From NCBI GenBank assembly GCA_964546895.1, contig CAZJLW010000005.1:4252-35926 (forward strand): a DNA stretch of 31,675 nucleotides. Reading direction: 5' to 3'. Made by a program: the position numbers and the translations under genes. This stretch comes from an uncultured Eubacteriales bacterium. GTDB taxonomy: Bacteria; Bacillota; Clostridia; Lachnospirales; CAZJLW01. Shown here piece after piece: positions 1 through 31,675 of the stretch. The stretch's first letter is position 1; every line of letters starts with the position of its first letter. The notes under the pieces are model-generated. The model ran no database searches and had not been told where the DNA came from. It was given only the letters and a program-made list of their open reading frames with translations.

Positions 1-374
1 GCATACGGTGCGGCTTCACTCACACCGCTCATTCGCGTACCGCACTTCGTACAGAACTCCGCCGCATACTCGTTCATCTTTCCGCATTTCGGACATGCTT
101 TCGTACCCTTGACAAGCTCAAGCTCATCACGTAGCTCCTTAATCCGCGCTTCGCAGCGTTGCAGCTCCTCATATTTCTCGTCGAAGAACTTCCCGAGCGT
201 ACCGCCGAAGGCATATATCTCGTGTACCTTTTTGCCCAGCTCGACGTATATGCTCTTCAAGCTGTCCTCCTCGTTGGCGAGCTTGACGGACAGCGCCGTC
301 GTCTTAAGCAGGGTGTTCGAGGTTTTTGTTACAGCCTTTGAAAACTTGAATATAGTATCTTTTAAGTCGCTCAT
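1..374 (-). CDS. Zinc-ribbon domain protein (N-terminal coiled coil plus CPKC...CTKC ribbon); 3' end runs off the window
   Basis: Absent from the ORF track. Manual translation from ATG at 374 (GCAGGTGA upstream) gives MSDLKDTIFKFSKAVTK...KGTKACPKCGKMNEYAAEFCTKCGTRM..., open to the window edge. Confidence 0.8.
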   Translation of the reverse strand, partial: MSDLKDTIFKFSKAVTKTSNTLLKTTALSVKLANEEDSLKSIYVELGKKVHEIYAFGGTLGKFFDEKYEELQRCEARIKELRDELELVKGTKACPKCGKMNEYAAEFCTKCGTRMSGVSEAAPY

Positions 375-378
375 GAAA

Positions 379-1152
379 TCACCTGCCTTGTCTATTATCA
401 AAAAATAATCGAATAGCGTTTTGTTTAGTTACTTCACAAACCTCTTCATAGCTTACGCCCTTTATCTCGGCAACCTTGCGAGCGATATACGGCAGATTAG
501 TCGAATCGTTGCGCTTACCGCGGTTAGGCTCCGGCGATAAATACGGGCAGTCCGTCTCAAGCAGTATGTACTCAAGCGGGATTTTTTGCACGACCTCCGT
601 CAAGCGGCGCGCGTTTTTAAACGTAACAGGCCCGTCTATCCCGATGAAATAACCGAGCTTAACATAAGCCTCAGCAGTTTCGACACTCCCCGAGAAACAA
701 TGCACAACACCACGCGCAACGCCGCTCTCGCGTACAATCGTAAGCGTCTGCTCGCAAGCATCGCGTGAATGTATGACGATCGGCTTCCCGACGGCTTTCG
801 CCAACTCCAACTGCCGTCTGAACACCTCGCACTGACAGTCCCGCGGCGAGTTGTCGTAATAAAAATCCAGCCCGGCTTCCCCGACAGCCACAACCCGCTC
901 GTTCTCGCAATACTTCGCAAGCAGCTCATAATCGCTTTCCGTTACAGCCTTCGCCTCGTGCGGGTGTACACCGACGGAGCAGTACACAAAATCGTAGCGC
1001 GACGCCAGTTCGACCGACGCGCGCGACGACTGCATATCCGCGCCAATATTTATGACGTACTCGATTCCGCGGCTTTTAAGCGAGCTTAACAGCTCGTCTC
1101 TGTCGCCGTCGAACCGATTGTCGTCATAATGCGCGTGTGTTTCAAAAATCAT
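379..1152 (-). CDS. tatD: TatD family metal-dependent nuclease/hydrolase
   Basis: N-terminal ETHAH, GVHPH, VGEAGLDF, HSRDA, HCFSG and LLETDCPYL motifs; follows metG as in the usual Firmicute arrangement. Confidence 0.95.
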   Translation of the reverse strand: MIFETHAHYDDNRFDGDRDELLSSLKSRGIEYVINIGADMQSSRASVELASRYDFVYCSVGVHPHEAKAVTESDYELLAKYCENERVVAVGEAGLDFYYDNSPRDCQCEVFRRQLELAKAVGKPIVIHSRDACEQTLTIVRESGVARGVVHCFSGSVETAEAYVKLGYFIGIDGPVTFKNARRLTEVVQKIPLEYILLETDCPYLSPEPNRGKRNDSTNLPYIARKVAEIKGVSYEEVCEVTKQNAIRLFFDNRQGR

Positions 1153-2711
1153 TGGGCATTACCTTCCAGTTCCTTTTTGATGTCTATTCTCGGGAAAACG
1201 ATGTCGCCCTTAGTGGCTTTTACACCCTTCGGCAGCAGCCCGAACTTCTTCGCGCTATCCCAAGTCAACATGCTCTTATCTGTCATATTAAGCTGACTGT
1301 GAATATGAGTAGGCGTGTTCGGCATAAACGGGCTTATAAGAATAGAAACCACCCGTAGAACCTCCGTAAGCACATACATCACGTTAGCCAGCTCGCTTTT
1401 CTTAGCTTCATCCTTCGCCAAAACCCACGGCTGAGTCTCGTCGATATACTTGTTCGCACGGCGAATAACAGCCCATATCTCCGTAAGCGCGTCGCTTAAC
1501 AACAAGCTTTCCATAAACCCTTCGACCTTCGCGGCGGTGCCTTCGCAAAGGCTGATAATATCAGCGTCGTAAGGTGACGGAGTATGCGCGTCTATTACGT
1601 TGCCCCCGAAATACTTATCAATCATACCGACCGTGCGCGAAAGCAGGTTGCCCAAATCATTCGCCAAGTCGGAGTTAATACGCGTAAGCAGCGCTTCCGT
1701 AGTGAAATTTCCGTCCTGCCCGAAAGCAATCTCGCGCAGTAAGAAATAACGAATAGCGTCCACACCGTACTTCTCGACAAGAACCTTCGGGTCGACGACA
1801 TTACCGACGGACTTTGACATCTTACTTCCGTCGATAACAAGCCAGCCATGCCCGAAAATCTGCTTCGGGAGCGGCAGCTCCAACGCCATCAAAAGCGCCG
1901 GCCAGATAATAGTATGAAACCGCACGATCTCCTTACCGACAAGATGCAAGTCAGCCGGCCAAAATTTATTAAAATCGTCCTCGTTCTCGGACAGATAACC
2001 GAGCGCCGTAATATAGTTAGACAGCGCGTCAATCCACACGTAAACGATATGCGACGGGTCAAACTCGACCGGTACGCCCCACTTAAACGATGTCCGCGAA
2101 ACGCACAAGTCCTCTAGCCCCGGTTTCAGAAAGTTATTAACCATTTCGTTCCGCCGGGCCTGCGGCATGATAAACTCAGGATTTTTTTCAATATGCTCTA
2201 TTAAACGTTCCTGATACTTCGACAGTCTGAAAAAATAACTCTCTTCTTTAATTTTTTCAACATCCCTGCCGCAGTCGGGACATTTTCCGTTAACAAGCTG
2301 CCGCTGCGTAAAAAACGTCTCGCACGGCGTGCAGTACAATCCCTCATACGCGCTTTTGTAAATGTCACCCTGATCGTATAGCTTCTTAAAAATCTTTTTA
2401 ACGCACTCCACGTGAATGTCATCCGTCGTACGTATGAAAATATCGTACTCGATATCCATCGTCTTCCATAAATCCTTAATCCATACGACGATATCATCCA
2501 CGTATTGCTGTGGTGTTACGCCCTTTTCCTTCGCGCGACGTTCGATTTTCTGACCGTGTTCGTCCGTACCGGTCAGAAACTTCACGTCGTAGCCGCGCAG
2601 CTTTTTGTAGCGCGCCATCGTATCGGCGGCGACCGTCGTGTACGAATGACCGATGTGCAGCTTATCGCTCGGGTAGTAAATGGGCGTCGTAATATAGTAG
2701 GTATTACTCAT
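1149..2711 (-). CDS. metG: Methionine--tRNA ligase, short form (~520 aa) without the C-terminal tRNA-binding domain
   Basis: YYITTPIYYPS, HIGH, GTDEHGQKI, Zn knuckle CTPC...CPDC and KMSKS motifs. Start moved to ATG at 2711 (GGAGG upstream); the ORF-track start at 2801 overlaps eda. Confidence 0.96.
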   Translation of the reverse strand: MSNTYYITTPIYYPSDKLHIGHSYTTVAADTMARYKKLRGYDVKFLTGTDEHGQKIERRAKEKGVTPQQYVDDIVVWIKDLWKTMDIEYDIFIRTTDDIHVECVKKIFKKLYDQGDIYKSAYEGLYCTPCETFFTQRQLVNGKCPDCGRDVEKIKEESYFFRLSKYQERLIEHIEKNPEFIMPQARRNEMVNNFLKPGLEDLCVSRTSFKWGVPVEFDPSHIVYVWIDALSNYITALGYLSENEDDFNKFWPADLHLVGKEIVRFHTIIWPALLMALELPLPKQIFGHGWLVIDGSKMSKSVGNVVDPKVLVEKYGVDAIRYFLLREIAFGQDGNFTTEALLTRINSDLANDLGNLLSRTVGMIDKYFGGNVIDAHTPSPYDADIISLCEGTAAKVEGFMESLLLSDALTEIWAVIRRANKYIDETQPWVLAKDEAKKSELANVMYVLTEVLRVVSILISPFMPNTPTHIHSQLNMTDKSMLTWDSAKKFGLLPKGVKATKGDIVFPRIDIKKELEGNAQ

Positions 2712-2724
2712 CAAGCATCCTCCG

Positions 2725-3681
2725 TTATTGCATAATGTGCAGTGCGAAGCCCCCGAACGACTCCTTAAGGTAAATGAAAGTCGGGTTCTCCTCCGTACCA
2801 CGCAGCGTCGTGTAATCCACCTCGACGCCCTTGTTTTTCAGATAAGCAATAGCGCGAGCGACGTTAGTCGTTTTTAAGCCGATATGTCCGTGCTGCCCTA
2901 AGCCTATAGTGTTCATAATCTCTATTTCAGCACCCGCGAAAAATCCCGCGCTAGTCTCGCGTCTCGCGAACCCGAACAGATCTTTCATCTTATTAGTCGT
3001 GCTCTGCGCCTCGTCCTTCGACGGCATATTTATTCCCATATGCACAAACTGGAAGTTATGCATCTTCATAACAGCTTCCTCGGACAACCGCGCGATTTCG
3101 TTGAAATTCTTCGAAGATATTAAATCGTCCTTAACCATCCAGCTTCCGCCGCACGCGACGATTTTGTCAAAGCTCAAATAATCGGTGATGTTAGTCGCAT
3201 CTATACCACCCGTCGGCATAAACTTAACCATACCGTACGGCGCACACATCGCCTTTAACGCCTTAATACCGCCGCTGGCTTCCGCCGGGAAGAACTTCAT
3301 GACTTCAAGCCCGTAAGAAAGCCCCGTCTCGATATCCGTCGGGCAGCTGGTACCGGGCAGCACCAGTATTTTATTCTCTAAACAATACTCAACAACACGC
3401 ACATTAAAACCCGGCGTAACGATAAACTTAGCGCCTGCCGCCACAGCCTTCTTCGCCAAATCAACGGTAAGAACCGTACCCGCGCCGACAAGCATATCCG
3501 GCAGAGCTTCAGCCATGTTCTTAATAGCAGCTTCGGCTGCGTTCGTTCTGAACGTGACCTCAGCTACATTTATACCACCCTTTAACAGCGCCTTACCCAA
3601 ATTTACGGCGTCGTCCGCGTCGTTAATTTTTATTACGGGTACAATACCGCATTCAAAAACCTTTTTCATGTTGTTATCCAT
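2725..3681 (-). CDS. eda: KDPG/KHG aldolase with a ~110-aa C-terminal extension
   Basis: GIVPV, EVTFRT, VGAGTV, FIVTPG, MKFFPAEASGG and FMPTGGI motifs; GGGAGG RBS. Confidence 0.9.
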   Translation of the reverse strand: MDNNMKKVFECGIVPVIKINDADDAVNLGKALLKGGINVAEVTFRTNAAEAAIKNMAEALPDMLVGAGTVLTVDLAKKAVAAGAKFIVTPGFNVRVVEYCLENKILVLPGTSCPTDIETGLSYGLEVMKFFPAEASGGIKALKAMCAPYGMVKFMPTGGIDATNITDYLSFDKIVACGGSWMVKDDLISSKNFNEIARLSEEAVMKMHNFQFVHMGINMPSKDEAQSTTNKMKDLFGFARRETSAGFFAGAEIEIMNTIGLGQHGHIGLKTTNVARAIAYLKNKGVEVDYTTLRGTEENPTFIYLKESFGGFALHIMQ

Positions 3682-3705
3682 ATTATGAGCCTCCCGTTTA
3701 TAATA

Positions 3706-4875
3706 TTATTCGCCCATTTTCTCATGGGCTTCCTTCAGCATCTTCGGAATATTGAGCTTGTACTCGCACCACGGCAAGCATTCGCCGCATTCGAGACAGT
3801 CCTTACCGCTCATTTTGATCGCACGGTAATCGTTAACATGTGCCGACGGATCCTTATCCAAGCTAGTGGATAACAGATACCGCGAGTACGACGCCAGCGA
3901 ATCTACAAATTCAACATCATGCGGGCATTTAAACTTCTCTAAGCAGTGCATACACTGACGGCAAAGGTTTTTGATGTACTTCGAAACCTTGTCGGCTTCA
4001 TCCATCAAAGCTTGCTTCTCCTCCTGCGACAGCCGCGGCTTAAGCGCAGTCTGAATATCCAGCTCGAACTCGCTGACATACTTAGCGCCTGCGTCAACAG
4101 TCGTGATGTACGGATTCGATAGGCAGAAGTTAAGCATTTTCTCGTAGTCGATGTTGATAAACTCGCGTAGCATCGGGTAAACCGGAACCATTCCGTTCCC
4201 CTCGAATGCTTTCATGTTGACGATGCCGATGTCCTTTTTGTTTATGTATTCCAAAAGGTTAATGTCACCGCTTTCGCCGAACGTACGGTTGAATACGTTG
4301 TACGGCAGCTCGACTACATCGAATACGTCCGTGTCGATGGCTTCCTTTACTTCCTTCGTGAACGGATAGTGGCTCGAAAAGCCCGCGAAATTTATTATGC
4401 CCTGCTTCTTATATTCCTTTATCGTTTCAAGCACGCCCGAGCTTTTGATAGTATTCCAGCGCTCAGTGCTTATGCCGTGCAGGAAATAAACAAGCTTGAT
4501 GTCGTTGTTGCCGATTTTTAAGTTGTGCCTGCCCGTAACGCCCAGCGTGTCAAGACTTTTCTGCAAATCCGGGCCGAACTCTTCCGGCGTGTAGCCGTGT
4601 CCCTTCGTTACGATTACGATAGGCTCCTTCAAATCTGTACGCTTTGCGATTACCTCGCCGACAACTCTCTCGCTTTCCAGCATTTCGCCTGAAGGCAGCG
4701 CCCCGTTGTACGCCCGCGCCGTATCGATAATGTTTACGCCGTTGTCGAGTACGTAGTTCATAAGCTCGTACGCTCCCTCAAAATTTCCGATTTTACGAAA
4801 ATTCATCGCGCCGAAGCCCAGCTCCGTAACCAACAGATTAGTCCTGCCCAATTTCCTACGCTTAATGTCTTTCAT
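3706..4875 (-). CDS. Aldo/keto reductase with C-terminal 4Fe-4S dicluster domain
   Basis: RKLGRTNLLVTELGFGAM, IDTARAY, GFSSH motifs; C-terminal CRQCMHC...CP and CLECGECLPWC Cys clusters. Confidence 0.88.
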   Translation of the reverse strand: MKDIKRRKLGRTNLLVTELGFGAMNFRKIGNFEGAYELMNYVLDNGVNIIDTARAYNGALPSGEMLESERVVGEVIAKRTDLKEPIVIVTKGHGYTPEEFGPDLQKSLDTLGVTGRHNLKIGNNDIKLVYFLHGISTERWNTIKSSGVLETIKEYKKQGIINFAGFSSHYPFTKEVKEAIDTDVFDVVELPYNVFNRTFGESGDINLLEYINKKDIGIVNMKAFEGNGMVPVYPMLREFINIDYEKMLNFCLSNPYITTVDAGAKYVSEFELDIQTALKPRLSQEEKQALMDEADKVSKYIKNLCRQCMHCLEKFKCPHDVEFVDSLASYSRYLLSTSLDKDPSAHVNDYRAIKMSGKDCLECGECLPWCEYKLNIPKMLKEAHEKMGE

Positions 4876-6449
4876 ACTTTCATCCTCCTATTAATAGTAT
4901 TCATAATGGACTTTGGTAAACCGTTCATAAAGTACAGCGATAAAAAATAAACGGCAATGCCGAAAAAAACAGATACTAAAACAGCAACGGTATTAGCAAC
5001 GGTATTACTCCCCAACAACCAATATATAAAATAATATTGCACATAACAAGCCGCGCCCATAATAGCCGACGCGAATAGCGGCTTCACAAACAGGTTGAAC
5101 AAATCCGGCACGGTTTTAAGCGTGCGGCACAGCACAACCAGGTCAATACCCGCCGCGACCATATAACAAAAAATCGTACTGATAACAGCGCCTAGTACGT
5201 TAACCTTCGGGTTCGAAATAAAAATAATGTTAAGCGGGATTTTTATGACCGCGCCGAAGAAAGCAGCAATAGCCGGGACATGTACCTTGCCAACGGCTTG
5301 GAGCATACCAGTCGTAATCTGCGCAAGCGCGAGGAAAATAATGCTGGCCGCGCCGTATTTTATAAGCAAGCCGCCCGACGGATATTTCGGGAACAGCATG
5401 AACAAAATCTGGTCGCCGAGAACACCCATGCCGACCGCCGCCGGAATCGACAGGCTCATCGCAAGCCACAGCCCGTAGAAAATCTTCTCGTTCGCTGTTT
5501 TGCCGTCTTTGGCAGCGAAGCTTGCCGCGACGCTTGGTATAGCCGCCGTCGCAAGCGATGTCGATATAGCCACTGGCATCGTGACGAGCGTGCCGTACTT
5601 GCCCGTAAGCTGGCCGTACAGTGCATATGCATCGGTCTCCGAAAAGCCCGCCCGCGTCGTCAAAATCGACATAACCATATTCACATCGATAAGGTTCGTT
5701 ATACTAAAAATTGCCGTCCCGATAATAATCGGAACAGCAATACCCACCAATTCCTTCGCGATGGTGCGGCGCGATTCCGGCTGACTCTTGTCGGCACGAA
5801 CATTTTTTATGATGGCAGGTTTTGCTAATAAATAAATCAGGAACATAACGACAAGCCCGGCAAACGCGCCGACGCCCGTACCGGCTGTACCGCCGGCCGC
5901 GCCGAACTCGACGCCTCGACCGATAAGCATATACGCAAGCACTACGCTGAACACGGCATTAAAAACCTGTTCGATGATTTGCGAGAGCGCCGTCGGCACG
6001 GTGTTGTTCATGCCTTGGAAGTAGCCCCTGTACACGGAAACTATCGCGACGATTAAAATAGTTGGCGCAAGCGTCAGCAAAGAGTGATAGCTAAGCGGGC
6101 TTTTATTGAACTCGCTAAGCCACCGCGCGCCCAGAAAAAGCGCCGTCATACCGACGAAGCCCGATACGGAAGCTACGATAAGAGATGTCCTGAAAACCTC
6201 ATGAGCATTTTTGTATTGTTTGAGCGTAAGGCGAACGGACGTCATTTTGGAAATGGCGGCGGGCAGTCCGGCCGAGGAGAGTATTAAGAAAAACATATAT
6301 AAATAATACCCGCCGGAATAAATTCCGTTACCTATATCGCCTAGCAAGTTCGTGAGGAACCACCTGTACACAAACCCAAGCATCCTCACGATCAAACCGG
6401 CCGCCGCCAAAATCGAAGCTTGTTTTAAGAAAGATTTTTTCGGCGTCAC
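4872..6449 (-). CDS. MOP-superfamily flippase (MurJ/YtgP/SpoVB/YabM-like 'polysaccharide biosynthesis protein')
   Basis: Many hydrophobic segments; SSAGLPAAISKM, RGYFQG, SQIIEQ motifs; GTG start. Confidence 0.87.
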   Translation of the reverse strand: MTPKKSFLKQASILAAAGLIVRMLGFVYRWFLTNLLGDIGNGIYSGGYYLYMFFLILSSAGLPAAISKMTSVRLTLKQYKNAHEVFRTSLIVASVSGFVGMTALFLGARWLSEFNKSPLSYHSLLTLAPTILIVAIVSVYRGYFQGMNNTVPTALSQIIEQVFNAVFSVVLAYMLIGRGVEFGAAGGTAGTGVGAFAGLVVMFLIYLLAKPAIIKNVRADKSQPESRRTIAKELVGIAVPIIIGTAIFSITNLIDVNMVMSILTTRAGFSETDAYALYGQLTGKYGTLVTMPVAISTSLATAAIPSVAASFAAKDGKTANEKIFYGLWLAMSLSIPAAVGMGVLGDQILFMLFPKYPSGGLLIKYGAASIIFLALAQITTGMLQAVGKVHVPAIAAFFGAVIKIPLNIIFISNPKVNVLGAVISTIFCYMVAAGIDLVVLCRTLKTVPDLFNLFVKPLFASAIMGAACYVQYYFIYWLLGSNTVANTVAVLVSVFFGIAVYFLSLYFMNGLPKSIMNTINRRMKV

Positions 6450-6465
6450 TCAATCACCCGCTTAT

Positions 6466-8298
6466 TTAGCGCCGCTTCGCCCTCGCCCTGGCGGTGGCGT
6501 CCAGTATTTTTTTGCGTATGCGCAAATTAATCGGCGTAACCTCGACAAGCTCATCATCGGTAATAAACTCAAGCGACTGCTCCAAGCTCAGTATAATCGG
6601 CGGCGTAAGCTTAAGCGCGTCGTCTGTGCCGGAGGCTCGCATATTTGTAAGCTGCTTTTTCTTGCAGACATTTACTTCCAAATCCATGTTGCGCGGGTTA
6701 ACCCCGACGATCATACCGACGTAAACGCGCGTTCCCGCGCCGATGAACAGATCGCCGCGCTCCTGCGCGTTATACAACCCGTACGGAACCGCCTCGCCCG
6801 ACTCAAACGCTACGAGCGAACCAAGCTGCCGCGACGGAATATCGCCCTTGTACGGTGCGTACTCCAGAAATTCCGTATTAAGAATACCGTTGCCCTTCGT
6901 GTCTGTCATGAACTCCTGACGGTAGCCGATAAGCCCGCGCGACGGTATGTTAAACTTAAGCCTCGTGTAGCCGCTGCCGGACGGTGCCATGTAAGACATC
7001 TCGCCCTTTCTGCTGCCGAGCTTTTCGATAACCGCCCCAACAAATTCCTCGGGTACGTCGATAGTGACAAGCTCCATCGGCTCGAGTAGACCTTCCTCCG
7101 ATTCCTTAAACAGAACAACCGGCTTCGATACCTGAAACTCGTAACCCTCGCGGCGCATCGACTCAATCAGAATCGACAAATGCAGCTCGCCACGCCCCGA
7201 CACCTTAAACGTCTCCGTCGATTCAGTTTCCTCGACTCGCAAACTGACGTCAGTGTTAAGCTCGCGGAACAGTCGCTCGCGCAGATGTCTGCTCGTTACA
7301 AACTTACCTTCCTGTCCGGCAAACGGGCTGTCGTTTACGAGAAAGTTCATCGCTATCGTCGGCTCGGATATCTTTTTAAACTGAATAGCCTTTACACTGT
7401 CCGGCGCACATAACGTGTCGCCGATTTTTATGCCTTCAATGCCGGATATTGCAACAATCGAGCCGTATTTTGCTTCGGTTACCTCCGCGCGGCTCAGCCC
7501 TTCGAATTCGTAAAGCTTATTTACACGCAGGTTCAAAAGCCTGTCGCTCTCGTACGCGTTTACAATAGTAACCTCGTCGCCTACGCGTATCGTGCCGTTT
7601 TCAACTTTGCCTACGCCTATACGCCCGAGGTATTCGTTGTAATCCACTGACGAAATCAGCATTTGCAGCGGCTCGTCGGCGTTACCCTCCGGTGCCGGTA
7701 TGTGTTCGATTATGCTGTTGAACAGCGGCTCCATATTAAGCCCTTCGTGTTCCCCTTCAAGATGCTCGAGTTCAACAAACGAGATACCCTTCTTCGCCGA
7801 TGCATATACGAACGGCGCGTCAAGCTGCACGTCGGACGCCCCGAGGTCGATAAACAGCTCCAGTACCTCGTCGACTACATCCTTTGGTCTTGCTTCGGCT
7901 CGGTCGATTTTGTTAATGCATACTACGACGGGCAGGTTAAGCTCGAATGCGTTACGCATGACGAACTTCGTCTGAGGCATCGGCCCTTCAAACGCGTCGA
8001 CCACCAACACGACGCCGTTTACCATTTTTAACACGCGCTCGACCTCGCCGCCGAAGTCAGCATGACCGGGCGTGTCGATAATATTTATTTTCGTTCCCTT
8101 ATAAAATACCGCCGTGTTTTTCGCAAGAATCGTTATACCACGCTCGCGTTCCAAATCCCCTGAATCCATTACGCGTTCCGCAACCGATTGGTTTTGGCGG
8201 AACGTACCGCTTTGCTTTAGTAGCTCGTCTACGAGCGTCGTCTTGCCATGATCGACATGTGCGATGATGGCCACGTTTCTTATTTCATCCCTAACCAC
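6466..8298 (-). CDS. typA: Translational GTPase TypA/BipA
   Basis: RNVAIIAHVDHGKTTLVD, ERERGITILAKN, DTPGHADFGGEVER, NKID, GRGELHLSIL and C-terminal KKQLTNMRASG. Confidence 0.97.
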   Translation of the reverse strand: MVRDEIRNVAIIAHVDHGKTTLVDELLKQSGTFRQNQSVAERVMDSGDLERERGITILAKNTAVFYKGTKINIIDTPGHADFGGEVERVLKMVNGVVLVVDAFEGPMPQTKFVMRNAFELNLPVVVCINKIDRAEARPKDVVDEVLELFIDLGASDVQLDAPFVYASAKKGISFVELEHLEGEHEGLNMEPLFNSIIEHIPAPEGNADEPLQMLISSVDYNEYLGRIGVGKVENGTIRVGDEVTIVNAYESDRLLNLRVNKLYEFEGLSRAEVTEAKYGSIVAISGIEGIKIGDTLCAPDSVKAIQFKKISEPTIAMNFLVNDSPFAGQEGKFVTSRHLRERLFRELNTDVSLRVEETESTETFKVSGRGELHLSILIESMRREGYEFQVSKPVVLFKESEEGLLEPMELVTIDVPEEFVGAVIEKLGSRKGEMSYMAPSGSGYTRLKFNIPSRGLIGYRQEFMTDTKGNGILNTEFLEYAPYKGDIPSRQLGSLVAFESGEAVPYGLYNAQERGDLFIGAGTRVYVGMIVGVNPRNMDLEVNVCKKKQLTNMRASGTDDALKLTPPIILSLEQSLEFITDDELVEVTPINLRIRKKILDATARARAKRR

Positions 8299-11200
8299 GA
8301 ATTACTCCTCTTTCCCGTTTCTTAAAAATAAAGTTCTTTACATTATTTACAAATAAATAAATAACCGGTATCAGTACAAGCGTTACAAGCGTCGCAAGCG
8401 ACAGCCCGAACACGACCACGATTGCAAGCCCCTTCATAAGCTCCGAGCCCTGCGTTACAGCGCTCATCATCGGCACAAGTGCGATAACCGTCGTAAGTGT
8501 CGACATAAGTATCGGGCGCAGACGTACAGCACCGGCAGTCCTCACGGCTTCGAACACTGGCATGTGCTTCTCGCGTATCAGGAAGTTCATGTAATCAACC
8601 AGCACGATAGCGTTGTTTATAACGACACCGGCCAGCATAATAAGCCCAAGATAAGCCGTGATAGACAGGTTGGTGTTCATTACGAACAACCCAAACATAC
8701 CGCCCGTCATAGCTATCGGGATTGAAAACATAACAATAAACGGATAAACAAGCGACTCAAACTGCGCCGCCATTATCATATAAACGATACCGATAGAAGC
8801 CAGCAACGCCAATGCTAGACTGCCGAATATCTCTTCCATCTGCTCAGTCGATCCACCCAGCGACCACGAAAAGTTCGAGCGAAGCTGATACTTCGACAGA
8901 ACAGCGCGGATATCGTTCGATACGGATTGCAAGTCGCGATTATCAAGCTTACATGTCACGGTGACAACGTTTAAGTTATCCTCACGCGAAATAGATATTG
9001 GCATATCCTTTATTTCAACGTCGGCCATCTCGTACAGCGGTATGTTACCGCCCATCGGTGAAGGTATGAGAATGTTTTTTATATCGCCAATGTAGTCAAA
9101 ATGCGCTTTGTCCTGACGGATGCGCACGTCAAACTCGTCGCCGTTTATTTTGTAAGTCGTAGCCACCGTACCCGAAACCGCGGTGCTTATTACGCTTGAC
9201 ACAGCGTAGCCGGTGATGCCGTAGGCTCCGGCTTTGTCGCGGTTGATTCTTATCGTGGCTACGGGTGACGCATCCTCGACCGAGGTTTTTGCGTCTCTCG
9301 TACCCGGGACCTGCGCAATGAGGTTTTTAAAATCGGTGGCCATTTCGTAAAGCATTGCCAGATCGTCACCTTTTAAAACAACGGTCACGTCATCGCCGCC
9401 CGCGTAGTTGCCCATAGACGACTGCATCTGCGAGACGGTTATCTTAGCACCGGCGACTGATTTTAGTACCGTAGACATATCCGCGGCGATCTGCATGGAC
9501 GAGCGGTCTCTCTCGGTTTTATCGACGAGCTGCACATTTATTCTGGCTTGATCCGTCGACTTGCTCCCGAAAAATCCGCCACCCCCGCCTACCGTCCAGT
9601 ATACATCCACTATTTCTTTGTAGTCCTTGATTTTGTCTATGGCGATGTTTGTGACGCGCTCCGTTTCTTCAAGAAGCGAACCCCTCGGCAGCGAAATGCT
9701 TATTACGACGCCGCTTTCGTCCGTCGCGGGCATGAACTCCTGACCGATTTTTGAGATACACGACATCGTAAGCACCAGAATAACAATAGTTAAACCCGCC
9801 GTAATAAGCTTATGCTTAAGCGCGGCCGTCAGCAGCGCTTTATAACCGGCGATAAGCTTGTCGATTAAAAACCCGATAAAATCCAGCGCAGCGGTGATAA
9901 TATTTTTGTGCTTATGCTCAATCGAGCCGAACTTAAACAGCAACGAACACGCCATCGGCACGAACGTCAGCGACACAAGCAACGACGACAGCAGCGAAAA
10001 GGCTATCGTCATAGCGAGCTGGCTGAATATTTCGCTCGTAAGTCCGCCGCCGAACGTAATCGGCAAAAACACGGCTACAGTCGTAAGCGTCGACGCCGTA
10101 ACGGCCATGCCGACCTCGCTTGCGCCTTCTATTGCCGCCGTCATGGAATTCGCGCCTTCTTCTATTTTCCGGTAGACACTCTCCAGCACCACTATAGAGT
10201 TGTCTACCAACATACCGATGCCGAGCGTCAAGCCGCCCAGCGACATGACGTTAATCGTTACGTTCGTGTAGTACATGAGTACGAACGTGGCGATGATAGA
10301 TATAGGCATAGCAGCCGCGACGATTAGCGTAGCGCGGAAGTTTCGCAGGAAAATGAACAAGATTATAACCGCGAGCAATCCGCCCTGCACGGCAGAGTTA
10401 ACAACCGTACTCAGTGTGAACCGCACGAACTCTGCCGGGTCGATGAGCATTTTCAGCGTTATGTCCGGCAAATCCTTCTGGAGCTTGGTCAGTTCCTTTA
10501 ATACCTTGTCCGAAACCTTTATTGTATTGGCGGTGGACTGCTTCTGAACCGTCAGTGATATTGAAGGCTTGCCGTTAATATACGACAGGCTGTTTGTTTC
10601 CTTAAAGTCCTCAGTTACCGTCGCTACATCACGCAAATATATTACCGTGCCGGTTGACGATATAATCGGCATGTTGCGTATTTCCTCTATGCTTTGAAAC
10701 TCGCCCGTTGTTCTAAGGTTAAGCGAGCGCTCGCCCTGCTTAATCGTACCGACGGGTGTGTTTCTGTTTTCAGCCATGAGCAGCTGGCTTATCGTCGTTT
10801 CAGACAGGCCGTAGCCCCTTAGCCGCTCCTCGTTAAATACTATGCTTATTTCCTTTTCAAGCCCGCCCGTCACATTAACAGACGCGACACCGTCCTGCTT
10901 CGCAAGGCGGTTCGTTATTCTGTCCTCCGTTATACGTTTGAGCTCGACTAGGTCGTACTTATCACTCGATACGCCGATGTTTATCGACGCCATTTCGTTC
11001 ATGTTGATTTTTACTACGACCGGGTTCTCGGCGTTCGCCGGTAGCACCCGCTTTATCATGTCTAGCTTCTCACGCATGTCGAGTGTTACTATGTCGATGT
11101 TCGTTCCGTCTTCGAACTGTACTACTACCAGCGACTGCTCGTTCGACGATACGCTCTGTATCGACTTCATGCTGCTTACCGTTCCCAGTATGCCTTCGAT

Positions 11201-11392
11201 AGGCTTGGTTACTAGCTTTTCGATTTCTTCCGGACCCGCGCCTTTGTACGTCGTGCTTACGACGGCGACGGGTATGTTCATGTTCGGCATCATATCCAAA
11301 TTCAGATTCGCCAAGGATAAAAAGCCGAACGCCAATATTATTAATATAAGCATAACGGTCGTGACCGGCCTGTTAACTGATATTTTACTCAT
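8291..11392 (-). CDS. RND efflux transporter permease subunit (AcrB/SwrC-like)
   Basis: 1033 aa; SVNRPVTT, YKGAGPEEIE, GMLVDNSIVVLE, GVVINNAIVLVD, RLRPILMSTLTT; two large extramembrane loops. Confidence 0.95.
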   Translation of the reverse strand: MSKISVNRPVTTVMLILIILAFGFLSLANLNLDMMPNMNIPVAVVSTTYKGAGPEEIEKLVTKPIEGILGTVSSMKSIQSVSSNEQSLVVVQFEDGTNIDIVTLDMREKLDMIKRVLPANAENPVVVKINMNEMASINIGVSSDKYDLVELKRITEDRITNRLAKQDGVASVNVTGGLEKEISIVFNEERLRGYGLSETTISQLLMAENRNTPVGTIKQGERSLNLRTTGEFQSIEEIRNMPIISSTGTVIYLRDVATVTEDFKETNSLSYINGKPSISLTVQKQSTANTIKVSDKVLKELTKLQKDLPDITLKMLIDPAEFVRFTLSTVVNSAVQGGLLAVIILFIFLRNFRATLIVAAAMPISIIATFVLMYYTNVTINVMSLGGLTLGIGMLVDNSIVVLESVYRKIEEGANSMTAAIEGASEVGMAVTASTLTTVAVFLPITFGGGLTSEIFSQLAMTIAFSLLSSLLVSLTFVPMACSLLFKFGSIEHKHKNIITAALDFIGFLIDKLIAGYKALLTAALKHKLITAGLTIVILVLTMSCISKIGQEFMPATDESGVVISISLPRGSLLEETERVTNIAIDKIKDYKEIVDVYWTVGGGGGFFGSKSTDQARINVQLVDKTERDRSSMQIAADMSTVLKSVAGAKITVSQMQSSMGNYAGGDDVTVVLKGDDLAMLYEMATDFKNLIAQVPGTRDAKTSVEDASPVATIRINRDKAGAYGITGYAVSSVISTAVSGTVATTYKINGDEFDVRIRQDKAHFDYIGDIKNILIPSPMGGNIPLYEMADVEIKDMPISISREDNLNVVTVTCKLDNRDLQSVSNDIRAVLSKYQLRSNFSWSLGGSTEQMEEIFGSLALALLASIGIVYMIMAAQFESLVYPFIVMFSIPIAMTGGMFGLFVMNTNLSITAYLGLIMLAGVVINNAIVLVDYMNFLIREKHMPVFEAVRTAGAVRLRPILMSTLTTVIALVPMMSAVTQGSELMKGLAIVVVFGLSLATLVTLVLIPVIYLFVNNVKNFIFKKRERGVIRG

Positions 11393-11415
11393 TGTGTCCC
11401 CTGCGCTTTCCGAAT

Positions 11416-12813
11416 TTAATTTGTAACATTGATTTTATCCCCGTCTGACAGGTAGCTCTGACCTTTTACTATAATGTTGTCCTCCCCGTTTATACCGGAT
11501 AAAACCTCGATTTCTTTACCGTTATCAATCCCTGTCTGCACAACCGCCTTCCGCGCGACTCCGTTATCGGCGACAAAAACGTACCGCTCGTTGGCGCTCT
11601 CCAATACCACATTACGCGGCAACACATACGTGCCTTCTTTTTCTTCCTTAACAAAATGAATATTTGCAAACATGCCGGGCTTGATTTTGTGGTCTGCATT
11701 TTTTATTTCGACCTTGACCGGAAACATGCCGGACTGGTCGGCCGACGGGCTGACCGTTGTTATTTCGCCCATAATCGGTTCCTCGCTTATTGAGCGTATA
11801 TAAACGGGAACTTGCTTGCCCGTCGATAACGAGTTAATAATCAGCTCCGATACCTTAACGTCCACGTTAACCGTGTCGATGTCGACGACAATATACGCCG
11901 GGCTTTGGCTCGATACGAACTCGCCCGCCTTTGCGTTCTTCACGCTTATTACGCCGCTTATCGGCGATGTAACAGCCGTATCTTTCAGCGTGCTTTGCGC
12001 TATATCAAGCTGCACGCTAATCGTGTTTTTGGATGCTTCTGCGGTGTTAACGCCGAGCGATGCCTTTTGGCGGTTCTCATCAGTTATCTGTCCCTTTGTT
12101 AACTCGTAGCTGCGTTTTGTGTTTTCCAGCGCGGTTTCAAGCTGTTCTATCGCTATCGCGGCTTGATCCCTGCTGTTCTTCGCAGTATCTACACCCGCGA
12201 GCGCTTGGGTATATGCGGTGTTGGCTTTATCGAACTCGTTACGCGCAATAGCTCCCGCGGCGTACAAAGTTTTCATGCTGTCATATGTTTTTTGTACCGT
12301 GTCTAAATTGTTCTGTGCGTTTGTCAGCCCGATTTCTGCATTCGCGGACGTTACGCGAGCGTTTTCGATTTGCTTGGTGTAGTTGGCGATCGAGCTTTCG
12401 AGCTGCACAAGCTGCGATTCGTACTGCCCGCCTGTTACTGTCTCCAAGCTGTTTTTCGCCGACTGGATCGACGTCTCCGCCTGCCCGAGCGACGCTTCGA
12501 GTTGTTTTATTTGATTTCTTACATCATTTTCATCAAGTTTGAACAGCACGGCTCCGGTCGATACGTTTTGACCGACGTCGAAAAACGTTTCGCTGACCTT
12601 ACCGGCCATTTTGCTGATTACTGATATAGAGTTCTTCGCGTTAACCTTGCCTGCGTATATCATTTCGTTTTTTATACCGCTTAGTTTTATATTCGAAGTC
12701 TCAACGGCTATCGCTTCCTCCACAGTGACGGTCTCAACCTCAGTTTTCTGCGCACAGCCGCTTAGTATCAGCGTAAATAAAAAAACAGCACAGCATTGTT
12801 TTAATTTGTTCAT
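11416..12813 (-). CDS. RND periplasmic adaptor (membrane fusion protein), lipoprotein
   Basis: Start moved to ATG at 12813 (GGAGG RBS); LSGC lipobox; lipoyl halves (SKMAGKV...VGQNV; VTSPISGVI); long coiled coil; IKPGMFA motif. Confidence 0.9.
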   Translation of the reverse strand: MNKLKQCCAVFLFTLILSGCAQKTEVETVTVEEAIAVETSNIKLSGIKNEMIYAGKVNAKNSISVISKMAGKVSETFFDVGQNVSTGAVLFKLDENDVRNQIKQLEASLGQAETSIQSAKNSLETVTGGQYESQLVQLESSIANYTKQIENARVTSANAEIGLTNAQNNLDTVQKTYDSMKTLYAAGAIARNEFDKANTAYTQALAGVDTAKNSRDQAAIAIEQLETALENTKRSYELTKGQITDENRQKASLGVNTAEASKNTISVQLDIAQSTLKDTAVTSPISGVISVKNAKAGEFVSSQSPAYIVVDIDTVNVDVKVSELIINSLSTGKQVPVYIRSISEEPIMGEITTVSPSADQSGMFPVKVEIKNADHKIKPGMFANIHFVKEEKEGTYVLPRNVVLESANERYVFVADNGVARKAVVQTGIDNGKEIEVLSGINGEDNIIVKGQSYLSDGDKINVTN

Positions 12814-12841
12814 TAACTTTCCTCCTTTTTGACATTGCAAT

Positions 12842-12850
12842 AGTATATCA
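12842..12850 (-). promoter_or_regulatory. Putative extended -10 promoter (TGaTATACT) for the long minus-strand operon
   Basis: Minus strand reads TGATATACT about 30 nt upstream of the adaptor ATG; no convincing -35. Confidence 0.45.
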
Positions 12851-12946
12851 CAAATAAACCGTTCAAAAAAAATTTTTTTAAAAATTATAAATATTTTTTC
12901 AAAACTTGTAAAAAATAGAAAAAAATTAATGGAGGTTTTAGCACTT

Positions 12947-14152
12947 ATGAAAAAATCAGTTATGTTTTTTGGATTAGCAATACTCACCACTGTTTTATAC
13001 GTATCGTCGCCGAAGGCTGCCGCGCCGATGGCTTCTGCATCACCCCAAGGAACACCAGCTACAACCACAGAAGCTCCAACAACAGCAGCCCCGTCATCCG
13101 CACCTGTTACGACGGGCGTATTGTCTATTTACAACTACGACGAGAACCAGTCGAACAAAGCAATCGGCATACAAGGCTCCGAGTTCAAAATCGTCAACAG
13201 AGACGGCGAGACCGTTTCCACGATTACTACCGACTTCCGCGGCAACGCATTTATTAAGGACTTACCGTTCGGTAACTATGTCGTGTACGAAACAAAGTCC
13301 GGCGAAAATTATTCGCTCGTTGACGTGAGGGTACGTTTCACACTCGACGACAAGAACAGCTTCTTCGTATATGAACTCGGCACGCCGAAATCCGGCGAGC
13401 TTACAAGCTCAATCGCTACGAATTTCTCGAACTTGCCCGGCACAAATCCGCTGACTCCGCAGGAAATCGACGCGACTAACGCAAATAAAGCCGAAGTACG
13501 TACGAACATGGGCAGCATCGAAAGCATCGCCGCAAACGCCGCCAACAACGCCGATTCCGGCTCGGCTCAGGCGTCAGCCGTACCCGGCTTTGACCATTTA
13601 GCGGTATATCGCTCGATACTAAGCCCCGAGGACAGCTGGTATAACGGTAACAATTTCAGCGCTATGTCGTCCGATAATAATAACGATGTAACGCAAAACC
13701 CGCTTGCAGGCGGTACGAACTCTATGTCCACGATGCTACTCGCAGCGGCTATGTCGAGCCCGTCACCGTCGGCATCGGCGGCAGCTTCGGCAAGTCCGTC
13801 GGCTACGGCAGCAGCTTCGGTAAGCCCATCGCCCAGTCCGTCGGCAACTGCTATGGTAAGCCCCTCGCCTATTCCGTCATCTTCACCGGCTGCTAGCCCG
13901 TCTGGCACAGCGCAGACTGAGCCGTCGCCGAACACAGGCGTGCTGCTTGTAGATTCACCCGGAGCTACCCCTTCGGCGACACCCGAGCTTATTGACAGCT
14001 ACGCTAATACCACAAACACGAGCCAACCCAAGCAGAATCCGAAAACAGGCTCGTACTCGTCCTACAGCGTCTCCGACTTCGCCGGGCTTGCTACAATTTT
14101 TACAATCCTTGCATTAATAAGCACAGTTTGTGTCGCACGGCTGAAAAAATAA
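12947..14152 (+). CDS. Secreted, sortase-anchored surface protein: signal peptide, SpaA/CnaB-like domain, Ser/Pro/Ala linker, NPKTG sorting signal
   Basis: ATG at 12947 after GGAGG; MKK plus hydrophobic signal; G(S)EFKI...TTDFRGNAFIKDLPFGNYVVYETKS pattern; NPKTG at 14036-14050, then a hydrophobic helix and RLKK tail. Confidence 0.8.
   Translation: MKKSVMFFGLAILTTVLYVSSPKAAAPMASASPQGTPATTTEAPTTAAPSSAPVTTGVLSIYNYDENQSNKAIGIQGSEFKIVNRDGETVSTITTDFRGNAFIKDLPFGNYVVYETKSGENYSLVDVRVRFTLDDKNSFFVYELGTPKSGELTSSIATNFSNLPGTNPLTPQEIDATNANKAEVRTNMGSIESIAANAANNADSGSAQASAVPGFDHLAVYRSILSPEDSWYNGNNFSAMSSDNNNDVTQNPLAGGTNSMSTMLLAAAMSSPSPSASAAASASPSATAAASVSPSPSPSATAMVSPSPIPSSSPAASPSGTAQTEPSPNTGVLLVDSPGATPSATPELIDSYANTTNTSQPKQNPKTGSYSSYSVSDFAGLATIFTILALISTVCVARLKK
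13754..13930 (+). repeat. Imperfect in-frame repeats encoding an S/P/A/T-rich linker
   Basis: Recurrent GCAGCTTCGG(C/T)AAG and CCGTCGGC units; protein SPSPSASAAASASPSATAAASVSPSPSPSAT... Confidence 0.75.
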
Positions 14153-14245
14153 CACGAATTTAGGGTTCCTTTCTATGTGCATATAAATATTTTCTTTTGG
14201 TTTATTCTAACCAAGGCATATTAACTTTAAAATAACAGTTAATAA

Positions 14246-14288
14246 GGGTATATACTCTCTGTTATATTGTAAGTGAGAGTATATATCC
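14246..14288. promoter_or_regulatory. 14-bp inverted repeat flanking a TGTTATATT extended -10-like box; probable operator
   Basis: GGGTATATACTCTC (14246-14259) and GAGAGTATATATCC (14275-14288), one mismatch, 15-nt spacer, 39 nt before the XRE ATG. Confidence 0.55.
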
Positions 14289-14327
14289 TGTTTCGATATT
14301 TCGAGTAACGTTAGGAGCTGAAGCCAG

Positions 14328-14657
14328 ATGGAGTTTCAACAATACGTTTTAGGGAAAACGATAAAAACCGCACGGTTAGAAAAATCACTGACACAGGAGA
14401 AACTTGCTGAAATGGTAGACATTACGCCCGTCCACTTAAACCAGCTAGAAAGCGAACGCCGGAAGCCGTCCATTGAGGTTCTATATAAATTGGTACGTAC
14501 GCTAAACTTTTCTGTAGATGCGCTGTTTTTTCCTGAAAACGGAATTGGGCAGGACATGAAGAAAAAAATTGAACGCAATCTTACCAACTGTACGAAACAT
14601 GAGCTAAAGGTTATACATAAAATGATTGAGGCTATGTTAGATAAGCAAGATGAGTAA
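14328..14657 (+). CDS. XRE-family (HTH_3) transcriptional regulator
   Basis: LGKTIKTARLEKSLTQEKLAEMVDITPVHLNQLESERRKPSIEVLYKL; AGGAG RBS. Confidence 0.92.
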   Translation: MEFQQYVLGKTIKTARLEKSLTQEKLAEMVDITPVHLNQLESERRKPSIEVLYKLVRTLNFSVDALFFPENGIGQDMKKKIERNLTNCTKHELKVIHKMIEAMLDKQDE

Positions 14658-14661
14658 ATAG

Positions 14662-14707
14662 AAAAAAGAGGTGCTAACTCTGAACGAGTTTGCACCTCTT
14701 TATTTTT
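14662..14707. terminator. Bidirectional intrinsic terminator between the convergent XRE and ytxC-like genes
   Basis: AAAAGAGGTGC/GCACCTCTTTT arms with inner AACTC/GAGTT; A-tract on the left and T-tract on the right. Confidence 0.85.
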
Positions 14708-14722
14708 TAAGTTACGTAATTT

Positions 14723-15094
14723 CTACCTCTGATTCAGTTCCTTAACAATCGTATACAGCGCAATATTAACCGCATAACTGTACTCCACCATTCGGAATTT
14801 TATATACCCCTCCAAGTTAATCGTGTCGTTTTTATTAATAAACTCTGTGATTTCATTTTCCGTCTGCGCGCCCGATATTTTTGAAACTACTCTCTGTACG
14901 GCGCTAAAGAGTTTGGCATTATTTTTGACGATGATGTTTTCCTTTATAACGATATTCTTCATAAGCTCAATCAGTTTCTGCGTGTTCTCGTTATCCAGAT
15001 AAAGCTTAACGAAACCATTTCCATGTATTTCGTGATGTACCGTTTCGGACAATTCCTTTAAATAGCAGTCCGTATACACCGTCAGTTCCTTCAC
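14723..15094 (-). CDS. Short YtxC-like protein (N-terminal part of the family only)
   Basis: EFINKNDTINLEGYIKFRMVEY resembles the YtxC I(N)LEGF.RFRL.DY motif. Start uncertain: GTG at 15094 preferred, 15130 possible. Confidence 0.55.
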   Translation of the reverse strand: MKELTVYTDCYLKELSETVHHEIHGNGFVKLYLDNENTQKLIELMKNIVIKENIIVKNNAKLFSAVQRVVSKISGAQTENEITEFINKNDTINLEGYIKFRMVEYSYAVNIALYTIVKELNQR

Positions 15095-15131
15095 CGCACC
15101 ACGCCCAATCATATAAATACTTATATTCACC

Positions 15132-15208
15132 CGTCAAAAGGCCCCCTTAAGGGGGCTGCTCCGACAAAATCGATCGGAGCAATGCCGGTACCCGGCATCT
15201 TTTTGACG
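15132..15208. other. Intergenic four-way-junction (cloverleaf) element of unknown class
   Basis: Closing stem CGTCAAAA/TTTTGACG encloses three hairpins: GCCCCC-TTAA-GGGGGC, GCTCCGA/TCGGAGC and ATGCCGG/CCGGCAT. Confidence 0.65.
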
Positions 15209-15218
15209 TCTCACTTCC

Positions 15219-15251
15219 GTGTGAAAAAGCTCGCGAGCGGCTTTTTCACAC
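15219..15251. repeat. Perfect 12-bp inverted repeat (REP-like hairpin)
   Basis: GTGTGAAAAAGC (15219-15230) and GCTTTTTCACAC (15240-15251), 9-nt loop TCGCGAGCG. Confidence 0.7.
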
Positions 15252-15295
15252 TATTTATGTATATGAAGATACAAGTTTTCGCTTATCATGTCTTC

Positions 15296-15347
15296 AAAAA
15301 AAATTTAGCCACAGATTTTGCACAAAGCAAAACCAGTGGCTATTTTT
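15296..15347 (-). terminator. Intrinsic terminator of the Gld-like ABC operon
   Basis: TAGCCAC/GTGGCTA outer stem with inner TTTTGC/GCAAAA; T-run follows on the minus strand, just after the stop at 15355. Confidence 0.75.
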
Positions 15348-15354
15348 GTTTTCA

Positions 15355-16848
15355 TTAATCTTCTTGATCAAGCTTTCCGGCCAGCAAATCGTCCATAAAC
15401 TGATACATAATATTAATAGAACGCTTGCTAACTACGAACTGAATCGGGTTATCATCACGCTGTACAGCGTAGAAATCCGCATTGTACGGATAATACCGTT
15501 CGTAAATCGGCGGTTTATTATCCGTAAGAGTGTAAACGATCGTAACCTCCGGCGGCGTCGACGGTTTTTCGAAGCCCTTTATTTCCGTCTCATAGCAAAG
15601 CCCGATAACGGTCTGGTAGAACTTCTGGAACGCGCCCTGCTGTACGTCCTTGCCATTAACCTGCGCATGTATAAGCGTGTCCCCGACCTGCTGGTCGCCT
15701 TCCGGCGGAAGCTTCTCCGTCGTTATTGTTATGTTTGACTTGAGCTTATCGGAGTCAATCGTAATACCGGTACATGTCTCAATATTGATAAGCGCAACAA
15801 ATCTATCAACATAAAAGAACGGATTGATATTTCTAAACATAGCCATCGGAGCGACAGATGTTTTAAACACGTACGGCTTATCGGGTAGTTTAGCGTAAAC
15901 CGTAGAAGCATCCACCTGTTTACCGACTTCTATTCCGAAGCTGTTCTCGTTGTCTTCGAAAATAACCTTAAGCTGCGGGTCATCAAGACCGTACTTGGCA
16001 TAATCGTCAGGCTTGGCATCGACAAGCATACCGAGCGTAACGCTGCCCAGCTTCTGAATAATATCAGTGTCAAGGCTGTTCGCGTAAAACTCACGTCCCG
16101 GATACGGCTTCTTCATTACGAGCGGGATACCGCCGTACTTCTGAATCTCTTCAACGCGCTGCTCGTCGGAGCCGTCGTAAGCGAATTCTATTTCGTTTAC
16201 GCCCTTCTCGTACATATAAATATATTGCAATCCATTTACATCAATAGTCGGAAGCGTTTTGTTTATCAGGCTGTCCAGCGTATTGTTAACACGCGAACCG
16301 GCCGACTGATAAATCATGTACAGTTCCTTTTGTCCGTCCACCATACAGTAATAATATTCCTTAGTGGGCGTAATTTTACCAATATTGATTTTCATCGATG
16401 TACCGTCGGTATACGTAAATGACGCCGTCGCTACGATCGGTTCGAGACCATAATCGGCCAAGTTCTCGGCTTCGTCCATAACTTTTTCGGCAGCGTATAA
16501 CTCGTACGAAAGCCGTACGATGTCGTCAGCAGAGCTTCTAATCAAATCAAAATCTTCCAAGCCCTCTATAAGGAATACGCGCTCGTCGTCTCCCGTGTAA
16601 TCGTTCTTAACCATTTTGGGGAGAAACGTAATCGTTTCGTTCGGGTTTTTTATTGTAACGGACGCCACATCATCGATTTTTTTATCAATGAGCTGTACGC
16701 TTTTGTCGGACTGCTTTCTCTGTTCATTTTTGGCTTCTTCTTCCACTACTGCTTTAGCCTTGTTCTGCTCGCTTACCGTATAGTAAGCGAAAGCCAGACC
16801 GCCCAACAGCAGAATGCAGACAATAAGGCCGATAACCTTCTTTTTCAT
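15355..16848 (-). CDS. DUF4340 domain membrane-anchored protein
   Basis: N-terminal TM; twice-repeated L..YGL..P signature (NLADYGLEPI; YAKYGLDDPQ) followed by IG..TP/VG..V..stvYa motifs; canonical position after GldG. Confidence 0.8.
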   Translation of the reverse strand: MKKKVIGLIVCILLLGGLAFAYYTVSEQNKAKAVVEEEAKNEQRKQSDKSVQLIDKKIDDVASVTIKNPNETITFLPKMVKNDYTGDDERVFLIEGLEDFDLIRSSADDIVRLSYELYAAEKVMDEAENLADYGLEPIVATASFTYTDGTSMKINIGKITPTKEYYYCMVDGQKELYMIYQSAGSRVNNTLDSLINKTLPTIDVNGLQYIYMYEKGVNEIEFAYDGSDEQRVEEIQKYGGIPLVMKKPYPGREFYANSLDTDIIQKLGSVTLGMLVDAKPDDYAKYGLDDPQLKVIFEDNENSFGIEVGKQVDASTVYAKLPDKPYVFKTSVAPMAMFRNINPFFYVDRFVALINIETCTGITIDSDKLKSNITITTEKLPPEGDQQVGDTLIHAQVNGKDVQQGAFQKFYQTVIGLCYETEIKGFEKPSTPPEVTIVYTLTDNKPPIYERYYPYNADFYAVQRDDNPIQFVVSKRSINIMYQFMDDLLAGKLDQED

Positions 16849-18281
16849 CAGCTGTTACGCCTCCTAAGCCATATAAACAGACCAATACCGAGTATTATAA
16901 CCGGCAGCACGATAACGCTTAAGAACATAATAACAATCATCGTACCCTGATCAATAAACAGGTTGGAGCCTGTAGATGTTTTCGGTCTGATATAGACGGA
17001 ATTCGCTTTGTCCTGAAGCCAGTTGACTGACTCAACAATAAAGTCGAAGTTGCTACCTCTGATATACGAGTTGACAGAATCATCAAGGATACTCGTAGTA
17101 CCGACAGCAATAATCTTCGCAGTGTAAGTCCTGTCTGTATACACATTGCTTGTTATAGCAACAGCCAGATTAAACGGACCGTCTGTGTCGCCGGGTTCGC
17201 GGTTTACGGAGCGGCTTGCCGGATTAGTTTTACCGTAGCTATCCGATGAAGAAACGAGAATCGGCTCGATAGTCGTAGTCTTTTCCTTTATAGGCAGCTC
17301 TTCAATAGAACGTGAAAGCGGCAGTAACATTCTGTAGCCGTTGTTTTCTATTTTTTTCGTTGTATCGTGACCTTTGAAGTCAGGAATCAAATACTGCGGC
17401 GTATTCTGGAAATAATTCTTCGTATTGCCTTCGACAACTATTACCTGACCGAACTGCACACCAAATGCTTGCAATACGCTCTCTATATTGTTCATAGGCT
17501 CAGTCGTGTAATCCATGAAAACTATTGCGCGGCCTTCGGCCATTAAATATTTCTTTACGATATCAGCTTCTTCAAGCGTCCAGTCTCTTTTCGGAGATGT
17601 AATGATTAACGCCTTACAATCGGCAGGTACTTCTCTCTCGGCGATAACATCCAAGTCTTCTATGTTATAATTCGCGAGCTTGAGCTGGGTAATAAGCTTC
17701 TCGGGAAGCGGGTCTTCGTTATGACCTTTGATGACATAAACGTTAGCCGTCGACTCGTCCGTAACGTATTTTATAGCGTTCGTAACCTGCGGCTCTACGT
17801 CAATGCTTTTGATGTAAGACTGGTACGTATTGTAGTCAAAATCATAAGACAACATATCGCCCGCGTTAATAACCTTATAACGCTTAGCGCTTTCGACGAT
17901 AACGCTGTCGGCTAATATTTCTTCGTCGCCCTTGGCGTATTTGTCGACGAACGTCGGATACAGGTACGGGTCTTTAATAATAACCTTAATGCGTGAGGAC
18001 TTGGCCTGATACTCGTTAAGCAAATCCTTGAACATCTGATTTTCCTGTCCTGTTTTGAACAGCGGATAAATCGTAACGTCCTCGTTAATCTCATTAATAA
18101 TCTTAATAGTGTCCTCGGACAGCGAATACAGCTTGTCCTTCGTCAAGTCATATGTCAGGTTAAGCTGTGAAAAAACGAGGTTAACAAACACCAGTATCGC
18201 CAACACAAAAACGACGGCCAGTGTCGAAAACGTTCCGTATTTAAATTTTTTATTAGAAAAGGATTTTAAAATCGTATCCAC
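16848..18281 (-). CDS. GldG-family ABC auxiliary component
   Basis: N- and C-terminal TM; YDLTKDKLYSLSEDT, DPYLYP, GHNE, LIITSPKRD, GPFNLAVA motifs; TGATG overlap with the DUF4340 gene. Confidence 0.88.
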   Translation of the reverse strand: MDTILKSFSNKKFKYGTFSTLAVVFVLAILVFVNLVFSQLNLTYDLTKDKLYSLSEDTIKIINEINEDVTIYPLFKTGQENQMFKDLLNEYQAKSSRIKVIIKDPYLYPTFVDKYAKGDEEILADSVIVESAKRYKVINAGDMLSYDFDYNTYQSYIKSIDVEPQVTNAIKYVTDESTANVYVIKGHNEDPLPEKLITQLKLANYNIEDLDVIAEREVPADCKALIITSPKRDWTLEEADIVKKYLMAEGRAIVFMDYTTEPMNNIESVLQAFGVQFGQVIVVEGNTKNYFQNTPQYLIPDFKGHDTTKKIENNGYRMLLPLSRSIEELPIKEKTTTIEPILVSSSDSYGKTNPASRSVNREPGDTDGPFNLAVAITSNVYTDRTYTAKIIAVGTTSILDDSVNSYIRGSNFDFIVESVNWLQDKANSVYIRPKTSTGSNLFIDQGTMIVIMFLSVIVLPVIILGIGLFIWLRRRNS

Positions 18282-18293
18282 TAAACTGCCTCC

Positions 18294-19157
18294 TTATCGC
18301 CATCTTCTTTTTTCGATAACGTTAATCGTCAAATAAATAAACGCAATCGAAAACGTGATGTAGTAAATGATGTCGGCCACGTTAAATATGCCTTTGTCAA
18401 AGTTAGAAAACCTAGTCAAAATCGAGAACCATTTCAGCACTTTAACGAGCAGACCATCAAAAATGTAATTGTTCATGAGATAAGCGACACCGGACGCCAC
18501 TGCGGTTAAGATGAATACAATAATCCCGGCGAACATGTTTTTCGTGCTATCGAAAACGAGGAATGCAAAACCCGCCAAAATCAGCCCCAAAAACACTAAA
18601 GACGAACCTCTGTCAGACGGCATACTGTTAGCAAGCGAGTCCATAATGTAGAACAAAAACAACGTAGCGAAAGTAGCAACGGCCGCGACGATCTGGTTTT
18701 CCGTGAGTACGGAAACAAACAGACCAACACCGATAAAGCAGCAACCCATAAGAATATAGCCAACATAAGAGCCGACGATTTGCTGAACGGGCAGCTCACC
18801 GAAGCCTGACAACACAATCGGAAACAGCATAGTAATGCCCATGCCGATTATAAAAAGCAGAAACGCAGCTAAATATTTGCCAACTACTATTTGAAGAATC
18901 GTAAGCGGCGAAGTATACAACAGCTGGTCGGTTTTCTGACGTGCTTCCTCTGCGAAAAGCCGCATAGTAAGCGCAGGGATAAGTATAAGGAACAGAATAC
19001 TAGTTCCGGACAAAACATAGTTGTAATTGGGCGAGTTATTGGCGATGCACACGAGCGAAAAATAAATAGCCGTAAGCAAAACCAGAAAGCCCAAGAAAAT
19101 ATAACCCATCATCGAATTAAAATACGTACGCAATTCTTTTTTAATTATCGGAACCAT
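18294..19157 (-). CDS. GldF-like ABC-2 permease
   Basis: IIKKELRTYFNS, PALTMRLFAEEARQKTDQLLYTSPL, IVVGKYLAA motifs; start moved to ATG at 19157. Confidence 0.88.
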   Translation of the reverse strand: MVPIIKKELRTYFNSMMGYIFLGFLVLLTAIYFSLVCIANNSPNYNYVLSGTSILFLILIPALTMRLFAEEARQKTDQLLYTSPLTILQIVVGKYLAAFLLFIIGMGITMLFPIVLSGFGELPVQQIVGSYVGYILMGCCFIGVGLFVSVLTENQIVAAVATFATLFLFYIMDSLANSMPSDRGSSLVFLGLILAGFAFLVFDSTKNMFAGIIVFILTAVASGVAYLMNNYIFDGLLVKVLKWFSILTRFSNFDKGIFNVADIIYYITFSIAFIYLTINVIEKRRWR

Positions 19158-20103
19158 TAGAACTGCCTCCTTCGCCGCCCGTAACCTGAAGGAATATCTC
19201 CTCAAGCGTAAGGTCTAGAGATTTCATCATAAATATAGGAAGATTATTTTTCGCCATGCAATTAAAAATGGCTTCACGGATATCAAAGTTTTCGTCGCCG
19301 ACGAAATGGACGTCGAACGTTCCGGGTTCGCGGCTGGCGTCGATTTTGACGGATTTGATAGCAGGGTACTGCTCGACTGCGGCCATAATCTTGTCGGCTT
19401 CGCCTTTAATACGCGCCATCATCTTATGCCCGTGGGATAAGTTCATAGACAAACGCTCAGGTGTATCGCTAGCCACAAGCCGCCCTTTGTTAATAATCAT
19501 AACGCGGTCACAAACAGCGCTGACTTCCGACAGAATATGCGAACTCAAAATAATCGTATGCTTGTTACCAAGCTTTTTAATAACGTCGCGCATTTCGATA
19601 ATCTGCTTCGGGTCAAGTCCTACTGTAGGCTCGTCCAAAATAATAACCTTCGGATAGCCAATCATAGCCTGAGCCAAGCCGACTCTTTGCTTATATCCTT
19701 TTGAAAGGTTCTTAATAAGCCTTTTCGACATGTCGGTGATACGTACCGACTCTTTGATGTCGCTGATCATTTTCGCGCGTTCAGACGCCTTGACGTTCTT
19801 TATGTCGCAGACGAAGCTCAAATACTCGTCTACCTTCATGTCCATATAGAGCGGCGGTAACTCCGGTAAGTAACCGATATTACGCTTAGCCGCCTCCGGC
19901 TCGTCCAAAATATCGCTGCCGTTAATGGAAACTTCGCCCTCTGTAGCGGAAATAAAGCCGGTAATAATATTCATCGTAGTCGTTTTTCCGGCGCCGTTCG
20001 GACCCAAAAAGCCCAATATTTCGCCATCATTGACCGTAAAGCTGATATTATTAACGGCTAAGTGCTGTCCATACCGTTTAGTCAGATTTTTTACCTCAAT
20101 CAA
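19141..20103 (-). CDS. GldA-like ABC transporter ATP-binding protein
   Basis: Walker A GPNGAGKTT, signature LSKGYKQRVGLA, Walker B IILDEPT, H-loop LSSHIL; TTG start with GGAGGG RBS. Confidence 0.95.
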   Translation of the reverse strand: MIEVKNLTKRYGQHLAVNNISFTVNDGEILGFLGPNGAGKTTTMNIITGFISATEGEVSINGSDILDEPEAAKRNIGYLPELPPLYMDMKVDEYLSFVCDIKNVKASERAKMISDIKESVRITDMSKRLIKNLSKGYKQRVGLAQAMIGYPKVIILDEPTVGLDPKQIIEMRDVIKKLGNKHTIILSSHILSEVSAVCDRVMIINKGRLVASDTPERLSMNLSHGHKMMARIKGEADKIMAAVEQYPAIKSVKIDASREPGTFDVHFVGDENFDIREAIFNCMAKNNLPIFMMKSLDLTLEEIFLQVTGGEGGSSNGSDN

Positions 20104-20153
20104 GCCTTATCCCTCCGTAAAAATATTATGAAATCTTCCAAGCAAACACATAC

Positions 20154-20182
20154 ATAATACAATCTTCGTTATAACAAGTCAA
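20154..20182 (-). promoter_or_regulatory. Sigma-A-type promoter for the Gld-like ABC operon
   Basis: Minus strand TTGACT-17 nt-TATTAT, about 50 nt upstream of the start codon. Confidence 0.65.
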
Positions 20183-20235
20183 TACGGTATTATGAAGGTG
20201 GAATGAATAAATTATGAATTATTTGTAAATTAGAC

Positions 20236-20257
20236 AAAAAAAGCCCCGATTAGGGGC
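20236..20257 (-). terminator. Intrinsic terminator after the sulfatase
   Basis: Minus strand GCCCC-TAATC-GGGGC followed by T7. Confidence 0.8.
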
Positions 20258-20277
20258 GTGTGTCTAAGTGCAATATT

Positions 20278-21708
20278 TTAGTATTCGGCCGTGGCTTCCA
20301 GATTAACATAAGCGGCGTGCTGTATCTTTAAAATCAGCTGTTTGCGAAGCTCGCTTAGGACATCTGCGTATTGCTTGTCGGAAGCAATGTTGTTTATCTG
20401 GTGCGGGTCTTCTTGCACATCAAATAACAGCTCGTCGCCTTCGCCGTTAATATAGTACATGTAGCGGTTTGTTCGTATAGCCGTTTGGGGATTGTTGTCG
20501 GCGTTTAGAGACTCTATTATGACGCTTGTTTTTCCGTTGGTGCCGGAGCTGTTACGCCCGTTACTCCCCGTCAGCGCGTCCTTTATAGATGTACCTTGTA
20601 CGTATGTAGGCGTTTGCACCGCGGCGAAATCCAACATCGTAGGTACGATGTCAACCCCCTCGGTTAAACCGTCTAACGTTATACCACCTTCTATAAGCTT
20701 CGGGTAACTAATAATCATCGGTACGTTAGTAATACAGTCGAAGCCCGGCATTCCTTTTTGTATTTTACCGTGGTCGCCTAGATACTCACCGTGGTCGCTC
20801 GTAAATACGATAATCGTATCATCTCGCAGCCCTTTTGCTTCCAAACAGTTAATGATATGCCCCACATATTCATCCACATGTAATACAAGCGCGTAGTAAT
20901 AAGCAACAATCTCTTTCCAGCGCTCCTCAGAAAGCCCTTCCAAGTACGGTTCCCACTTTTCCGAATCGCTTTTCACTGGCATTTTAATCTTATCCCAACA
21001 GACCCGATCCAAATATTTTTTAGGCGGATTAACCGGAGTATGCGGCGCGTAAAACCCGGCTATAAGGAAAAACGGATTGTTGCCTTCGTAGTTGTTGATG
21101 AAATTGCATGTCTCGCTGGCTACAAACGCAGTATGGGTTACATCTTCACTACCGGCAAAAATATACGGCTCATGGGTCGACCGGCCCTGTTCGGAATACG
21201 ACGGCTTTTTGTAGTGCAATGCCGCCGGTGGCAAGGCGGTACGAGCATACTCCAACTGCTCCGGTGCGACCGCTTCCACCCATTTTGTATATGCATCGTC
21301 ATAACATCCGGGTTCGTCCGACAGTATAAACGTATCAAAACCATATGTCTGCGTCGGATTCTTATGATCCCGTCTGGCATGTGGGTCAAAGTGCAGCTTG
21401 CCGATTTGCGCTGTTTTATAACCGTACGGAGAAAGCAGCTTTTGGAGCGGCATAGCGTCCGTGGGAAACGGAATCCCGTTTCCCATTGCACGTAAGGACG
21501 AACAATACCTGCCCGTTAAAAAGCTCATTCTGCTGGGCGAGCATACAGGGTTATTCACAAAATACTGTGTAAGCTTTGCACCGCTACGCGCCAGTTTATC
21601 TATGTTGGGCGTTTCGATGGCCGTGTTTCCGTAACAGCTTAAAGCATCCAACCTCAGCTGATCCGTGTACAAATACAAAATATTTGGGCGTCTGAGCGTT
21701 TTCAACAT
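20278..21708 (-). CDS. Formylglycine-dependent (S1) sulfatase, Cys type
   Basis: RPNILYLYTDQLR, CSPSRMSFLTGRY, GKLH, FTSDHGEYLGDHG, ELYDLxxDP-like LFDVQEDPHQ; no signal peptide. Confidence 0.92.
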   Translation of the reverse strand: MLKTLRRPNILYLYTDQLRLDALSCYGNTAIETPNIDKLARSGAKLTQYFVNNPVCSPSRMSFLTGRYCSSLRAMGNGIPFPTDAMPLQKLLSPYGYKTAQIGKLHFDPHARRDHKNPTQTYGFDTFILSDEPGCYDDAYTKWVEAVAPEQLEYARTALPPAALHYKKPSYSEQGRSTHEPYIFAGSEDVTHTAFVASETCNFINNYEGNNPFFLIAGFYAPHTPVNPPKKYLDRVCWDKIKMPVKSDSEKWEPYLEGLSEERWKEIVAYYYALVLHVDEYVGHIINCLEAKGLRDDTIIVFTSDHGEYLGDHGKIQKGMPGFDCITNVPMIISYPKLIEGGITLDGLTEGVDIVPTMLDFAAVQTPTYVQGTSIKDALTGSNGRNSSGTNGKTSVIIESLNADNNPQTAIRTNRYMYYINGEGDELLFDVQEDPHQINNIASDKQYADVLSELRKQLILKIQHAAYVNLEATAEY

Positions 21709-21718
21709 ATCCCTCCTG

Positions 21719-23275
21719 CTATTTTTTCGCTTTGTCGTTAAGCTCGTTCAAAACTGCATTTTTCTTCTGCTGCTGTGTTGCGAGCCACGCCTTGTAATCC
21801 TTTTCGATGTCCTTCGATGTTACGAGCAGCTCAATAATTTTATTCCTTGGATCTACGTCAAACTTATCCTTGTTAGGCGCGCTGAATGCGTTAAAGTTAT
21901 AATCAACCAGCTGTGTTTTCATGTCGTCCGAACCTAAGAATGTAGTGAGCTGTGTCATTACACTCTTTATTTTCGGAGGTGCATATTCCGCAAGCGCAGC
22001 GGAAACATCAGTAACGTATAACATGGATAAAATTCTGTCGGAGTTTGTTTGATACGGGGTTACATAATTGCCTGCGGCATCTTTTTTCCACAGCATTTCA
22101 ATTTTGTCTGCGTTCTTTTTATAATCCTTGCCCTCTACTCCGTAAACAAGCAGCATCTTGCCTTCGTCGGATAAGAGCCAGTCATACATCGCCAATGCTC
22201 GCGTCAGCTTTTCTTCGTCTATGTTTTTACTAAAACAGATAGAACCCCAGCTGTCAATAGCTTGTAATGAAAAAAACTTGCCGTCCGGTGATTTTACATT
22301 CATGATCTCAACCATGTCTAAAGCATTAGAACCCGGGTATGTTTCCTCAAGTCCGTTCATTATGTTTGAAATGTTGGCACTGGTGAGGTTGTGGTACAAA
22401 ATACCGGCCTGCCCCGATTGAAATTTTGCCGGGCCATCCAGCGTCTTAGCCAGAGACTGTTCTCCCCACAAAACGTTTTCGTCAATCAGCCGCTTTGCCA
22501 TTTTCAAGCCTTCCAATGTCTCAGGCAAATCCGGACCCCATACGTAAGCTCCGTCCTTCTGTGTAAACGTACTCCAATACGGAGAAATCTGCTGTAATCC
22601 CGCGAATCCCGGAAATCCCCACGCAACACCAAGCATACCGATTGTTTTGCCCGCGCCGTTTTGTCCCGGATCTTTCTGCACCATAGCTTTCGCCAGCGCA
22701 ATCATTTCGTCCCATGTATACGTTGTTTTGTACATGTTAAGCTTTTGCGCCCAGTCTTTTCTGTATATGAACGCCTGCAAAGCCTTAAACCCTATATCGC
22801 CCGTATCCCGAATACCCGATACAAAATAATCCTTTCCGTCAATCATCAGCGCATCGTCGTACTGCTGCTTTTCTTTAAGCTTCCAAAGGTTCGAGAAGTT
22901 TTTCAGATTCGTCAGCGGCTTAAGCGAACCGCTTGTAGCCCACGTACGCAGCTCACTCGCGTTTGATAAGCTGGTCCACATCATTTCCGGCATATCGCCG
23001 CTTGCCATCCATATCCTGCTTTTTTCAGCAATGTCATTTAAACTGCACGCAACTAGGTCAAACTCAATATTAAATTTCTCCCTCAGGACATCATAGCGAA
23101 TATCCTTGTTCTGCTTGTCTGTATCAATAACATTAAACTTGAGCTTTATTTTTTTGCTCACATCCAACTTCTGCGGCTGCGCAGCCGGTACAGTAGTGCT
23201 TACTCCTGTTGACACCAGCGCAATAGTAGCCGCCATAACAGTTGCCATAATGGTTCTGCTGTGTTTTCTTAACAT
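21719..23275 (-). CDS. Extracellular oligosaccharide-binding protein (LplA-like SBP)
   Basis: Signal-like N-terminus; MASGDMPEM, IYRKDWAQKL, ALAMYDWLLSDEGKMLLVYGVEGKDY motifs; downstream of two permeases. Confidence 0.88.
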   Translation of the reverse strand: MLRKHSRTIMATVMAATIALVSTGVSTTVPAAQPQKLDVSKKIKLKFNVIDTDKQNKDIRYDVLREKFNIEFDLVACSLNDIAEKSRIWMASGDMPEMMWTSLSNASELRTWATSGSLKPLTNLKNFSNLWKLKEKQQYDDALMIDGKDYFVSGIRDTGDIGFKALQAFIYRKDWAQKLNMYKTTYTWDEMIALAKAMVQKDPGQNGAGKTIGMLGVAWGFPGFAGLQQISPYWSTFTQKDGAYVWGPDLPETLEGLKMAKRLIDENVLWGEQSLAKTLDGPAKFQSGQAGILYHNLTSANISNIMNGLEETYPGSNALDMVEIMNVKSPDGKFFSLQAIDSWGSICFSKNIDEEKLTRALAMYDWLLSDEGKMLLVYGVEGKDYKKNADKIEMLWKKDAAGNYVTPYQTNSDRILSMLYVTDVSAALAEYAPPKIKSVMTQLTTFLGSDDMKTQLVDYNFNAFSAPNKDKFDVDPRNKIIELLVTSKDIEKDYKAWLATQQQKKNAVLNELNDKAKK

Positions 23276-23325
23276 AAAAAAGCCTCCTTAATATTTTATA
23301 TTTTAAGCATAATGATGCCTTATAG

Positions 23326-24219
23326 CTATTCTTTAACCGCTCCGACAGTCAAGCCCGCAACAAAATACTTTTGCAAAAACGGATATACACACATAATCGG
23401 CAGCATACTTACAACGGTGCTTGCCATTTTAATACCTTCGCCAAAAGGTATAATACCGGTCGCCGATGATGCCGAGGCGTTTGCCGTAGATACATCCATT
23501 ACAATCGTCCGGAGTATAAGCTGTAGCGGTTGCTTCTCGTAGGATTTTATAAAAAGCATACCGTTCCACCACTCGTTCCAGCGATCCACGCCGTAATACA
23601 GAACATATGTAGCCAAAATAGGCGTAGACAGCGGAAGTACGATGCGAAACAATATGGCTATTTCGTTTGCTCCATCGATTTTGGCAGATTCGATGAGCGA
23701 AGGCGGAATGCTTTCAAAATGGCGCCTGATTACCGTCATGTACGAAAACGTAATGCCCATAGGCAGTATCATCGAAAAAATATTGTCCATTAGATGTAAG
23801 TCTTTAATGAGCAAATAATACGGAATAAGCCCGCCCGAAAAATACATGGTAAAAATAATTAAATACAGTACGGCTCTTTTTCCGGGGAACTCCTTTGTTA
23901 ATGCATAGGAACAAAAAACCGTCAGCAACATGTTGTACGTCACACCGAAAAATGTTACAAGCGTAGTAGTACGCATACCCAAAAACAATGTGCCCTGCTC
24001 GATAATCGTTTTATACGAATCGAAGACGAATTTTTTAGGGAACATCAAAAACGGGGTGCGTACATATTCGTTTTCAGACACAAGAGAGATTAAAACAGCG
24101 TTATAAAACGGGTAGATTACTATGAAAGCCAACACTCCCAAAAACGCAGCGATTACAACATCCGTAAATGTTGCCCGCATTAGCTTCTTTGTTTTTTTTG
24201 ATTTATCCGTAACGTTCAC
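23326..24219 (-). CDS. Carbohydrate ABC permease (LplC/MalG-like)
   Basis: EAA loop SLIESAKIDGANEIAILFRIVLPLS; MYFSGGLIPYY; YPFLQKYFVAG. Confidence 0.93.
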   Translation of the reverse strand: MNVTDKSKKTKKLMRATFTDVVIAAFLGVLAFIVIYPFYNAVLISLVSENEYVRTPFLMFPKKFVFDSYKTIIEQGTLFLGMRTTTLVTFFGVTYNMLLTVFCSYALTKEFPGKRAVLYLIIFTMYFSGGLIPYYLLIKDLHLMDNIFSMILPMGITFSYMTVIRRHFESIPPSLIESAKIDGANEIAILFRIVLPLSTPILATYVLYYGVDRWNEWWNGMLFIKSYEKQPLQLILRTIVMDVSTANASASSATGIIPFGEGIKMASTVVSMLPIMCVYPFLQKYFVAGLTVGAVKE

Positions 24220-24233
24220 CTCCTAGCGCTTTG

Positions 24234-25133
24234 TTATACGATGCCTTTTTCGCCGAGCTTTTTAGCGACAAAGTTGGCCGATAGCAACAATATGCAGTTT
24301 GTTATACCCGTAAACAAACCGACAGCCGTACTAAACCCAAAGTTGGGCATTCTCAAAAAAGAAATCCTGTACACATATGTATCTAAAATATCCGCAACCG
24401 AATACACTGCCGGGTTATATAAGTTAAATATTTGCATAAAACCTGCGGACATTAGATGCCCTACATTTAAAATGAGCATCGTTACGACGACGGATTTTAT
24501 ACCCGGCCACACGATGTGTATGTTTCGTTGAAGCCTGTTCGCACCGTCGATTTTCGAAGCCTCATACAGCGACGGGTCGATACAGGTTATTGTAGCCATG
24601 TACACAATCGTTCCCCAACCGAACTCCTTCCACATCTCCGAGAACACCAGCAGGTACCGGAAGGTTCGTATGTTGGTTAAGAAATTAATTTTTTCCGCAC
24701 CGAACAGCGCCAGTATATTGTTTACAGCGCCGTGCGAGGAAAGCATGTTAAATATTAGGCTGGATAAGATGACCCACGATAAAAAATGCGGAAACGTATA
24801 AATAACTTGCAGAACCCGTTTAAACCGCTCAAAAAATATTTCGTTTAGCAATATTGCAATGAAAACGGGTATCGGAAAGCCAATAACAAGCTTCATAAAC
24901 GAAATAATAATCGTATTAAAAAATGCTTGCCAAAAATCCGACTCCACGAACAGGCTCCTAAAATGTGCAAGCCCAACCCAATCACTGCCAGCTATCCCCT
25001 TCATAAGGCTAAACTCTTTAAAAGCCAGCTGTAGCCCGTATATTGGAATATATTTGAAGACTAGGTAGTACGCCAAAATCGGTACGAGCAGTAGATATAT
25101 GTACTTTGATTTTTTTATATTCATCCATAGCAT
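24234..25133 (-). CDS. Carbohydrate ABC permease (LplB/MalF-like)
   Basis: FPHFLSWV, WKEFGWGTIVYMATITCIDPSLYEASKIDGANR, STAVGLF motifs. Confidence 0.93.
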   Translation of the reverse strand: MLWMNIKKSKYIYLLLVPILAYYLVFKYIPIYGLQLAFKEFSLMKGIAGSDWVGLAHFRSLFVESDFWQAFFNTIIISFMKLVIGFPIPVFIAILLNEIFFERFKRVLQVIYTFPHFLSWVILSSLIFNMLSSHGAVNNILALFGAEKINFLTNIRTFRYLLVFSEMWKEFGWGTIVYMATITCIDPSLYEASKIDGANRLQRNIHIVWPGIKSVVVTMLILNVGHLMSAGFMQIFNLYNPAVYSVADILDTYVYRISFLRMPNFGFSTAVGLFTGITNCILLLSANFVAKKLGEKGIV

Positions 25134-25238
25134 ATTACGATGTCACACCCCTTCTTATAAAATATATGCCGAAATAATATCACCGGAGTCGGTCAGATAA
25201 TATAGAGAATCCGATACTAAATATGTAATTTTGGGCAC

Positions 25239-25271
25239 AAAAAAACCATGCCGCGCGGGCATGGTTTTTTT
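25239..25271. terminator. Perfect 14-bp hairpin terminator between the sensor kinase and the importer
   Basis: AAAAAAACCATGCC-GCGCG-GGCATGGTTTTTTT, overlapping the kinase stop codon. Confidence 0.85.
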
Positions 25272-27045
25272 ATAGGTTATTTATAATCGGTAGCCTAACG
25301 GTGACGACTGTTCCGTTAGAATCGGACAACAGCGCTATGCCGTAGCTGTTGCCAAAATTACATTTGATTCTGTTATTAACGTTAGCAAGACCAACCGACG
25401 GTGTACCGTTTTCGGAGTCCGGTTTAATAGAACGCTCGGGTGTATATTCCTGGGACAGCAGAGCATTAAGCTCGGTTAGCTTCGTTTGCTCCATACCGCC
25501 GCCGTTATCGGTTATTTCAAAAACCAAGCTGTCACCGCGGCAAAATCCCTTTATATTCAAAACACCGTTGCTGCCTATTTTTTCGAGTCCATGTTCGACG
25601 GCGTTTTCGATAATAGGCTGTAACAACATTTTCAGGGTGTATAGCTCGTACAGCTCCTCTGAGAAATCAGTTTTTATTGTGTGCTTGTCCTGCCAGCGTA
25701 TACAGCAGATTTTAACGTATTCGTTGACAAAGCTAATCTCTTCTTTCAGCGGTACTATGCCGTCCTTGTTAATCGTGTACCTAAAAATCCTCGCCATAGC
25801 CGTGGCTATATCGGCTATATCTTTTATCCCGTGCAGCAACGCTATGGCACGGATAGACTGCAATGTATTGTACAGAAAATGCGGATTGATTTGGGCTTGC
25901 AGTGCGTATAGCTGCGACTCCTTTAATGCAAGCTCTATTTCGTACAGCCGGCTTTGGGTGCTGATAATGCGCGAAACCTGCTCCCGGTTTTGTTCCAGCA
26001 TGTTGTTAATCTCATCGGCGATTTCTTTTATTTCAAATTGATTGTTTACGACGATTTTTTGAGAACGCAGATGGGTTTTCAGGCTGCGTATTTGTGTCAC
26101 CAGCTGATCCAACGGCTTCGTTATATCACCGTTTATAATGTAGCCCGCCATTAACAGCAACGCCATAAACGCAAGTATATTTGTTATAATCCAACATGCG
26201 TAGAGTTGTATTTCTTTTGTTGTTATATGCTTGTCCAGCACTACCTTTACCGTTATGCCGTACTTGTCAATCAGCTTTGTCGTTGTATACAGCTTCATTT
26301 TGTCGGGCTGGTAATCCCCGATAGTAATACCGTTTTGAAATTTGTCATAAATCCCTATACCTATCGTTTGAAACTGCTTATCCACACGCGCCCAGTCGTA
26401 AAACTTTGTTGTTTTCATTTCAAAGAGTATGTAGCCCTTTTGCTCGTACATAGCATTTTCGGAAGCGGACTTGCCGAATACCGGCATCAGAAAAACCAGC
26501 AAATCATAGAAATCCTGTTTGGGATGGCTTTTCAAAAAAAACACGTCTTGGCGGACATCCACAAGCCCTCTGTCTGCATACAACCTATTTATTTGGTTTA
26601 CGGCGTTGCTTTCGTCGCCTTCTATAAACGAATAATGCGCAAGCGATTTGTTTATCAAAATAATATTGTGTATCTCGGGATTATACAGGCATACAAACTT
26701 AACGAGGTCGTTAATATGTTTGCTTGTTAAATACTTCGTGCCGATATCCTCGTCGGTTAGGAACTCGCCGACCTCCTGGTTAAAAGCAAATGCCATAGCC
26801 GAGGCTTTAATGTCGTCCAGTACAGAATTAAACGTAATCTCAACACTGTCGGATACCATCATGACACTTTTTTGAAGCTGATCGCGCTGTACGCCCCATA
26901 AAATAACAAAGAACACAAGCTGTATAAGAATAACGCAAATCAGCGAACGTGCTATTAATAGCTTAAGCTGCTTAGAAAGGCTGCGCTTATTAATAATACC
27001 CGTAACCGTATGGCTTAAAACCGCCTTTAGCTTGTTTTTCATCAT
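25270..27045 (-). CDS. YesM-like sensor histidine kinase
   Basis: Two TMs, HAMP region, LQAQINPHFLYNTL, LQPIIENAVEHG, ITDNGGG, VGLANVNNRI. Confidence 0.93.
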   Translation of the reverse strand: MMKNKLKAVLSHTVTGIINKRSLSKQLKLLIARSLICVILIQLVFFVILWGVQRDQLQKSVMMVSDSVEITFNSVLDDIKASAMAFAFNQEVGEFLTDEDIGTKYLTSKHINDLVKFVCLYNPEIHNIILINKSLAHYSFIEGDESNAVNQINRLYADRGLVDVRQDVFFLKSHPKQDFYDLLVFLMPVFGKSASENAMYEQKGYILFEMKTTKFYDWARVDKQFQTIGIGIYDKFQNGITIGDYQPDKMKLYTTTKLIDKYGITVKVVLDKHITTKEIQLYACWIITNILAFMALLLMAGYIINGDITKPLDQLVTQIRSLKTHLRSQKIVVNNQFEIKEIADEINNMLEQNREQVSRIISTQSRLYEIELALKESQLYALQAQINPHFLYNTLQSIRAIALLHGIKDIADIATAMARIFRYTINKDGIVPLKEEISFVNEYVKICCIRWQDKHTIKTDFSEELYELYTLKMLLQPIIENAVEHGLEKIGSNGVLNIKGFCRGDSLVFEITDNGGGMEQTKLTELNALLSQEYTPERSIKPDSENGTPSVGLANVNNRIKCNFGNSYGIALLSDSNGTVVTVRLPIINNL

Positions 27046-27785
27046 ACACCGTGTCCTTTACCGTTATCGGCTCTGAATTGTGACGGGGTTTGCCCCGTAA
27101 TAGCCTTAAATCGCTTCGCAAAATAAAAGTAGTCATCAAAGCCGGCTTTTTGAGAAATTTCGTTTACAGATAAACCAGTGGTTAACAGCAATTGCTTTGC
27201 AAAAATGATACGCCGCTCTGTTACGTATGTGACGAAGCTTTTGTTGTAGTTTGCGCTAAACAGCTTTGCGCAATAAGACGGGCTGACATGAAACTGTTCG
27301 GAAACCGCACGGATACTTAGTTTTTTGTTTAGGTTTATCTCTATATAGTCCTCTATTTTGCGGATAAGTGTGTTATTCGAGCCTTCTGAGTCGCTATGGC
27401 CGTCGGCTTCCAGCTTTTTCTTAAGCCGTAACAGCATGGCGCTTGTTTCGTCCTCATTAAGAGGTTTTAAGCAGTAATCAAACACCTTGTACTGTAGCGC
27501 CTGCTTTGCATATTGAAAATCGTCGTAGCCACTGACGATAACGAACTCACCGCCGTAGTCGGCGTCGCGGCAACGGTCGATAATATCCAACCCGGAAAGA
27601 TGCGGCATTTTTATATCCGTGAACACAACATCAGGCTTAAAAATCAAAATACTTTCCAGTGCAGCTCTCGAATCGGTAAAGGTAGCCTTTATTTCAAAAT
27701 TAAACCTTTCCCATTGGATCGTCTTTTGTAAGTCCACGATACCAAACCATTCGTCGTCTACAATAAAAACAGAGAACATGGACAT
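27042..27785 (-). CDS. YesN-like response regulator (REC plus AraC HTH)
   Basis: FIVDDE, DVVFTDIKMP, SGYDDFQYA, YCLKP; C-terminal GFDDYFYFAKRFKAITGQTPSQFR; ATGA overlap with the kinase. Confidence 0.93.
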   Translation of the reverse strand: MSMFSVFIVDDEWFGIVDLQKTIQWERFNFEIKATFTDSRAALESILIFKPDVVFTDIKMPHLSGLDIIDRCRDADYGGEFVIVSGYDDFQYAKQALQYKVFDYCLKPLNEDETSAMLLRLKKKLEADGHSDSEGSNNTLIRKIEDYIEINLNKKLSIRAVSEQFHVSPSYCAKLFSANYNKSFVTYVTERRIIFAKQLLLTTGLSVNEISQKAGFDDYFYFAKRFKAITGQTPSQFRADNGKGHGV

Positions 27786-27808
27786 ACCTCCGTGCGAGTT
27801 TTAAAAGT

Positions 27809-28714
27809 CTAAACGTTTATTACCGAGCGCCTGTATTGTAATGGTGTAATATTTTTAAGAGCTTTAAAGGTGTTAATAAAATAGCTCGTGTTGGAAAAAC
27901 CTACCTCGTAGGCAATCTCCGTAATCGTAAACGGTGTTGTTATGAGTAGCTTTTCTGCTTCCGTAATACGCACGAAGTTTAAATATTCGCTGAAGCTTTT
28001 TTTCATAACCCTGTTAAAAAAATGCGAGAAATAACTGTAGCTCATATTGCATAGCTTTGCCATGTCGTCTATTTTTAGGTTTTCCTTGTAATTCTTCTCC
28101 ACGTATTCGAACACCAGTTGTAAATAGTCTATAGACCTCTGGTTTAGTTCGTACCCGATGTTTAAGTCGACCTGCTGGGTATGCCACTTGCGCAAAATCC
28201 ACAGAAAAAGCTTGCAGACCAAAGTTTTGATCGCAAGCTCGAAGCCGTAATTTTTTTGTGTAAATTCGCTGTAAATCTCACGCATGAGTTCCGGAATGAA
28301 TGTGTCCTTTATTTGCTCCGCCGGGAAAATCTTGGGATGTGTGGCTTTATTCAGTGTAAACGGCAGAATGTATTTCACTTCGAAAAACGAATTCGGTGTT
28401 GAATATAGAAGCTGCGGATCAAACTTTACGTATACATACTGATTTTCGCCGTCACCTACGGCAATGATTTTATGGATTTCGTTAGAATTAATAATAACGA
28501 TATCACCGGCTTCAAACGTAAACGTCGCCTCGGTTAAAAAGATTTCAAAGCTACCGCTTAACGCCAGTAGTATCTCGATATATTCATGAATGTGCGCGCG
28601 AACCATAGTGCCGACGCCCTGCTGTGTCTGCACATGACTAAAAAAAGGATAGTTGGCTTCGTTCACTTCGTTTTTACTTTCGATGTAATATTGCTCCATT
28701 TTCATCACCCACAT
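27809..28714 (-). CDS. AraC-family regulator with N-terminal cupin sensor
   Basis: AHIHEYIEI, GDIVIINSNEIH; C-terminal IAYEVGFSNTSYFINTFK..TPLQYR. Confidence 0.92.
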   Translation of the reverse strand: MWVMKMEQYYIESKNEVNEANYPFFSHVQTQQGVGTMVRAHIHEYIEILLALSGSFEIFLTEATFTFEAGDIVIINSNEIHKIIAVGDGENQYVYVKFDPQLLYSTPNSFFEVKYILPFTLNKATHPKIFPAEQIKDTFIPELMREIYSEFTQKNYGFELAIKTLVCKLFLWILRKWHTQQVDLNIGYELNQRSIDYLQLVFEYVEKNYKENLKIDDMAKLCNMSYSYFSHFFNRVMKKSFSEYLNFVRITEAEKLLITTPFTITEIAYEVGFSNTSYFINTFKALKNITPLQYRRSVINV

Positions 28715-28815
28715 ATATAACCCAAAACTATAATTTTTTCATAAAATCATTGTATCATATAAATGAAAGCTATGTCATACTTTAGCCATCAAATCTAAAA
28801 ATTGGAGGCTATAGC

Positions 28816-29793
28816 ATGAGTGTTATAATAGGAAGCCGTTTGGAAAATATGCCTTGGCAAGACAGAAAAGGTAAGGAAGTAATTTGGCGATACGATAACA
28901 ACCCTATCATCCCGAGGGACTTAATACCGTCGTCAAACAGTATTTTTAACAGTGCGGTTGTGCCGTTTGACGGTTCGTTCGCAGGCGTGTTCCGTTGCGA
29001 TGATAAGTCGCGCTATATGGATATTCACAGAGGGTTCAGTAAGGACGGAATCAACTGGGAAATAGACGACGCGGTAATCACTTGGCAAAACAGCGATGCC
29101 GAGGTGCTTGTCTCAAACCATCGTTACGACCCGAGGGTTTGCTTTATTGAGGACAGATATTATATTACGTGGTGCAACGGCTACCACGGGCCAACGATCG
29201 GTGTAGGGTATACATTTGATTTCCAGACGTTTTACGCTATGGAAAATGCATTTTTGCCATGTAATCGTAACGGCGTACTGTTTCCAAGAAAAATAAACGA
29301 CAAGTATTGCATGTTGAGCCGTCCCAGCGATTATGGTCATACGCCTTTCGGAGATATATTTTACAGCGAAAGCCCGGATATGGAGCATTGGGGCAAGCAC
29401 AGGCACGTGATGCACACAAGCCAAGGCTGGCAGTCCACAAAAATCGGAGCCGGTCCGATACCCATCGAAACAACCGAAGGTTGGCTGCTGTTTTATCACG
29501 GCGTTTTGACCTCGTGCAACGGCTTTGTATACAGCTTTGGCGCGGCCTTGCTGGATATTGATAAGCCTTGGATAGTCAAGGCAAGGACAAAGCCTTACTT
29601 AATATCTCCGCAAGAGTATTACGAATGCGTAGGCGATGTGCCGAACGTTACGTTCCCATGTGCCGCCTTGGCCGACGCCGACACCGGACGAATCGCTATT
29701 TATTATGGCTGTGCCGATACTGTAACTGGTCTTGTGTTTTGTTATGCTGATGAAATCGTTGAGTTTGTGAAGCAGAATTCGTCTGTCGAGTAG
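28816..29793 (+). CDS. GH130 beta-mannoside phosphorylase (UhgbMP/RaMP2-like subgroup)
   Basis: [78 protein letters not shown] motifs. Confidence 0.92.
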
Positions 29794-29818
29794 GGTGCTA
29801 CCTACTATTTGGGATGTA

Positions 29819-29871
29819 GTTCGGTACATGGTGGTTAAAATCGCATAAGTTGTCGCCCATGCTGGGCGCAC
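29819..29871 (-). mobile_element. Degenerate micro-remnant of a group IIC intron (5' end plus 5' half of domain V)
   Basis: Minus strand GTGCGCCCAGCATGGGCGACAACTT, then 10 nt, then AACCACCATGTACCGAAC; begins right after a terminator T-tract. Compared with IIC sequences recalled from memory. Confidence 0.7.
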
Positions 29872-29915
29872 CTAAAAAATCCGCCTATCAGCGTAAAAGC
29901 TGGTAAGCGGATTTT
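29872..29915. terminator. Bidirectional terminator between the convergent GH130 and hicAB genes
   Basis: AAAATCCGC/GCGGATTTT arms with inner CAGC/GCTG; T-tracts on both strands. Confidence 0.82.
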
Positions 29916-30001
29916 GTCTATTACACAATACTAGTGTTAGGTAGCTCAACGTGAGCTGTACTTGCAAGTAATTCTGATATCTGTATTTTGTATTTACTTT
30001 A

Positions 30002-30412
30002 TTAGGTGTGCGGTGTGTTAAGATGGAGTTCTTTGATTAATGCGTTCTGCAAGACGCCGGAAAAGTTAATGTTAGCTTTTTCGGCTAAAGTATTTAACCA
30101 AGCTGGTATTGTACAGTTTTTTCGGATTGATCTGTCTCCATATTTTTCTGAATAGGCGTCCAAGTCAATAATTACTAAATTGATAAATTGATTTGGTTCA
30201 AGATTTATTGTATTGATATCGGAAGCCTCGGGTGCAACTTTACCATCCTCAAGCTCGTCAAGAACCCAGCCAGAAGCTGCGTCTGTAGCCTTCTCAATAG
30301 CATCTAAGATATCATTGCCCTGTGTAACACAGCCCGGCAAATCAGGGAAAATTACACAATAGCCCTCTTGTTCCTCCAATGGTAAAAAACAGGCGGGATA
30401 AACAAGCTTCAT
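30002..30412 (-). CDS. hicB: HicB antitoxin
   Basis: YPACF..EGYCVIFPDLPGCVTQG..A; C-terminal RKNCTIPAWLNTLAEKANINFSGVLQNAL. Confidence 0.93.
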   Translation of the reverse strand: MKLVYPACFLPLEEQEGYCVIFPDLPGCVTQGNDILDAIEKATDAASGWVLDELEDGKVAPEASDINTINLEPNQFINLVIIDLDAYSEKYGDRSIRKNCTIPAWLNTLAEKANINFSGVLQNALIKELHLNTPHT

Positions 30413-30443
30413 TAAATCTTGCCCCTTTCAATAATAACAGGCT

Positions 30444-30626
30444 CTATAAAATTCCAGCCTGCTTCATAATACTTTTTACAGTTAATTTATCTAGATCTCC
30501 ACTATGCTGAGGAATTGTTACTTTACCTTCTTTTATAGGATGAATGTAATGCTTGTGTGAACCTTTTGTGTTCTTTAATATCCACCCATCATTAAAAATT
30601 ATACGCTCAACTTCACGAAACGTCAT
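30444..30626 (-). CDS. hicA: HicA mRNA interferase toxin
   Basis: 60 aa; DGW....KGSHKHYIHP.K.GKVTIPQH.GDL...TVKSIMKQAG; catalytic GSH present. Confidence 0.93.
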   Translation of the reverse strand: MTFREVERIIFNDGWILKNTKGSHKHYIHPIKEGKVTIPQHSGDLDKLTVKSIMKQAGIL

Positions 30627-31675
30627 TCTATTATTCCTGATAGTGCCGAATTAACCATCAACTCCGGCCTCTCAACCGAACTGCCAATCTCCACATGCCG
30701 TCCCGCGTCGCTACTCTTACCGAACGCCGTCATAACCTCCAGCACATGCAGTGTCAAGTCCGAATTAGCCCTGAACGCCCGCTTAGTCTCCAGCGCCTTA
30801 GCCATATCCGCAACCCCTAACCCACGGCTGTTATCCGGATAGTTAAACATCAGCGGCATTTCTAAAAATTCTTTCTTCTCGGGACGATACAGCATAATCG
30901 GTCCGCCGAACGTATTCGGATCCGGAACGGACAACGTCCCTTCCGAACCGTAAATTTCAATCCGCGGCATTTGCGCTTTATAAACATCAAACGTAGTGAA
31001 AATCGTACCGACTGCCCCGCTCTTAAAATTCATAAGCCCCGTAACATGCGTCGGGACATCGACATCAACAATAGTCCCGAACTTCGGCTCGCTCGTAATA
31101 GTACGCTGGGGGAACGTCGTCTTAACAATACCCGATACAGACGAAATTTCCCCGAGCAAATTCACAAGCGCCGTCAAATAATACGGCCCCATATCTAGCA
31201 TCGGGCCGCCGCCCCTTTTGTAATAGAACTCCGGATCGGGATGCCAAGTCTCATGCCCGCGGCACACCATAAACGCCGATGCACCGATAGGCGTACCGAT
31301 AATACCGGCATCAATCAGCTTACGGCAAGTCTGTATACCCGCGCCCAAAAACGTATCGGGCGCACCGCCGATAAACACGCCGTTCGCCTTAGCGGCAGCG
31401 ACAAGTTCCTGCCCCTCTTCGAGCGTAACGCCGAGTGGCTTTTCGGAATATACATGCTTCTTCGCCTTAATAGCAGCCATCGTCACATCGAAATGCTCAT
31501 ACGGCCGCGTTAAATTCAGCACGATATCAACCGCATCGTCCGCGAACAGCTCATGCATATCCTTATAAATCTTTTTTATGCCGTATTCCTCGGCAGCTTT
31601 AGCAGCGCGTTCAGGAATCAAGTCGCAAACGCCTACAATCTCAACCTCTTTAAACATCTTAGTTAAATTCTTTAA
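30623..31675 (-). CDS. Gfo/Idh/MocA-family NAD(P)-dependent oxidoreductase, 5' end outside the window
   Basis: Frame stays open to 31675 (LKNLTKMFKEVEIVGVCD); KHVYSEKP, GGGPMLDMGPYY, IEIYGSEGTL motifs. Confidence 0.92.
   Translation of the reverse strand, partial: LKNLTKMFKEVEIVGVCDLIPERAAKAAEEYGIKKIYKDMHELFADDAVDIVLNLTRPYEHFDVTMAAIKAKKHVYSEKPLGVTLEEGQELVAAAKANGVFIGGAPDTFLGAGIQTCRKLIDAGIIGTPIGASAFMVCRGHETWHPDPEFYYKRGGGPMLDMGPYYLTALVNLLGEISSVSGIVKTTFPQRTITSEPKFGTIVDVDVPTHVTGLMNFKSGAVGTIFTTFDVYKAQMPRIEIYGSEGTLSVPDPNTFGGPIMLYRPEKKEFLEMPLMFNYPDNSRGLGVADMAKALETKRAFRANSDLTLHVLEVMTAFGKSSDAGRHVEIGSSVERPELMVNSALSGIIE

Follow-up and report, generated by a model that had tools for sequence, protein, structure and literature searches.

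In a 31,675-nt stretch of DNA from an uncultured Eubacteriales bacterium (the window), we identified 53 nt, located after the terminator of a hicAB operon, that are very probably the non-functional remains of a bacterial class C (IIC) group II intron. By inspection of the sequence, this stub runs from 29871 to 29819 on the minus strand. The order on that strand is ...GCGGATTTTTT, then AG, then the stub (GTGCGCCCAGCATGGGCG, ACAACTTATGCGATTTT, and AACCACCATGTACCGAAC), and then TACATCCC... An earlier sequence-only reading of this DNA had described a 53-nt IIC fossil at a terminator, which keeps the intron's 5' end and domain V's 5' half (with CAC as the triad). Its quotation of the minus strand was exact, and its description holds up when the stub is compared to intact introns of this family from the same order. 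The stub has three parts: the intron's 5' end (block 1, 29854..29871), a bridge of 17 nt (29837..29853), and the 5' strand and GAAC loop of domain V (block 2, 29819..29836). It has what is expected of a truncated group II intron: significant partial homology, a canonical site, and the loss of essential parts.

The site is a hairpin that resembles an intrinsic terminator (29874..29915, minus strand), with an A-tract, a stem of 12+4 bp, and a T-run. In the predicted RNA fold, 29915-29876 are paired and are followed by UU. The minimum free energy is -41.1 kcal/mol over 136 nt (z = -3.84), and 0/200 shuffles were as stable. A simple terminator scan did not pick up the hairpin at 29915-29876, because its stem is long and interrupted. 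On the minus strand, TTTTTT is followed by AG (29872..29873) and then by the start of the stub at 29871. This spacer of 2 nt between the T-run and the first base of the intron can be compared to the spacers of 2-4 nt at other insertion sites. The last gene before the terminator encodes a HicB-like antitoxin (30002..30412, minus strand; PF15919, 58.1 bits), and the HicA toxin is encoded at 30444..30626 on the same strand (PF07927, 69.1 bits). As its target in the DNA, the intron used this hairpin of the hicAB terminator.

On the other side of the stub, a GH130 gene from the list of open reading frames converges on it (28816..29793, plus strand; PF04041, 232.5 bits). Its stop codon and the end of the stub are 25 nt apart; the deletion of the intron's 3' end thus left the gene untouched. 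A small 6-bp hairpin (AGTAGG/CCTACT, 29789-29806) lies over this stop codon, just outside the stub, with ATTT after it on the plus strand; it may serve the GH130 gene as a weak terminator.

The stub begins with GTGCG (29871-29867), which fits the GUGYG consensus for the 5' ends of IIC introns. All 18 positions of block 1 match intact introns from relatives in the same order (blastn-short, E = 3e-5 to 1e-4). The homology extends to about nucleotide 26-30 of the intron, at 88-90% identity (blastn against the introns from G244, G356, and G288). Using a 20-mer pattern for the 5' end, with up to 2 mismatches allowed, we found matches in 20 of 401 genomes from the same order, among them the genome to which the window belongs. 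There were 42 matches in these 401 genomes, versus 1 for the reversed control. The matches are often multicopy (up to 8 per genome) and are often near the ends of contigs.

In complete contigs, the matches are the beginnings of elements of 1,876-1,919 nt. These intact copies (for instance, in G244, G272, G356, and G127) match Rfam's group-II-D1D4-3 (RF02001) at 141-147 bits, and they also match D1D4-1. They encode a protein with RVT_1 and GIIM domains, and at their 3' end, domain VI comes after a domain V whose triad is CGC. Since the family's reverse transcriptases (RTs) contain no other Pfam domain, they lack an endonuclease (En) domain. The first ~21 nt of the intact introns form a perfect 8-bp hairpin. 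In the stub, block 1 and the next bases form the same hairpin, with one bulge; the stub's first 21 nt are predicted to fold into a GC-rich hairpin directly after the terminator.

IIC introns target intrinsic terminators (PMC4424553). Among the order relatives, we found ~30 distinct 5' ends from this family, and nearly all of them are preceded by a hairpin, a T-run, and a spacer of 2-4 nt, a placement that is the hallmark of IIC introns (PMC4424553). The insertion in the window conforms to this: the hairpin and T-run are followed by the 2-nt spacer AG, and the intron is in the sense orientation.

The relatives also contain some unusual copies. In G244, two IIC introns are inserted head to head over one bidirectional terminator hairpin (C1, ~641372-641700; L039 / L055 3092-3401). 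The two are on opposite strands and begin a few nt beyond their respective sides of the hairpin, an arrangement confirmed by a second match to D1D4-3 (L055 3225-3396, plus strand). In G247, an intact-looking IIC intron is split at position 22 by an element of ~1.7 kb (L058, G247:C7:1161800-1165200, ~294-2008). Terminal inverted repeats (GAGGGCACTGAAAAAGTC / GACTTTTTCAGTGCCCTC) and a 9-bp duplication of the target (GGGCGCAAT) accompany the element, which has two ORFs on the minus strand (133 and 264 amino acids) and looks like an IS-type insertion into the intron. We had considered a hot spot for insertion at intron position ~22, and we dropped this idea given the element's own inverted repeats and target duplication. 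Finally, three loci contain short 5'-end stubs of related introns, of 20-50 nt, which are followed by unrelated DNA. Those in L041 (G074:C5) and L044 (G302:C80) lie behind terminators, and the one in L050 (G074:C96) does not.

In intact copies of the family, domain V reads AACCGCC-NN-GTACCGAAC-GGTA-YG-NN-GGTGG... Block 2 matches the 5' strand and loop of this domain at 16/18 positions. Of the two mismatches, one is within the NN pair (positions 8-9), and the other converts the catalytic triad from CGC to CAC (G>A). Because positions 8-9 vary among the intact copies, the change in the triad is the sole mismatch at a conserved position. The sequence-only reading had reported 15/18, with only transitions, relative to an 18-mer that it attributed to the O. 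iheyensis intron. That count is arithmetically right. This 18-mer is found exactly in at least 120 stretches, mostly of DNA from Bacillota, and often near contig ends. Our own comparison drew on relatives other than those with the 5' end (GGGCAACAAC) that most resembles the one in the window. Local alignment at six loci (L059, L060, L066, L067, L070, and L071) gave no domain V above the threshold; these loci stop before the 3' end of the intron or are disrupted.

Could the match to domain V be due to chance? If so, only the first ~30 nt would be derived from an intron, and the rest would be native intergenic sequence. The stubs in L041, L050, and L044 show that relatives do contain 5' ends without more of the intron, and by BLAST, the domain V block alone is insignificant (E = 6.3 against 27 kb). 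But when we shuffled the 35 nt that follow block 1, not one shuffle in 20,000 scored as high as 16/18 when compared to the set of domain V sequences. Even when we compared 1,000 shuffles to every 18-mer of four whole introns, the best score was 15, while the observed score of 16 falls exactly on domain V. The block is also on the right strand, in the right order, and at the right distance relative to block 1. Furthermore, its sole conserved mismatch is in the triad, and the same joining of the 5' end to domain V is found in two other elements (described below). We consider a chance resemblance to be very unlikely. Given its position, its strand, and the shuffle test, we conclude with good confidence that block 2 is derived from domain V.

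The stub does not contain a complete domain V hairpin with a CGC triad: the 5' strand and the loop are present, and the 3' strand (GGTA..GGTGG) is absent. We considered whether TACAT, after the loop, is a remnant of the 3' strand, but the alignment requires two gaps and is not significant, so we rejected it. We also scanned the window with Rfam, using the gathering thresholds for all of it and E <= 10 for 29600-30100, and found no group II model. As a control, we scanned the intact domains V and VI from G244 (L055 1050-1400), and RF00029 (Intron_gpII, which represents domains V and VI) had no match at E <= 10, while D1-D4 scored over 140 bits. Because RF00029 misses even the intact domains V and VI of this family, the negative result from Rfam is silent about the domain V half of the stub.

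Between the two blocks, the first ~10-12 nt of the bridge align to intron positions ~19-30, as seen also in an alignment of three shortened elements. The deletion junction would lie somewhere within the bridge (29853-29837), and its exact position is inferred. ATTTT in the bridge may correspond to the final bases of the linker ahead of domain V. We also tried to place a clean junction with CTTAT microhomology in the window; this would need the loss of another ~20 nt and does not fit.

Besides the 3' strand of domain V, the stub has no domain VI and no 3' splice site, and domains I-IV are missing together with the RT gene. RF02001, RF01998, and RF01999, which describe D1-D4 (including the exon-binding sites), had no match in the window or in the genome. 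The sequence after GAAC is unrelated to the 3' end of the family (...GTGAGAGG...CTACTCGATT), so we found neither domain VI nor a 3' splice site there. No RT/maturase (RVT_1 and GIIM) is encoded in the stub, and 53 nt is too short to hold one. The sequence-only reading was right that domains I-IV, the RT ORF, and the 3' end are lost, but its proposal that both ends of the intron are joined within the 53 nt was mistaken, as the 3' end is missing. With no domain I, no domain VI, no RT, and just half of domain V, the stub is unable to fold as a ribozyme, to splice, or to move. It has no evident function.

We searched for a parent intron in the assembly (238 contigs, 92% complete). There was no match to RVT_1, RF02001, or RF00029, and GIIM gave only a sub-threshold match of 16 bits. 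A motif search found no second copy of the 5' motif or of the domain V motif. When we compared four intact introns and their RTs to the assembly with blastn and tblastn, the only hit was the stub itself. The sequence-only reading had suggested a search for intact introns and for other copies near terminators, and neither was found in this genome. Because multicopy elements often drop out of bins, these results do not prove that the genome lacks an intron.

To look for other alleles, we used four gut metagenome runs, all from one study, that hold the locus. Because the source sample of the assembly may be among them, these runs are not independent evidence. Contigs from 3/4 runs bridge the stub, and they have no difference within it. 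One of these runs (X2) has an extra T, on the minus strand, in the T-run between the terminator and the stub (29873/29874). In run X4, the stub is not covered by any contig, which makes this run uninformative. In the reads and contigs of the four runs, we found no joints and no allele with an empty site or with a full intron. Because neither allele was found, we infer the history of insertion and then deletion, rather than observing it.

The stub being identical in three samples, together with the GC-rich hairpin that its first 21 nt form right behind the terminator, could be explained if this stretch were a functional and conserved part of the hicAB 3' UTR, or of a bidirectional terminator, and merely resembled an intron. 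For instance, it might be a co-opted hairpin that stabilises the transcript. But the samples are from one study and probably contain the same species, so their identity is uninformative about selection. Also, the locus is absent from the relatives that we searched, all of which are related at the level of the order: a DNA search with a region of 401 nt against 60 of them gave only short or unrelated matches or matches to intron 5' ends, and no syntenic locus. A 36-mer from the stub and a 22-mer from the terminator had no exact matches in the collections of genome and metagenome contigs. And derivation from an intron explains the sequence fully. A native, functional UTR is, in our view, the least probable explanation, with hardly any chance of being correct.

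We propose that the stub is what is left of a full-length intron of ~1.9 kb, which would have retrohomed behind the hicAB terminator. About 1.8 kb, from around position 30 to the last few bases before domain V, would then have been lost. With it would have gone domains I-IV and the RT/maturase gene. A further stretch, which starts at the domain V loop and takes in domain VI and the 3' splice site, would also have disappeared. The internal loss and the 3' loss may have been separate deletions in the host or one complex event.

Gutted copies of the same design do exist. We searched contigs from species-representative genomes and from metagenomes for a gapped pattern: the 5' block, then 8-38 nt, and then the 5' strand of domain V. 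Besides the window, this gave one case in each collection, each a singleton with a different junction, although this rarity holds only for the subfamily, to which the pattern is specific. With a gap of 39-69 nt, no case was found. The genomic case (the G118 mini) is in contig JANQFZ010000050.1 from a Vallitaleaceae MAG (L061 5598-5660, minus strand). It comprises 20 nt of the 5' end, a bridge of 32 nt, and the 5' half of domain V, and it is cut 5 nt past the loop. Its 5' end abuts the 3' end of a full-length intron (L054 / L061 5598-5760), and the contig ends within that full-length copy. This tandem suggests that a terminator site that already contains a stub can be invaded again. The other case is in the metagenome contig Ga0310694_10419974 (L062 1259-1372). 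It joins ~21 nt of the 5' end to the ~28 nt that immediately precede a complete domain V (a bridge of 31 nt), it keeps the whole of domain V and the start of domain VI, and its junction has microhomology of the TTATG type. The three junctions, with bridges of 17 nt in the window and 32 and 31 nt in the others, differ in both position and sequence.

These two cases bear on the proposal, made by the sequence-only reading, that there is a family of non-autonomous mini-elements at terminators. Under this proposal, full-length IIC introns would mobilise such minis to terminators in trans, and the stub would be one of them. The same architecture is indeed found in three unrelated sources, behind a terminator or behind an intron at such a site, and all three minis have TTAT at an equal offset after the 5' hairpin. 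But instead of near-identical copies at several sites, the stub is single-copy in its own genome, where no RT was found, and the only other members are the two dissimilar singletons, whose bridges are nearly twice as long. By established group II biochemistry, for an RNA in which domain I and its exon-binding sites, the 3' strand of domain V, and domain VI are absent, reverse splicing would be chemically implausible. We consider that the proposal has little chance of being correct, even less than a chance match to domain V.

A single-step origin deserves somewhat more weight, but we still consider it to be improbable. The En-less RT would start its cDNA within the reverse-spliced intron RNA, near an exposed domain V loop. 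A switch of template to the 5' hairpin, across RNA that was broken or structured, would then have installed the element as a stub from the start. In favor of this, the three independent minis keep ~20-30 nt that include the 5' hairpin, as well as sequence from 5-30 nt before domain V, and 2/3 of them end 0-5 nt beyond the domain V loop. Also, the RTs of this family lack an endonuclease domain, and for En-less group II introns, priming by the strands of the replication fork is known (PMC4424553). However, abortive or template-switched cDNA begins at the 3' end of the intron and should retain it, and here it is lost. (Simple abortive reverse transcription does not fit for the same reason: the intron's 3' end should survive.) The junctions of the three minis differ, and since the metagenome mini has a complete domain V, the internal loss and the 3' loss are separable. 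No feature of the sequence distinguishes this scenario from deletions in the host.

Under the preferred reading, in which an inserted intron decayed, the common features of the minis still call for comment. All three keep the first hairpin, and 2/3 break within 5 nt of the domain V loop. That two of three end near this loop is a hint that the process was not random, and simple random deletion would not account for it. Deletion associated with hairpins and template switching by the RT are each compatible with the pieces that were retained; with n = 3 and differing junctions, these cannot be separated from chance. A more speculative idea, which we think is unlikely but not far-fetched, is that IIC introns collapse by a preferred path. 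There would be an internal loss from nucleotide ~20-30 to ~5-30 nt before domain V, followed by a break at the domain V loop. Microhomology of the TTATG type, as in the metagenome mini, could be used for the internal loss. The hairpins at the ends might be hot spots for deletion or template switching, such as by cleavage by a hairpin nuclease or by end-to-end switching of the RT. If this path is real, then stubs of 50-80 nt next to terminators would be a predictable end state, and the terminator could be invaded again, as in the G118 tandem. For now, the retention of the same pieces in three minis gives a weak clue to the way in which group II introns decay.

The stub is a record that a IIC intron once invaded a gut bacterium whose assembled genome is now without an intron or an RT. 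It also illustrates how small the remnant of a IIC intron can get and still be recognisable. Annotators might mistake such a stub for a small RNA or for a UTR motif. Because RF00029 misses the intact domains V and VI of this IIC subfamily, censuses of introns that are based on domain V will undercount it.

How does the stub compare to known systems? Like the IIC introns (PMC4424553; intact copies in G244, G272, G356, and G127), it has the 5' end GUGCGCCCAGCAUGGGCG, it lies 2 nt past the T-run of a terminator in the sense orientation, and it has the 5' strand and GAAC loop of domain V. Unlike them, it has no domains I-IV, RT/maturase ORF, 3' strand of domain V, domain VI, or 3' splice site, and its triad is CAC instead of CGC. 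It is a derivative of this class and not a functional member. The G118 and metagenome minis share its ~20-nt 5' hairpin, short bridge, and domain V, and the G118 mini is also cut after the domain V loop. They differ in the length of the bridge (32 or 31 nt instead of 17) and in its sequence; in addition, the metagenome mini has the whole of domain V and the start of domain VI, and the G118 mini immediately follows a full-length intron. Introns without an ORF, such as C.te.I1 (PMC4424553), resemble the stub in that neither has an intron-encoded protein, but those introns are complete six-domain ribozymes that self-splice, and the stub has no ribozyme core. Most copies of group II introns in bacteria have been truncated or rendered inactive (PMC4424553). 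Like these, the stub is dead, hollowed out by deletion, and left at its original insertion site; beside them, it has undergone both an internal loss and the loss of its 3' end. The stub is an ordinary, non-functional remnant of a well-known mobile element, and is unusual solely because it is so small.
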